Shown: in pieces, positions 1 to 64,000 of the stretch
Layout: each line of letters starts with the position of its first letter
Position numbering within the stretch: position 1 is the first letter of the stretch
Translations under genes and position numbers: made by a program
Notes under the pieces: model-generated
What the model was told of the DNA's origin: nothing
Databases searched by the model: none
What the model saw: only the letters and a program-made list of their open reading frames with translations
Assembly (NCBI GenBank): GCA_052168235.1
Contig: JBQLZK010000042.1
Coordinates: 1 to 64,000 of the forward strand
Reading direction: 5' to 3'
Length of the DNA stretch: 64,000 bases
Source: Thainema sp.
GTDB taxonomy: Bacteria; Cyanobacteriota; Cyanobacteriia; Phormidesmidales; Phormidesmidaceae

Positions 1-54
1 TATTAGCTTGCTTTCCTGATTAGATAAACTTATCACTATAATGTCAGAAGAGCC

Positions 55-638
55 GGCTGCGTGAAGAATTTCCAAATCGTGTAATAGACGTACGACAAGG
101 CAACTGTAATGAAGTTTTATGTAATGAGCTCGTTCCACAACTTCCTTACGCATCAAAACAACGTGCGTTTGTTTTCTTAGATCCTTATGGTTTACAAGTT
201 GATTGGGAGACGGTAAGACAACTGGCAAGTACCAAAACTTGTGACATTTTTGTAAATTTCTCAGTTATGGGTGTTACCCGTCTTCTCCCTAGAGATCAGA
301 ACCCAGAGCCAGCAGTAGTAAACCAGCTAAATAAAGTTATGGGTAATACAAACTGGCTCACTCAAATTTACAGGGAACCTCCAGGGATTCAGTTAGATAT
401 ATTCGGCAATCCTACAGAACCTGCATTGAGCCGTGACACAATTCAGGCCGAATGGCTAGCAAGCTTGTACACGGAACAGCTACAGTCGCTTTTTCCTCAC
501 GTTAGCAGACCTGTACTCATGCGAAACTCAATAAACTCAGTGCTATATGCTTTATGTTTGGCAAGCCATAATCAAACTGCCGTCAGAATCACTAATGAGA
601 TCTTCAATCGATACGAGAAGTTGAGAAATCTAGGGTGA
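55..638 (+). pseudogene. tcmP: 3' part of a three-Cys-motif partner protein (TcmP-like), 5' end missing or interrupted
   Basis: The frame of ORF 267..638 stays open upstream to about position 42 and reads REEFPNRVIDVRQGNCNEVL...RAFVFLDPYGLQVDWETVRQLA...CDIFVNF, matching TcmP motifs. In-frame stops occur at 21-23 and 39-41, and there is no proper start. Confidence 0.6.
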
Positions 639-715
639 TAATCTTTACCTCAACAGATAAGTGATCATTACGTTGTCACACAGAAAAGTGGCATAAAAAC
701 ATCCAGCAATAACTA

Positions 716-3679
716 TTATTCGCTGCCAGTAGATGGATTATCCAAAATCTCTACTGTGCCTTGTGAGCCGTCTAACCGTACCCACTGTCCAGACTTGAGG
801 TGATTCATTGCATCCTGCACATTCATTACCGCTGGAATGCGATATTCACGGGCCACAATTGCGCCGTGCGATAGGCGTCCGCCCACCTCAGCAATAAATC
901 CAGCCGCCCGCGCGAGCAGCGGTGCCCAGCCCGCATCCGTGTGGGGCACCACCAAAATCGTTTCCGGATTCATCGTTGGCATCGCCTGAAACGACTTCAG
1001 CACCAGCACTTGCCCTTCCACTTGACCGGGACTAGCTCCAATCCCGCGCAGGGTATTGCCCGTGACCGGACGGGAAGCCACAAACAGGGGCGGCTCATTG
1101 CCGTAGACCAGATTGGGAACAGTGGTCATTTCTTGATCGGCGGCAAAGTGAGTTTTCCGCACGGCAATCCGCTGCTGAATTTGTTGCACCAATGCTTCAG
1201 AAGGATCCGCAACTAGCTGGCGCACCTCATCGAGTTCTAAAAAGAAAATGTCGCGGGTTTGATCTAGCGTTTTAATCTCGCGCCAATGACGGCCCAGTGC
1301 TACCAGGGTATAGCGCAGCGCAGCCAGGATGCGGCTATAGGTTTGCGTTACCTGCCCCTTTAGATCCAGTCGCTGCTGTACATTGCGTATTTGCCGGGTC
1401 GTTTTTTCTGGCTGTACGTGAGTCACCTCATCTTGCGGATCGAGGACGAACTGAGTGAACATCTCGCGCACGGCATGCTGATTTTCCTGCCAGCGGGGCA
1501 CGGCAATATCGGTAGCCACTTCGCTGAGGTAGCCGTAGTCAGCCAGAAAGCGATCGATCTGATTCAGCACCGCCTGACCGTCAGGAGACTCCGCCAGAGC
1601 CGCAAACACCGAGGAGCTATGCTCGCAGTCCGGCGCAATCCGCAAGACTAACGAACGGTTTTCATCTGCGATCGCACGTAAGGCTCGAATTGACTCTACC
1701 TCTGGCGACTGCTGGCGATTGAGTACCGCATCGGGCACTTTGAAAACACCTTGCCGCACCGCTAGGCTGAGGGGAGCCAGAATGCTGTAGTAGGTTGCGC
1801 TGCGCAACAAATCCAGCAGCGTTTCCATCCGGGTCAAAAGTTCAACTGGCGATAAGGTGTCTAACTCATCCTGGCTGAGTTTTGCCAGTTTCGGCTGAAA
1901 TTGCTGCTGATTGTCCCGCTCAAAATCTTCGGGCAACCGCATTTCCCGGCGCAGCAGTCGCCACAGTCCGGCTGAATTCTTCAGCGTGGAAAGCAGTGGT
2001 GGACGGCTAAATTTAGCGCCTCGGGTGAGGAACTCTAAACTTTCGGCAGGTAGTCCCATGCGGCGAAAAATTTGGCCCAGCAGCGACGCATTAAAATAAG
2101 CGTAGCTGTGGTGCAGCGTGGCCGTTTGCTCAAAATCGAGATCCTGTACCCGATCTGCCAAAACCAGGGTAAACAAATCGCCCCAAACACCGCAGGTGAG
2201 CGGACGATTAATGGACCAGGTGAGCGGATGAATCGTACCGGGAATCACCTCGGCGGCAATTTTGCGCGTCCAGATCGGCAGCAGCGTTGTCACCGGGCGA
2301 CTTTGCAGCACCCACAGTTTCTGCCCATCAAACGTCCACTCCAGATCCTGGGGAACCCCGTGATAGCAGGCTTCCAGATGGCGCACCAGAAAAGCGACTT
2401 GCTGAATCAGGCGCGGCGGTACGTCTCCTTCGCCCTCCAGGTCAAAGCGGCTCTCTTCTGGCAGAAACCAGTCGGGCGAGTCAGCAGCCGCTGCGATCGC
2501 ACTAGCCTGATCAAAGTCATCCTGAGTGATCCACACCCGATATAGCTCTGGGGTTTCCCGACCCGAAACGACGCGTGACGCTCCCCCTGGCAGCGCTTCA
2601 ATCACCACCGCATCGCCCTGACAGGTAATCGGATCGCGGCTAAAGGCTACACCGGAAAATGCTCCATCAATCTGCCGCTGCACCAGCACCGCCATTTGCG
2701 CGTCGGGAATATCGTGTTCCTGCCGATAGGCAATTGCCGATGGTGCATTGTAGGAATTCAGGCAGCGTACGATCGCATCTTGCAGCGCTTCTGGGCTGGC
2801 AATATTCAGCATCGACTGATACTGCCCCGCCGCCGATGCCGTTTCACTGTCCTCACCAACAGCGGACGAGCGAACAACAACAGGCTGACTGCCCGATGGC
2901 TGAGCCGCTTCGGCCACAGCGGCTGGGTCGTCTCCCGCCTGGAGCACCCAGCCCATCGGCACCGGATAGCCCCACTGATAAAGCTGCGCCAATGTTGCCG
3001 CTTTGCTGCCCACTTTGTCCGCTTGGAGGGATTGCTGGAGCGATCGAGCCGAGCGATCGCCACGTAAAAACTGAAACATACCTTTTGAATGGGTTGAAGC
3101 TTCTTGCTCAGATAAATCTAAATCATCTGGAATGCGCTGATAAATCCAAGCCATCAACAGACTTAATGCCGCTGCGGCTATAATGCGTTCTTCATTATTG
3201 GGATATAGCAACAGCGTTAACAGCGGCAACAGAATCAGCACAATGTATTTGCCTAACTTACGCTGACGCAGCAGGGTAAAGCTGATACCGCTGAGAAACA
3301 GCGTCATACCCGAAATGCGCCAATCATGTACCACATAGCCCCAGGTGACGTTGGTTGTGCCTGCTCCTTGCCCCGACCAGTAACGGCCAATCACCAGCGC
3401 CATCATAGCGATTAGCTCCCAAGTTGGATCGTCGGGAAAAAAGTAGCGGGCGACTAGCACTACACCAATACCCTTTAATGCCTCGACGATGACAGCCAGT
3501 AGTCCAACCCAGCGCCCCCCGTGGTAAAACGCTGCTGAGACACCGATGTTACCGGTACCAACTTGGGCGAGATTCTTCTTAGCCAAAAGACGGATTAGCC
3601 CATAGGTGATGGGCATACTACCCACAAGCGGGCAAATCAATATGACAATGAATGCACCCCAAACCTGGGTCAGTGTCAT
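716..3679 (-). CDS. Glycerol-3-phosphate acyltransferase (PlsY-like) fused to a PEP-utilising/PPDK-type (rifampin-phosphotransferase-like) module
   Basis: N-terminal membrane domain with GTGNIGVS and GQGAGTT; then an ATP-grasp region (VGSKAATL, VVRSSAVGED, QDLEW, LQSRPVT); C-terminal phospho-His swivel domain GGRLSHGAIVAREY. Confidence 0.85.
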   Translation of the reverse strand: MTLTQVWGAFIVILICPLVGSMPITYGLIRLLAKKNLAQVGTGNIGVSAAFYHGGRWVGLLAVIVEALKGIGVVLVARYFFPDDPTWELIAMMALVIGRYWSGQGAGTTNVTWGYVVHDWRISGMTLFLSGISFTLLRQRKLGKYIVLILLPLLTLLLYPNNEERIIAAAALSLLMAWIYQRIPDDLDLSEQEASTHSKGMFQFLRGDRSARSLQQSLQADKVGSKAATLAQLYQWGYPVPMGWVLQAGDDPAAVAEAAQPSGSQPVVVRSSAVGEDSETASAAGQYQSMLNIASPEALQDAIVRCLNSYNAPSAIAYRQEHDIPDAQMAVLVQRQIDGAFSGVAFSRDPITCQGDAVVIEALPGGASRVVSGRETPELYRVWITQDDFDQASAIAAAADSPDWFLPEESRFDLEGEGDVPPRLIQQVAFLVRHLEACYHGVPQDLEWTFDGQKLWVLQSRPVTTLLPIWTRKIAAEVIPGTIHPLTWSINRPLTCGVWGDLFTLVLADRVQDLDFEQTATLHHSYAYFNASLLGQIFRRMGLPAESLEFLTRGAKFSRPPLLSTLKNSAGLWRLLRREMRLPEDFERDNQQQFQPKLAKLSQDELDTLSPVELLTRMETLLDLLRSATYYSILAPLSLAVRQGVFKVPDAVLNRQQSPEVESIRALRAIADENRSLVLRIAPDCEHSSSVFAALAESPDGQAVLNQIDRFLADYGYLSEVATDIAVPRWQENQHAVREMFTQFVLDPQDEVTHVQPEKTTRQIRNVQQRLDLKGQVTQTYSRILAALRYTLVALGRHWREIKTLDQTRDIFFLELDEVRQLVADPSEALVQQIQQRIAVRKTHFAADQEMTTVPNLVYGNEPPLFVASRPVTGNTLRGIGASPGQVEGQVLVLKSFQAMPTMNPETILVVPHTDAGWAPLLARAAGFIAEVGGRLSHGAIVAREYRIPAVMNVQDAMNHLKSGQWVRLDGSQGTVEILDNPSTGSE

Positions 3680-3725
3680 GGTTCGATCCTCTTGTTTATC
3701 CCTTCAATCTAGCGCTGTATTTGGT

Positions 3726-3830
3726 TAAGTACCTGGGCGTAACTAAAAATCAGATTTCAGACCCTGCGCCGCCCGTGCAGCGGGCGGCGCAGGGTCTGAG
3801 GTTTTATAGTTAACGATGCTCAGCTACTTA
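3726..3830. repeat. 105-bp palindromic MITE/SDR-like element
   Basis: Ends TAAGTACCTGGGC and GCTCAGCTACTTA are imperfect inverted repeats. The centre is a perfect 18-bp stem, CAGACCCTGCGCCGCCCG-tgcag-CGGGCGGCGCAGGGTCTG. Confidence 0.7.
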
Positions 3831-4019
3831 TCAGTCATGATTTGTTGCGGTAAGTGAATCGTGATCACCGTTGCCATTTGAGTTGAGACATTTACGAAAT
3901 CCAATGTTTAAACCTTTGCCCGTTTTCAGAGTTTCCCACTGTCTTAACCAATGTGACGACTGCAATACTTCAGGTTCTAAACGTGCAGCATCATTTGGCC
4001 AAACCCAAAAATGGTTATC

Positions 4020-4139
4020 ATATCAAGTCCGTGTATCATACCGAATCTGGCGAGAAAGAACCCGAACTATTTTTTGTAAAAGTGAGGCTACGCCTGGCTT
4101 TTACAAAAAATAAAACCGTTTTTTAGGCGAATTTCATAT
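4020..4139 (-). repeat. Dispersed palindromic repeat, family A (copy 1, inverted orientation)
   Basis: ATATCAAGTCCGTGTAT...TATTTTTTGTAAAAG...CTTTTACAAAAAATA; related to copies at 13268, 45018 and 47599. Confidence 0.7.
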
Positions 4140-4201
4140 CAGCACTCAATTTACCTGCGTTCTCCCTGGAGTCGTTGGCACACCCACCTCAACAACTTGC
4201 C

Positions 4202-6421
4202 ATGCCTGACATCATGTCCAATTCTGCGTCTAATTCTGCATCTGAGGCCAATGACTCAGGATTGGCTACGCCCGAGTGTTGCACAGAACCAATTCAGTTC
4301 ATCAATTCAATTCAGTCCTACGGCTATCTAGTTGTCCTGAATATCGAAACCCTGGTCATCCTTCAGGTCAGCGCCAATTTACCGGATGTCATCCATCGGC
4401 CTCTAGATGAGTTGATTGATCAGCCTGTGTCCAAGCTCTTTGATGCCCATAGCCAAAGCGAATTGATTAAGGCATTATCTCGCTTTCCGTTGACGGCATC
4501 GCCTTCGCCTGTGTCACTCACGCTGCAATCAGCCGATGAACCAATTGCCGTTTATGGCTATTTGCATGCGGCTGATGCGTCACATCTGGTGCTGGAGTTA
4601 GAACCCATACAGATCAGCACGATAACGGATTCAATGGAGCTATATCGGCTCGTGCAGTTTGCGATCGCACATTTGCGAAGCGCTCATAATCTCGATGTGC
4701 TCTATCAACTAGCGGCCCAAGAAATTCGAGCGTTGACGGGTTGCGATCGCGTCAAGATTTATCGGTTCGATGACGACTGGAGCGGCATCGTCGTCGGAGA
4801 AGCTAGAGCCGCTGACTGGAGCAGTTCGTACAAAGGAATGCGGTTTCCTGCTATCGATATTCCACCGATGGCGCGACGGATGTTTTCGCTCATTTCTCTG
4901 CGCATGATCGTCGATATTAATGATGTACCTCTTCCGCTAGTCCCTGCGCTAGAACCTGACAGCGATTCGCCTCAATCCATTGATTTAAGCCAGTCGCGGT
5001 TGCGTTCGGTAGCCGATTGTCACCTACAGTATTTGCGCAATATGAGCGTAGAAAGCTCTTTCACCCTGGCTTTGGTCAAAGAAGACCAGCTTTGGGGGCT
5101 GATTGCCTGTCACCACCGCAGACCCAAGCAAATTCCTCACGATGTGCAAGCCGCCTGTGATCTTCTCAGCCAGGTGATTGCGCTCGAACTATCGATTAAA
5201 GCAGAGGCAGAAGATGAGGTGCATCACCAACAGGTTAACCAGTTGAGATCGCGGTTGGTTGACACCGTCACGCGAGCCGAGGTGCTGCTCGACAGCTTAA
5301 AACAGCAGGAAACCGATCTGCTTGAACTGATGGACGCTCATGGAGCCTACCTGCAGATTAACGGCAAGCAGCATTACTTTGGTTCAACACCTTCCGCCAC
5401 AACCGTTCAACGCTTAATTAAATGGCTTGATCCTCAAATTGAAAACGGCATTTTTTACACGCATCATCTCGCAAGCTGCCGCCCTGATATGGAAAAAGAA
5501 CGGGCATTAGCTAGCGGTATTTTTGTCATATCGCTCTCCCGATTTCGGGCTGATTTCTTAATTTGGTTTCGGCCTGAAATTACAGCTCAAGTTCACTGGG
5601 GCGGCGATCCCAATCGTCCATTAGTCGAAGCGACAATCGGCTATACTCTGCATCCCAACTTTTCATTTCAGCTCTGGCAAGAATCTGTAAAAGGGCAATC
5701 TGCTCATTGGAAATCCTATGAGATTGAAGCCGCCATAGACTTAAAAAATACTATCTTGCATCAGCAGCTTAAACATAGCCAGGCCGAAACCGAAGTGCTG
5801 ATTAAGGAAGTACATCATCGCGTCAAGAACAACTTACAGGTCGTTGACAGTCTGTTGCGGCAACAGGCTCGACGGGCAACCGATGTTCACATTGCAGAAG
5901 CACTCAACGATTGTCATAATCGAGTACTCTCGATGGCGCTTGTGCATGAGCACCTATATGAATCAAGTGATTTATCTCGAATTTCAATATCCAGCTATAT
6001 CCGTCGTTTAGTCAGCAACTTACAGGATTCGTACGGATTTGGCACCGACTCTCGTTCTGGCCAGCAAAAAGTTGAACTGCAAATTGATCATTCCTTATTA
6101 AAAATCAATTCAGCCATACCTTGCGGTTTAATTATTAGTGAACTCGTTTCTAATGCAATGAAATATGCCTTTCCACCACATGAAACATCATCGACATCTG
6201 TGGTTTCAATCCAGTTTCATTGTGATAAAGATATAAGCGATCAGTATTGGCTGATCATTTCAGATAATGGCATTGGTCTACCAGAAAACGTTGATTTTGA
6301 GACGACTCATTCGCTAGGGCTAAAACTGGTTAGAGGACTAGTTCGTCAGCTACGCGGCGAAATCAAGATTGATCGAGCGCTTGGCACAACCTATATCGTT
6401 CAATTTACAGATGATGTGTAA
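4202..6421 (+). CDS. Phytochrome-type sensor histidine kinase (PAS2-GAF-PHY-HisKA_2-HATPase)
   Basis: Motifs CCTEPIQ, DRVKIYRF, PAIDIP, LRSVADCHLQYLRNM, LWGLIACHH, WFRPE, WGGDP, then EVHHRVKNNLQ (HisKA_2), ELVSNAMKY and DNGIG. ATG at 4202 preferred over TTG at 4175. Confidence 0.9.
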   Translation: MPDIMSNSASNSASEANDSGLATPECCTEPIQFINSIQSYGYLVVLNIETLVILQVSANLPDVIHRPLDELIDQPVSKLFDAHSQSELIKALSRFPLTASPSPVSLTLQSADEPIAVYGYLHAADASHLVLELEPIQISTITDSMELYRLVQFAIAHLRSAHNLDVLYQLAAQEIRALTGCDRVKIYRFDDDWSGIVVGEARAADWSSSYKGMRFPAIDIPPMARRMFSLISLRMIVDINDVPLPLVPALEPDSDSPQSIDLSQSRLRSVADCHLQYLRNMSVESSFTLALVKEDQLWGLIACHHRRPKQIPHDVQAACDLLSQVIALELSIKAEAEDEVHHQQVNQLRSRLVDTVTRAEVLLDSLKQQETDLLELMDAHGAYLQINGKQHYFGSTPSATTVQRLIKWLDPQIENGIFYTHHLASCRPDMEKERALASGIFVISLSRFRADFLIWFRPEITAQVHWGGDPNRPLVEATIGYTLHPNFSFQLWQESVKGQSAHWKSYEIEAAIDLKNTILHQQLKHSQAETEVLIKEVHHRVKNNLQVVDSLLRQQARRATDVHIAEALNDCHNRVLSMALVHEHLYESSDLSRISISSYIRRLVSNLQDSYGFGTDSRSGQQKVELQIDHSLLKINSAIPCGLIISELVSNAMKYAFPPHETSSTSVVSIQFHCDKDISDQYWLIISDNGIGLPENVDFETTHSLGLKLVRGLVRQLRGEIKIDRALGTTYIVQFTDDV

Positions 6422-6566
6422 AGTATTTTATCGATTCAATAAACCTCAGCAAGTTAAAATTCGACACCTAAAGGGTTTACAAGTATCTGTAGAAAAAATA
6501 TGAGTACTATCTGAAACGATTTGATAGTAGTAACCAGATGGATTAAGAGGCTGGAAAAGTCTAAAG

Positions 6567-6604
6567 ACGTTTTAACGTTAGAACGTTTTAACGTTAGAAC
6601 GTTT
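6567..6604. repeat. Short tandem repeat of ACGTT(TT/AG)A 8-mers
   Basis: acgtttta-acgttaga-acgtttta-acgttaga-acgttt in the intergenic region. Confidence 0.6.
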
Positions 6605-7028
6605 GGTTAAAAGGTTGAATTTCAAGTATCTTAACCAAAACGGCAGCGGCTATACATAGAGCAAACTACAGCACTCAGCTCATCGATAGTGCTGTTTTGT
6701 AAAATTGATATGACTTGCAAATATCTTGTTTGAACCAATAAGATGGATTTTAGTGATCAAAAAACCGTCTTATAATTCACAGCTTTGCACTAGCTTATTT
6801 CGCCTTAATTTCCTTTACTGCAGAAAAATTAGGCGGCTTTCTGACTGCAAAAGATATCTGAGTTCATTGATATTTCATTGATCTTCTCCAAGGGGAACAG
6901 CCATTTCTCCTACTATTTCATTTCTTTCTCGCATGAGATGCAAGGAGGAAAATGCTGCTTAGTGTTCGAATTTGTTAGTGCTGAGGCGTGACCAATGTGT
7001 CATTGCGCCACTCAACCCTGTTGACTGT

Positions 7029-8663
7029 ATGGATCTCGATTTATCTCTTACATCTAGCGACATGCGTATTTTGGTCGTCGAAGACGAAAGCGTTGTCGCG
7101 TATGACTTACAAGATGTACTTGAAGATTTTGGCTATCAAGTCGTTGCGATCGCAGATTGCGGAGAAGATGCGATCGCAATTGCTCTGGAGCAGCGACCTG
7201 ACCTGATTTTGATGGATATTCGTCTACAGGGTGAGCTAGATGGCACCCAGGTCGCTCAGCAGATCCGCCAGCATTACAACGTTCCCATCGTCTATCTCAC
7301 GGCCCACACCGACAACAAAACCCTGAAGCGGGTTAAGGCGACTTCGGCCTTTGGCTATCTCACAAAACCCTTTCGGGAAAAAGAACTGCACACCAGTATT
7401 GAAGTTGCGCTCTACCGCAGTCGAATTGAGAATCAACTGGTCGAACGCGAACAGTGGCTCAAAACGCTGCTCGACAGCGTGGGCGATGCGATCATCGCCG
7501 TTGACCAGGCCGGAATCATTACCCTGCTCAATCCGGCGGCCCAAACCCTCACCACAACCACAATGGCGGCTGTTGGCCAGCCCTGCCAGCAGATTTTTGA
7601 TTTGCTACATGAGCGCGATCGCACTTCGCTGTGGCCGCAAATTCTGCAACTCTTCCAAACTCAAACTAGCCTGCACCTCACGGATCAAGTTCTATTGGTG
7701 CTAGCTCATCCGGCACAGTTTCCGTCCGAAATCCCCATCGATCTTCATGCCTCCCCCGTACGCAACAATCAGGGGGATACCGTGGGGGTGGTGATCACCT
7801 GCCGCGATCTGCGATCGCAACGAGAGGCCCAGGCTACCCAGATCGCGCTAGAGCGAGCACAACAGCTAGAGCAGCAAATGACAGAGATGGAGCGCATTAG
7901 CCAGCTCAAAGATGACTTTTTAAATACGGTTTCTCACGAACTCCGCAGTCCGCTAGCCAACATCAAAGTTGCTATTGAAATGCTGGGACTGAGCCTCAAG
8001 CACATTCTGGCCCCGGAACTCGCCGCAAATTCGGCACTGCCCAGCGACAAAAGCTCTAAACTGGAGCACTACTTCAACATCTTGCAGACCGAATGCCAGC
8101 GGGAGATTAACCTAATCAACGATCTGCTGGACTTGCAGCGATTGGAAACGGAAGTGGTGCAGCTCAAACTAGAAGCGGTGTCGTTTGAAGCGACGCTGCG
8201 ACAGGTGGTTGAACCCTTTCAAATTCGCGCCCATCAGCGCCAGCAGCAGCTAACGTTGGATTGTGCTCCAGCGATGCCGCCGCTGATCACGGAGGCCAAA
8301 AGCCTGACGCGGATTCTGAGTGAACTGCTGAATAACGCTTGTAAATATACGCCACCCCACGAGCAGATTAAAGTCGTTGCGTTCTATCAAGCCAATTTGT
8401 TTGAACTGCGGATTACCAACTCAGGCACCGAAATTCCAGAAGCAGAACTGGGTAATGTTTTCAAAAAGTTCTATCGGCTGCCTTTTCTCGACCAGTGGCA
8501 TCAGGGGGGAACGGGCCTGGGATTAGCGCTGGTGCAGCGGTTGGTGGATCGGCTACAGGGCAAGATCTTTGTCGAAAGTGGTGAAAATGAGGTGTCGTTT
8601 GTGGTGCTGCTGCCCCACCTCACCCTTAGTGGCTCGGCTAGCTCATTTTTGCCGTCCCATTGA
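7029..8663 (+). CDS. Hybrid response regulator / histidine kinase (REC-PAS-HisKA-HATPase)
   Basis: ILVVEDE...PDLILMDI...YLTA...KPF receiver; PAS region; VSHELRSPL; ELLNNACKY; GGTGLGL. Confidence 0.9.
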   Translation: MDLDLSLTSSDMRILVVEDESVVAYDLQDVLEDFGYQVVAIADCGEDAIAIALEQRPDLILMDIRLQGELDGTQVAQQIRQHYNVPIVYLTAHTDNKTLKRVKATSAFGYLTKPFREKELHTSIEVALYRSRIENQLVEREQWLKTLLDSVGDAIIAVDQAGIITLLNPAAQTLTTTTMAAVGQPCQQIFDLLHERDRTSLWPQILQLFQTQTSLHLTDQVLLVLAHPAQFPSEIPIDLHASPVRNNQGDTVGVVITCRDLRSQREAQATQIALERAQQLEQQMTEMERISQLKDDFLNTVSHELRSPLANIKVAIEMLGLSLKHILAPELAANSALPSDKSSKLEHYFNILQTECQREINLINDLLDLQRLETEVVQLKLEAVSFEATLRQVVEPFQIRAHQRQQQLTLDCAPAMPPLITEAKSLTRILSELLNNACKYTPPHEQIKVVAFYQANLFELRITNSGTEIPEAELGNVFKKFYRLPFLDQWHQGGTGLGLALVQRLVDRLQGKIFVESGENEVSFVVLLPHLTLSGSASSFLPSH

Positions 8664-8725
8664 GAAACTGATCCATGAATGTCAGAGACGGTTTATCTTT
8701 AACTAGGAGTCTATCCAGCTAATCT

Positions 8726-9370
8726 ATGTTGACCGTTGCCCTGCCGAAAGGTGCTTTACTCAAAGACAGTATTAATCTGCTGAAGTCCGTTGGTCTGGAT
8801 TTTAGCGGTTTTCTGGATTCGTCAAATCGCCAACTGCAAATTACTGACACCAGCGGACGGGCAAAAGGCTTGTTAGTGCGAACTCACGATGTACCTGTCT
8901 ATGTGGAATATGGTCAGGCTCAGCTTGGTATTGCGGGTTATGATGTCCTGCGGGAAAAGCAGCCCGCTGTAGCGCATCTCGTTGATTTGGGGTTTGGCCA
9001 CTGCCGCCTATCGGTGGCGGTGAAGGCAACAAGTCCCTATCGCTCGGCGCTGGAGCTGCCGATGCACTGTCGGGTGGCGTCCAAGTTTGTCAATTGCGCC
9101 CGTGAGTATTTTGAAAGTATTGATCTGCCTGTGGAAATTGTGCCGCTGTCAGGTTCGGTGGAGCTTGGGCCAATTACGGGCATGTCGGAGGCCATTGTTG
9201 ACCTCGTTTCCAGCGGGCGCACTCTGCGCGAAAATAATCTGCTGGAGCTAGAGGTGCTTTATCAAAGTACGGCTCGCTTAATTGCTCATCCGCTCAGCTA
9301 TCGCTTGGACGAAGATGACCTGAGCGACATCATTCAGCAACTGCGCGAACAAGTTGCCGTCCCTGCCTAG
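8726..9370 (+). CDS. hisG: ATP phosphoribosyltransferase, short form
   Basis: [22 protein letters not shown]...[17 protein letters not shown]; 214 aa. Confidence 0.95.
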
Positions 9371-9598
9371 TTCAACGTTTTATTTGCTCCAGAAACTCGG
9401 TTTCTATACTCATGCGATCGCACTTTGCTAACGCTGTAGGATGGCTATCTTGACTGTCTTACTCGATGCCGGAAGTGCGATCGCATTTTGTTTGGGGTGA
9501 GTAAAATGGAGTGACCGTTGGGGCTAAGCGATATCGGAGTTTGCAACAAGGAACGTATTCTGCATTAAGTTGCGATCGCGCTACAAGAGGTTAATGGG

Positions 9599-9734
9599 GT
9601 GCAAGTTCCTAAAGATGCCATCATTCCAAATGAGAAAATCACTCGCTCTATCTGTGAACACTGTTTGGTTACTTCGACAAGTTGATCAGAAGTTTCAGTT
9701 TGTGACCCTCAAACCGCACAAGGAGGCTAAATAG
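9599..9734 (+). pseudogene. Internally deleted DUF6883-like gene, the usual partner of DUF4926
   Basis: GTG start reads VQVPKDAIIPNEKITR, then joins out of frame to LSVNTVWLLRQVDQKFQFVTLKPHKEAK*. That stop (9732-9734) abuts the DUF4926 ATG. Confidence 0.6.
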
Positions 9735-9977
9735 ATGGAGTTATATCAAGAAGTTGCACTAGCGAGAGATTTGCCAGAATATGACCTTAAAGCGGGAGAT
9801 ATTGCAAAACTGGTTGATTTTGTGGATCATCCTGCGGGGGGTGAGGAGGGCTGTGTATTGGAAGTGTTTAATGCGGTTGGTGAGTCTTTGGCTGTAATTG
9901 CTGTTCCAATGTCTGCAATAGAGGCGTTGCGCTCTGATGAAATTTTGACGGTTCGGTCGTTGCCAAAAGTGGTTTAG
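9735..9977 (+). CDS. DUF4926 domain protein
   Basis: LYQEVALARDLPEYDLKAGD...GEEGCVLEVFNAVGESLAV pattern; 80 aa. Confidence 0.85.
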   Translation: MELYQEVALARDLPEYDLKAGDIAKLVDFVDHPAGGEEGCVLEVFNAVGESLAVIAVPMSAIEALRSDEILTVRSLPKVV

Positions 9978-9990
9978 AAGTTTTCAGACT

Positions 9991-10102
9991 GTAGGGTGTG
10001 TTAGCGAAGCGTAACGCACCAATAACGGTTAGTAAAAGATGGTGCGTTTCAAATGATAACGGTGTTATAACTGACGTGGCTTGAACAAGGAATGCACCCT
10101 AC
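9991..10102. repeat. REP/REPIN-like element (GTAG...CTAC)
   Basis: GTAGGGTGTGTTAGCGAAGCGTAACGCACC ... GGTGCGTT ... GCACCCTAC. Confidence 0.7.
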
Positions 10103-10241
10103 AAGATTAGATGAGCGCAATTTATGTAACCTGTTTTTGGTTAGTTGCGTAAGATGTGCCGGGCAAAATCAAACGCAACAATAATCAATTTACGTTTCCA
10201 TGAAAATCAAGATATGAATCCTACAAGTTTTGTATTTTCAT

Positions 10242-11369
10242 TCACAAGAAATGAACAAATGCAGAATCTTTATATGTAGAAGAACCGGATAAATTTAGTC
10301 CTAATAAAGATACTATATAATCTGCTAAAACGTCTTTATGATTGAAGCTTGTACTGTTTCTATCTCTGTTTAAAATACGTGCTACGCTGCCAATAAACAA
10401 GTCTGATAATTGAATATAAAAGTTTTCTTCTGACTCAACAGCTATCAACTGCTTAAGGGTAGCTTCATTCTCAAAATGATTGTTAAAGGCAAGCTGTAGA
10501 TCTTGCTCCAGTCTCGCCATCTCTAACTTATCTGTTCCATCTTCTTGATCCTTATAGATATTGACATGCCTAGGTAAGGTTAAACGTTTAGTTTGTACTT
10601 CATGTTTTATTCCTATATGAACAAGATGATAGTGTAGTTCTCGAATGATTTCATTGATGCTTTTACGTGTTCCAGCTTGTTCAAGAGCTACAGCTTTAAA
10701 ACTAAAAGTGTCAAAGTGACTAAGAGCTACAGTGAAAAATTCCTTATATTCTTCCAGCCTATTTTTGCTCAGTTTAGAAAAATGAAACTCATATGAAAGA
10801 CCCTTTTTCTTTTTCCATTGAGTCAAATTAACCAAGAGTTTATAAGATTGAACATCGCCCGGACTACACAACCCACCTACAACTACATATTGTCCATTCT
10901 TGCTACTTTCATCTATATAAAAGCTTATTTCTGGAATATCAGGTGGCTTGTCAGCTACTTGCTTATTCCTTTCATCCTCTTCTCTATTTCTTCTGTGTTT
11001 TCTAACCTCTGTGTCTGCCAGAAAGAGCTTATATTCGTTCTGAATCTTTGCACGTGCTCTTGTTAGGGATGTAAGCTTTGTAAGTTTTTGCATTCTCTTT
11101 TCATCAATTAACCCAGATCCAGCATGTTCAGGCTCAAAAACCTTCCAGAATCGCCATGCCAATGCGTTATCTGAGTTTCGTGCATCAGGGTAATGGTTTA
11201 AGATGAAAGCTACTTTTTCTCGTAGACCATTTAAATTTGATTCTGCTAATTTATTGAGTAATATTTCTCGTTCTCGCTCAATCTTATGTTCTTTAGCTAG
11301 CTGTACCGAATTTTCTACGGGAATGTCTAGCTGAACAGAATCAAGAGCCTTTGATTCTCCTTTAGTCAT
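10242..11369 (-). CDS. DUF3800 domain protein with an extra N-terminal helical domain
   Basis: FYIDESS, EFHF and IQLSDLFIG motifs typical of DUF3800; visibly AT-rich; no HIP1 sites seen. Confidence 0.75.
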   Translation of the reverse strand: MTKGESKALDSVQLDIPVENSVQLAKEHKIEREREILLNKLAESNLNGLREKVAFILNHYPDARNSDNALAWRFWKVFEPEHAGSGLIDEKRMQKLTKLTSLTRARAKIQNEYKLFLADTEVRKHRRNREEDERNKQVADKPPDIPEISFYIDESSKNGQYVVVGGLCSPGDVQSYKLLVNLTQWKKKKGLSYEFHFSKLSKNRLEEYKEFFTVALSHFDTFSFKAVALEQAGTRKSINEIIRELHYHLVHIGIKHEVQTKRLTLPRHVNIYKDQEDGTDKLEMARLEQDLQLAFNNHFENEATLKQLIAVESEENFYIQLSDLFIGSVARILNRDRNSTSFNHKDVLADYIVSLLGLNLSGSSTYKDSAFVHFL

Positions 11370-11534
11370 GGTTCCCAGATTCTAATACTTGAATTGAAAT
11401 ACATTCTAGCCAAAGATTTGAAGTAGTTGCCATATCTGTAGGTTTGGTTAGATGGCAAAATTCCGTTGTTCAGTTGACGATGGTTTTGGACTAAAATTGC
11501 AGCAAAATTGCAATCGCAACTCTCGCAAATCTTG

Positions 11535-11560
11535 TAGGTTGGGTTGAAGAATGAAACCCA
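11535..11560. repeat. REP-like hairpin
   Basis: GTAGGTTGGGTTgaagaatgaAACCCAAC; a degenerate copy starts near 11438. Confidence 0.55.
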
Positions 11561-11598
11561 ACAATTCCTTTCACTCTATTTCTATCGGCGAACGGTTA

Positions 11599-11627
11599 TT
11601 GACTCCACAGGCCAGATACCGTACTGT
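11599..11627 (+). promoter_or_regulatory. Sigma70-type promoter
   Basis: TTGACT-17 nt-TACTGT, directly upstream of the structured leader. Confidence 0.65.
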
Positions 11628-11633
11628 GAAACG

Positions 11634-11830
11634 TTAAGTTGCTGTAGTAGAGCACAACTCGTGCAGCAGCCACCAAAAATCTAGCCAAACGCGACCCAGA
11701 GTTGCTGCAACAACATCTGAGCCGCTAACCCCCGGTTGATGATGGCAACGCGGAGGCTTGAGGGATTATAACCTTCTCTAAAGCCACCTTGCATTGCGCT
11801 GCACGAATGCGGGGTGGCTAGGTTTTTGGC
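11634..11830 (+). ncRNA. Putative structured leader or small RNA with alternative pairings
   Basis: Hairpins at 11691-11725 and 11782-11819; long-range complementarity between 11659-11667 and 11798-11806, and between 11673-11687 and 11815-11829. Confidence 0.5.
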
Positions 11831-11864
11831 TTTCCTCAGAAAGTCAAACCCACAGGAGAACACA

Positions 11865-12149
11865 ATGTCATATCTCATTCACGGTGCTGCCTCCGATGCA
11901 GCACCACAGTCCGGTGCGCCCACTTTCGGCCAAAACCTGCGCGACAATCGCCATCCCCTGCGGCTGATCCTGCTCGGCTCCCGCCCCGACATCATCATCA
12001 CCATCAAAAACCTGCATCGACGCGGCTTTGCCGAAGCCAACGAATGGAGCCATCCCATCCCCTGCCCCAGCGCCGGAGATGTCGCCCGCATCCTCGCCCA
12101 GCGCCATCCCGATGATCACATCAGCATTCTGACCCGCTACTTAAACTGA
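11865..12149 (+). CDS. Small cyanobacterial hypothetical protein (LxGS...I..LH..GFAE..EWS...SILTRY type)
   Basis: AGGAG RBS at 11854-11858, ATG at 11865, 94 aa. The motif resembles a multicopy cyanobacterial family of unknown function. Confidence 0.7.
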   Translation: MSYLIHGAASDAAPQSGAPTFGQNLRDNRHPLRLILLGSRPDIIITIKNLHRRGFAEANEWSHPIPCPSAGDVARILAQRHPDDHISILTRYLN

Positions 12150-12178
12150 TTGCCCACCACTCCCTCTCCCGCTCTGGG

Positions 12179-12341
12179 CTACCGTGTACACACATCTTGA
12201 TCACTGTCTTTCAACCCCGTAATAATCCCCCCTTGCCTCCCTTAAAAAGGGGGAACTTTGAGTCAATTTCCCCCTTTTTAAGGGAGGCAAGGGGGATCTC
12301 AACGTTGAAACGGAGTCTAGAGACTTGTGTGTACACAGTAG
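12179..12341. mobile_element. 163-bp MITE with terminal inverted repeats and an 11-bp target-site duplication
   Basis: TIRs CTACCGTGTACACACA and TGTGTGTACACAGTAG; CCCGCTCTGGG lies directly on both sides (12168-12178 and 12342-12352); long internal palindrome. Confidence 0.85.
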
Positions 12342-12388
12342 CCCGCTCTGGGAGAAGGAGCTGGGGGATGAGAGGCAAGTGAAGCGAA

Positions 12389-12667
12389 TTAACGTTGCGA
12401 TCGCACAATGGCCTGTTCCAAAGCCACCTGATCGAGTTCAGTAATTACAAATACTTCCTGCGTCGTTTTGCCCTTGCGAGCGATCAGCTTAAATCCACCC
12501 GGAATCGGCACCGACACCCGAATGCGCAACTGAGGCGCATTCGATCGCGTCCGACTCAGCACCGCAGGCGTGATTGTCCGAATCCCATCTTCATCGACCA
12601 GTCGCTCCAAAACGGGAATCAGTCCAGGCAGATGAGTTGAATGATTCCAAACGAGCCGTCCTGTCAT
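12389..12667 (-). CDS. DUF2103 domain protein
   Basis: GRLVWNHSTHLPGLIPVL...GGFKLIARKGKTTQEVFV. Confidence 0.85.
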   Translation of the reverse strand: MTGRLVWNHSTHLPGLIPVLERLVDEDGIRTITPAVLSRTRSNAPQLRIRVSVPIPGGFKLIARKGKTTQEVFVITELDQVALEQAIVRSQR

Positions 12668-12675
12668 AAATCCCC

Positions 12676-13005
12676 CTACGCCTTTTCGAGTGGAGCCATC
12701 GTCAAACCCGCCCGACTAAGCTGCTGATGATACAGCTCAGCCTGCTCCAGTGGCCCCACCCAAACCGTTGCCTGTCCTTCATTGTGGACTTGATGCGTCA
12801 AATCCCAAGCTCGGTCGCTGGTCATATTGGGGATATATTTCACCAGGCATTCCGCCACATGCTGAAACGTGTTGAAGTCATCATTCAGCACGATCACCTT
12901 GTAGTTTGGATAGGGCTTCTTGACAGTTTGACTTGTCTTTTCAGGAGTCACCACTGGCGCACCCGACGCCGCATGAGGTGCGATCGCAGTTTCTATCGTC
13001 ATCAT
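12676..13005 (-). CDS. clpS: Clp protease adaptor ClpS
   Basis: YKVIVLNDDFNTFQHV...VHNEGQATVW...AELY. Confidence 0.92.
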   Translation of the reverse strand: MMTIETAIAPHAASGAPVVTPEKTSQTVKKPYPNYKVIVLNDDFNTFQHVAECLVKYIPNMTSDRAWDLTHQVHNEGQATVWVGPLEQAELYHQQLSRAGLTMAPLEKA

Positions 13006-13267
13006 GAAAGCCACGTCAAAATCAACAAAACTACATTAAAAAAATCTAAACCATATTACTTTAGTGTACTGACTTCCCCTCCGCTCTATCAACGACTACT
13101 AGTTTGCCAATTTAGTTTGGCCACTTTATTTGGCTGATGATTAGCCCTCCAAGTCGCGCATTGCAAGAGATTACAGGCTTCAAACCCGCTCAAATAAAAA
13201 AGGCATCCCGCCCCCGCAGAATGCCCAATACTTAGATGTTCTCTAGATCGTCTCAATCGGTACTCTT

Positions 13268-13475
13268 ATACGCAATCCGGTTAAAACCTGATGATTTATT
13301 TTTTGTGAAAAGCTGGCTAAGCAAGCCTTTCACAAAAACAAATTGGGTTCTGATACACTCATATCTTCCACTTTGCACTTTGAGAACCCGAAGAGATTGT
13401 TTTGCCGCCGCGATGCGGCGGCAAAACAACCCTTCTGGGTTTTGGTGCAAGATGTAAGATACACGGACTTGATAT
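13268..13475 (+). repeat. Family A repeat (copy 2) with a nested family B palindrome (13359-13457)
   Basis: Outer element ATCCGGTTAAAACC...GGACTTGATAT. The inner element ends GGTGCAAGATGTAA and is flanked by GATACAC on both sides. Confidence 0.75.
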
Positions 13476-13521
13476 TACAAAGCACTCTCAAGTTCCCACG
13501 CGGAGCGAGCCAGCCACGCCA

Positions 13522-13863
13522 CTAGCTGATAGCCGCAGAGGTTGCAATTAGACCCACAACCAACAGAGCAGCAGCGGCAGCTTGCAGCGCGTATTGACGT
13601 GCTTGCTCAGGCGAAGGGAAGACCGCAGCGTACATCTCTGGCTCCACCGCATAGTTGTTGGTCAAACCTTCTTGGTCAACCGTTACGCCATTTGTATTGG
13701 GGCGACGGAAGTTAGCGCCTTCCCGCTGCATCCGAGACTGAGCTTCAGCCGGAACTAACTCGCGACGAATATTCAGGTTCTGACCGCGATTAGCACCAAG
13801 ATCACGAGCGATCGATGCAAAATCAACAGCGGTATTAACGGTGGCGTCGGATGCGTAAGTCAT
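13522..13863 (-). CDS. psb34: Ssl1498/Psb34-family (HliP-like) protein with an N-terminal extension
   Basis: DQEGLTNNYAVEPEMY...PSPEQARQY followed by a single C-terminal TM helix. Confidence 0.7.
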   Translation of the reverse strand: MTYASDATVNTAVDFASIARDLGANRGQNLNIRRELVPAEAQSRMQREGANFRRPNTNGVTVDQEGLTNNYAVEPEMYAAVFPSPEQARQYALQAAAAALLVVGLIATSAAIS

Positions 13864-13873
13864 AAAAACCTCG

Positions 13874-13912
13874 TTTGTTAACTTGTGTAACAATAATGTA
13901 ACACTTTGTTAA
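13874..13912 (-). promoter_or_regulatory. HLR1-like (RpaB) direct repeats
   Basis: Minus strand reads TTAACAAA-gt-GTTACATT-att-GTTACACA-ag-TTAACAAA just upstream of the psb34-like gene. Confidence 0.55.
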
Positions 13913-14150
13913 CTGAAGTTGCAAGACTGATTGATTTGAGCTATCAATCAAAGCCCGAACTTGAACTTATCAAAGCTAATCAGTGCGAGTGCGATCGCAG
14001 TTCTTGAGCAGTACTGGTAGCCTAAACCTTGCTGAACTGGTAAAACTGCTCAATGACTGACGCTATAAAATTCTGAGAAAGTTTACAGCAACTCATTTTT
14101 TGATAGACACTAGAAGTCAGGATTCATTTACATTCTGATTTGGAGCGTTC

Positions 14151-15692
14151 ATGGCAGTTGCATCTCAGCAGTCTCAATCAACCGCAAATTCCTCGGCGCA
14201 AACCTTTGATGTAATTGTGATTGGTTCAGGCATTGGCGGCTTAGTCACCGCTACCCAGCTTGCGGCCAAAGGTGCCAAGGTGCTGGTTTTGGAACGCTAC
14301 CTGATTCCAGGTGGCAGCGCAGGCTACTTTGAGCGCAACGGCTACCGATTCGATGTGGGCGCTTCCATGATTTTCGGCTTTGGTAAACGGGGCACGACGA
14401 ATCTGCTCACCCGTGCTCTAGAAGCGGTGAATGTCAGCATCGAGACGATTCCTGACCCGGTGCAGATTCACTATCATCTGCCGAATAATTTAGACCTGAA
14501 AGTCCATCGTGACTACGGTGCGTTTTTGAAAGAATTGTGCGATCGCTTTCCCCACGAGGCGAAGGGTATTCATCAGTTTTATGACGAATGCTGGAAAGTG
14601 TTCAACTGCCTGAACGCAATGGAACTACTGTCTCTGGAAGAACCACGCTACTTGACCCGCGTCTTCTTTCAGCATCCGATGGCCTGTTTGGGATTGGTGA
14701 AATATCTGCCGCAAAACGTCGGTGACATCGCTCGTCGCTACATCAGCGATCCTGATCTGCTCAAGTTCATTGATATGGAATGCTACTGCTGGTCAGTTGT
14801 CCCGGCAGATCTGACGCCAATGATCAATGCGGGTATGGTGTTCTCCGATCGTCACTATGGCGGCATCAACTATCCGAAGGGCGGCGTCGGTCAAATTGCG
14901 CAGAAACTGGTGGAGGGACTGGAAAAAGCAGGCAGCCAGATTCAATACCGCGCCCGCGTCACCGACATTGTGATGGAGGGCAACAAAGCCGTTGGCGTCA
15001 AGCTAGCCTCCGGTGAAACCTATCGGGCCAAGCGCATCGTCTCCAACGCCACCCGCTGGGATACGTTCGAGCAGTTGATGCCAACGGAACAAATTCCCTC
15101 TGCCGAACAAAAATGGCAGAAGCGCTACCAGAAATCGCCCAGTTTCCTCAGCTTGCATCTGGGCGTTCGTGCCGATGTCTTACCAAAAGGAACCGAATGT
15201 CACCACATTCTGCTGGAAGAGTGGCAGCACATGGAAAATCCAGAAGGGACGATCTTCTTATCGATTCCAACACTGCTCGATTCGAGCCTCGCGCCACCGG
15301 ATCATCATATTCTGCATACGTTTACGCCCAGCTGGATGGAAGACTGGCAGGATTTATCCCCCAGTGAGTATGCAGCTAAAAAAGAGGCGGCAGCGACATG
15401 CCTCATCCATCGGTTAGAAGCGATCTTTCCGGGATTAGCCGATGCGCTGGATTATCAAGAAGTCGGCACGCCACGCACCCATCGCCGCTTTTTAGGTCGC
15501 GATAGCGGCACCTATGGCCCCATTCCCAGCCGTAAGCTGATGGGTCTGTTGGGAATGCCGTTTAACCGCACGTCGGTTCCCGGTTTGTATTGTGTGGGCG
15601 ACAGTACGTTCCCTGGGCAAGGACTGAACGCTGTAGCGTTTTCCGGATTCGCCTGCGCCCACCGGATCGCCGTCGATTTGGGATTAACGTAA
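14151..15692 (+). CDS. crtH: Carotenoid (prolycopene) isomerase
   Basis: [48 protein letters not shown]. Confidence 0.95.
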
Positions 15693-15809
15693 TGGCAATC
15701 AATGCATCTGGCCCGGACATAGTTGTCCCAGAAAAACAGCCCATAGGGACGATGCATTTGGCCAGAATTTGGTTATCGAGAACATCGCCCCTACCTACAG
15801 ATGTCGCAA

Positions 15810-16628
15810 TTAGGCTGATCGATGGGCTAGCCCATCATATTGTGGCAAACGGGGCTTTTGAATAATCCCGTCTTCCAGGTAAACAATGTTATCGGCCATG
15901 TCCATAATGCGGGGATCATGGGTGACAATCAGAACCGTGCAGTCCATTTTTTTGGCTAGGTCGTGCAGGATTTCAGTCACCCGATGACCGCTATGGGAGT
16001 CCAGAGCCGCCGTTGGCTCATCGGCCATGATCAGCTTGGGATGATCGGCTAGGGCACGTGCGATCGCAACTCGCTGTTTCTGACCACCGGACAAATCGCG
16101 GGGTTTATTTTTTGCTTTATCGGCTAGGCCAACCTGATCCAGCAGTTCGAGAGATTCTTGCTTGGCCCGTTTGCCCCGAATGCCCTTGATGTTGTAAGCC
16201 AGTTCAACATTTTCAACCGCCGTCAGAGCCGGAAACAGGTTGAACCCTTGGAAAATAAAGCCAATGTAATCAAGGCGAAATTTAGCTAACTCAGCGCGAG
16301 ACATCGCTGTAATGTCCTGTCCCAACAGGCGGACTTGGCCGCTAGTGGGCGTTAAGATTCCGGCCAAAATCGACAGTAGCGTTGTTTTTCCAGAGCCAGA
16401 AGGCCCCATCAGCAACTGCACCTGGCCAGCCGGAATATCAAGGTCAATGCCTTTGAGCGCTTTGAAGAGCTGCGCTCCGTTTTGAAACACCATTTCAATT
16501 TCACGAGCTGCGATCGCAACTCGTGCATTTTGCACGTAGCTGGCACTGTGATCAACTGATGGTTGATAGGTCGGAGTATTCGTAAAGTTTAATCGAGAAA
16601 CAGTCACGTAGTTTCGCCTCTGAGACAA
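15810..16628 (-). CDS. ABC transporter ATP-binding protein (DevA/LolD-like)
   Basis: GPSGSGKT, LSGGQKQRVAIARAL, DEPTAALD; start position uncertain. Confidence 0.9.
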   Translation of the reverse strand: MSQRRNYVTVSRLNFTNTPTYQPSVDHSASYVQNARVAIAAREIEMVFQNGAQLFKALKGIDLDIPAGQVQLLMGPSGSGKTTLLSILAGILTPTSGQVRLLGQDITAMSRAELAKFRLDYIGFIFQGFNLFPALTAVENVELAYNIKGIRGKRAKQESLELLDQVGLADKAKNKPRDLSGGQKQRVAIARALADHPKLIMADEPTAALDSHSGHRVTEILHDLAKKMDCTVLIVTHDPRIMDMADNIVYLEDGIIQKPRLPQYDGLAHRSA

Positions 16629-16965
16629 TCCAACAAAATAGGCTAATCAAACGAGTTACGGCTTTGCGTTCAGTATTCTGCTTCTAACTTCAGCCTAGCT
16701 CGGGTTTACTCCAGATACTAAAACGGCCAAATAAACATTAACTAGATTCCAGATAAGAACTTGCTGAGTGATTATCTGGCCAACGAAGCAAGCCAAACCG
16801 AGCCAGTTCGCCCCTTACATCTTCTAGTATGCCAACATTGCAAAATGTAAACGTCATCACCAACTTCATTTACACTCCTCTCTGTGGTTAGGATACCCAA
16901 GGCGGACAACAGTCAAAGACCTTTAAGGAGTCTTTATATTTCAGCCCTATCTTCAACCGCGCAAT

Positions 16966-18210
16966 TCATGCTTTGAACACAATGCCTGGATCAACACGCG
17001 TCACTTTTTGAATGGCAAACACAGCCGACATTGTACACATCCCAATCGTGACGCCGAAAACCCCAAATCCCGTCAGCGGTGTGATTAAAATGACAATTCC
17101 TTGAGTTGCAGCCGTCCAGGTTCCCAATCCCAGGCATAAAGCCATACCCGGCAAATAGCCTAATACCGCCATCCACAGCGCTTGCTCCAAAATCACGCTG
17201 TAGATAGTCCAATTTGACGCGCCCATCGCTTTTAGGGTTCCAAACTCTTTGATATGGTCAGAGACCGAGGAATACAGAATTTGGCCGACAATCACCATAC
17301 CAACCACAACCCCTACGGTTGCCCCTAAACCAAGGATGAAACCAATTCCCGTTTGGGTTTGCCAGTAGGATTGAGTTTTTTCAATCATCTCAACCGTTGT
17401 ATAGCCGCGAGTACCTGGCAGTTCTGCCTCAATCCGCTTAATAACCGCTTTGGGATCGGTACCAGGCGTAGCCTTCACCATTAGATAGGTTATGGGATCA
17501 GTCGCGTGAAGCGGCTCGACCTCTGGAATGGTTTGATCGGCTGGATTATTACGCTCATAGGCATTAATACACCGCAATCCACCATTGGGCTGAAGTTGGC
17601 AATCTAGCTGAGTTGTAAAACCCGCCGTGACATAAACATTGGCAGTTTCCAGTGACGTAAATAGGAATTTGCTGGAAACGATAGACTGCGTGTCTTCAGT
17701 AATGCCAACGACTTCTGCTGGCAGGGCACGATTTTCTCCCGTGTCCCCAACTTGGTCAACGCCAAACGATTTGAGATTCGTCTCATCCACAATAACCGTA
17801 TAGGGACGAGCTAAATCTGTAACTTGGCCCTGTAGCAGTTCACCAGGCGTGAATAAGCTCCCCTGCGGATCAAAGCCAAAAATACGCAAGGGCGTTGGCT
17901 TACTATCATCAGCTTGCCAACGCCCTGAGCCAATAATCAGCGGTTCAACTCGCTGAATCCCTTCTAGACCGATGGACTGGTTGTAATAGGCATAGGGAAT
18001 CGGCTCAGTCAGCTCGAAATTGACCATTTCTTCAGAACCGACCCACACATCTGCCTGCGACTGTTCCAGCAGCAGGGTAGTTGAATGGGCAAAGCCTCTT
18101 AGGATACCCGTCTGAATCGTGACCAAACTGACAGCAAACATGATGCCAGCCTGAGCCACCAACAGGCGGGGAATGTCCTCAAACAGGTTTTTACGCGCGA
18201 TCGAAGCCAT
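16966..18210 (-). CDS. ABC transporter permease (DevC/FtsX-like)
   Basis: MASIARKNLFED, QILYSSVSDHIKEFGTLKAMGAS, VDPGIVFK. Confidence 0.9.
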   Translation of the reverse strand: MASIARKNLFEDIPRLLVAQAGIMFAVSLVTIQTGILRGFAHSTTLLLEQSQADVWVGSEEMVNFELTEPIPYAYYNQSIGLEGIQRVEPLIIGSGRWQADDSKPTPLRIFGFDPQGSLFTPGELLQGQVTDLARPYTVIVDETNLKSFGVDQVGDTGENRALPAEVVGITEDTQSIVSSKFLFTSLETANVYVTAGFTTQLDCQLQPNGGLRCINAYERNNPADQTIPEVEPLHATDPITYLMVKATPGTDPKAVIKRIEAELPGTRGYTTVEMIEKTQSYWQTQTGIGFILGLGATVGVVVGMVIVGQILYSSVSDHIKEFGTLKAMGASNWTIYSVILEQALWMAVLGYLPGMALCLGLGTWTAATQGIVILITPLTGFGVFGVTIGMCTMSAVFAIQKVTRVDPGIVFKA

Positions 18211-18416
18211 GAATTATTGGGGCACCCTCAGCAGAAAAAGCTTCCCCTTCATCCTACCGATCGCCTTCTCATTCGAAAACCTTACATCGTACCAGTGTTC
18301 AGACTGTCCCTGATGCCTATGCCAAATTCGACTCGGTCATGTCCAAACTATGTTGTGAGAGTTAGGAAAACCTAACTTTTACAGCGTAGAACTGGGTTTA
18401 TCAGCAGACTTCGTAT

Positions 18417-19463
18417 TTAGGGATAGATCAAGATTTTGCAGGTTTCTGGAGTTGGAGCAACAGCCTGATCTACTGCTTTCATCAGATCGGCTAGGGGATA
18501 ACGATCGCTAACTAGAGCATCAACGTCAATCCGCTGATTAAACACGATGTCGGCAGCGAGGTTCTGTAGTCGATAGGACGAGCTGTAGCTGCCCATAAGA
18601 TCAATCTCGCGCCGATAGAGCACATTGGGGTTGATAGGAATTTCAATCTCATCTGGGAATTCCGCAAAGAACAGAATTCTGCCACCTTTACGGGTGCAGT
18701 CGAGCGCTTGGAAGAAGGCTTTATCACTGGGTACGGCTAGCAGAGTAGTGTCAACGCCTAACCCTCTCGTACAGTCGTGAATCTTGCTGACTAAGTCGGG
18801 ATCGCGGGCATCAAATGCCGCCTTGGCTCCAAGCTGTTTGGCTTTTTCAATCCGCGTCGGGAGCAGATCAGTTGCGATCGCAGTTGCGCCAAAATAGTTC
18901 ACAAGCATGACAAACATCAGACCAATGGGACCAGCGCCAGTCACCAATACGGTTTGTCCCGGCTGAATATTGGCCTTCTTCACTGCTTTCAGGCAGCAGT
19001 TTGTCGGCTCGACAAAGCTAGCCTGCTCGAAGGTAATGGTATCGGGAATGGGAATCAGGCCACCATGCTGCACGATATGTCCGGGCACCTTGACGTATTC
19101 GGCAAAGCCACCGCCGCTGGGTGCAAAGCCTGCCGTTGTGGTCACCTGCTTATAGACATTACACATGGAAAAATTGTCGTTCATGCAGTAGTCGCAGTGC
19201 ATGCAGGGAATGTGATGCATCACGACAACGCGCTGACCGACTTGATAATCCTTGACTGCGGAGCCAACTGCGCTAATCACACCCGCCGTTTCGTGACCGA
19301 AAATGCGTGGCGGTTCATAGAGCGGATAGCGGATTTTTTTGATATCCGATTGACACAACCCAACCACGCGCACCTGCACCAACACCTCATCATCTGCCAA
19401 GCTGGGCACGGGCACATCCTCAAAGTTGAGTTGATTCACTCCTCGAAAAACCTGAGCCTTCAT
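18417..19463 (-). CDS. Zinc-dependent (MDR) dehydrogenase
   Basis: GLCQSD, GHE, CxxCxxC..C structural Zn site, GAGPIG. Confidence 0.9.
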   Translation of the reverse strand: MKAQVFRGVNQLNFEDVPVPSLADDEVLVQVRVVGLCQSDIKKIRYPLYEPPRIFGHETAGVISAVGSAVKDYQVGQRVVVMHHIPCMHCDYCMNDNFSMCNVYKQVTTTAGFAPSGGGFAEYVKVPGHIVQHGGLIPIPDTITFEQASFVEPTNCCLKAVKKANIQPGQTVLVTGAGPIGLMFVMLVNYFGATAIATDLLPTRIEKAKQLGAKAAFDARDPDLVSKIHDCTRGLGVDTTLLAVPSDKAFFQALDCTRKGGRILFFAEFPDEIEIPINPNVLYRREIDLMGSYSSSYRLQNLAADIVFNQRIDVDALVSDRYPLADLMKAVDQAVAPTPETCKILIYP

Positions 19464-19606
19464 ATCGCGATTTCCACAAAATTAATGCCTAACAATGCTT
19501 ATATTCGCATCTTGCAAATACAAAACCCAAAAGAAGCGGGTCGCCTCACAACAGCGCGAAGCGACCCGTTTCTGCCATCGGTTTTGTAAAGGACTACAAG
19601 AAAGGG

Positions 19607-20140
19607 CTACGAGGTTGATGTCGCAGATTGAGCTTTGGCCAAAGTTGCTAAGCCATCTGGATAAAGCGTGACCTCATATTTCTGATCAGCTTGAGCCGAT
19701 CGAGATCGCTGCACTTCTCCCAGGTAGACCAGTTTTGAAACGTTATCTTCAGGATGCAAAATGGTGCGAGCCCGAATCGTGGGCGATTCTCCTGGTAATC
19801 CTAAGCGTCCTGGCCCAAACAAGTTTGATGCTGCCTGGGCAAGAGTCGCCTCTAGTTCAGATTGGCTGATCTCCGGATTGACCTTGATTACAACCTGAGT
19901 TGCGCCCGAATCATAAACCGTGGTGTATTGAACCGCACCGGGAATCACTGTACGCATGATCGGCACAACACTGAGCGCAAACAATCCTGCGGTTAACACG
20001 CCCATAAAGCCAGTCGCGCCCACTAACCGAAACCGCAGCCCCCACTGCAGGAAAAATGCGATCGCAGTTAGCGCCGCAAATGCCAGGGTAATAATGGCAG
20101 ACCACTTTGTAAAATCTAAAAACTCAGCCGGCGTTGGCAT
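19607..20140 (-). CDS. ycf51: Ycf51 family protein (DUF2518)
   Basis: WGLRFRLVGATGF, PGAVQYTTVYDSG, TLAQAASNL. Confidence 0.85.
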   Translation of the reverse strand: MPTPAEFLDFTKWSAIITLAFAALTAIAFFLQWGLRFRLVGATGFMGVLTAGLFALSVVPIMRTVIPGAVQYTTVYDSGATQVVIKVNPEISQSELEATLAQAASNLFGPGRLGLPGESPTIRARTILHPEDNVSKLVYLGEVQRSRSAQADQKYEVTLYPDGLATLAKAQSATSTS

Positions 20141-20186
20141 AATAAATCCTTCTTTCTCCCTTTCTTCCCCAGTGATCAACTAACCA

Positions 20187-20663
20187 CTAGTCGTTCTCGT
20201 TGCTGACAAACTCAGACGGTTCAGAGACTTCAGCAGCTTCCAAGGCGGCTTTTAAGGTATGCCAGCCCAGATTGGCACACTTGATCCGCACAGGAAACTG
20301 CGCCACGCCCTGCATTACGTTCAGTTTGCGCTGCTCTTTCGGAAATTCAGCCTCACCCCGCATCATTTTTTGGAACCGCTCGACCATTGCCAGGGCTTCT
20401 TCCACGGATTTACCCTGTAATGCTTCGGCCATCAAATCCACGGAAGCCATTGAAATCGCGCAGCCCTCACCCTCAAACTTGACCGATTCTATGTGTTCAT
20501 TGGCTTCATCTAAAGTCAGCGTCAACTCGATCGTGTCGCCACAGGAGGGATTATGGCCTTTTTGGTAGCGGTGTACTGGATCGGCCTTGCCCCGATTGCG
20601 AGGCTTTTTATAGCGTTCCAGAATAACCTGTTGATAAAGATCGCGTAGGTTGCCGAGAGTCAT
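20187..20663 (-). CDS. sufU: SufU/IscU-family Fe-S assembly protein
   Basis: LYQQVILE, NPSCGD, GCAISMAS, FPVRIKCA. Confidence 0.9.
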   Translation of the reverse strand: MTLGNLRDLYQQVILERYKKPRNRGKADPVHRYQKGHNPSCGDTIELTLTLDEANEHIESVKFEGEGCAISMASVDLMAEALQGKSVEEALAMVERFQKMMRGEAEFPKEQRKLNVMQGVAQFPVRIKCANLGWHTLKAALEAAEVSEPSEFVSNEND

Positions 20664-21264
20664 GAGGAAACTAGCTGATACACATCAACTCAGTAGTAGG
20701 TCAATAACAAAACCGGAATACTTGAGCTATCTCTGATCCTATAGCAAACCGTAGTGTAGAAATACGCTGGTTCCTAGAATATGGCGGTAGATAGTCTATG
20801 TGAGTAGCCTGGTCTATGCAAGTCGCCTAGGTCGCACAAACTTGCACCAACTATAGTTCAAGATTTGATACCAACATTTTGCGACTTCAGGATAACTCTT
20901 TAGGATGTAGATAGAAGGCAGATGTAGGGCTAGGCTAAGTTAAATGCTGGCTTTGCAGATCGTTTGCTTAGACCCATGATTTATGTCTTTCTACCTATGT
21001 CGTTTTACGCACTACGCCTAAGCACCATTGATGTTAGTCTATTAGTGCTTTTGTAGAATTGTTGGTAGTCAATCAAGAAATCTCAAACAATCTAGATAGT
21101 ATTTCACTAGATCTAGCGTTTGGGTCGAAGTCAACTTAACTTGAAGGCATGCCAACTCTAGCATAAGCGGATATGACCATAAGCGGGTACAACATAGATT
21201 TCAGTAGATTTCAGCAGCAATTTGCTTCGTCGCTTTATTCACTGCTATTGCCTTTGCTAAATCA

Positions 21265-22404
21265 ATGAAGCCAGATCTGTCAATCATCAAGCTGTCTTCA
21301 GAGGAGGCTGACCTTTACTTTCAGGCTAGCCTTCAGGCGTTTGAGCAGCAAGATTTTGCAGAGTCACTTGCCTACTTGGAACGAGTCATGCAGTCTGACT
21401 TCGACTTTTGGCAGATTTGGTATCAGCGTGGCCTGACTCTACAAGCATTGGGACGGTATCAAGATGCGATCGCAAATTATCAGGCAGCCTTACAGCTTGC
21501 CCCGCCGACTGATGATGCCGCTAGTATTTGGTACGACCGAGCCGACGCGCTACATTACGGCCTAGGAGAATACGACACAGCGATCGCAGCCTACGATCAG
21601 GTCATTCAAATCGATCGCTCCTGTGCAGATGCCTGGTTCCATCGCGGCAGTGCTCAACTGTATGGGTTGAGGCAGGCTTATGCTGCGATCGCAAGTTATA
21701 ACCAGGTGCTGAGTATCGATCCCAGCTACGACTTGCTCTGGTATAACCGGGGTAATGCGCTGGCAGAACTCGGCTTCTATCACGCCGCCCTGACCAACTA
21801 CGACCGCGCCCTTGCTCTAACTCCAGATAATGCTGTGATCCAGCAGGCTCGCATGCAGATCATTAGCCAGCTTAGCGATGATCCCAGCATCAATCAGGAC
21901 ATCTATGAAAAACTCGACTGGGAAAAGCTTTCGGCTGTGCCGACCGCTCCTCAAGAAAGCCTTGACGATCCGGCCAATTTTGTGGCGACGCTGATTCAAT
22001 ACGACACGCTGATCCAAAAAGAGGCGCTCTCAAATCAAACTCATCCAGACGAGCAGCGATCTGCGATTTCTACTCGAACCAAGACCCAGTTTATGATCTT
22101 GGTTCAAGATAGCGAGGGCTTACGCCGGATTGTTCTAGATGAACCGTTTTACTCAATCGGTCGAGACGCTAGTTGCGATATTCGCCTCTATTCAAAATAT
22201 GCCTCTCGTCAGCATGCGGTACTTGTGTTGAATGCTTCTCAGCCCCACGGTTACAGAATCCAGGACGGAGATGGGAAAGGGAAACAGAGCACGAACGGCT
22301 TGATTGTTAACGGTCAAGAATGTCGCGATCGCATTTTAGAAAATGGCGACACTGTTGTGTTTGGCCCCAAGGTTTGGCTGCGCTATGTCGTTTTAGAGTC
22401 TTAG
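21265..22404 (+). CDS. TPR-repeat protein with a C-terminal FHA domain
   Basis: Repeated WY.RG...A...Y..A TPR units; IGR, SRQHA, STNG and GD FHA motifs. Confidence 0.85.
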   Translation: MKPDLSIIKLSSEEADLYFQASLQAFEQQDFAESLAYLERVMQSDFDFWQIWYQRGLTLQALGRYQDAIANYQAALQLAPPTDDAASIWYDRADALHYGLGEYDTAIAAYDQVIQIDRSCADAWFHRGSAQLYGLRQAYAAIASYNQVLSIDPSYDLLWYNRGNALAELGFYHAALTNYDRALALTPDNAVIQQARMQIISQLSDDPSINQDIYEKLDWEKLSAVPTAPQESLDDPANFVATLIQYDTLIQKEALSNQTHPDEQRSAISTRTKTQFMILVQDSEGLRRIVLDEPFYSIGRDASCDIRLYSKYASRQHAVLVLNASQPHGYRIQDGDGKGKQSTNGLIVNGQECRDRILENGDTVVFGPKVWLRYVVLES

Positions 22405-22513
22405 GCACGCCTGAAGTATCCTTGGCAAGCCTCAAGCAACCGTGTGATACAGACTTTCGTTCAGTAATGCTCTCTCTCTATCCATCCCATCGTTCTACAG
22501 TTAACCTGCCAAG

Positions 22514-23017
22514 ATGCCCAACACTATTATCGGCGTGATGGGTCCCGGTGAAAGCGCCTCACCCACCTTACAGGCAACGGCCTATGAGTTGGGTCAACAA
22601 ATTGCTCAACGAGGATGGGTATTGTTGACCGATGGTCGCAATGCGGGCGTAATGGATGCTGCCTGTCGGGGAGCCAAATCAGCCAGTGGGTTAACTATCG
22701 GGATTTTGCCAGCAGACTCGACTGCTGCCATGTCCGCCGCAGTGGACATCCCCATTCTGACAGGATTAGGACATGCCCGAAATGTTGTCAATGTTCTCTC
22801 CAGTCAAGTGATTGTAGCCTGTGGATTAGGTGCAGGCACCACTTCAGAAATTGCGATCGCACTAAAAGTCCATCGGCCAGTCATTCTATTGCAGGTTCCT
22901 CCCGATGCCTGTTCCTTTTTTCAAACTCTGAATGGGTCACAAATTCATATCGCAGCCGATTGTTCCCAAGCCATCAGGCTCATCCACCATATCCTTTCGC
23001 CCCCGCTGCAAAGCTGA
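22514..23017 (+). CDS. LOG/TIGR00725-family Rossmann-fold protein
   Basis: IIGVMGP, GVMDAA, TIGILP, TGLGHARN, GTTSEI. Confidence 0.85.
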   Translation: MPNTIIGVMGPGESASPTLQATAYELGQQIAQRGWVLLTDGRNAGVMDAACRGAKSASGLTIGILPADSTAAMSAAVDIPILTGLGHARNVVNVLSSQVIVACGLGAGTTSEIAIALKVHRPVILLQVPPDACSFFQTLNGSQIHIAADCSQAIRLIHHILSPPLQS

Positions 23018-23543
23018 AAATCCGAAGTTCAGATTTTTTGCGTAAATTGTCACGTGTCAGTGCTGCACGATAATTCACGCTCTTAATCAAGCATCCAATT
23101 AGAAAGTTTTCTGGTCATCTTGTCACTGTAATCGGGTAATTAGATGGCTCGATGGGTTTTAAGTGGAAAATATCAGCTTCAGCCATCCGTAAACTGATCA
23201 GTTGGTGCTGTATTTAAACTTGCTACTCCATTAATGGCACCATATATGGACAATCCAGCACCTAACTTAATAATCGCAACACCTCAAATCAGCCGACCCT
23301 GGTATCCAGTTTAATCAGGAGTAAAAAAAGTAACAGAGGGTGGAACTAGGGTTAATAAACTGGCTCAAATTAAGATTATTAATTCAGGTTTCTATGTCAT
23401 AAGATATTTGGATTTTCTCCCTTCTGATAGCGTTCTCATCCCCTGAACTTGAGTAGCATAGAGATATAAAGCATTAAAAATAGTGTTGAGATATAAGGTT
23501 AAACCTTAGTTAAATTATTTTTCGTGAACGTAGGAGGAGGCAA

Positions 23544-24143
23544 ATGATGAGATCGAGTTTTGATCAACAATGCTTCTATCAACCAGATCACCATAGTGAC
23601 AGAAATACCGCAACAAATGGCGTATACAACAGGCTCCTCCGGTTCGGTATTTGCTTAGGTGTCAGTTTAGTGACGTTAACCGCAGCCTATCCATCTTTCG
23701 CTGATTCAGTTAAGAACTCAGAGAAAGATAGCAGTTCAGAAGTGGTTGCCGTCGCTCCTGACGAAATTGACAGTTCTTTAACCAGAACCTACATTCCCAC
23801 CACGATTTACTTGCCCGACCCAGAAACGTATCGACTTGTACCTCAGACTGTTCCGATAGATGGCGATGCACCTGTTGCTGGCATTGTGGGCCAGATCATT
23901 AGTTCTTATAGCGGTCAAGACGTTGGCATTGAAGGGTATGACGTTGCAGTTGATCAGCCAAATCAGATCGCCCGCGTCAACTTTAATGTGAGTAGTGAAC
24001 GGAACGGTAGAGTGTTCTACAGCCTTAGCAGCGCTAACCAAGTGGCACTCTTTGAGTCTATCCGCGAGACACTATTGACCAATCCAGATTATCAAATCAA
24101 CGAAATTATTTTTAGTGCGAACGGAGAGTCCTTCGAGATTTAA
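23544..24143 (+). CDS. GerMN-like secreted protein
   Basis: Signal-like segment, then IYLPD...LVP and SLSSANQ...SIRETL...I.F..NGE. Confidence 0.65.
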   Translation: MMRSSFDQQCFYQPDHHSDRNTATNGVYNRLLRFGICLGVSLVTLTAAYPSFADSVKNSEKDSSSEVVAVAPDEIDSSLTRTYIPTTIYLPDPETYRLVPQTVPIDGDAPVAGIVGQIISSYSGQDVGIEGYDVAVDQPNQIARVNFNVSSERNGRVFYSLSSANQVALFESIRETLLTNPDYQINEIIFSANGESFEI

Positions 24144-24227
24144 AGGGTAAAGCGGCTAGTTCGTTCTAGTTCGTGTGATGTGCGATCTCACTAAAACAAC
24201 CAAATGTTAAAAGCCTATACCTGGTGT

Positions 24228-24312
24228 CTTACTAATCAAAACCTAGGAAGGTTATTCTATCGCTACAATGCGGCAGTAGAATAACCTTCCTAGGTTTCGG
24301 TGCAAGATGTAA
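24228..24312. repeat. Family B palindromic repeat
   Basis: AAACCTAGGAAGGTTATTCTA / TAGAATAACCTTCCTAGGTTT stem followed by GGTGCAAGATGTAA, as at 13444-13457. Confidence 0.6.
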
Positions 24313-24433
24313 TGGCTCTGACAATTTGATGCATGTGATCCAGTTAGCTTGGATCTCTAGTCGATATTTAGCATAATGGCCTAAAGACGTACTAGCGGCT
24401 CAAAAACCGACTAGTTCTGTGAGGACATACTCC

Positions 24434-24700
24434 ATGTCAGAATCAGACGATCCAAAGCAAAACTTTCTGTATCCAATTCGACGCTATCGAGGGGAGTTTA
24501 CTCCCCAAAACATTGCGTTTGACGCTAACTTGCAAGAATTTGCTCAGCGCGTTGAATTCATTTGTGCGCTCGAAAATGCTGGAAAGCTCGATCCAAACGT
24601 TGCTTATGATGAAATTAAAGGCATGTGGAAATCATTAAAACGCTCGAAGAAAAATTTGCTTGATGATTCTGCCCCACCACAGGACGCTGATAACAGTTAA
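24434..24700 (+). CDS. Conserved cyanobacterial hypothetical protein
   Basis: FLYP..RYRGEFTPQN..FDANLQEFAQRV..IC.LE..GK....AY.EIK..WK.LK.SK motif. Confidence 0.8.
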   Translation: MSESDDPKQNFLYPIRRYRGEFTPQNIAFDANLQEFAQRVEFICALENAGKLDPNVAYDEIKGMWKSLKRSKKNLLDDSAPPQDADNS

Positions 24701-24714
24701 CGGAGTCAAAACAA

Positions 24715-24756
24715 AACCAAAAAGAGTCGTAAGCTAGCTTACGACTCTTTTTGGTT
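24715..24756. terminator. Bidirectional intrinsic terminator
   Basis: AACCAAAAAGAGTCGTAAGCTAGCTTACGACTCTTTTTGGTT palindrome between convergent genes. Confidence 0.8.
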
Positions 24757-24811
24757 CTTGCTTATTGCTCGTAATCTGACTACTGAGCAAGACACGAATG
24801 TGTTTCTTGGC

Positions 24812-25762
24812 TTAACCGCTTAGCGCTTCAGCTCCTGCAACGATTTCGAGGATCTCCTGCGTGATGCTAGCCTGACGTGCCTTGTTGTAAACAACCGAGA
24901 GATTCTGAATCAGTTCAGTTGCGTTGTCGCTGGCATTATTCATTGCGGTCATCCGTGCAGCCAGTTCGCTCGCGGCTGCTTCCTGTAATGCCCGTAAAAG
25001 CTGGTTATTCAAGTAAAGCGGCAGCAAAGCATCTAGAATTTGAACCGGATCTTGTTCAAAAATCATATCCTTCGGCAAGCTTTGTGCCGTGTTCTGAACG
25101 GTTTCCCGCTCTACGTCGAACTGCCCACCCCGAGTGGTCAAACGGAAAATTTCGTCATCGTGAGCTTCTAATCCCTGAGGATCTAAAGGCAGCAGAGTCT
25201 GTACTACAGGACGAGAGCTAACCAGAGAAACAAAGCGAGTGTAAATCAGCTCTGCGCGATCGATTTTCTCAGAGAGAAACAGCGATAGCAGCTCATCTGC
25301 AATTTTAGACGCTTCATCAGCGGTCGGAATTTGCTCAAGCTCAGTGAACACAGCATCAATGGGATGCTCACGCCGCTGGAAATACTGATTCGCCTTACGA
25401 CCAATAATGATTAAACGATAGTCCAGCCCTTCCGCCTGAACTTCTTTGATCCGATTTTCTGCTCGCTTAATGATGTTACTGTTGTAGGCTCCACAAAGAC
25501 CTCTATCACCAGCAACAACGACTAACCCAACAGTCTGAACGTCCCGCTTTTTGAGCAGAGGCAAATCTGCATCCTCGAACCGGAGACGCGCCTGCAATCC
25601 AAAGAGAACTTGGGCTAGACGATCAGCAAAGGGACGAGTAGCTGTAACCTGCTCTTGGGCACGGCGAACTCGGGCTGCGGCCACAAGGCGCATGGCTTCG
25701 GTAATCTTGCGGGTATTTTTAACGGATTGGATGCGATCGCGAATTGATTTAAGATTTGCCAT
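24812..25762 (-). CDS. atpG: F1 ATP synthase gamma subunit (cyanobacterial atpC)
   Basis: [43 protein letters not shown]. Confidence 0.97.
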
Positions 25763-25840
25763 AATTCTGTACGTCCACAACATCGAGCCACCGAGAACTG
25801 TATGGGAACAGACTTCTCGGTGGCATCTCAACCTGCTTTC

Positions 25841-27379
<1,539 letters not shown>

Positions 27380-27430
27380 CTAATGAACAACGATAGAAAT
27401 GGAAACTGGGTAAAAGCAAGAACGCCTAGA

Positions 27431-27991
27431 CTAGGCAGAAGACTTCATCAGCTGATTACTAATTTTCCGCAGTTGTCCTCTCAAACTTGCGTCAATTACG
27501 CGCGAGCCAACTTTGATGATGACTCCTCCCAACAAGTTAGGATCAACGTCTACTTCCAGATCAACTGACTGAGCACCCGTAAATGATTGAACCTTCTGCC
27601 GGATTTGCTCCTCTTGATCCGCAGTCAGTTGCACAGCCGCCTTTACTTCAGCTAAAGCAATTCCCTTCAGCTTACGTACAAGAGCCTGATACTGGCGACA
27701 AATTCCGCTCAAGAACAGCAAACGACCCCGATCAACTAGAAGCAGCAAGAAATTCAACGTATAGGCATGAAGCTGCTCACTGAAGACCTGTCTAATCACA
27801 GATTTTTTAACATCTGGTTTGATCATGGGACTCTCAACGAGTCTGCGTAGATCCTCCGATTCGCTGAGCAACTGTAGAATTGCGCTCACATCGTCGCTGA
27901 ATCGATCAACAAGATCGTGCTCTTTAGCCAACGACATATAAGCCTGTGCATAAGGCTCAATTACCTCAGACGTAATAATGCTGTCCTGCAT
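27431..27991 (-). CDS. atpH: ATP synthase delta subunit (cyanobacterial atpD)
   Basis: EPYAQA, NFLLLLVDRGR, DPNLLGG..IKVGS..IDASLRGQL; operon position. Confidence 0.95.
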   Translation of the reverse strand: MQDSIITSEVIEPYAQAYMSLAKEHDLVDRFSDDVSAILQLLSESEDLRRLVESPMIKPDVKKSVIRQVFSEQLHAYTLNFLLLLVDRGRLLFLSGICRQYQALVRKLKGIALAEVKAAVQLTADQEEQIRQKVQSFTGAQSVDLEVDVDPNLLGGVIIKVGSRVIDASLRGQLRKISNQLMKSSA

Positions 27992-28543
27992 CTACATTCC
28001 TCCCAGTCGATCAATACTATGGCTGATGAGTTGCTGCTGCACATTATCATCTAAGTGATCAGACAACTGGGACTCTGCTTTTTCAAGTGCCAACGTGGCA
28101 ATCCGCCGACGCAATTCAGCCACGATCCGCTCTTGCTGAGAAGTCAAATCCTGTGCTGCAGAAGTCTTTAAGCGCTCTAAATCTTTTTCGGATTGAGCTA
28201 AAACCTCTGCCTTTGCGTTTTCCGCATTCTTTTGAGCAGTTTCCAAAATACGCTTTGCCTCAGCTTGCGCCTGCGCTAGCTTTTGCTGCTGCTCAGCCAG
28301 AGCAGACATTGCCTCTTGCTTGCGTTGTTCTGCCTCCCGGATGGCTGTTTCTAAACGAGATCGGCGCTCTCCCAGGATGTTACCCAGTAGTTTGCGTCCA
28401 AAGTAAAACAGAACACCGATAACAATCGCAAGATTGATTAGGTTAGTTTCTAAAATATCGAAATTCAATCCAAAACCGCTTTCCTCAACAGCCTCAGCCA
28501 AAAAGCCATCAATGAGTAAAGCTGTCTGTAAACAGATTCCCAT
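27992..28543 (-). CDS. atpF: ATP synthase subunit b
   Basis: FGLNFDILETNLINLAI followed by coiled coil. Confidence 0.95.
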   Translation of the reverse strand: MGICLQTALLIDGFLAEAVEESGFGLNFDILETNLINLAIVIGVLFYFGRKLLGNILGERRSRLETAIREAEQRKQEAMSALAEQQQKLAQAQAEAKRILETAQKNAENAKAEVLAQSEKDLERLKTSAAQDLTSQQERIVAELRRRIATLALEKAESQLSDHLDDNVQQQLISHSIDRLGGM

Positions 28544-28729
28544 GATTCTCGTCCATTGTTGCGTTGCCTTACGGCACATTCGCTTAGCGCTAATTTGCCT
28601 AACTTGCGTTAACTGACAATCTGCCTACCAAGCGTTGTGCAATTTGCCTCCAGTCAATCTGCATCGAAATCAAGCGCTTAACTCTAAATCAGCAGCATAA
28701 AAACGTCACCAATCCGGCCAAGGGATTAT

Positions 28730-29209
28730 CTATGCAGATACATTTAGCAACTTGTTTAATATCTGACGGCTTAAATCATCTACTTGCTGCTCAAGAGAAG
28801 AAAAAGCCTGCTGTTTTTGCTGATCAAGTTCAGCTTGCACTTGCTCTCGCTGAGCCTGTGCTTCTTGCTGAGCTTCGGCAATTTTCTGAGATGCAATTTT
28901 CTGAGCCTCTGCTCGTGCAGTAGAGACGACTTCTTGAGCTTTTCTGCGAGTATCTGCTAGCTCTTGTCGATACTGCTGTTCAAGCTGCTTAGCTTTCGCC
29001 AGGCGTTCGCGAGCTTCGGTTTGATTACTGCGAATATAACCGTCACGCTCGTCGATTGCCTTGCCTAAAGGCTTGTAGAAAGTTGCATTGAGAATAGCCG
29101 CTAACACTAAAAATTGAACTGCCATCAGCGGAAGGGTTGCGTCGAAGTCGAATAAACCGCCTTCTTGAGCTGCCTCCGCTACTAACAGTGTGGTCCAATG
29201 AAACATCAT
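28730..29209 (-). CDS. atpF2: ATP synthase subunit b' (cyanobacterial atpG)
   Basis: [18 protein letters not shown]...FYKPL. Confidence 0.95.
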
Positions 29210-29366
29210 GTCTAAGGACTTTCCACAACTTAATGAGTTCAGCTTCTTTGGTAGTGAAATTGCGGACAGTGTGAAAGATTAAGCCCAAATTTCACTTTCA
29301 GCCCTCATGGAGATGATGAGCTATAATCTGTCAACATCTCCATGAAAAGGCTGATTCTTCTAACCC

Positions 29367-29624
<258 letters not shown>

Positions 29625-29784
29625 TTAACTGGTACTTACAAAACAAAACGATGTACACGCATGCACACTTAAATTGGCAGGGTCGATATCAACCCTGAAA
29701 CTTGGAAGACACAGGTAGGCTCAAAGCTAAAGACAAGCTTTGAAGGCAGACGTATCTGGCCAAGCTCGACTCATGAGGATATGA

Positions 29785-30549
29785 CTATGCATGTTCCTCA
29801 TGTTCTCCACCATGCCCCTCAATTGCCTCACCGATGTAGGCAGCCGCTAGCGTTGCGAAGATGAGCGCTTGAATCGCACTTGTGAATAACCCTAAGATCA
29901 TCACAGGTAAAGGTACAAATAGAGGTACCAAAAGCACTAAAACTGCAACCACCAGCTCATCTGCCAAGATGTTTCCAAATAAACGGAAACTTAATGAGAG
30001 GGGCTTGGTAAAGTCTTCCAAAATATTGATAGGAAGCAAAATCGGAGTAGGTTCGATGTATTTAGCAAAGTATTTCAAGCCACGCTTGCTAAATCCAGCG
30101 TAAAAATAAGCCAACGACGTTAATAGGGCCAGGGCTACGGTTGTATTGATGTCGTTTGTTGGTGCAGCCAATTCTCCCGCTGGTAGTGAAAACAGCTTCC
30201 AGGGTACTAAAGCTCCAGACCAATTCGAGACAAAAATAAACAGAAAGAGCGTACCAACAAAGGGAACCCAAGGTCGATACTCTTTCTCGCCGATCTGGTT
30301 CTTCGCAAGATCGCGAATGAATTCCAAGCCGTATTCCATAAAGTTCTGTAGGCCAGATGGAATGCGCTGGACATTACGTGTTGCTAAAACCGTGGCTACT
30401 ACTAAAACCGCGATGACGAACCAAGATGTTAAGAACACTTGGCCGTGAACCTTTAAATTTCCGATGTGCCAATAATAATGTTGGCCTACTTCTAACTCCG
30501 CCAAGGGAAATGAACCCAAGGCTTCGCTTAGTCCGCTTAGTATCGCCAT
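29785..30549 (-). CDS. atpB: ATP synthase subunit a (cyanobacterial atpI)
   Basis: [29 protein letters not shown]. Confidence 0.98.
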
Positions 30550-30601
30550 CTAAACAATCCCCAGGGATCAACAGATGCAAACAAATTTTGTCGAAAGCAA
30601 T

Positions 30602-31066
30602 CTAGGATTTAGTTGAATTAGGCAAGAAAACAACCCGAAGGGTGTAGACAATTAGAGCTGCCTTGTAGGTGAGAAACCCTAAAAAGACAGGGATAACCTC
30701 CAATTGCTGCCATTGGGTAGCAATCAAGATTAAGCCGATAAATACGGCTAGTCTTCCGCTTCCTAAATTCTTTCGCTGTCTGCCAAGCTGAGCTACATTC
30801 CTTGACAACATCTTTAAGTAAATCACACCAGCGCACGCCCCGATGACATAACTGAGTGATGTGTCCAGCGAATAGGCAATCCAGATGAATGGAAAAACAA
30901 TCACTGCGATCGCAACAGTAAACCGAAGTAAAAGCTGCTGCAATTCGTAATACTCAGACATGGACGGATCAGGGTCTTCAGGCAATAAGCCTGGAGTTTC
31001 CTGTTCCTGTAGTTCATCAGATTCTGCGATGGGCAATTCGTTATTTGAGTTCACAAGGCTGAGCAC
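30602..31066 (-). CDS. atpI: ATP synthase protein I (Atp1)
   Basis: First gene of the operon; MSEYYELQ...YL.ML...GFLTYKAAL. Confidence 0.9.
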   Translation of the reverse strand: MLSLVNSNNELPIAESDELQEQETPGLLPEDPDPSMSEYYELQQLLLRFTVAIAVIVFPFIWIAYSLDTSLSYVIGACAGVIYLKMLSRNVAQLGRQRKNLGSGRLAVFIGLILIATQWQQLEVIPVFLGFLTYKAALIVYTLRVVFLPNSTKS

Positions 31067-31252
31067 CAGTTAAACAAATGGCTGAGTCCCATATTTGGCA
31101 GACCAGGAGAGATCATATCACGCAGCGGGTAACAATACTTAACGGGTTGCCAAGATATTGGAATTCATGATTTCTGTGTTTTATTCATTAAATAAATGAA
31201 ATAAAACTGAATAATTTCAGGGTGAAGCTTTAGCCGAAGACTAGCTCGAAGG

Positions 31253-32443
31253 TTAGGTCAACGTGATTAAGCGGCGATCATGTAAAGAACGGACGTCATC
31301 TAAACCGATGGGGGTCTGTGCCACAATATCTGTGAGTTTCTGTGTTTTGTTTTGATTGGCCTCACACTGTTTCAAGAAATCAAATTCGCGATCGCTAAGC
31401 CGAATAATCTCATAATCCGCATTGAAGAGACACTGGCTCGGCCATCCATCGATACAGGGATGGAGTTGGGGGACTGTCTGTCGCAGGACTTCGTCCGATG
31501 ACCAATCCTGACGAGAAAACGGTGGGCGCGCTAAGAAAAACTCGTAGTGGGTGACTTCCGGATCGAGCAGTTCAATCAGCCGATACCGTTCCCGTTCACT
31601 GAGCTGTTGAGCCCGCTGCATTAGCTCTGGGTTGTTGCCGACCAGTCGCTCCAGATTCCAATAGTTGGGATTTGAGAATCCGACAAATTCCAGTCCAGAT
31701 GCATCAATCAGCTCAAACAGGGTGTCTACGTTGTAAACGATTTCCTGGGGATGGACATACATGTCAGCGAAACATTCGTCGCGCTGATTTTCCATTGACC
31801 AGCGATCTTTTTCCCGCTGCACGAGGCGATTGTTTTCCGGTAGGCTGCTAAACAACTGTCTACCTAGCTGAACACCATCGCGATAATCTCCTTGACGATC
31901 ACCTTGGAGAAGTGCGATCGCACGTTGCATGAGGGTAATTTCCCAACGCCCCAGTTCGGCGTAGACAAAAATATGCATGATGCCGCCCGGAGCCAGCTTC
32001 GGTGCCAGGGACTGAATGCCTTTAATCGGATCCGGCAAATGGTGCAGCACACCAACGCAGTTAATCAAATCAAACTCGCCCGGAATTTGGTCAATGTCAT
32101 ACAGGCTGAGTTGATGAAACTCGACGCGCTCGGCTTTGGAACGCTGGCATCGTTCTTGAGCAACTGCGATCGCGCCTGCGCTCAAATCAATACCCACTAC
32201 CTGTGCGTTGGAATTGAGATGTACTAAGTATTCAGTACTAACACCCGTGCCACAGCCCGCATCCAAAATTCGCACATCCTCAGTTTCAGGCGTTCGTCCT
32301 GTGCAAAAGCTGTAGGCTGCAGTCCAGTTCCACCGCCAGTTATACCCCGGAGGCGGTTCGTCTAATAAGGGTTCAGGCGGAAACGGATAGGTATCGTAAA
32401 GTTTGGCAACCGCATCACTAATTTGACTATGGATTTCACGCAT
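31253..32443 (-). CDS. Class I SAM-dependent methyltransferase
   Basis: YDTYPFPP, ILDAGCGTG, GVLHHL, FADMYVHPQE. Confidence 0.9.
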   Translation of the reverse strand: MREIHSQISDAVAKLYDTYPFPPEPLLDEPPPGYNWRWNWTAAYSFCTGRTPETEDVRILDAGCGTGVSTEYLVHLNSNAQVVGIDLSAGAIAVAQERCQRSKAERVEFHQLSLYDIDQIPGEFDLINCVGVLHHLPDPIKGIQSLAPKLAPGGIMHIFVYAELGRWEITLMQRAIALLQGDRQGDYRDGVQLGRQLFSSLPENNRLVQREKDRWSMENQRDECFADMYVHPQEIVYNVDTLFELIDASGLEFVGFSNPNYWNLERLVGNNPELMQRAQQLSERERYRLIELLDPEVTHYEFFLARPPFSRQDWSSDEVLRQTVPQLHPCIDGWPSQCLFNADYEIIRLSDREFDFLKQCEANQNKTQKLTDIVAQTPIGLDDVRSLHDRRLITLT

Positions 32444-32935
32444 GCCGTTCACAAAATGCATTCGATTCTAATATTTACAACAAAAGTTAAGCGCTGCCTT
32501 GAGCATTGGTCATGATTGGAGAAGCACTGGCGCGGAAGTTCATAAATTCTGAGCCAACGCCGGATCGCTCCAGGTTGCCCTTAATCAATGCTTAATCAAT
32601 GTCTATATCGCCATGTCAGTCCTGAACGACGACGATCAAGGTAACAAAACTTATCACTTCTCTCAGGAAATCTACTTTCATCCCCTATGATGACCTAGAG
32701 GAATTAAGAAATAGGGAACTACACAGTTTTTAATAAATCAGTGTTACGACCCTGAAACGTTTTAATCTAAAAACACTAAAGCTAGCGACCTCTGGACTGT
32801 TATTTATCCCTGCTTACTGTTTGCTCTATATCTACGTGCTCTGTATCTACAAGCCCTGATATATGAGAAAACAGCGGTGGGCTGGAGCGTTCCAGGTCTA
32901 ATGCAGTTACTGAAACTTCTGAAGGGAGCTTTTGA

Positions 32936-36343
<3,408 letters not shown>

Positions 36344-36374
36344 TCGACGATAGATTCCCCACTTGCTAATTAAC

Positions 36375-36410
36375 AAAGAGGCCAAAGCTAACTTAGTTTT
36401 GGCCTCTTTT
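36375..36410 (+). terminator. Intrinsic terminator after apcE
   Basis: AAAGAGGCCAAAGCTAA-c-TTAGTTTTGGCCTCTTTT. Confidence 0.75.
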
Positions 36411-36621
36411 GCTGGCTGACCGCCAGGTTCTGTCGATTAACCTTTCAAGTTTGTTATCTGTTTAGGAAAACCAGCTATAGTGGCTTGGAAGGTCTGTACA
36501 GCTGTGCCTTCATATGAGATTTGTCTAACTTCGAGCATTTTCTCGGTTTATAAGGGGAAACCCCTCTCGCTAGGATAGATAGAAGGTCTTGGCACCAACG
36601 TATCTTTACCTTTATGTTGTA

Positions 36622-37035
36622 ATGACTTTAGCTGTTCAATCTGGAGCTCCTGCTACAGTGTCATCTCAAGGTTCGGAACACTCCTATATCGACGATATTC
36701 TAGGCGTTGCCATTTTTGATGTGAATGGCTTACCGAGGGAGTATTTCACAACCCCTGAAAGTAACAGCATGAACTGGGTTCAAACCGTTTTTCAGTCTCT
36801 GGGATTGAAGTCGTTGTTGATGTCGTCCTTGCGGGTAGATGGTTTTCGCCAGGCGACAATTCGTACGACGCAACACTGCGCGGTGGTCGTCAAGCAGCGT
36901 GATCATTATATTGCGCTGTTAATGCCGCATAATGATACGAGTTTAAAGTTGATTCAGAATCGTCAGTTTTCAGCTTGGCTGGAGAAGTTTGAGGCCAAAG
37001 TACTGAGAAATCATGCACGATTTTGCGTTGTCTAG
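36622..37035 (+). CDS. Hypothetical protein, possibly Roadblock/profilin-like fold
   Basis: ILGVAIFDVNGLPREY strand pattern followed by a helix and a beta-meander. Confidence 0.6.
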   Translation: MTLAVQSGAPATVSSQGSEHSYIDDILGVAIFDVNGLPREYFTTPESNSMNWVQTVFQSLGLKSLLMSSLRVDGFRQATIRTTQHCAVVVKQRDHYIALLMPHNDTSLKLIQNRQFSAWLEKFEAKVLRNHARFCVV

Positions 37036-37044
37036 GATCAGTTA

Positions 37045-37908
37045 TTGATGTCAGATCTACAGCGTCAAAATTTGCGATCGCACAAGTCGCGCACTCAAGT
37101 TTTGGCAACTTATTTGCTGTTAGGTGCGATCGCACTTGTGATGTTATTACCACTGCTGTGGCTGATCAGCACCTCATTTAAGTCGCCCAGCGAAAATATT
37201 TTTCAGGTGCCGCCGCAGTTAATTCCATCTGAGCCGACGTTCAGGAATTACATTGAGGTGTGGCGCAGCAATCCTTTTGGTCGCTATTTCTGGAACAGCA
37301 CGATTATTGCAGTTCTGACCGTCGGGCTAAATTTACTCTTCTGTTCCTTAGCTGCTTATCCCTTAGCAAGGTTAACGTTTAGGGGGCGAGAGTTTCTATT
37401 TAGCCTGATTGTCTCGACGATTCTGATTCCGTTTCAGATCGTGATGATCCCGCTGTATGTGCTGACGGTGAATCTGGGTTTGAAAAATACCTACATCGGC
37501 GTTATTTTCCCTGCGATCGCATCGGCTTTTGGCATCTTTTTGTTACGGCAGGCGTTTCTGGGCGTACCGAAGGAACTGGAAGAGGCGGCTCGGATTGATG
37601 GCTGTTCGGAGTTGGGCATTTGGTGGCACGTGATGCTGCCAGCGGTACGTCCGGCGTTGGTGACACTGGCAATTTTTGTCTTTATCGGCTCGTGGAGCGA
37701 TTTTCTCTGGCCGCTAATTGTCTTGGATGACGTGAATTACTATACGCTGCCGCTAGGGATTGCTCAGCTTTCGGGCAGCAGCTTTTCGTTGGACTGGCGC
37801 TTAATTGCAGCGGGTTCAGTGATTTCGATTGCGCCTGTGATTCTATTTTTCGTAGCGCTTCAGCAGTTTATTGTGCCGACTGAGTCGGGTAGCGGTTTGA
37901 AGGGATAA
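37045..37908 (+). CDS. Carbohydrate ABC transporter permease (MalG-like)
   Basis: PKELEEAARIDG EAA loop, WSDFLWP. Confidence 0.92.
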   Translation: MMSDLQRQNLRSHKSRTQVLATYLLLGAIALVMLLPLLWLISTSFKSPSENIFQVPPQLIPSEPTFRNYIEVWRSNPFGRYFWNSTIIAVLTVGLNLLFCSLAAYPLARLTFRGREFLFSLIVSTILIPFQIVMIPLYVLTVNLGLKNTYIGVIFPAIASAFGIFLLRQAFLGVPKELEEAARIDGCSELGIWWHVMLPAVRPALVTLAIFVFIGSWSDFLWPLIVLDDVNYYTLPLGIAQLSGSSFSLDWRLIAAGSVISIAPVILFFVALQQFIVPTESGSGLKG

Positions 37909-37929
37909 GGAAGGTCTGAAATATAGAGC

Positions 37930-37970
37930 AATAAAAAGCCACCGTTGGATATCAACGGTGGCTTTTTATT
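37930..37970. terminator. Bidirectional terminator
   Basis: AATAAAAAGCCACCGTTG-gatat-CAACGGTGGCTTTTTATT. Confidence 0.8.
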
Positions 37971-38001
37971 GATAGAAATTCGTTTTGAAAATCAAACCAT
38001 T

Positions 38002-38055
38002 GTAGGGGCGAATGGCCATATAGCCCTTTGGGCATGGCTACGCTAACGCCCCTAC
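38002..38055. repeat. REP-like element, 54 bp
   Basis: GTAGGGGCG...CGCCCCTAC; its reverse complement matches 42275-42328 with 2 mismatches. Confidence 0.8.
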
Positions 38056-38081
38056 GGGATATGTCCTTTTAGACAGCGGTT

Positions 38082-39158
38082 TTACAGAACAGTATTGCGG
38101 GTCTTGGTGACATCGATGGGCTTCATCAGATAGAGGCTCAGCATGTGCCCCCCGATGGCCAGGATGTGAGGCAGCTTACGCAGGAGCTTGATCGGTGCAG
38201 GTTGATTGGACTTGCCGATCTCGCTCAGGGCTGCATTGTGCTCGGTGGACTTGTCGAGCCGCTTGAAGAAGTCGGGATGATCCACATTGAGGATGACGGG
38301 GAAGACGCGAGCAGACGTCTCATTGGTCTTCTGAATGACGAGAATGTCGTAGTCCCGTGCGTCCAAACCGATAGAAGCATAGAAATCTTTGCGCTGAATG
38401 TCGTTCAGGTACATCGTGGCAAAGACCGACAGCAGGAAGAAGCGGCACCACAGCTTTGCTTTCCAGTCGTTGAGGATGCTGGGCTGGGACTTCATCAGAG
38501 CAGAGAAGAAGTCGCCGTGACGGTTCTCATCCTGGCACCAGTTCTCGAAGAAGCGGAAGATGGGGTAAATCCGGTTTTCTGGATGGGACTCCAGATGGCG
38601 ATAAATGGTGATGTAGCGCCAGTAGCCAATCTTTTCAGATAGATAGGTCGCGTAAAAAATGAACTTGGGCTTGAAGAAGGTGTACTTCTTGCTCTTAGTC
38701 AAGAAGCCCAGATCAAGCTGTAGGTTGAAGTCGGACATCGCCTTGTTGAGGAAGCCAGCGTGACGCGCTTCGTCTCGCGACATCAGCAAAAAGCACTCTG
38801 CCAGGGTAGGATTCTTATCCTTAAGGCGACGGCCCAGTTCCTTATAGAGCAAGAAACCAGAGAATTCTGCTGTGCAAGAACGCTCTAGAAATTCAACGAA
38901 CAGACGACGGGTTTCTCCATCGATGTGATCCCAAGATTGAGCAAACTCGTCATTGCGTACGAAGTGATGGCGATTGTAGTCAGCTCGAAACTCCTCCAGA
39001 ATGGCTTGCAGTTCGTCTTCATTGACGGAAAGATCCATCTGAGCCATTTCTTCAAAGTCAGTGGTGTAGAAACGAGGCGTCAGAATGGTGTCCTGAGCCG
39101 GAGCTTTAACACCAGGCCGGATCTCATTAAATTCAGGTTTCTTGAGGGAATCTACCAT
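38082..39158 (-). CDS. acsF: Mg-protoporphyrin IX monomethyl ester oxidative cyclase
   Basis: [36 protein letters not shown] diiron motifs. Confidence 0.97.
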
Positions 39159-39307
39159 GAGTCGTTTTACGCGCTTTTAATCTGTGCCGATGGATAAATA
39201 GACGAATTGGCATTTATTGCCATGAACCTCAGTCTATCAAGCTCTTGGAGTGGAATGAAGCTCTAGACCTTAAGAGTTGCTACACAGTATTAACGATTGT
39301 GAAGATT

Positions 39308-40171
39308 TTAATTTGGGGGAAGTTCAAGCGCGATCGCACCTAAAGTGCCTTTCCGAAAATCATTCAGCAGTTGACGAGCGACTCGCTCCACATCGCCTTG
39401 ATACTTCTGTTCTGCTAATTCCGCTAAATAGGACTCCCCTGTGAGATCAGTTGAGTCGAGTTCATAGCGAGATCGCAACACATCGGGCGGCATCCATTCG
39501 GCTCTTGCCTGTAACGCTTTAATTTGTTCAATCAGCGCTGCGGCAACTCGTTGGTTATCGTAAGCGGCTTCACCGATGTCATCACAGAGCGCTAGTTTGA
39601 CGGCGGCTTCCTGATCTTCCAACTGAGACGGTAGTACTCCCGGCGCGTCCAGTAATTCCAGCTCATCGGAAATGCGAATCCAGCGGAGTTGTCGTGTGAC
39701 GCCTGCTCGACGGGCGCTATCGGCGACACGCTTCCCGACGAGACGATTAATTAAAGCCGACTTGCCAACGTTGGGAAAACCGATGACCACAGCTCGAACC
39801 GCACGGGGACGCATACCGCGATCGAGACGGCGCTGGTTCATCGATTCCCCTGCGGTTTGGGCCGCTTTCGCCACAGATCTTGTGCCCTTACCCTGTTTGG
39901 CATTGGCGAAGTATGGCATTTCTCCCTGCTCGCGAAACCAGGTTGTCCAAGCGTCGCGCACGTCACCGGGAATCATATCGACGCGGTTGAGTACCAGGAC
40001 TCGTTCTTTTCCCTCAGTCCATCGCACCACATCTGGGTGATGAGTCGCTAGGGGAATGCGGGCATCACGAACTTCAAGTACAACGTCCACCCGTTTCAGC
40101 TGATCCATCAGTGCTTTTTCGGCCTTGGCAATGTGGCCTGGATACCACTGAATTGGAGGAGTTTGCATCAT
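39308..40171 (-). CDS. ylqF: Ribosome biogenesis GTPase RbgA/YlqF
   Basis: IQWYPGH, DARIP, GFPNVGKS, LLDAPG. Confidence 0.95.
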   Translation of the reverse strand: MMQTPPIQWYPGHIAKAEKALMDQLKRVDVVLEVRDARIPLATHHPDVVRWTEGKERVLVLNRVDMIPGDVRDAWTTWFREQGEMPYFANAKQGKGTRSVAKAAQTAGESMNQRRLDRGMRPRAVRAVVIGFPNVGKSALINRLVGKRVADSARRAGVTRQLRWIRISDELELLDAPGVLPSQLEDQEAAVKLALCDDIGEAAYDNQRVAAALIEQIKALQARAEWMPPDVLRSRYELDSTDLTGESYLAELAEQKYQGDVERVARQLLNDFRKGTLGAIALELPPN

Positions 40172-40183
40172 GGATTTTAAATA

Positions 40184-40582
40184 CTAGGGAACAATCAGAA
40201 CGGGACAAGGCGATAGGTTAATCACTCGATTGCTAACGCTTTCCGAAGCACCATCTTCAATCAGTCCCATGCCGCGCGATCCCATGATGATGAGATCTGC
40301 ATTTAATTCATCCGCTACATCACAGATCACAAAAGCCGGTAGCCCTTGGCGCTCTTGACCTTCAGCCGATAAACCAGCTTTGGCAAAGAAGGCTTTAACC
40401 TCTTCGAGTAAACGCGCCATTGCTTCTGGTGAATGGGCTGGATCACGCTCAGCGGCGTTTTCTTCGACTACGGTCAGCACGTGCAGCTGACTATTATGGA
40501 TCTTGGCCATCTCAGCGACAAGCTCAGCGGCCTCCCGTGACTCACGAGTTGCATTAACTGGGAACAAGATCTTGTCAAACAT
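40184..40582 (-). CDS. Universal stress protein
   Basis: ADLIIMGSRG...SVSNRVINLSPCPVLIV. Confidence 0.92.
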   Translation of the reverse strand: MFDKILFPVNATRESREAAELVAEMAKIHNSQLHVLTVVEENAAERDPAHSPEAMARLLEEVKAFFAKAGLSAEGQERQGLPAFVICDVADELNADLIIMGSRGMGLIEDGASESVSNRVINLSPCPVLIVP

Positions 40583-41036
40583 TGTGTATTCCCCCGTCCT
40601 AAACCTGCTGATTTCTAGAGCAGATAACTATGGAGTACCATGCCTGACGGCCACTAGGACACAGTTATCAATTAATCTTTTCACAGGTTGTCTGGCATTC
40701 TCCAGAATTTCAAGCAATTCATCGCCCGTGAACTGAGGCGATCCCCATTTCCGGTAGAATGCGAGTGGCTTGGCAAGGCATGAGTGTTTCAATCATAGCC
40801 TTACACAAAGATGATTATGGATATGCCCAATAGTGGCCGTAGTCAGGTTGCTTGAATGTGTTGAAATGGCAAATTCAGGCCCATGACTGTTCTGCGGCTG
40901 CTTGTGATGCCGTTTGCGCTGAAGCAGCTGACTCGCTGATGTTTTGGGGGTTAGTCGTGCATCTGCGATCGCATTATGAGATGATTGGGATATTTAATAA
41001 GTATTTTTGCTTAGACGCAACCAGGAGGATTTATTC

Positions 41037-42242
41037 GTGGCTAAGAAAACTGTGGCAAACCTGTCGGCAGCCGATGTATCCGGCAAGCGTGTACTTATTC
41101 GGGCTGATTTCAATGTTCCTTTAAATGACCAGGGCGAAATCACCGACGATACTCGGATTCGGGCTGCACTGCCGACGATTCAGGATCTGACATCCAAAGG
41201 GGCAAAGGTTATCCTGTCTAGCCACATGGGGCGTCCCAAGGGTGAAGTGAAAGACAGCATGCGATTGACCCCAGTCGCTAAGCGTCTGTCTGAACTACTC
41301 GGTCAGGACGTGATCAAGTGCGACGACTGCATTGGTGATGAAGTGTCGTCCACCATCAACGGCATGTCTGATGGTCAAGTTGCGCTGCTGGAAAACGTTC
41401 GCTTCTACGCAGGTGAAGAAAAGAACGATCCGGAATTTGCCAAGCAGCTTGCCGCTAATGCTGACTTGTATGTAAATGACGCATTCGGCACCGCTCACCG
41501 CGCTCACGCCTCCACCGAGGGTGTGACCCACTATCTCAGCCCCTCTGTTGCTGGCTACCTGATCGAGAAGGAGCTACAGTTCCTCAAGGGCGCAATTGAA
41601 TCTCCTAAGCAGCCACTGGCCGCTATCATCGGTGGTTCCAAAGTGTCCAGCAAGATCGGCGTGATTGATACGCTGCTCGACAAGGTAGACAAGCTGCTGA
41701 TCGGCGGCGGTATGATCTTCACCTTCTACAAGGCGCGTGGCCTGAGCGTCGGTAAGTCTCTGGTTGAAGAAGACAAGCTGGAACTGGCCAAGTCTCTGGA
41801 AGCCAAGGCAAAAGAGAAAGGCGTTGAGCTGCTGCTGCCCACTGACGTTGTGGTTGCTGACAACTTCGCCGCTGATGCCAATGCTCAAACGGTCAGCGTA
41901 GACGCTATTCCCGATGGCTGGATGGGTCTGGATATCGGCCCCGACTCGATCAAAGTGTTCCAAGATGCGCTGGCTGACTGCAAGACCGTGATCTGGAACG
42001 GCCCCATGGGTGTGTTCGAGTTCGACAAGTTTGCTAAGGGTACAGAAGCGATCGCAGGTACGCTAGCTGACCTGACCAAGAAAGATGCCATCACCATCAT
42101 CGGTGGTGGCGACTCAGTTGCGGCAGTCGAGAAAGTCGGCGTTGCTGAGCAAATGAGCCACATTTCCACGGGTGGCGGTGCTAGCCTCGAACTGCTTGAA
42201 GGCAAGGAACTGCCGGGTATCGCAGCATTAGACGAAGCGTAA
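41037..42242 (+). CDS. pgk: Phosphoglycerate kinase
   Basis: [36 protein letters not shown] start after AGGAGG. Confidence 0.98.
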
Positions 42243-42274
42243 GATCAGTTTGATGAAGATCTGAAAACCATCTT

Positions 42275-42423
42275 GTAGGGGCGTTAGCGTAGCCATGCCC
42301 GAAGGGCTATATGGCCATTCTCCCCTACGAAACGTCATCGGTTTTAGCTCTACCTGTAAGGGCGGGTTTTGTTGATCCATTTCGATTGAGAACCGACAAC
42401 TTGTCGGCTAAACCCGCCCCTAC
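42275..42423. repeat. Two REP-like elements (42275-42328 and 42356-42423)
   Basis: GTAGGGGCG...TCCCCTAC and GTAAGGGCGGGTTT...AAACCCGCCCCTAC. Confidence 0.75.
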
Positions 42424-42455
42424 AATTGGTCTGTATATCTGCACCGTGAAACAAC

Positions 42456-42490
42456 AAAAAGAGAGGTTCTGGTTCAGAACCTCTCTTTTT
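42456..42490. terminator. Bidirectional terminator
   Basis: AAAAAGAGAGGTTCTG-gtt-CAGAACCTCTCTTTTT. Confidence 0.8.
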
Positions 42491-42513
42491 GGGTTTTAGA
42501 TTGAAACTGGAGC

Positions 42514-42825
42514 TTAAACGGCTTCTGCTTCTTCCTTGGGTAGTTCTTGTTGGAGAGTTAAATAGCGCAGTACATCGCCGCTGTAGCGCATCGCCTTTTG
42601 CATAACTGCAATCGCATCTCCGGGAGCTTCATAATTCATTTGAATATAGATACCTTCCCGCTGGCGATCAATTTCGTAGGCCAAGCGGCGCTTACCGCGG
42701 TGCTGAGTATCAAGAATATTGGCACCTTGCTCTTTCAAGATATCCTGAAACTTAACAATTGCCTGATCAACTTGCTCTTCTCCGAGATCAGATCGGAGGA
42801 TATACATTGTTTCGTACTGGTTCAT
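42514..42825 (-). CDS. rpsF: 30S ribosomal protein S6
   Basis: [25 protein letters not shown]. Confidence 0.96.
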
Positions 42826-42985
42826 GGAAAACAAACTCTCCTTATGGACACGAATGTGGCCTCTTCCAGTGCTAGCTTTAAAATCTAGGATTTTTTGAGG
42901 GTAATCAGCAAACCTAAAAATTTTGTGAGCAGCTTCTAAAAAAGAGGCAAGGACTTACAATCATAACAATAAATTGGCAGGTGTT

Positions 42986-43819
42986 ATGGCTCAACGTTAT
43001 GTCCGGGTACAAACCAAGGAGCAGGAAAAGCTGCATTACGGATTGCTCCAGCCTGATCGACAGGTTAAAACGCTGGACGCTCCCCCCTGGCTTGGTGGTC
43101 AACCAACCAGCTTGGTCTTAGAACCAGACACCTACATTATGCTGGCTCCCTGCGCTCCGTCTAAAATTGTCGCGGTCGGCAAAAACTACGTGAAGCATGC
43201 CGCCGAAATGGGCGGGGAAGTGCCCCAAGAGCCACTCTTATTCTTAAAGCCCTCTACCACCGTAATCGCGTCCGGCAGCCCGATTTTGCGCCCTCCCCAG
43301 TCGCAGCGGGTGGATTACGAGGGTGAATTGGCCTTAGTCATTGGTGAGCGCTGCGTTGATTGCTCAATTGAAGAAGCTTATTCCTACATTTGGGGTTATA
43401 CCATTGCCAATGACGTGACGGCTCGCGACTTTCAGCGGCGGGATAATCAATGGACGAGGGCAAAGGGCTTCGATACGTTTTGTCCGCTAGGCCCTTGGAT
43501 TGTGCGGGAAGTCAGCCCTGGGGCGCGACTACAAACGTTTTTGAATGACCAAGAAGAACCCGTGCAATCAGTTGGGATAGACGAAATGGTGTTCTCGCCA
43601 GCGTTTTTGGTTTCATACATTAGCCAAATCATGACGCTGTTTCCCGGTGATGTCATCCTAACGGGTACACCTGAAGGTGTTGGATCGATTGAAGATGGCG
43701 ATTATGTCAGCATTGAGATTGAAGGCATCGGTCGCTTAGAAAATCCGGTGCAAACGCGCAAGCCCGTAACAAATTCAGTCGATTTGGCAGATACGGAGAC
43801 AGCTCCAGATGCTCCGTAG
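42986..43819 (+). CDS. Fumarylacetoacetate hydrolase family protein
   Basis: KIVAVGKNY, DYEGEL, NDVTARD, KGFDTFCPLGP, GDVILTGTP. Confidence 0.93.
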   Translation: MAQRYVRVQTKEQEKLHYGLLQPDRQVKTLDAPPWLGGQPTSLVLEPDTYIMLAPCAPSKIVAVGKNYVKHAAEMGGEVPQEPLLFLKPSTTVIASGSPILRPPQSQRVDYEGELALVIGERCVDCSIEEAYSYIWGYTIANDVTARDFQRRDNQWTRAKGFDTFCPLGPWIVREVSPGARLQTFLNDQEEPVQSVGIDEMVFSPAFLVSYISQIMTLFPGDVILTGTPEGVGSIEDGDYVSIEIEGIGRLENPVQTRKPVTNSVDLADTETAPDAP

Positions 43820-43906
43820 TTTGTAATAAAAAATCCCCCAAAGTGCATGGATCATACACTTTGGGGATTTAGCTATTAATTGGGAATGTGACGATACGAC
43901 AATGCG

Positions 43907-44398
43907 TCAATGGCGCGTCTGCACATAGGCTGCTTCCGAAACAACAGGAATTTCGGCGTATAAGCCCCGAATGGTTTGCACGATCGAATAAATAACTGCG
44001 ATCGCAGCTCCCAGGAAAAGGGTATTGAACACGACTTCCGTAATCAGGGCAGGGATAGCTTTAGCTGGCAACAGCGACCACAGTAAACCGACGATCGAGA
44101 GAGCAATACCGATTAGGAGGGCCTGCATCGTGTTGAAACGGATAAAGTGAAGAATGCGATTGTTTCGCACCACGAGTAAAAAAAGCGCAAAGAAAATGAC
44201 TAATCCGCCAAACGGAATTGCTTGGCTAATCGCCCCATAAATGCTGAAAAATGGCAGCAGAGGAAGCAAAATAAATCGAGCGGCTGGAAACATATTAAAG
44301 AAGGGGTCGCTGTATGCAAGTGCCTCCATTAGCGGCAGTAGATATACGAGACAAGACCAAAACCGATCGAGTGCATTATTACGCCCACGCCAAACCAT
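43907..44398 (-). CDS. Tic20/Ycf60 family protein
   Basis: DRFWSCLVYLLPL, VVRN..I.HFIRFNTMQA, YAEIPVVSEAA. Confidence 0.9.
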   Translation of the reverse strand: MVWRGRNNALDRFWSCLVYLLPLMEALAYSDPFFNMFPAARFILLPLLPFFSIYGAISQAIPFGGLVIFFALFLLVVRNNRILHFIRFNTMQALLIGIALSIVGLLWSLLPAKAIPALITEVVFNTLFLGAAIAVIYSIVQTIRGLYAEIPVVSEAAYVQTRH

Positions 44399-44486
44399 AA
44401 GTAATGAGTTCCTCTACGTGTCTCTAAACTACGTATGCCTAAATGAACTATTCCTGAATCAACGCAAGCAAAACCTGCGATCGCAG

Positions 44487-44966
44487 TTATCGAGGGAGTT
44501 GGGCATTGACAGCATCTGAAATCGCTGGAATTTCAGCATACTGGCCCCGAATAGCCTGGACAACCGATGCAATGATACAGGCCGTTAGTCCCAAGAAGAC
44601 GGTGTTGAATAAGGTTTCCATCAACAAACCTTGACCAACCGCCGGAATCAAAATGCCTAGAATCAGACGGCAAACAATCAGGATAATGTCCAGCAGAATC
44701 GCCTGTAGCACATTGAAGCGGATAAAGTGGCTGACGCTGTCATTGCGGACAACCAGCAAGAATAGAGCAAAGAAAATGGCAATGCCCGCAAATGGAATGG
44801 TGTTGTAAAGCACTAGGACAGGCGAGATTGGAAGCAACAGATTTTGGAGGATTGGAAACTGCTTAAACAGGGGAATACCAAACACAATGCCGTCGGCTAG
44901 CGGCAGCAGGTAAGCCATGCAGCTAAAAATGCGATCGGGAACTGGCGTAGACTCATTCCAAGACAT
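44487..44966 (-). CDS. Tic20/Ycf60 family protein
   Basis: DRIFSCMAYLLPL, VVRN..VSHFIRFNVLQA, YAEIPAISDAV. Confidence 0.9.
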   Translation of the reverse strand: MSWNESTPVPDRIFSCMAYLLPLADGIVFGIPLFKQFPILQNLLLPISPVLVLYNTIPFAGIAIFFALFLLVVRNDSVSHFIRFNVLQAILLDIILIVCRLILGILIPAVGQGLLMETLFNTVFLGLTACIIASVVQAIRGQYAEIPAISDAVNAQLPR

Positions 44967-44979
44967 CAGGGAGGCTCCT

Positions 44980-45012
44980 TAAATCGGTTCTAAATCGGTT
45001 CTAAATCGGTTC
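44980..45012. repeat. 11-bp tandem repeat, three copies
   Basis: (TAAATCGGTTC)3. Confidence 0.8.
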
Positions 45013-45017
45013 TCTAA

Positions 45018-45120
45018 ATGCGAAATCCGGTTAAAACCCGATAATTTATTTTTTGTGAAAGCTTGGCCTGGCCAAGCTTTCACAAAAAATAAATTGGGTT
45101 CTCATACACAGACTTGACAT
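45018..45120 (+). repeat. Family A repeat (copy 3)
   Basis: ATCCGGTTAAAACCCG...TGTGAAAGCTTGGCCTGGCCAAGCTTTCACA...GACTTGACAT. Confidence 0.8.
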
Positions 45121-45281
45121 TAATTGCCCAGGAGTTACAGCACATTAAATGCAACCCTACGTTACAGAATAACGCAGCTGATCCCTGGATTTCTTTGCAG
45201 GTCTTTCAGAATTCGGCTGAGGTAGTGGAAGTAAACAACCGAGAAAATCCGGCAAGATCCTCTAGTATCATTATCTTCAGT

Positions 45282-47555
45282 CTACTGAACCACACGATTC
45301 ATGTAGTCGCCCCAAACGGTTGCGGCCTGGGCGCTACTGCCATCTGTCGGCGCATTGTCATCATTGCCCAGCCACACGCCCGTCACCAGATCACGACCGG
45401 GCACAAAGCCAACAAACCAGAGATCGCGGTTGTCGTTGGTGGTTCCGGTTTTGCCGCCTTCACCTAATCCCAAAGCGGCACTGCGTCCGGTGCCATACTG
45501 CACAACGCCCTGCATCAGGCCGATCAGCGTATCGGCCACTTCTGCTGACAGCACGGGTACATCGGCCTCACTGTCTAGCTCCTGGTCATAAATCACGCGG
45601 CAGGTGGTGTAATCTTCTGGGTTTACACAGTCGGAACCGTCAAGAATGCGGCTAATTGTATGAGGACGATTGCGCAGACCTTCATTTGAGATCGCACCAA
45701 ACGCTCCGGTCAATTCCAGTAACGTCACCTCGCTCTGACCTAAAATCAGCCCTGGAACCGCCTGCAAATCCGACTCAATGCCCAGTCGCCGCGCCGTTTG
45801 AATCACGCTGTTTAGGCCAGTCTCCTGAGCAATGCGGAGAGCGACAACGTTTTCAGACTGAGCTAACCCCGCATACATATCAATGCTGCCCCCGCCCGTC
45901 CGACAGCCCTCAAACTGCTGCCCTTGCCACACCAGAGGTGAACAGGAAAACGTTGCTCCCGGCGAAATTCCCTGCTCCAGTGCAGCTCCATAGGCAAAAA
46001 TCTTGAAAGTTGATCCGGGCTGCCGCAGCGCTTGAGTCGCGCGATTAAACTGGCTCTGGTTGTAGTCTGTGCCGCCCGTCATGGCTAGGACGCTGCCATC
46101 CGTGAAATCCAGCGTCACCACGGCTCCTTCACTAAAGCCGTAGCTGCGGCCATCGGTTTGCACGGCTTCTTCCAGTGCTGCTTCGGCCTGGGCCTGCATG
46201 TTAAGGTCTAGTTCGGTTTCGACAATGAAATTGCCTTCCTGGGCTACTTGCGTCCCCAGCAAATCTTCGATTTCAGCGAAGACTTGATCATAGAAATAGG
46301 GTGCGATCGTACTTTCCAAGTCTTCCCGTGCCCTGGGCGAAATCTCAATCCGCGATCGCCGTGCCCGCTGCGCCTCTTCTTGGCTGATCATGCCGAGTTT
46401 CAACATGTTATTGATCACCCGATTGCGTAGATCAATCGCGGTCTGATAGTCACGCACCGGATTAAACGCATTCGGCGCAGGCAAAATTCCTGCCAGCGTC
46501 GCCGCCTCTGAAATCGTTAAGTCTCTGGCGGACTTACCAAAGTAAAACTGGGCAGCATCCTCAAACCCGTAGTTGCCGCTGCCCAGGTAGACCCTATTGA
46601 GGTAGGTCAGCATCAGCGAGTCTTTGCTGTAAAACGTTTCCATTTTCAGCGCCACGATCGCCTCCCGCAGTTTACGCCCCGCCGTATCCTGGGTGCCAAC
46701 GTAATCCCGGAAAATATTGCGGGCTAGCTGCTGGGTGACAGTACTCCCCCCCTCGCGAATCTCACCATCCCGAATATTGGTGACCAACGCGCGGACGATA
46801 CCGATCGGATCAACGCCCTGATGCCAGTAGAAACGTGCATCTTCCGACGCAATCACGGCTTGGGGCAAATAGGGAGAATAGTCTGACAGTCGGGGAAATT
46901 CAACGTGAACTTGGGTGTTGGGTTCCCGCAGCGGCGTTTCACCATCCCGCGCGTAGACAATTACTGGGCCTTGCACCGAGTTGGGAATGGGGCGAGTGGA
47001 AAATTTCGTCCATTCCACGCCGATCAGCAGCACGGCTAGTCCGGTCAGACCTGAAATCCCGTATAAACCATAGCGCAGAGTTTTGAGATACCACGGCGGC
47101 GGATCGAGATATTGAACCCGTACCGATTCGGCCAGTTCCGGTGGGCCAAGGGTAAAGCTAGTTTGATGACGCAGCGGCACCTCGGCCACGCGCTGTTTGC
47201 CGCGATAAATGCCGTTAGTCGAGTTCTCATCGTGCAGCACATAGCGATGCCGCCCCTGTCCCTCGCGTCTTACCGAGAGATGAACCTGGCTGACAATCGG
47301 GTTACGCACCACAATGTCACAGGAGCGCGAACTTCGACCCAGGACATAATAATCCCCCAGGAGCGGATACTCTTCGCTTTTCTGGTTGCGGTCATCCTGA
47401 ATCAGCAGCTTAGCCACCTGAGAATCCGGTCTCAGCGCCAGCTTGGAGAAATCAACCTTGGCCTGAACCGTCTGAAATGCCTGAGTGAGCGCACCCAAGA
47501 CCGTTGATTTGGGCGGTGTCTGCTTGGGGGGTTGGGGAGGTTGGGGAGAGGACAT
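45282..47555 (-). CDS. Class A penicillin-binding protein (PBP1A) with an N-terminal FHA domain
   Basis: LGR..SQVH..STNG FHA motifs; SEDARF and GSTVTQQL transglycosylase; PGSTFK, SEN and KTGT transpeptidase. Confidence 0.93.
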   Translation of the reverse strand: MSSPQPPQPPKQTPPKSTVLGALTQAFQTVQAKVDFSKLALRPDSQVAKLLIQDDRNQKSEEYPLLGDYYVLGRSSRSCDIVVRNPIVSQVHLSVRREGQGRHRYVLHDENSTNGIYRGKQRVAEVPLRHQTSFTLGPPELAESVRVQYLDPPPWYLKTLRYGLYGISGLTGLAVLLIGVEWTKFSTRPIPNSVQGPVIVYARDGETPLREPNTQVHVEFPRLSDYSPYLPQAVIASEDARFYWHQGVDPIGIVRALVTNIRDGEIREGGSTVTQQLARNIFRDYVGTQDTAGRKLREAIVALKMETFYSKDSLMLTYLNRVYLGSGNYGFEDAAQFYFGKSARDLTISEAATLAGILPAPNAFNPVRDYQTAIDLRNRVINNMLKLGMISQEEAQRARRSRIEISPRAREDLESTIAPYFYDQVFAEIEDLLGTQVAQEGNFIVETELDLNMQAQAEAALEEAVQTDGRSYGFSEGAVVTLDFTDGSVLAMTGGTDYNQSQFNRATQALRQPGSTFKIFAYGAALEQGISPGATFSCSPLVWQGQQFEGCRTGGGSIDMYAGLAQSENVVALRIAQETGLNSVIQTARRLGIESDLQAVPGLILGQSEVTLLELTGAFGAISNEGLRNRPHTISRILDGSDCVNPEDYTTCRVIYDQELDSEADVPVLSAEVADTLIGLMQGVVQYGTGRSAALGLGEGGKTGTTNDNRDLWFVGFVPGRDLVTGVWLGNDDNAPTDGSSAQAATVWGDYMNRVVQ

Positions 47556-47598
47556 ACAACGAGCCTTCAAACCGACAAACGGTGGGCAGTAACGATCA

Positions 47599-47719
47599 AT
47601 ATCAAGTTTGGTTGAAAACCCATTTGGGTTGAAAACCCATTATTTTATTTTTTGTGAAACGTTTGCTCCGCAAACGTTTCACAAAAAATAAATTGGGTTC
47701 TTACACACAGACTTGATAT
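47599..47719 (+). repeat. Family A repeat (copy 4)
   Basis: ATATCAAGT...TGTGAAACGTTTGCTCCGCAAACGTTTCACA...GACTTGATAT, with an internal duplication of GGTTGAAAACCCATTT. Confidence 0.8.
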
Positions 47720-47882
47720 AGGCTGACAGAATAATCAACATAGAAAGATGCTATTCCGGCATTGTACCCAATCATTTTGAAATGCGGCGGCTGGGAATGC
47801 GGCTGCGATCGCAGTTTTAAGCGTGCTGAGTTTTCGGCATACGGCATACGCCTCACGCCTCACGCCTTGCTCCGAACTGCTA

Positions 47883-48767
47883 CTAACGCTGCGCCAACCA
47901 CTCCAAAATATAGGCATTCACCGTTTCCGGATTCTCGTCGTGGGGGCAATGTCCGGCGTTGGGGATGGGATGGAACTGAATGCGATCGCACTTTTCACTG
48001 AGGTCTTGATAAATCCCGGCTCCTTTAATCGGTGTCCAGGGATCTTTGTCGCCCCAGAGGACGAGTAGCGGTTGCTCGATCTTGGGCAGCAGCTCGGCTG
48101 GCTTCGGCCCCGGCGGAGCGGCTAAGACAGAGGCAAATACTTTTTGGGCACCCGGATCGCAGGAAGGCTGATAGAGAATATCAACTAGCTCGTCAGTGAT
48201 GGCGGATTGATCGTAGTAAACCTGTTTGAGGGTGTTGCGAATGCGGCGGGGTTTACGGACTTGATCAAACATAAAGGGGCCAATTAAATCGGAGTTAACC
48301 ACTTTGGCGAAAGTGCCCATGATCAAGCCGAGGATGGGGTTCAGCTCTTCGGGGCGATGATTCAAACCGCCAGCGGAGTTGAGCAACACGCCGCCCGACG
48401 CGATGTGAGGATAATCGGCCAGCATCATCAGGCTGAGCAGCCCGCCCACGGAGTTGCCGATCATCACGGCTGGCTGCTGGATATGCGCGTGCCAAAAGTC
48501 ATGCAGCAGGTCTTGCCAGAGTTCGATGCAGTAGTCCAAATTGGGCTTGTCCGATGCGCCAAAGCCGAGCAGGTCAATAGCAAAAACTCGATAGCCAGCT
48601 TCAGCCAGAACCGGAATATTTTTGCGCCAGTGGCCGATGGATGCGCCAAAGCCGTGAATTAAAACCAGTGGTTCGCCAGTGCCCTGGACGGTGTAGCAAA
48701 TTTGATGCCCGCGCCAGGTCCAGGTCAGCTTTTCGAGCGGGTTCACTGCGATCGCGTGAGAAGTCAT
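47883..48767 (-). CDS. Alpha/beta fold hydrolase
   Basis: HGFG, GNSVGG nucleophile elbow, WGDKD, GHCPHDE. Confidence 0.92.
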   Translation of the reverse strand: MTSHAIAVNPLEKLTWTWRGHQICYTVQGTGEPLVLIHGFGASIGHWRKNIPVLAEAGYRVFAIDLLGFGASDKPNLDYCIELWQDLLHDFWHAHIQQPAVMIGNSVGGLLSLMMLADYPHIASGGVLLNSAGGLNHRPEELNPILGLIMGTFAKVVNSDLIGPFMFDQVRKPRRIRNTLKQVYYDQSAITDELVDILYQPSCDPGAQKVFASVLAAPPGPKPAELLPKIEQPLLVLWGDKDPWTPIKGAGIYQDLSEKCDRIQFHPIPNAGHCPHDENPETVNAYILEWLAQR

Positions 48768-48970
48768 ATATAAAACGTAAGCTGGATTTTCTTAAACTTC
48801 CTTCATAATATCGAGGATTGCCTAGCCCTGCGGCAATGGGTCAGTGGCTAGAGAAGTGCGATCGCACTTTATGACCTGGACTCAATAACCGTCATGAAAT
48901 GTGACTAATGCGATCGCGCCTCAGCCAGTTCGATGAGCTAATCGGAGTTGGGTTGACTTAAATTATCCCG

Positions 48971-49273
48971 CTAAACAAACCAAGCCTCTAACTCCGAAAC
49001 ATCAGCGAAATCAAACAGGTCTTCTCCCAGCACCTCTAGGGACTCTAGCGAGAGTTGATTCACTTGGTTTTGCAGTGCCTCCGGCAGGTCACCGAATTTG
49101 CGCGTGAGCTGTCGGAGAATCAGTGTTCTGGCTTCTGCTTGGCGGCCTTCTTGGCGGCCTTCCTCGCGAGCCTCCTGATATACACGGGTCTCTTTCAAAT
49201 CGGTGATGCCTAACATAGCAGCTATCTCCTCTCGCGTTCGCCGGGGAAACGTATAGACAACAATCGTCTCACT
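48971..49273 (-). pseudogene. 5'-truncated Rpn/DUF2887-DUF4351 family remnant
   Basis: ETIVVYTFPRRTREEIAAML...TRVYQEAREEG...RQLTRKFG..LEVLGEDLFDF; an in-frame TAG lies just upstream and the N-terminal domain is absent. Confidence 0.7.
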
Positions 49274-49391
49274 CTAAGGGCAGGGCGTCCGCCATCTTAT
49301 CGCATCAATTGTGTGATCGCAGATCTTGTAGTGCGTTACAGCAATGTTTAACACCCCTACGCGAAAGGTGCGATCGCGCTAGAGTTGTCTG

Positions 49392-51470
49392 TTACCGCCA
49401 TTTGGGCTGATAGCGTTCTGCAAATCGCTTGCGGAGCAAATCATGGACAAAGCGATAGCGCCCGCCAACCCGCTGAATGAAACGATGGTTTTCAGCATGT
49501 TGGAGGAATTTTTCGTAGTTCCAAGGAGCAACTCCAGAATCATAGAGGATATGGCGTAAGCTCAGATGTTGAATAGTAGGAATCAGGCCAAAGAACAGCG
49601 CACCAATTAGCCCAAAAATCAGTCCGTACAGCAACCCATCAATTAGCCCAAAAATTAGTTGAATAATTATTCCTCTACTGAACCTACTCAGCCAGCCAAC
49701 TAGCACGAAAATCAATCCACCAGTCGATCCAAGAAGCAGCCCGTATCTACGTGCTGTTCTCATCGATCGCCTAATTCCTTGATTAGGCAATTGCTTATCT
49801 TCAATTTCGGATTCAGAAGTAGTCAACCCAAAAATCAATCCGCCAACTAGGCCGCCAACTAACCCGAAAAAGAGGCTCTGAATTAGGCTGCTTTTCAACC
49901 CACTAATCAGTACATGATTAATTAGTATGTGAATTAGTCCCATCAGTAATCCGTAAAATAATCCGCTGATTAGTCCAAACCAAAGAATCTTTTTGCTAGA
50001 AAACCTAAGATTCTCTACCGACTCAATATCACGTAGTCCTATGCTCTGCCTATTAATCCATCCAAAACTCATCCTATATTGAGTTTTATCGCATTCTCTA
50101 TCTAACCAAGAGGGCTGTAGCCGCTCAATTAGAAACTCTGTAACTCCCTGTTCCTCAAGCTTTTTGGCTAACCAACTGAGATAGTGATGAGTTTCCTCAA
50201 CGGTGGGTGATTTCCCCGGTGGATAAGCTTCTCTATTTTTAAAATCCTCCAACTGTGTATCAATATACAAATCCAGCAATTCATTTATGCTTTTAATTTG
50301 TAAGACTTTATCTCTCGGAATTAGCTGTCCTTGATAAACCACAACTAGCATCAACAGAAACAGCGGCGAGCGCATAAGTCTTAAAAGGATAGGCTGGCGC
50401 AGTAGAGCATTCCATAAAGATTTCAGATCTGGCGTATCCAGGTAATCTTCAATTTGCTCGTCATCTAATTCTTGAAGATAAATTGCTCCATTTAAGCGCT
50501 TCAAATATTCGCTTTGAGCTTCTAAAGCCTCATATTCCTTCCGCCGACAACACACCACCATCGACGTGGATGGTTGCATATCAAGAAACGCATTAATCGC
50601 TCGCATACATTGGATTTGCCTAGCCTGACGCTTGCGATCAATCTCCTCAGATGAGGCATTCTCAGCACTATCAACCCGCCGTAACTCATCCAAACCATCC
50701 AGCAGCGGAAACAGTTGATTCTGGTCAATCCACTGCTGCGCGACTTGCGGCGGCACCGTATATTTCTGCTGAAGCTGCTCAATCAACCAATCTGCAAATG
50801 TTTCCCCTGGCTCACTCGACCATTCCGAAAGCTCAAAGATAACCGGAATCGGAGCATCATCTGCCTGCTGCGCCTGTTGCAATAACTCCTTAGCTACAGC
50901 CAATAACTCATTCGTTTTCCCTGCCCCCGGTTCTCCCAAAATCAGGAGTCGCCCTTTGATGTCGTCTCGCTTCAGTAGAGCCGCAGTCGATGCCTCTGTT
51001 TCCACTGGAGTAGATGATACTGGCTTGCCAAAGGAATTAACTGCCCGACGAATAAACTGATCGAGTGGGCGAGACTTTTCAACTGGCGGCAAATCCTTTC
51101 GTCCAACTCGTTGACGCTCCTCTTGATACCGCAAATCCATCCGGATTTTATGGTGCAGCGAATCCTCCAACCGTTTCACAACCTGCCGAAGCACCACATC
51201 TATCAACTGCCGCCGCAGCTTTTGGCGCTCCTCTTCTGTAATCTCTCGCTTCTTCGGGCGATACTTATCCAAAAAGCCAATAATGTTGTCAAGGTTGCCC
51301 GTCAATTTTGCGACTGCGGCCACTGCCATTGCAAGAACAGCAAAAATTGCAATTCCCCAACCAATCGTAGGATTTCCGCTCAACCATTCCAACATCTGCT
51401 CCTGCTTCGACGGCGGCGCATTCCCCGAAGCAGCTTGTGCCAGCAACCAAAACCAAAGAGGACTTACCAT
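49392..51470 (-). CDS. NACHT-family NTPase with C-terminal Gly-rich transmembrane segments
   Basis: LLILGEPGAGKT, LLDGLDE, SPLFL, FLIERLQP, GLxxGL repeats, VGGRYRFVHDLL. Confidence 0.88.
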   Translation of the reverse strand: MVSPLWFWLLAQAASGNAPPSKQEQMLEWLSGNPTIGWGIAIFAVLAMAVAAVAKLTGNLDNIIGFLDKYRPKKREITEEERQKLRRQLIDVVLRQVVKRLEDSLHHKIRMDLRYQEERQRVGRKDLPPVEKSRPLDQFIRRAVNSFGKPVSSTPVETEASTAALLKRDDIKGRLLILGEPGAGKTNELLAVAKELLQQAQQADDAPIPVIFELSEWSSEPGETFADWLIEQLQQKYTVPPQVAQQWIDQNQLFPLLDGLDELRRVDSAENASSEEIDRKRQARQIQCMRAINAFLDMQPSTSMVVCCRRKEYEALEAQSEYLKRLNGAIYLQELDDEQIEDYLDTPDLKSLWNALLRQPILLRLMRSPLFLLMLVVVYQGQLIPRDKVLQIKSINELLDLYIDTQLEDFKNREAYPPGKSPTVEETHHYLSWLAKKLEEQGVTEFLIERLQPSWLDRECDKTQYRMSFGWINRQSIGLRDIESVENLRFSSKKILWFGLISGLFYGLLMGLIHILINHVLISGLKSSLIQSLFFGLVGGLVGGLIFGLTTSESEIEDKQLPNQGIRRSMRTARRYGLLLGSTGGLIFVLVGWLSRFSRGIIIQLIFGLIDGLLYGLIFGLIGALFFGLIPTIQHLSLRHILYDSGVAPWNYEKFLQHAENHRFIQRVGGRYRFVHDLLRKRFAERYQPKWR

Positions 51471-51543
51471 TCACCCACAAATCAGCAGAAGGCCAACATG
51501 ACCACAGCATACTCGATGAACCAAGAAGCATTGGTATATTGGC

Positions 51544-52284
51544 TCAAACGATTAGCTTTTTGTAAAGCATAAATTTGTATCGATCCCTTAAATCAGGACT
51601 AATCATCGAATGTCCTAATAGGCCGTGATCTTGTAAACCCAGCTTTTGCAAAATTCGACGAGAACCTTGATTATCAACTTCTGCAAAAGCTATCAACTCA
51701 CGTACATTCTGAGTGCTAATAAACCAAGGCAGGCAAACAGAAAGAGCCTCTGACATTAATCCTTTTCTCCAGTATTGCCGGGAGAGCGCATAACTCAGCA
51801 TCACAGACTCATAGGGAGTTTGGTTCAGGACAGGACTAATAGCCTCAGGTCGTGAAATCTGATAAAAACTGATAAAACCAATTACTGTTTCGCTTTGGCC
51901 CAGTTGTACAGCAAAGTAGTACCTATACCAAGGATGCTGATGATTAACTCGATAGACAGAATAAAGATTTGTCACAGGAGAATAGCGATCACCTCTCATC
52001 TGCCAAACTTCCGGATCTTGGATGAAATCGATAACTTCCGGTTCATCAGATGGCAGCAACAATCTGATTTCTAATCTTTCAGTTTTGAGTAACGGTTTAC
52101 TGCTAATTGGCCATGACAAAATGTCAGAGATGCTCAACACATACTCATCAAAAAACTGCTCTTTGGAGTCGCTAAGCGTCAAGTTAATATGAAATTGGTC
52201 AGGAGGTTGAAAGCGAATTTCCAATTCTTCAAAACTTACCTGTGGCCCAGCTTTCTCAAAGCAGCGGAACCGCAGTAAACCCAT
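51544..52284 (-). CDS. GNAT (RimJ/RimL-like) N-acetyltransferase
   Basis: LKTERL, YWRKGLMSEAL, DNQGSRRILQKLG. Confidence 0.8.
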   Translation of the reverse strand: MGLLRFRCFEKAGPQVSFEELEIRFQPPDQFHINLTLSDSKEQFFDEYVLSISDILSWPISSKPLLKTERLEIRLLLPSDEPEVIDFIQDPEVWQMRGDRYSPVTNLYSVYRVNHQHPWYRYYFAVQLGQSETVIGFISFYQISRPEAISPVLNQTPYESVMLSYALSRQYWRKGLMSEALSVCLPWFISTQNVRELIAFAEVDNQGSRRILQKLGLQDHGLLGHSMISPDLRDRYKFMLYKKLIV

Positions 52285-52567
52285 GAACCTATCTGCGAAG
52301 AGAGGCAGCTGAAATGGTTCAAGAAACTGCTGAAGCTCACAAATTAATAAACGATGTGAGTTGAGATAGCGATCGCTATCTGTTCGATCAATCTGCCCTA
52401 CAAATAACCGAGAAGTTATAATTCCTCAAGCTCCTGCATTGCTGTTCCAACTTAATGTCAACGGTACGAGATGTGCTCTGCAGAGTCAATAGAATTTCAC
52501 CAGTAAAAATAGATGCGATCGCACTTAACAGCTTATCTTTTCACTACACCCCCCGAGGATCGTTCCC

Positions 52568-52753
52568 ATGCATAATGCCGAATACTACTGCGCCTACTGT
52601 GGCGAACCCAATTCAACCTTTGTTGACCCCAGCGGCGGCACTCAGCAGTCCTACGTGGAAGACTGCCAGGTTTGCTGTCGGCCCAACATTCTCTACATTC
52701 GGATCGACGAAGACACGTTGGATATTGAGATTGATACGGAATACGAAGGCTAA
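52568..52753 (+). CDS. CPXCG-motif cysteine-rich protein
   Basis: CAYCGE...DPSGG..QSYVEDCQVCCRP. Confidence 0.85.
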   Translation: MHNAEYYCAYCGEPNSTFVDPSGGTQQSYVEDCQVCCRPNILYIRIDEDTLDIEIDTEYEG

Positions 52754-52761
52754 ACAGCCAC

Positions 52762-53598
52762 CTAAGCGCCCATTCCCGAATATTGCCTCAGCCCCAGATG
52801 CCAGAGCAGACGGTTTAAGCCAAAGAAAATCGCGATCCAGCCCAGCATGATCAGCAGCCCCTTCACGATATCCACCTCAAATCCAACTAGAATACTGGCC
52901 GGAAAATTGATCAAATAGGGAAACGGTGTCCACTCCACGACAGCGCGTACTGTAGGGGGAAACAGCTCCAGCGGCGCAATCATGCCTGATAGAAACAGAT
53001 AGAACAAATACCAAACCTGTTCGATCGCAACTGCCCGTTCAACCCAAAAGGCAAACATCGCAAACGTATACTGCATCAAAAATCGCAGGACAAAGGCGAG
53101 TAGGATGACGCCTAGCGCCAGCAGTAAGCGTGGCCAGGTCGGCCACCAAGCCGCTTCGCGATAGAGCAGAAAGAATAGGCCCACAATAACTATCACCAGC
53201 GGCATTCGCACAACGCGCTCAGCTAAGTGACCAAAGAAATGGTGCCAGCCCGGATCAAGCGGCTGTAACAGTCGCGGCGATAGCGTGCCTTCTACCACCT
53301 CTTTTTCAAAATCCCAGATTACCCAGACAACGGTGAACTGTCGCGCCACAAAAACGGCAATGAAGTAGCGAACAAAATCCAAGGCAGAAAGGCCAAAATC
53401 ACCACTCGCTGAAGCTTGTACCCAAACCCCCATCAGAATTAGGGGCAACGTACCCGACAGCATCCAGAACACAAGTTCCGCCCGATACTCGGTCATATAG
53501 GCGTAGTAAACCGTCATCAGCGCCTGGACTAAACGCCGAAATCCGCCGAAGCCATTGGATAAGTTGAGGGGTAAGCGGTTAGAAGTGTGATCGCGCAT
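52762..53598 (-). CDS. ABC-2 type transporter permease
   Basis: EYRAELVFW, GTLSPRLLQP, LSGMIAPL..FP; multiple TM helices. Confidence 0.9.
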   Translation of the reverse strand: MRDHTSNRLPLNLSNGFGGFRRLVQALMTVYYAYMTEYRAELVFWMLSGTLPLILMGVWVQASASGDFGLSALDFVRYFIAVFVARQFTVVWVIWDFEKEVVEGTLSPRLLQPLDPGWHHFFGHLAERVVRMPLVIVIVGLFFLLYREAAWWPTWPRLLLALGVILLAFVLRFLMQYTFAMFAFWVERAVAIEQVWYLFYLFLSGMIAPLELFPPTVRAVVEWTPFPYLINFPASILVGFEVDIVKGLLIMLGWIAIFFGLNRLLWHLGLRQYSGMGA

Positions 53599-53604
53599 AT
53601 TTAA

Positions 53605-54588
53605 CTACTCCACTGACCCCGTTTGAAACACTCGCCCAATCACTTCTTCAATCGGCGGATCGGCCACGGTTAAGTCCCGCACAGGTAAATCAGCCAACAC
53701 ACGAGAAACCGTTTCCGTCAGCTTTTCTCGCCGCACGATGAACCGCACCGTACAGCCCTCCTGATGTTCGACTTCGCCGTAGCGAGCCAAATCCAGCGGT
53801 TCGCAAGACTCTTCTAGCTCCACTGTCACCTCTCGATAGGGCACAAATCGCTCCAGCAGTGCCTCTAGCTGACCGTCATAAATCAGCCGTCCCGCGTAGA
53901 TCAGCAAAACCCGCTCACACAGCGCCGTAATGTCGGCCATGTAGTGACTGGTGAGCAAAATCGTCGCCTGATAGCGCTCGTTGTATTCCCGTAGAAAATC
54001 CCGCACCGCCACCTGGGCGTTAACATCTAAACCCAGCGTCGGCTCATCCAAAAACAGCACTTTCGGGCGGTGCAACAGTGCCGCCAACAGTTCCGCCTTC
54101 ATCCGCTGACCCAGGGAAAGTTTCCGCACAGGCTGCGTCAACTGCTCCGACAAGTCCAGCATTTCCGTCAGTTCCGCCAATCGGTAGCGAAACTCGCGGT
54201 CTTCGATGCCATACACCGCCGCATTAATTCGCAGCGAATCCAGCGTGGGCAAGTCCCAGATCAACTGCTGCTTTTGGCCCATGACCAGAGTGATGCTTTG
54301 GAGGAAATTGCGATCGCGGTTGAAGGGCACATGTCCAGTTACCTCCACCCGTCCCGCCGATGGATGAATCAAACCCGTCAGCATCTTCAGCGTCGTCGTT
54401 TTGCCTGCTCCGTTGGGGCCTAGAAATCCAACCACCTCACCGGGCTGAATTTCAAAGGAAACATCCTGTACTGCATTCACTGACCGATACTTACGCTGGA
54501 AGAAATGAGCCAGTGTTCCTTTAAATCCTGGCTGCTTAACTGCGACAGGATAGACCTTACTAAGCTGTTGAACTGAGATGATCGCCAT
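53605..54588 (-). CDS. ABC transporter ATP-binding protein
   Basis: GPNGAGKT, LSLGQRMK, DEPTLGLD, TSHYM. Confidence 0.92.
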   Translation of the reverse strand: MAIISVQQLSKVYPVAVKQPGFKGTLAHFFQRKYRSVNAVQDVSFEIQPGEVVGFLGPNGAGKTTTLKMLTGLIHPSAGRVEVTGHVPFNRDRNFLQSITLVMGQKQQLIWDLPTLDSLRINAAVYGIEDREFRYRLAELTEMLDLSEQLTQPVRKLSLGQRMKAELLAALLHRPKVLFLDEPTLGLDVNAQVAVRDFLREYNERYQATILLTSHYMADITALCERVLLIYAGRLIYDGQLEALLERFVPYREVTVELEESCEPLDLARYGEVEHQEGCTVRFIVRREKLTETVSRVLADLPVRDLTVADPPIEEVIGRVFQTGSVE

Positions 54589-54845
54589 ACTTGCTATGGT
54601 TGCACAGATGCACGAGAAACGGGTGGAGGTCGTGGTAGAAGGTGAGGCGTGAGGTGCTCAGAGCACCTACCATCAAACTGGTGAGCGTAGAATAAAGAGC
54701 AATGACCTTTTGAAGAAGCGACAAGGCTGTGAATTGAGCACCCCATCAACCAACCAGTATAGTGAGCAGCGCGACAGATGCATCAGACTAATGACGTTGC
54801 CAGTTTGACACGCTAGAAAAGACCTGCTGTTGGAGTCTAAAGAAT

Positions 54846-56630
54846 ATGAAAATTGCGATCGCACAGCTCAATCCGACGATTGGCGACTTACAGCACAACG
54901 CTCAGCAGATTTTGGCGGCAGCGCAACAGTCCGCTGAACAGGGTGCGGAATTGCTGATTACAACGGAGCTGTCGCTGTGTGGCTATCCGCCGCGCGATCT
55001 GCTGATGCAGCCCAGCTTTTTAGATGCGATCGCACAGACGCTTCAGGAACTCGCTCAAGCCTTGCCGTCTCAGATGAGCGTGTTGGTGGGGTTGCCAATG
55101 CGCAATCCAGCCGCCGCTGAGAAGGGTGAAAAGCCACTGCACAACAGCGTGGCGCTGCTGCATCAGGGGAAAATTCAGCAGATTTTTCATAAGCGTTTGC
55201 TGCCCACCTACGACGTGTTTGACGAAGACCGCTATTTTGAGCCGGGCCATCTGGCTAACTGCTTTGAGCTAGCTGGACTGCGCATCGGCGTCACCGTTTG
55301 CGAAGATCTGTGGAACGATGAGGAGTTTTGGGGGCAGCGTAACTACGAAATTAATCCCTTCGAGTCGCTAGCCCAGCAGAATGTGGATCTGGTCGTCAAT
55401 CTCTCGGCGTCGCCCTATACCGTTGGCAAACAGGGACTGCGGGAAGCCATGCTGAGCCATGCGGCCAGCCGCTATCACTGTCCAGTCATTTATGCCAATC
55501 AGGTGGGCGGCAACGATGATTTACTATTCGACGGCAGCAGTGTCGCCTTTAATCGGCAAGGCGAGATGGTCAGTCGAGGACGGTCATTTGAGCCGGATTT
55601 GATGCCGCTTACGTTTGATCCGGATAAGCAGGATTTAGCGATCGCAGATATCACTCCCGTACTGGATAGTGAATCAGCCGCCATCTGGTCGGCCTTAGTG
55701 ATGGGCGTACGCGACTATACCCGCAAGTGTGGCTTCAGCAAAATTGTCCTGGGGCTGAGTGGCGGCATTGACTCAGCGTTAGTCGCTGCGATCGCAGCCG
55801 CAGCCGTCGGCACCGATCAGGTACTGGGTGTCCTCATGCCGTCGCCCTACAGCTCGGAGCACTCAATTACCGATGCGTTGGATTTAGCCAGCAATATTGG
55901 CATTCGGACGGAGACGCTGCCTATCGGTTCCCTGATGAAGCAGTACGACAAAACCTTTCTCGATCTGTTTGCTGGCACCGAGTTTGGCGTAGCGGAGGAA
56001 AATATTCAGTCTCGCATTCGCGGCAATCTGCTGATGGCGATCGCCAATAAGTTTGGCTATTTGCTGGTTTCGACGGGTAATAAGTCTGAAATGGCCGTGG
56101 GCTACTGCACCCTTTACGGCGATATGAATGGTGGATTAGCTGCGATCGCAGATGTGCCAAAAACAAAAGTCTATCGTCTCTGTCAGTGGCTAAATCAGAA
56201 CGCAGCTCAGATTCGGCAGGTTCAAACTCACTTGACTCCCTATCCTATTACATCACCCCAATCAAATCGGGACTTAGAACTCAACCGACCAATTATCCCG
56301 CTCAACATCCTGGAGAAACCGCCCAGCGCCGAATTGAAGCCTGATCAGAAGGATGCAGACTCGCTGCCAAGCTACGACATCTTGGACGACATTTTGGATC
56401 GCTTAATTCACAAACATCAATCGCCTCGCGAAATTGTTGAATCCGGTCATGATGCAGCCACTGTACAGCGGGTATTTAATCTCGTACGTCGGGCTGAGTT
56501 TAAGCGGCGGCAGGCTCCTCCTGGCCTAAAAATCACCGATCGCGCCTTTGGCACAGGCTGGCGGATGCCAATTGCCAGTCAATGGGTGCTTAACTTGCCG
56601 ACTCAACCGTTTTCTCTCCGCCCCAATTAA
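54846..56630 (+). CDS. nadE: Glutamine-dependent NAD+ synthetase
   Basis: Nitrilase domain (EL, K, CED) followed by SGGIDS, ENIQSRIRG, TGNKSE, PSAEL. Confidence 0.96.
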   Translation: MKIAIAQLNPTIGDLQHNAQQILAAAQQSAEQGAELLITTELSLCGYPPRDLLMQPSFLDAIAQTLQELAQALPSQMSVLVGLPMRNPAAAEKGEKPLHNSVALLHQGKIQQIFHKRLLPTYDVFDEDRYFEPGHLANCFELAGLRIGVTVCEDLWNDEEFWGQRNYEINPFESLAQQNVDLVVNLSASPYTVGKQGLREAMLSHAASRYHCPVIYANQVGGNDDLLFDGSSVAFNRQGEMVSRGRSFEPDLMPLTFDPDKQDLAIADITPVLDSESAAIWSALVMGVRDYTRKCGFSKIVLGLSGGIDSALVAAIAAAAVGTDQVLGVLMPSPYSSEHSITDALDLASNIGIRTETLPIGSLMKQYDKTFLDLFAGTEFGVAEENIQSRIRGNLLMAIANKFGYLLVSTGNKSEMAVGYCTLYGDMNGGLAAIADVPKTKVYRLCQWLNQNAAQIRQVQTHLTPYPITSPQSNRDLELNRPIIPLNILEKPPSAELKPDQKDADSLPSYDILDDILDRLIHKHQSPREIVESGHDAATVQRVFNLVRRAEFKRRQAPPGLKITDRAFGTGWRMPIASQWVLNLPTQPFSLRPN

Positions 56631-56955
56631 CTCTAATGGCTAGAGCGTTTACGTCTCTTGATGGAGTGATTAACTAGATTCAACCGATACGATTTCTAAA
56701 GTAAGAAAGTTAAACTTTCTGCTACTCGCTACTGCAAGAGTTTTCAACGATTAGAAGTCGATCAAGGCTTGACTGACAACAGCGTTGATCATTTTCAAAA
56801 GCGCTTGAAGTTTACAGCAGTAGTAAAGGCAAATGGTGTGACTGAACAGTTTTTTGCTTTGACAGCATTTTCTATCTTGAAAAATCGCTGAAGGGCAAAT
56901 TCATGTTCAACTACATCACTAAAGCCTCTTTTGTTGAACTCAATCTTAAAATAGT

Positions 56956-57135
56956 ATGACTACCGATAAAAACCCAACAGATAAGCAGACTCCTCTTGAA
57001 GGAATATCTCGCCGGACGGGTCAACAGCCCCGAGACTCCAAGGGAGACGAGCGTGAAGGCGCTAAAACTGAAGCACCTAGCAATAAGAACGAGAAGGTTC
57101 CTGGTAGCCCCAACCAAGGCACCGACTCCCGATAA
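56956..57135 (+). CDS. 59-aa hydrophilic small protein, not in the ORF track
   Basis: ATG...TAA encoding MTTDKNPTDKQTPLEGISRRTGQQPRDSKGDEREGAKTEAPSNKNEKVPGSPNQGTDSR, followed by the hairpin AAAGCACTGGCTGCAGCCAGTGCTTT. Confidence 0.6.
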   Translation: MTTDKNPTDKQTPLEGISRRTGQQPRDSKGDEREGAKTEAPSNKNEKVPGSPNQGTDSR

Positions 57136-57257
57136 TTAATTTCAAAACAGCTCTTAAAAAGCACTGGCTGCAGCCAGTGCTTTGCTGTATTGGCTTTAAC
57201 TGATGAGGTAATATAGCCTTTCCTGGGCTACTGAGATACAAGTTATTTAACGAAACA

Positions 57258-58283
57258 TCAGCTCTTGTACTCGCTCAGTAGGATCGAAATTCCTTGTGTT
57301 GATTTAAACTCCTGGCAAACTAGTACGATTGCGATTGTCATTGGCACTCCTAATATTGCACCAGGAATGCCCCACACCCATCCCCAAAATACAATTGAAA
57401 CCAGTGCTACAAATGGGGATAGCTCTAAAGATTTGCCCTGTAAGCGGGGATCTACGAAATTTCCCATAACAACTTGGATAACCGCCAATCCAACTAGTGT
57501 TGCAATCCCCTTACCAACACCCTGAAAGACTAAGGCCACAAGCGTTGGTGGGATGACGGCAATGATCGAACCGAGGGTTGGGACAAAGTTCAAAACGAAC
57601 GCGATTAATCCCCACACAAATGCAAGGTCAACACCTAGTACAAAGCACCAAGCAATAGTTAATAATCCAGTTATTAAACTCGTAAGCGCCATCACACCTA
57701 AGTAGCGACGCAGTTTGTCACTTGTGTTAGAAACGGCATGAACTAAACGATGACTCGCTGTTGATGGAAATGCCTGTTCAACTTTGTGATGATACTGACT
57801 TACTTCTAGTAGCAAAAGTACTAATAGTGACACAACTAAAACAAACAAGCTAAGCGCTGAGAGCAGGGATCTTAAACCGCCGATGGCTTGTTGGACAACC
57901 TGATTTGATGAACCTTGAGATGATGAAAAAAGCTGCTCTGTTGGAAGACCAAAGTTGCTAGCCCATGTCCTAGCCGTATTAGCCATTTGCTGAATTTGAT
58001 CCAAATATCCAGGTAGTTTAGGCTCAATGATTTCAGCGCTTAACGACAGAGCCCCAACCGCCAATCCTAATATGCCTGCTAACACAGCCAATACGATGAT
58101 CAGGCTTAACCAACGCGGCACATAGCGATTTAACCAGCGCTGCAGCGGATGAACTAAAACGGTAATGAAGAACGCAAACGCCAGAGGCATCGTAATCGGA
58201 CGAGTATATTTCAGTGCAGCAATAACCAAAATTGTGGTGATAATGGCAAGAAAAACTGGCGTTGCTTTTTCAGGTAATTGCAT
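57258..58283 (-). CDS. AI-2E family transporter
   Basis: LNFVPTLGS, GNFVDPRL.G, WGWVWGIPGAILGVP. Confidence 0.92.
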   Translation of the reverse strand: MQLPEKATPVFLAIITTILVIAALKYTRPITMPLAFAFFITVLVHPLQRWLNRYVPRWLSLIIVLAVLAGILGLAVGALSLSAEIIEPKLPGYLDQIQQMANTARTWASNFGLPTEQLFSSSQGSSNQVVQQAIGGLRSLLSALSLFVLVVSLLVLLLLEVSQYHHKVEQAFPSTASHRLVHAVSNTSDKLRRYLGVMALTSLITGLLTIAWCFVLGVDLAFVWGLIAFVLNFVPTLGSIIAVIPPTLVALVFQGVGKGIATLVGLAVIQVVMGNFVDPRLQGKSLELSPFVALVSIVFWGWVWGIPGAILGVPMTIAIVLVCQEFKSTQGISILLSEYKS

Positions 58284-58433
58284 TAGCTTGAGCTATTTAG
58301 GTGCTTTCGAAAACTATTAGATTGTTATGGGCAAGGTATAGCTAGATACAAGTTATGGCTACCAAACAGTAAGACGGACTCATGCATCATGAATCCGTCT
58401 TCAGGCTTAAAAAGCTGGCCAACTGGTTATAAA

Positions 58434-59297
58434 TTAAGCGCCAACCACGACGCCACCATTGGGATGAAGCACTTGTCCTGTGATGTAGGACGAATCATCA
58501 TTAGACGCCAAGAAAACAAAGCTGGGTGCGACTTCGCAGGGCTGACCCGGACGCTGCATAGGCACTTGCTTGCCAAATCCCTCTACACCTTCAGCGGGAA
58601 ATGCGTCAGGAATAAAGGGTGTCCAAATAGGGCCAGGAGCAACACCGTTCACGCGAATTCCCTTTTCAAGCATGGGCTGAGCCAGCGAGCGGGTAAACGC
58701 GAGAATTGCGCCTTTGGTTGTGGAGTAGCTTAATAAACTACCGTTGCCCTTATAGGCATTAATTGATGTTGTATTAATGATTGATGCTCCCTTCTTCAAG
58801 TGCTTTAACGCCGCTTTGACAAAGTAGAACATTGAGAAGATGTTAGTACTAAAGATTGAACCCAGGCGAGCTGAATCAATCACATTAATATCTTCTTCTA
58901 AATACTGTTCAGCTGCGTTATTAACCAAAACATCAAGTTGCCCAAGTTGGTCAACTGTTTGTTGTACGGCCTGCTGGCAAAATTCTTCACCGCTAATATC
59001 GCCAGCGATAATCAAACACTTCTGCCCTTCTTGTTCAACCATTTGTTTGGTTGCTTTAGCATCTTCATGCTCGTCTAGGTAGACAATCGCAACATCTGCA
59101 CCTTCACGGGCGTAATGTACAGCAACTGAACGGCCAATACCACTGTCGCCGCCCGTAATTAGAGCAACTTTTCCTTTCAGTTTGTCGCTACCTTTATAGC
59201 TATCCGAAATGACCTCTGGTTTAGGGTTCATTTCTGATTCTAAAGCTGGTTGACGAGATTGGCTCTGGGGTGGAATTTTATTTGGAGTAATAGTCAT
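58434..59297 (-). CDS. SDR oxidoreductase (general stress YdaD/YhdF type)
   Basis: TGGDSGIGR, NNAAEQ, YSTTKGA, PGPIWTP. Confidence 0.93.
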   Translation of the reverse strand: MTITPNKIPPQSQSRQPALESEMNPKPEVISDSYKGSDKLKGKVALITGGDSGIGRSVAVHYAREGADVAIVYLDEHEDAKATKQMVEQEGQKCLIIAGDISGEEFCQQAVQQTVDQLGQLDVLVNNAAEQYLEEDINVIDSARLGSIFSTNIFSMFYFVKAALKHLKKGASIINTTSINAYKGNGSLLSYSTTKGAILAFTRSLAQPMLEKGIRVNGVAPGPIWTPFIPDAFPAEGVEGFGKQVPMQRPGQPCEVAPSFVFLASNDDSSYITGQVLHPNGGVVVGA

Positions 59298-59443
59298 TAT
59301 GAGTTAATCTGCTGAGTCATAGTGTATTCAAACTAGATCTGAAGCTAACAATTTTTAATTTGTATTCAAATCAACCAAAGGAGACATAAGCATTCAACAG
59401 CGCTCTATAGAAAGGAAGCATCTGTCAAATTTCAGTTTATTGA

Positions 59444-60727
59444 CTACTGATCCGGAGTATCAAAAACGGTGACTGAAACAAGTGGAGTTACATTAAATCC
59501 TCTGGCGTTTAATTCGGTTTGAATAGTTTGGCTAAGCTGTTGGCGAATCGCTTCATCTGATAAATTCACATCAGCATGGCGCTGCACATACAAGTTACAT
59601 AGCAACGAATTTTGATCGGAAATATTTGCTCGGGTAAACTCTACATCTGCTTTGACTAAGCTAACCGCTGAACTTTGGTCAACAATTCGATGAATTTCAG
59701 CCGTGGCCCGTTGAGCCTTACTGGATCGCTGGAGATTAGGCGAACTGCCAAACTGCCAAAACAGCAAAATCGCGATCGCACCTATTGTCGTCACCAAACT
59801 AGCCGGAAATACCCAGCGTTTTCCCCGGTTATAACGAGCACCTTGGGGTGATAACCCACCATAGAAACGAAAGATCAGGGTAGCGGATAAATTAATGCCG
59901 ACAAGCTGGAGTAATAGTAGAAAGAGGCCGCTTTGCACCATTGCCCAGCGACCGATGGCAGCGGACATGCCAACGAGTCCTGCCGGAGGAGCTAGAGACG
60001 CAGCTACCAAAATACCGACTGCGGCCCCTGAAACCAAACTGCTGCGCTCAGACTGCACGAGGTTCAGTGAGCCTGCGGCTCCAGCGGCAAGGGGCAGTAA
60101 AACCGATACAGTCGAAATCTGACTGCTACTGACCATCAAGGCAGTAGCAATCTCTTGCTGAAATGCAATGCTCAGCAGAAAACAGGTCACGACTGTAACT
60201 AAAATCGCGCTGAAGTAGCGCAGCAGACCATGAGTGAGTAAATCGCGGTCACCTCTAGCACTTGCGATCGCAACATTCATGGCGGGACCAGCAAACGGCG
60301 CAATCAGCATCGCCGCCACCAGCAGATAGTTGGTGTTAGTGTACAATCCAATCCAGACAACGACGCCAGCCACAACGGAATAACTTAAAAAGCCTTTCCA
60401 CGAGCCGACACTCTGCAAACCCGCTAGAAAAATTTCCAGCGGACTGCGGACAGTCACATCAGTCAGCTTTTGGGGCGCTTCCGACGGTGGTGGTCGCAGC
60501 GGCATGACGCCCCGTGGATGGAGCGTAACATGCAGCTCCGGAATCGATTCGAGTTCGGAGAGAAAGTTTTCAACTCGACGATTTTCAATATAGGCTTCTA
60601 CATGATCAACAGGCTGATCATCTGCGATCTCAGATGACCATGACAAGTTTACGCCACCCTGATCGTGAGCGATGTGATAAATCTTTTCGCCATATCCTTG
60701 CGGTGCGCGAATAGTCAGTTGACGCAT
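59444..60727 (-). CDS. DUF389 domain membrane protein
   Basis: VAAMLIAPF.GP, GILVAASLAPPA. Confidence 0.85.
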   Translation of the reverse strand: MRQLTIRAPQGYGEKIYHIAHDQGGVNLSWSSEIADDQPVDHVEAYIENRRVENFLSELESIPELHVTLHPRGVMPLRPPPSEAPQKLTDVTVRSPLEIFLAGLQSVGSWKGFLSYSVVAGVVVWIGLYTNTNYLLVAAMLIAPFAGPAMNVAIASARGDRDLLTHGLLRYFSAILVTVVTCFLLSIAFQQEIATALMVSSSQISTVSVLLPLAAGAAGSLNLVQSERSSLVSGAAVGILVAASLAPPAGLVGMSAAIGRWAMVQSGLFLLLLQLVGINLSATLIFRFYGGLSPQGARYNRGKRWVFPASLVTTIGAIAILLFWQFGSSPNLQRSSKAQRATAEIHRIVDQSSAVSLVKADVEFTRANISDQNSLLCNLYVQRHADVNLSDEAIRQQLSQTIQTELNARGFNVTPLVSVTVFDTPDQ

Positions 60728-60909
60728 GAACCTAAAGCAAAGTGGATGATTACACTGCCCACATTAGAAGCTGCTGAAACAGCATTCGTCTGCCCTGGGT
60801 GAGAGGCCTTATCGCTCAGCAGGATTGTTTTTATGGTTGACAGGTAACAATTTGGGGTGACAATTTTACGTGTCGGCTTGTTGCTTGTGTTCCTCCGGTC
60901 ACTTACGCT

Positions 60910-61830
60910 ATGCAAATCAACCTTTCTCCACGAGCGGTTAAAGACTGGTCTAAACTCCAGCGGACGCTTGTTCCCTACGGCTTTTTGCTACCCGCTCTGT
61001 TTGTTCTGGGCATCAGCGTTTTCTGGCCCGCCCTACGAGCGTTCTACCTCAGCTTTACGACCTATGGCTATGATCTAACGGCTGCACCGACCTGGGTTGG
61101 GCTCGATAACTTTCAGCGTTTATTAACTGATGCCGTCTTTTGGCAAACGCTGAAGAATACGCTGATTTACCTGATTTGCGCCGTCCCAGTACTGGTGATT
61201 GCCCCCTTGGGCTTAGCGATTCTCGTCAACCAAAAACTGCGCGGCATTCGCTGGTTCCGGGTGGCCTACTACGTGCCCGTGGTGATTTCGATGGTAGTGG
61301 CCGGGATCGCGTGGCGCTGGCTCTATGCCGAAACGGGACTGCTGAATCAAATCTTGCGTTGGCTGGGCCTCTCAGAAGCGGGTATTCCCTGGCTAACCAG
61401 TCCCAATCTGGCTCTATTCAGCGTCATTGTCGTCACTATCTGGAAGGGCTTGGGCTACTACATGGTGATCTATCTAGCTGGGCTACAGTCTATTCCCGAT
61501 GATCTCTATGAAGCCGCATCTATCGATGGCTCCGACGGTTGGCGACGCCATTGGGATATTACACTGCCGCTGATGCGTCCTTATCTGTTCCTGGTGGCGG
61601 TCATTTCGGCCATTTCAGCTACCAAGGTCTTTGAAGAAGTCTACGTGATGACGCGGGGCGGTCCGCTAAACAGCTCAAAGACGATTGTGTATTATGTCTA
61701 CGAGCAGGCATTCGATCCCCAAAATTTTGACATTAGCTACGGCTGTACGATTGGTCTGGTGCTGTTCTTGGTGATTTTGCTGCTGTCGTTTATTCGGTTA
61801 GCCGTGAGCGGCAAGCAGCCAATTGTGTAG
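60910..61830 (+). CDS. Carbohydrate ABC transporter permease (LacF/MalF-like)
   Basis: VGLDNF, GLQSIP..LYEAASIDG, FEEVYVMT.GGP. Confidence 0.92.
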   Translation: MQINLSPRAVKDWSKLQRTLVPYGFLLPALFVLGISVFWPALRAFYLSFTTYGYDLTAAPTWVGLDNFQRLLTDAVFWQTLKNTLIYLICAVPVLVIAPLGLAILVNQKLRGIRWFRVAYYVPVVISMVVAGIAWRWLYAETGLLNQILRWLGLSEAGIPWLTSPNLALFSVIVVTIWKGLGYYMVIYLAGLQSIPDDLYEAASIDGSDGWRRHWDITLPLMRPYLFLVAVISAISATKVFEEVYVMTRGGPLNSSKTIVYYVYEQAFDPQNFDISYGCTIGLVLFLVILLLSFIRLAVSGKQPIV

Positions 61831-61845
61831 TCTGACTGTTTCTTC

Positions 61846-61961
61846 AAATTGCGGCCAAAGCTCGCGCTGCAAGCTTTGGCCGCAATTTATAGTGATTCCA
61901 GTTAAGAGTGAGAAAACGAGAGAGGAGAGTGCCTCAGGATGAGGCACTCTCCTCTCTCGTT
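61846..61961. terminator. Two long hairpins between convergent genes
   Basis: AAATTGCGGCCAAAGC...GCTTTGGCCGCAATTT and AACGAGAGAGGAGAGTGCCTCA-gga-TGAGGCACTCTCCTCTCTCGTT. Confidence 0.65.
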
Positions 61962-61992
61962 CTTATCTAGAACCCCTATAGAATTGGGATTT

Positions 61993-62811
61993 TTACTTCG
62001 AGGCTTGTTGAACTTTGGTGGCCATTAGTGCGATCGCACGATCAGAACTAGCAGCCACGTAGTCATCTCGTTTGTCGTACTGGTCAATGTGACGGCAAAT
62101 CACAATCGGTGGCTTCACACGACAGGTGAAAAATTCAACCGCAACTCGACCGTCTGGAAAAACCTTGACTTTAGGCACCAAATCCTTAGGTGGATCGCCT
62201 TTCCACTGCCACTTCATCTGGTTAGGAATTGTCTCAATCGGTCGGTGGTTTTGCCATTTGCAGTCTGCACCTAGCGCACCAAACTCTTTCAGTTCCCGCC
62301 GCAGAATGGAGGCCACCACAAAAGACATCGGCGATCGATCACCTCTTAAAGCTGTCATTGGATCATCTAAACCCTGTTCCGGCTGAGGCGGATGTCCGCG
62401 ATCGCTGGCATTTTCCATAGCCAGTTCGAGCTGAGTCACCGTTGCCATCTCTTCGGGTACAGCCCAAACTGTATTAATGCCACCCGTTTTACGCCGATGC
62501 AAAAACGTCACCCAGCGCCACCCCTCGCGCAGTTGCAAACTCGGAATTTGTAGCAGTACTGCGGCTGGATTCACGGTGCTGATCAGCCAGCGGCCCTCTT
62601 CATCAAATCCAGCCGATTCGGTTGAGAGTGGACTACCAAATTTGAATAAATCGCCTAAATCATCCAGTGATTCAGGAATGGGCAACTCATCCATGTCGTC
62701 TGGAAAAGTCCAGGCTTCTAAACGTCGTTCTGAATCAGGCAAAGTTAAAGACTGACGAATATGCTGCTGGATTTTCTGAATAGCAGTCAGAGGAAACTTA
62801 TGCAGAGACAT
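61993..62811 (-). CDS. Hypothetical protein
   Basis: Long ORF with host-like composition and HIP1 sites; no family recognised. Confidence 0.7.
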   Translation of the reverse strand: MSLHKFPLTAIQKIQQHIRQSLTLPDSERRLEAWTFPDDMDELPIPESLDDLGDLFKFGSPLSTESAGFDEEGRWLISTVNPAAVLLQIPSLQLREGWRWVTFLHRRKTGGINTVWAVPEEMATVTQLELAMENASDRGHPPQPEQGLDDPMTALRGDRSPMSFVVASILRRELKEFGALGADCKWQNHRPIETIPNQMKWQWKGDPPKDLVPKVKVFPDGRVAVEFFTCRVKPPIVICRHIDQYDKRDDYVAASSDRAIALMATKVQQASK

Positions 62812-63096
62812 AGGATTGGCGAACGATCCGTGATGGGTAGCATGACACTCAGAACATTGCACTGATTAGATCAAGGCAACGATGCATGCTGATGGCTATT
62901 CGATGCTTTAACTAACAGGAATTTATCCTGTTTCTAGCGTACCCATCTAGAACCGCAAGAGATGATGACTTCTAGCAGAACTTATTAGTTTGTAAATTCA
63001 CATTTTGCACAAAACCAGAGAGGCCAGTGTTTCGCCGCTGGCGTAGAACACTGGCCTCTCTATGCTTATGACCGTCACCATCTCGTGGCGCGCTGT

Positions 63097-63534
63097 TTAC
63101 GCAAGCTGATGCTCTTCGGCTTCGAGCTGACGCAATAGAGCCTCATTGCCCTCTGCCTTTGCCACTGCAATCCGGTGGCGGAGCTTGCGATAGATAGACT
63201 CTTGGTGAGCTTGGTAGGTTTCAAACAAGAGATTGCGACGCACAGCCTCAACCGACCGGGTTTTGATAACCTGATCGACAGTGGTTGCCTGTATGGGTTG
63301 GACGGGTCGGGTAGGTGCGATCGCAGGTTTTGCGACCTGGGCTGGAGTGGAGCCGTCGTTCCGGTAGGCTACTCCTCGATACTTCAAGTCATGTACCATC
63401 GTTGGTGCAGGCACGTGACGGGGATATTTGAATTGAACCGTTTGTCCCCGATAGCGGCCATAGAGATTGCTATCTGTGGTTTCGAGTACAGTCGGTTCGT
63501 AATCGTATTGGATACCGCGATAAGTCAGCTTCAT
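63097..63534 (-). CDS. DUF4278 domain protein with a PirA-like C-terminus
   Basis: MKLTYRGIQY, YRG repeats, C-terminal HQESIYRKLRHRIAVAKAEGNEALLRQLEAE; AGGAGG RBS. Confidence 0.85.
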   Translation of the reverse strand: MKLTYRGIQYDYEPTVLETTDSNLYGRYRGQTVQFKYPRHVPAPTMVHDLKYRGVAYRNDGSTPAQVAKPAIAPTRPVQPIQATTVDQVIKTRSVEAVRRNLLFETYQAHQESIYRKLRHRIAVAKAEGNEALLRQLEAEEHQLA

Positions 63535-63565
63535 ATTTCGCCTCCTGAAAATGCATGAGAAGTGA

Positions 63566-63788
63566 GGCGCGTTCCTTCGGACATTGGTTAAGCCCTACTT
63601 CCGTCTGTTCGCTTCGCTCTGGTATGGAGTAGTAATTTAGACAGCAATGTCTACTGTGCGGGCAACGTCCGGACAACAAAAATACTATCTTTAGAAAACT
63701 ACCCGGTACCGAACTGATCTTGGTCAGCTAATCGGGATCAAATCAAGATTGGATGATCAGGACTAGTTGAAGCGAAAAGATGAACGAT
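63566..63788 (-). promoter_or_regulatory. Glutamine riboswitch (glnA motif) with a greatly expanded P2
   Basis: Minus strand: ATCGTTCA-TCTTTTCGCTTC...[153 nt]...GAAGCGAACAGA-CGGAAGTAGGGC-ttaaccaat-GTCCGAAGGAACGCG. Confidence 0.75.
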
Positions 63789-63802
63789 ATCGTAAAACTT
63801 CT

Positions 63803-63816
63803 GTATACAATTTTAC
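63803..63816. promoter_or_regulatory. NtcA-binding site
   Basis: GTA-TACAATTT-TAC (GTA-N8-TAC), about 15 nt upstream of the riboswitch. Confidence 0.6.
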
Positions 63817-63840
63817 TTTTTATGGCTGGTGTCGTCAATC

Positions 63841-63856
63841 TGTGACATGCATCACT
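63841..63856. promoter_or_regulatory. Possible CRP-family site
   Basis: TGTGA-CATGCA-TCACT. Confidence 0.35.
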
Positions 63857-64000
63857 TAATTCTTGTAACCCTTTACCAGAAAGGAATTCAAGCCCTGTGT
63901 CTTTTGCGCAAAGATCTCTCTTCAGAAAGATTTAAGCTTTAGGCGTCTATTCCCAAAGATATTTCTATTTGCTTTATGCTGAAGGGAGTTCCAGTTCACA

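Follow-up and report, generated by a model that had tools for sequence, protein, structure and literature searches.

We found that the 64,000-nt window analyzed here (positions 1 to 64,000 of contig JBQLZK010000042.1 of Thainema sp.) contains one copy of a self-contained cassette: a small protein gene preceded by its own promoter and a structured 5' leader RNA. This leader, whose RNA family is absent from Rfam, is very likely a conserved, structured cis-leader of this gene family, and probably a new gene-control RNA. The complete reading that we cautiously favor is that of an unlisted leader RNA controlling translation in cis, through competition between its closing helix (P1) and a hairpin that sequesters the Shine-Dalgarno (SD) sequence.

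The promoter-leader-ORF unit spans approximately positions 11580-12149 (~570 bp). An earlier note on this DNA had described a promoter, a leader with two segments (A and B) followed by their complements (A' and B'), two hairpins and a small ORF, and its segment names are kept in the following list of features.

11580..11598, forward strand: upstream edge of the unit, a conserved block with consensus TTCTGTCAGTGAACCTGTA, immediately 5' of the -35 hexamer
11599..11627, forward strand: candidate sigma-70-type promoter, TTGACT (-35), 17-nt spacer and TACTGT (-10), by direct reading
11599-11604, forward strand: -35 hexamer TTGACT
11622-11627, forward strand: -10 hexamer TACTGT
11638..11670, forward strand: P0, 5'-terminal hairpin variable in sequence and length, from minimum free energy (MFE) folds, with segment A (11659-11667) in its 3' arm
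11673..11686, forward strand: 5' strand of P1 (segment B); helix 1, 90.4% paired, changes on both sides in 12/14 pairs
11691..11725, forward strand: P2 (the central hairpin), a three-segment hairpin with internal loops, from the MFE fold; helices 2-4 of the covariation test
11726..11731, forward strand: J2/3, conserved single-stranded junction UAACCC; family consensus GCUaACccC (74 distinct distant leaders)
11732..11753, forward strand: P3 hairpin, from the fold; helix 5, 98.2% paired, 4/4 pairs with two or three pair types
11755..11785, forward strand: P4 hairpin with a conserved loop (GAUUAUAAC here), from the fold; helix 6, 92.8% paired
11786..11815, forward strand: P5 hairpin (the second hairpin); helix 7, 84.9% paired, 7/7 pairs changing on both sides
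11816..11829, forward strand: 3' strand of P1 (segment B'), from covariation in own copies and distant leaders
11825..11848, forward strand: 3' hairpin with core CUUUC/GAAAG (11830-11843), extendable to UUUGGCUUUC/GAAAGUCAAA
11854..11858, forward strand: Shine-Dalgarno sequence AGGAG, 6 nt from the ATG, by direct reading
11865..12149, forward strand: ORF of 94 aa with its ATG at 11865, member of a small cyanobacterial protein family without a name

The upstream edge of the unit was placed with an alignment of 11 full copies and their flanks, in which conservation begins at 11580..11598 and the sequence further 5' is unalignable; the BLAST boundaries of the copies fall at ~11577-11599. The TTGACT-17-TACTGT promoter of the earlier note and its ribosome-binding site and 94-aa ORF (ATG at 11865, end at 12149) are all present. 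A consensus scan does not call this promoter because its -10 hexamer agrees with TATAAT at just 3/6 positions. The promoter block is nevertheless conserved, both among paralogues (91% identity, 55 pairs) and at distant loci, 50 of 71 distinct ones carrying TTGACN-16..18-TANNNT upstream of the RNA versus 0/71 on the reverse complement. Transcription would start near 11634, and no terminator-like sites were found in or 3' of the leader. Contigs from three biofilm metatranscriptomes of one study cover relatives (85-95% identity), starting 5' of the promoter and reaching into the ORF; these contigs give no start, strand or level, may reflect DNA carry-over and were not counted as evidence of transcription. 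In the 23 RNA runs listed, 8-18% of the sampled words were present.

The RNA domain is formed by five helices, P1 to P5 (11673-11829, ~160 nt), with the P0 hairpin on its 5' side and the SD and the ORF on its 3' side. P1 results from the pairing of B with B' (11673-11687 with 11815-11829; 15 nt, 93% complementary) and is a long closing helix around the four hairpins P2-P5. The folding z-score of the 237-nt leader is -3.68, an equally good fold being reached by 1/200 shuffles. Both hairpins described in the earlier note exist, the central one (11691-11725) forming in the MFE fold and the second having its arms at 11782-11795 and 11806-11819, but P3 (11732-11753) and P4 (11755-11785) had been overlooked. 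The arms of P0 covary among paralogues (pairs 15-45 and 16-44 of the own-copy alignment), and distant loci also carry a hairpin at this place. As for the unpaired positions, J2/3 shows no variation in the window's own group, a U and an A of the P4 loop are nearly invariant across the family, and the P5 loop bears a conserved UUGC motif, which in the window copy is accompanied by segment A' (11798-11806).

Evidence for this fold comes from a covariance model built solely from 17 leaders of the window's genus. In 80 of 100 distant loci, this model detects the RNA 5' of homologous small ORFs and on their strand; scores are 143-181 bits on the forward strand versus 16-25 bits on the reverse. MAFFT alignments of distant and own leaders misregister P1, and the model was therefore derived from the own-group alignment. 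In the alignment of distant leaders fitted to the model, from which the covariation counts come, 87.1% of cells are paired, a level reached by 0/500 shuffles (68.2 +/- 0.5%), while 35 of the 39 pairs change on both sides and compensatory cells number 463 versus 137 +/- 10 in shuffles. With the 3' partners slid out of place, just 35-53% were paired. A MAFFT alignment fitted to no structure also contains compensatory changes, in 13/23 predicted pairs, P2 being among the helices that show them. A mutual-information analysis (MI-APC) places 18 of the 45 top pairs listed in the proposed structure, including 9 of the 10 highest, with P3 pairs among the top-ranking ones, and most of the remaining listed top pairs are neighboring or same-helix columns. 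The B/B' pairing put forward in the earlier note is real: it is retained in 12/12 aligned own-genome leaders, where changes are solely wobble-compatible, and it covaries in distant relatives. RNAalifold favored an alternative long-range helix joining GCAA on the 3' side of P3 to UUGC in the P5 loop. We did not adopt it, because it is 66.6% paired versus 63.8 +/- 0.8% in shuffles and rests on invariant bases; GCAA/UUGC may be a tertiary or alternative contact.

P4 CI and P1/P7 C4 RNA are structured RNAs that lie 5' of the genes under their control, and in prophages the processed antisense RNA acts on targets in its own transcript. The earlier note had taken them as the model for an antisense or attenuation module, in which A-A' and B-B' would pair as a pseudoknot or in trans after processing. 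The four segments do lie where it had placed them. A (11659-11667) and A' (11798-11806) are 100% complementary over 9 nt in the window, and a match of 8-9 bp survives in three close relatives (L002, L018 and L037). However, when the leader was shuffled 1000 times with its dinucleotides kept, 8% of the shuffles had a perfect inverted repeat of at least 9 nt, so the A/A' match is compatible with chance. A similar match is kept in just 4/16 copies of the genus, the arm for it being absent altogether from 2/16, and the duplex between the P0 region and the core of the P5 loop is no better than with a shuffled loop in 16/16 genus copies (fraction as good, 0.08-0.93). B/B', the part that is real, is an ordinary nested closing helix. 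The arguments for a pseudoknot or for trans pairing are left unsupported, because they depend on a match that is chance-compatible and missing from 12 of the 16 genus copies. Among 74 distinct distant leaders, the unbiased mutual-information (MI-APC) scan gave no pseudoknot signal, its top pairs being nested only, and no long-range covariation outside the nested fold. Both copies of the duplicated AGCCACC, said to compete for GGTGGCT, are present, but the 5' one is specific to the window, other copies having GGATACC, GCTACC or GGACACC there. The genomic context does not recall prophages or satellite immunity either, with no PHROGs matches for the ORF and no phage genes nearby; beside the window copy and 9 further own copies (20 proteins), the ORFs are of cellular or defence-island types, including DUF3800, ClpS, ClpP, LysR, GST and KAP NTPase. 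What the leader has in common with P4 CI and C4 is solely a structured RNA upstream of controlled genes, whereas conserved complementary target repeats, prophage context and a match in Rfam are all missing and its pairings are intramolecular helices of one nested domain. Comparison of the copies largely refutes the antisense reading, which we consider very improbable. Mutually exclusive pairings, also part of the original proposal, are predicted in most relatives; they involve the ribosome-binding site.

The Rfam search that the earlier note had suggested gave no match in the leader, which is thus not a listed Rfam family. Scanning window positions 10500-13500 with cmscan against Rfam 15 (E up to 10) returned only a 14.6-bit chance match to snoU89 in the leader, and 11 distant loci (E up to 1) gave two unrelated weak matches; the families covered include C4 antisense RNA, the glutamine riboswitch, HEARO and the DUF3800 RNA motif. 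Further miRNA-like matches at 12227-12296 are artefacts of a palindromic repeat. No description of the leader RNA or of the protein was found in the literature, the catalog of PMC12873609 having been compared by its text, so that some overlap with it is conceivable. According to this text, Geissler et al. (NAR 2026) ran a CMfinder screen over 202 cyanobacterial genomes that yielded 409 novel conserved RNA structures (CRSs) and was limited to intergenic regions beside 931 KEGG-annotated orthologous groups (PMC12873609). The screen was aimed at cis-regulatory structures in cyanobacteria, the kind of element proposed for the leader, whereas the ORF family of the window carries no annotation.

The RNA is located almost only 5' of one uncharacterized protein family. 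A homologous ORF starts 29-247 nt 3' of it in 79/80 cases, and one also follows it in 10/10 loci from other cyanobacterial families. Conversely, homologous ORFs without the RNA amount to ~15-20% of those examined (20/100 loci, some cut by contig ends). In the 94-aa protein, a variable N-terminus without ordered structure leads into a compact beta-alpha-beta-beta domain (AF2 mean pLDDT, 77.9), and a profile search found 760 representatives of its family (E<=1e-3, 50% clustering), annotated just as hypothetical in the sources checked. Neither the window protein nor three or four distant members had a match in Pfam, NCBIfam, PADLOC or PHROGs, all that came from the ESM Atlas were cyanobacterial clusters without a name, and Foldseek found nothing in the PDB at E<=1e-3. 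The wide VIA-align search reached a best Z of 4.1, none being >=5, with generic split beta-alpha-beta folds (PII, CutA and the E2 DNA-binding domain), weak and generic matches from which we drew no conclusion about function. Among paralogues, identity is 89.6% at codon positions 1+2 versus 68.4% at position 3, which indicates purifying selection on the protein and makes a cellular role probable.

In the mechanism that we propose, the leader would act in cis on the translation of the gene that follows. In most members, the last 3' bases of P1, together with an adjacent anti-SD run (UUUCC), may take one of two partners, the 5' end of P1 or the SD region just before the AUG, so that a stabilized full P1 would free the ribosome-binding site, the calculated default being a buried SD. 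Candidate effectors are a metabolite and the small protein that the ORF encodes. Predicted folds are consistent with this scheme. The SD window has at least 6 paired bases in 69/74 distinct distant leaders, and a pairing of the P1 3' end with positions -25 to +3 is predicted in 50/74, both being true of 46/74 and not both of 28/74; the median unpaired probability of the SD is 0.13 (n = 79). Of 54 leaders, 32 have a pivot segment whose main partner lies downstream and 5 have one paired mainly with the 5' end, pairing being mixed in the other 17. These calculations suggest that most relatives use the 3' end of P1 both in P1 and in an SD-burying hairpin, as in a riboswitch-like translational platform. 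The switching, its direction and its effector are inferences, as is the transcription start. Some 14 bp separate the toggling part of P1 from the junction, unlike in typical riboswitches, where the ligand pocket abuts the switching helix.

In the subfamily of the window, all that appears to be left of the sequestor is a short hairpin, 5' of a new SD that is largely exposed, and the folds point to a reduced sequestering hairpin with the SD mostly open. The 3' hairpin at 11825..11848 is a remnant of the SD-sequestering hairpin of the relatives; its extended form uses UUUGG in common with P1, and GGCTTTCCT within it is invariant in 11/12 own copies. The SD of the window copy has a mean unpaired probability of ~0.47 (median of 0.56 in 11 own copies), and constrained folds of this copy reach -87.8 kcal/mol with full P1, -85.4 with the extended hairpin and -84.9 with the anti-SD paired to the SD, that is, three alternative states within 3 kcal/mol. 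The SD is roughly half open in each of these states, so that SD sequestering is only a candidate mechanism for the window copy itself. Considering the shrunken sequestering hairpin and the new exposed SD, the window copy is probably regulated more weakly or differently.

Two sub-cases of this reading differ in what would set the balance between P1 and the sequestor. One is an autoregulatory leader, in which the small protein or a paralogue would bind P1-P5, each cassette being a self-tuning RNA-protein pair in the style of ribosomal-protein leaders. We regard it as a tentative possibility. It would fit the presence of the RNA almost only before one protein family (the 79/80 and 10/10 cases above), because exclusive RNA-gene linkage is typical of protein-binding leaders, and also the codivergence of RNA and protein into subfamilies, the window group having a distinct protein insert, P1 and platform. 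The protein is small, with a compact alpha/beta domain and an invariant Trp, but it shows no sign of RNA binding and belongs to no known family, and its fold matches are as weak and generic as described (none at E<=1e-3 with Foldseek, best VIA Z-score 4.1). The other sub-case, a metabolite- or ion-sensing riboswitch whose ligand would sit at the P1-P5 junction, stabilize full P1 and open the SD, seems to us rather doubtful. As in riboswitches, there is an aptamer-like domain with a multihelix junction, a conserved fold strongly backed by covariation and conserved unpaired nucleotides in junction and loops, and the predicted expression platform of most relatives overlaps the closing helix; many copies per genome, as found here, are known for some riboswitch classes. 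Yet the switching bases are distant from the junction, the window's subfamily has a degenerate platform, and the controlled genes are a single uncharacterized family that defines no pathway. Because the RNA always precedes one protein family without assigned function, the gene context gives no clue to a ligand and we have none to propose; no controlled genes hinting at a common metabolite or pathway were found, the same small-protein family recurring each time with neighbors that differ per copy.

The earlier note had suspected that the module might be multicopy, and the genome of the window does carry 12 full and 4 contig-cut copies of the unit (13 model hits), with unrelated flanks and different neighboring genes at each copy. 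The copies are 72-83% identical. Within the taxonomic family of the window, the RNA is present in 41/61 genomes and 15/19 genera, at 1-23 copies each, and within the class in 34/151 genomes and 9/34 sampled cyanobacterial families. Dispersed copies with sharp ends and unrelated flanks are also a trait of transposable elements and MITEs, and the unit could be above all mobile or selfish, its RNA serving spread or maintenance (as a recognition or guide RNA, or in an addiction module) more than host regulation. The sharpness of the boundaries is consistent with this, the 100-nt flanks being at the shuffled level (0.56 and 0.55 vs 0.548) while internal four-fold degenerate sites are 72% identical, as are the different neighbors at every copy, the frequent presence of other short repeats beside the copies and the assembly breaks that they often cause (4 copies are at contig ends). 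In addition, two congeneric species differ by gains or losses of copies, and the flanks of copies C36 and C28 occur in the congener G001 without an adjoining unit. However, we consider a primarily mobile unit improbable, since the 94-aa protein has no transposase, recombinase, nuclease or reverse-transcriptase domain, and the purifying selection that it seems to be under speaks for a role in the cell. Moreover, inspection of the aligned copies by eye revealed neither terminal inverted repeats nor target duplications, the copies are old, judging from their 72-83% identity, and at least one of them (C61, 93%) is orthologous between species. Synteny comparison found no clean empty site in G001. 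The flanks of C36 fall on two separate contigs of G001, and the sequences that continue them there adjoin one another in contig C78 of G000.

The preferred reading, a leader RNA that controls translation in cis, has several partial counterparts. Glutamine riboswitches (glnA RNA and the Downstream-peptide motif) are cyanobacterial cis leaders of small protein genes, with several copies per genome. The leader described here is alike in all these respects, but it is about three times larger, has five helices and no pseudoknot signal, finds no match in Rfam and precedes a different protein family. An example of the former is the 5' UTR of gifB, where a glutamine riboswitch is reported before a small ORF in cyanobacteria (PMC6212724). 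The yjdF motif is an orphan riboswitch candidate tied to one uncharacterized gene family, with a ligand that is hard to guess (PMC4793209). It resembles our RNA in being nearly exclusive to one uncharacterized gene family, although the window RNA has another fold, occurs in another phylum, forms up to 23 RNA-gene pairs per genome and is repeated as a whole cassette, promoter included. The rpsF leader bound by S6:S18 is likewise a structured 5' leader before the gene of a binding protein (PMC3895269). Ribosomal-protein leaders of this type share with the window leader the exclusive association with the gene of the presumed binder and an occluded ribosome-binding site, which is a prediction for the RNA family described here. 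In contrast, the window protein is nonribosomal and has no known RNA-binding domain, its role as binder is putative, and the element exists in many copies that have diverged into subfamilies.

What becomes concrete is a ~160-nt structured RNA, backed by covariation and absent from Rfam, and a large family of small proteins in cyanobacteria that this RNA always precedes. Since the RNA is widespread and an SD-sequestering platform can be read in most of its members, it may represent a new riboswitch or a self-regulating RNA-protein circuit, either of which can be tested directly. With its sharp edges and its turnover between species, the cassette also poses the question of how a 570-bp unit without a transposase disperses. 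It is conceivable, though we think it unlikely, that the leader is the aptamer of a new riboswitch-like class sensing a metabolite or its own protein and that the cassette is itself a dispersing unit. If this were true, thin filamentous cyanobacteria would carry up to ~23 codiverging sensor-effector pairs per genome, a regulatory or selfish system without a described counterpart.

The strings named in the earlier note were all found in place on direct reading. An inverted-repeat search of 11590-11870 returned exactly three pairs, and in the predicted fold of the 237-nt leader (-84.6 kcal/mol, z = -3.68) one of them, B/B', is the closing helix of a multi-branched domain. An in-frame GTG (11814) upstream of the ATG of the ORF was rejected as the start, given the indels between the two codons in paralogues.

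Features of the cassette in the window
11580 (approximate) to 12149, + strand: whole unit (promoter, folded leader RNA and ORF)
11638-11670: 5' hairpin P0
11673-11829: RNA domain, helices P1 (closing helix) to P5
11673-11687 and 11815-11829: B/B', inverted repeat, 15 nt, 93% complementary
11659-11667 and 11798-11806: A/A', inverted repeat, 9 nt, 100%
Last-hairpin arms: inverted repeat, 14 nt, 86%
11865 (ATG) to 12149, + strand: ORF, 94 aa

A similar leader is recognizable 5' of distant ORF homologues in other genera. The covariance model R1, a five-helix structure written on an alignment of 17 leaders from this genus and of no distant sequences, detects the RNA, in the orientation of the ORF, at 80 of 100 homologous small-ORF loci in relatives (E <= 0.011); three additional matches with E > 0.3 were discarded as spurious. 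In the resulting distant alignment, whose fitting to R1 itself inflates pairing and covariation counts, standard pairs fill 87.1% of cells versus 68.2 +/- 0.5% after shuffling (0 of 500 shuffles equal) and 35-53% with shifted partners, both partners vary in 35 of the 39 pairs, compensatory cells number 463 versus 137 +/- 10, and P3 is 98% paired with two or three pair types at every pair. Two checks address this inflation: a structure-free MAFFT alignment of 22 leaders shows compensation at 13 of the 23 predicted pairs, and an unbiased MI-APC scan, from which no pseudoknot emerged, placed 18 of its 45 top pairs, including nine of the ten highest, within the proposed structure. Considering that R1 scores 143-181 bits on the forward strand and 16-25 bits on the reverse, and that G-U pairs are frequent, the fold is an RNA feature of the + strand.

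The earlier note had argued from the order A-B...A'-B', which cannot nest, and had likened the leader to the phage P4 CI and P1 C4 antisense RNAs. A is part of the 3' arm of P0, a variable hairpin, and A' is part of the P5 loop; their match is kept in the window and three close relatives but is gone in 12 of 16 copies (two lack the arm), a perfect 9-nt repeat occurs in 8% of leader shuffles, and the 5' AGCCACC exists in the window copy only. The argument from order therefore falls, and B/B' is simply P1. Both the pairing scheme and the phage analogy of the note were wrong. Rfam scans of the cassette region and 11 distant loci found nothing resembling the leader RNA. What holds is the proposal of an RNA-controlled multicopy module, with a conserved, covarying leader and 12 full-length unit copies in the genome, the window copy included (BLAST and genome search), plus four truncated by contig ends.

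R1 itself has 13 matches in this genome, and within the taxonomic family it matches 41 of the 61 genomes, spread over 15 of the 19 genera (1-23 copies per genome); in the class the figures are 34 of 151 genomes and 9 of 34 families. The RNA is followed on the same strand by a homologous small ORF in all ten loci sampled from other families, and an ORF homologue lies 29-247 nt 3' of the RNA in 79 of 80 distant matches (median near 41 nt).

The unit copies are 72-83% identical to one another, and homology runs from about 20 nt 5' of the -35 hexamer through the stop codon, where it ends abruptly; the adjacent genes differ at each copy. The copied entity is the unit itself and no larger segment. 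Identity by codon position among paralogues indicates purifying selection on the ORF, and the leader is about as conserved as coding sequence.

Mean identity among unit copies (55 pairs from 11 full copies)
Promoter block: 0.908
Leader: 0.778
Codon positions 1+2: 0.896
Codon position 3: 0.684
Four-fold degenerate sites: 0.722
Upstream 100-nt flank: 0.56
Downstream 100-nt flank: 0.55
Shuffled control: 0.548

Other repeats adjoin the unit. Directly 3' of the ORF (12160-12360) is a separate palindromic repeat, MITE-like, about 200 bp long and with dozens of genome copies, which gives spurious miRNA-family matches in Rfam and whose relatives also follow several other cassette copies. Just 5' (11523-11570) lies a short repeat (about 45 nt) containing the hairpin GGGTT...AACCC, present in at least 10 genome copies and found, intact or degenerate, 5' of the cassettes on contigs C2, C26, C28 and C34.

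Cassette copies turn over with unit-sharp edges, judging from their presence or absence in a second species of the genus (G001) and from the edge match at contig C36. The C61 copy is orthologous between both species (93% identical, colinear downstream flank), G001 has the sequences flanking the C28 and C36 copies but no adjoining unit, and at C36 the homology stops within about 10-15 nt of both unit edges. The G001 continuations of the C36 flanks stand side by side on contig C78 of this genome (G000), a reciprocal arrangement in which G000 has flankA-unit-flankB and X1-X2, and G001 carries flankA-X2 and X1-flankB, the unit being absent. No mechanism is visible from comparing the two genomes.

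Sites of the reciprocal arrangement
G000, contig C36 (locus L007): 1407-1471 and 2051-3270
G000, contig C78: 25003-25821
G001, contigs C15 and C125: loci L138 and L139

Divergent from the window cassette is a DUF3800-family gene (10242-11369, - strand), inside which a DUF3800-V RNA match was not significant (E = 7.9). Since G001 has neither this upstream neighbor nor the unit at the conserved DUF2103-ClpS flank, gene and cassette together form a variable region. KAP-family P-loop NTPase genes flank the C2 and C11 copies, and two further copies have DUF4238 and DUF3800 genes beside them; such genes are typical of variable or defence islands.

TTGACT-17-TACTGT went uncalled in a consensus promoter scan because its -10 matches at 3/6 positions only, and the same scan found no terminator, either within the leader or beyond it. 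The promoter block is nearly invariant across paralogues, and TTGACN-16..18-TANNNT occurs 5' of the RNA domain in 50 of 71 distinct distant loci (62 with a relaxed -35; 0 or 1 in reverse-complement controls), at 28-56 nt in 49 of them and 7 nt in the other. With the gap occupied by the covarying P0, transcription plausibly starts near 11634.

In most distant leaders, the P1 3' strand ends in bases (typically GUUCUG) that run on into an anti-Shine-Dalgarno (anti-SD) sequence, GUUUCC or UCUUCC. Both pair with GGAGAC...CAGAAC in a 10-13-bp hairpin ending 1-6 nt before the AUG, and the alternative partner of GUUCUG is CAGAAC at the extreme 5' end of the domain. Among 74 distinct distant leaders, predicted folds bury the SD window in 69 and use the P1 3' end for it in 50 (both in 46); the median unpaired probability of the SD is 0.13 (n = 79). 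In the ensembles of 54 leaders, downstream pairing of this pivot predominates in 32 and pairing with the 5' end in 5, while 17 show a mixture. The leader would thus act as a translational switch, off by default and turned on by stabilization of full P1. Direction and effector are both inferred: that the RNA is tied exclusively to a single protein family favors the encoded protein, and a small ligand would fit the junction-rich architecture just as well. One subfamily (five loci, L021, L023, L032, L039 and L043, in genomes G008 and G023) has a long additional hairpin, about 110 nt, inserted between P1 and the SD, with an RNA-to-AUG spacing of 100-165 nt versus the usual 35-50 nt or so. At two loci (L034 in G024, L035 in G002) small-ORF homologues without the leader RNA lie directly 3' of what by eye resembles a helix-turn-helix regulator gene, which may provide alternative, protein-based control of the family.

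The CAGAAC/GUUCUG extension of P1 found in most distant leaders is, however, missing in this genus, which has a post-P1 hairpin with a 4-nt loop (CUUUC CUCA GAAAG) and, 3' of it, a new SD (AGGAG, 11854-11858). The median SD unpaired probability over 11 own-genome copies is 0.56. From the modeled energies and SD accessibilities of three enforced states, the translational switch is not evident in the window copy, where control may be weaker or exerted by other means.

Enforced states of the window leader
Full P1: -87.8 kcal/mol, SD accessibility 0.46
Extended hairpin borrowing UUUGG from P1: -85.4 kcal/mol, SD accessibility 0.50
Anti-SD:SD pairing: -84.9 kcal/mol, SD accessibility 0.31

The window protein and three or four distant members belong to no family in Pfam, NCBIfam, PADLOC or PHROGs. 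Word matching turned up 42 relatives. When 1.84 billion representatives were scored with a profile of 23 members, 760 proteins passed E <= 1e-3 and 208 passed E <= 1e-10 (61-185 aa among the best 150 matches), annotated throughout as 'hypothetical protein'. Carriers include Leptolyngbya, Sphaerothrix, Alkalinema, Nodosilinea and Oculatella and, among the loci, Phormidesmis, Leptothoe, Tildeniella, Trichocoleus, Almyronema and Phormidium tenue. AlphaFold2 (102 sequences, mean pLDDT 77.9) predicts a disordered N-terminus (residues 1-20) and then a compact beta-alpha-beta-beta core; Trp61 is invariant, and structure searches returned nothing convincing.

The published full texts searched contain no description of the leader RNA or the protein. 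The nearest work, published in 2026, screened 202 cyanobacterial genomes with CMfinder, only beside 931 KEGG-annotated gene groups (PMC12873609); overlap with its catalogue is unlikely. The cis-leader RNA is real, conserved and not yet catalogued, and it is coupled to a family of small proteins that has no name.
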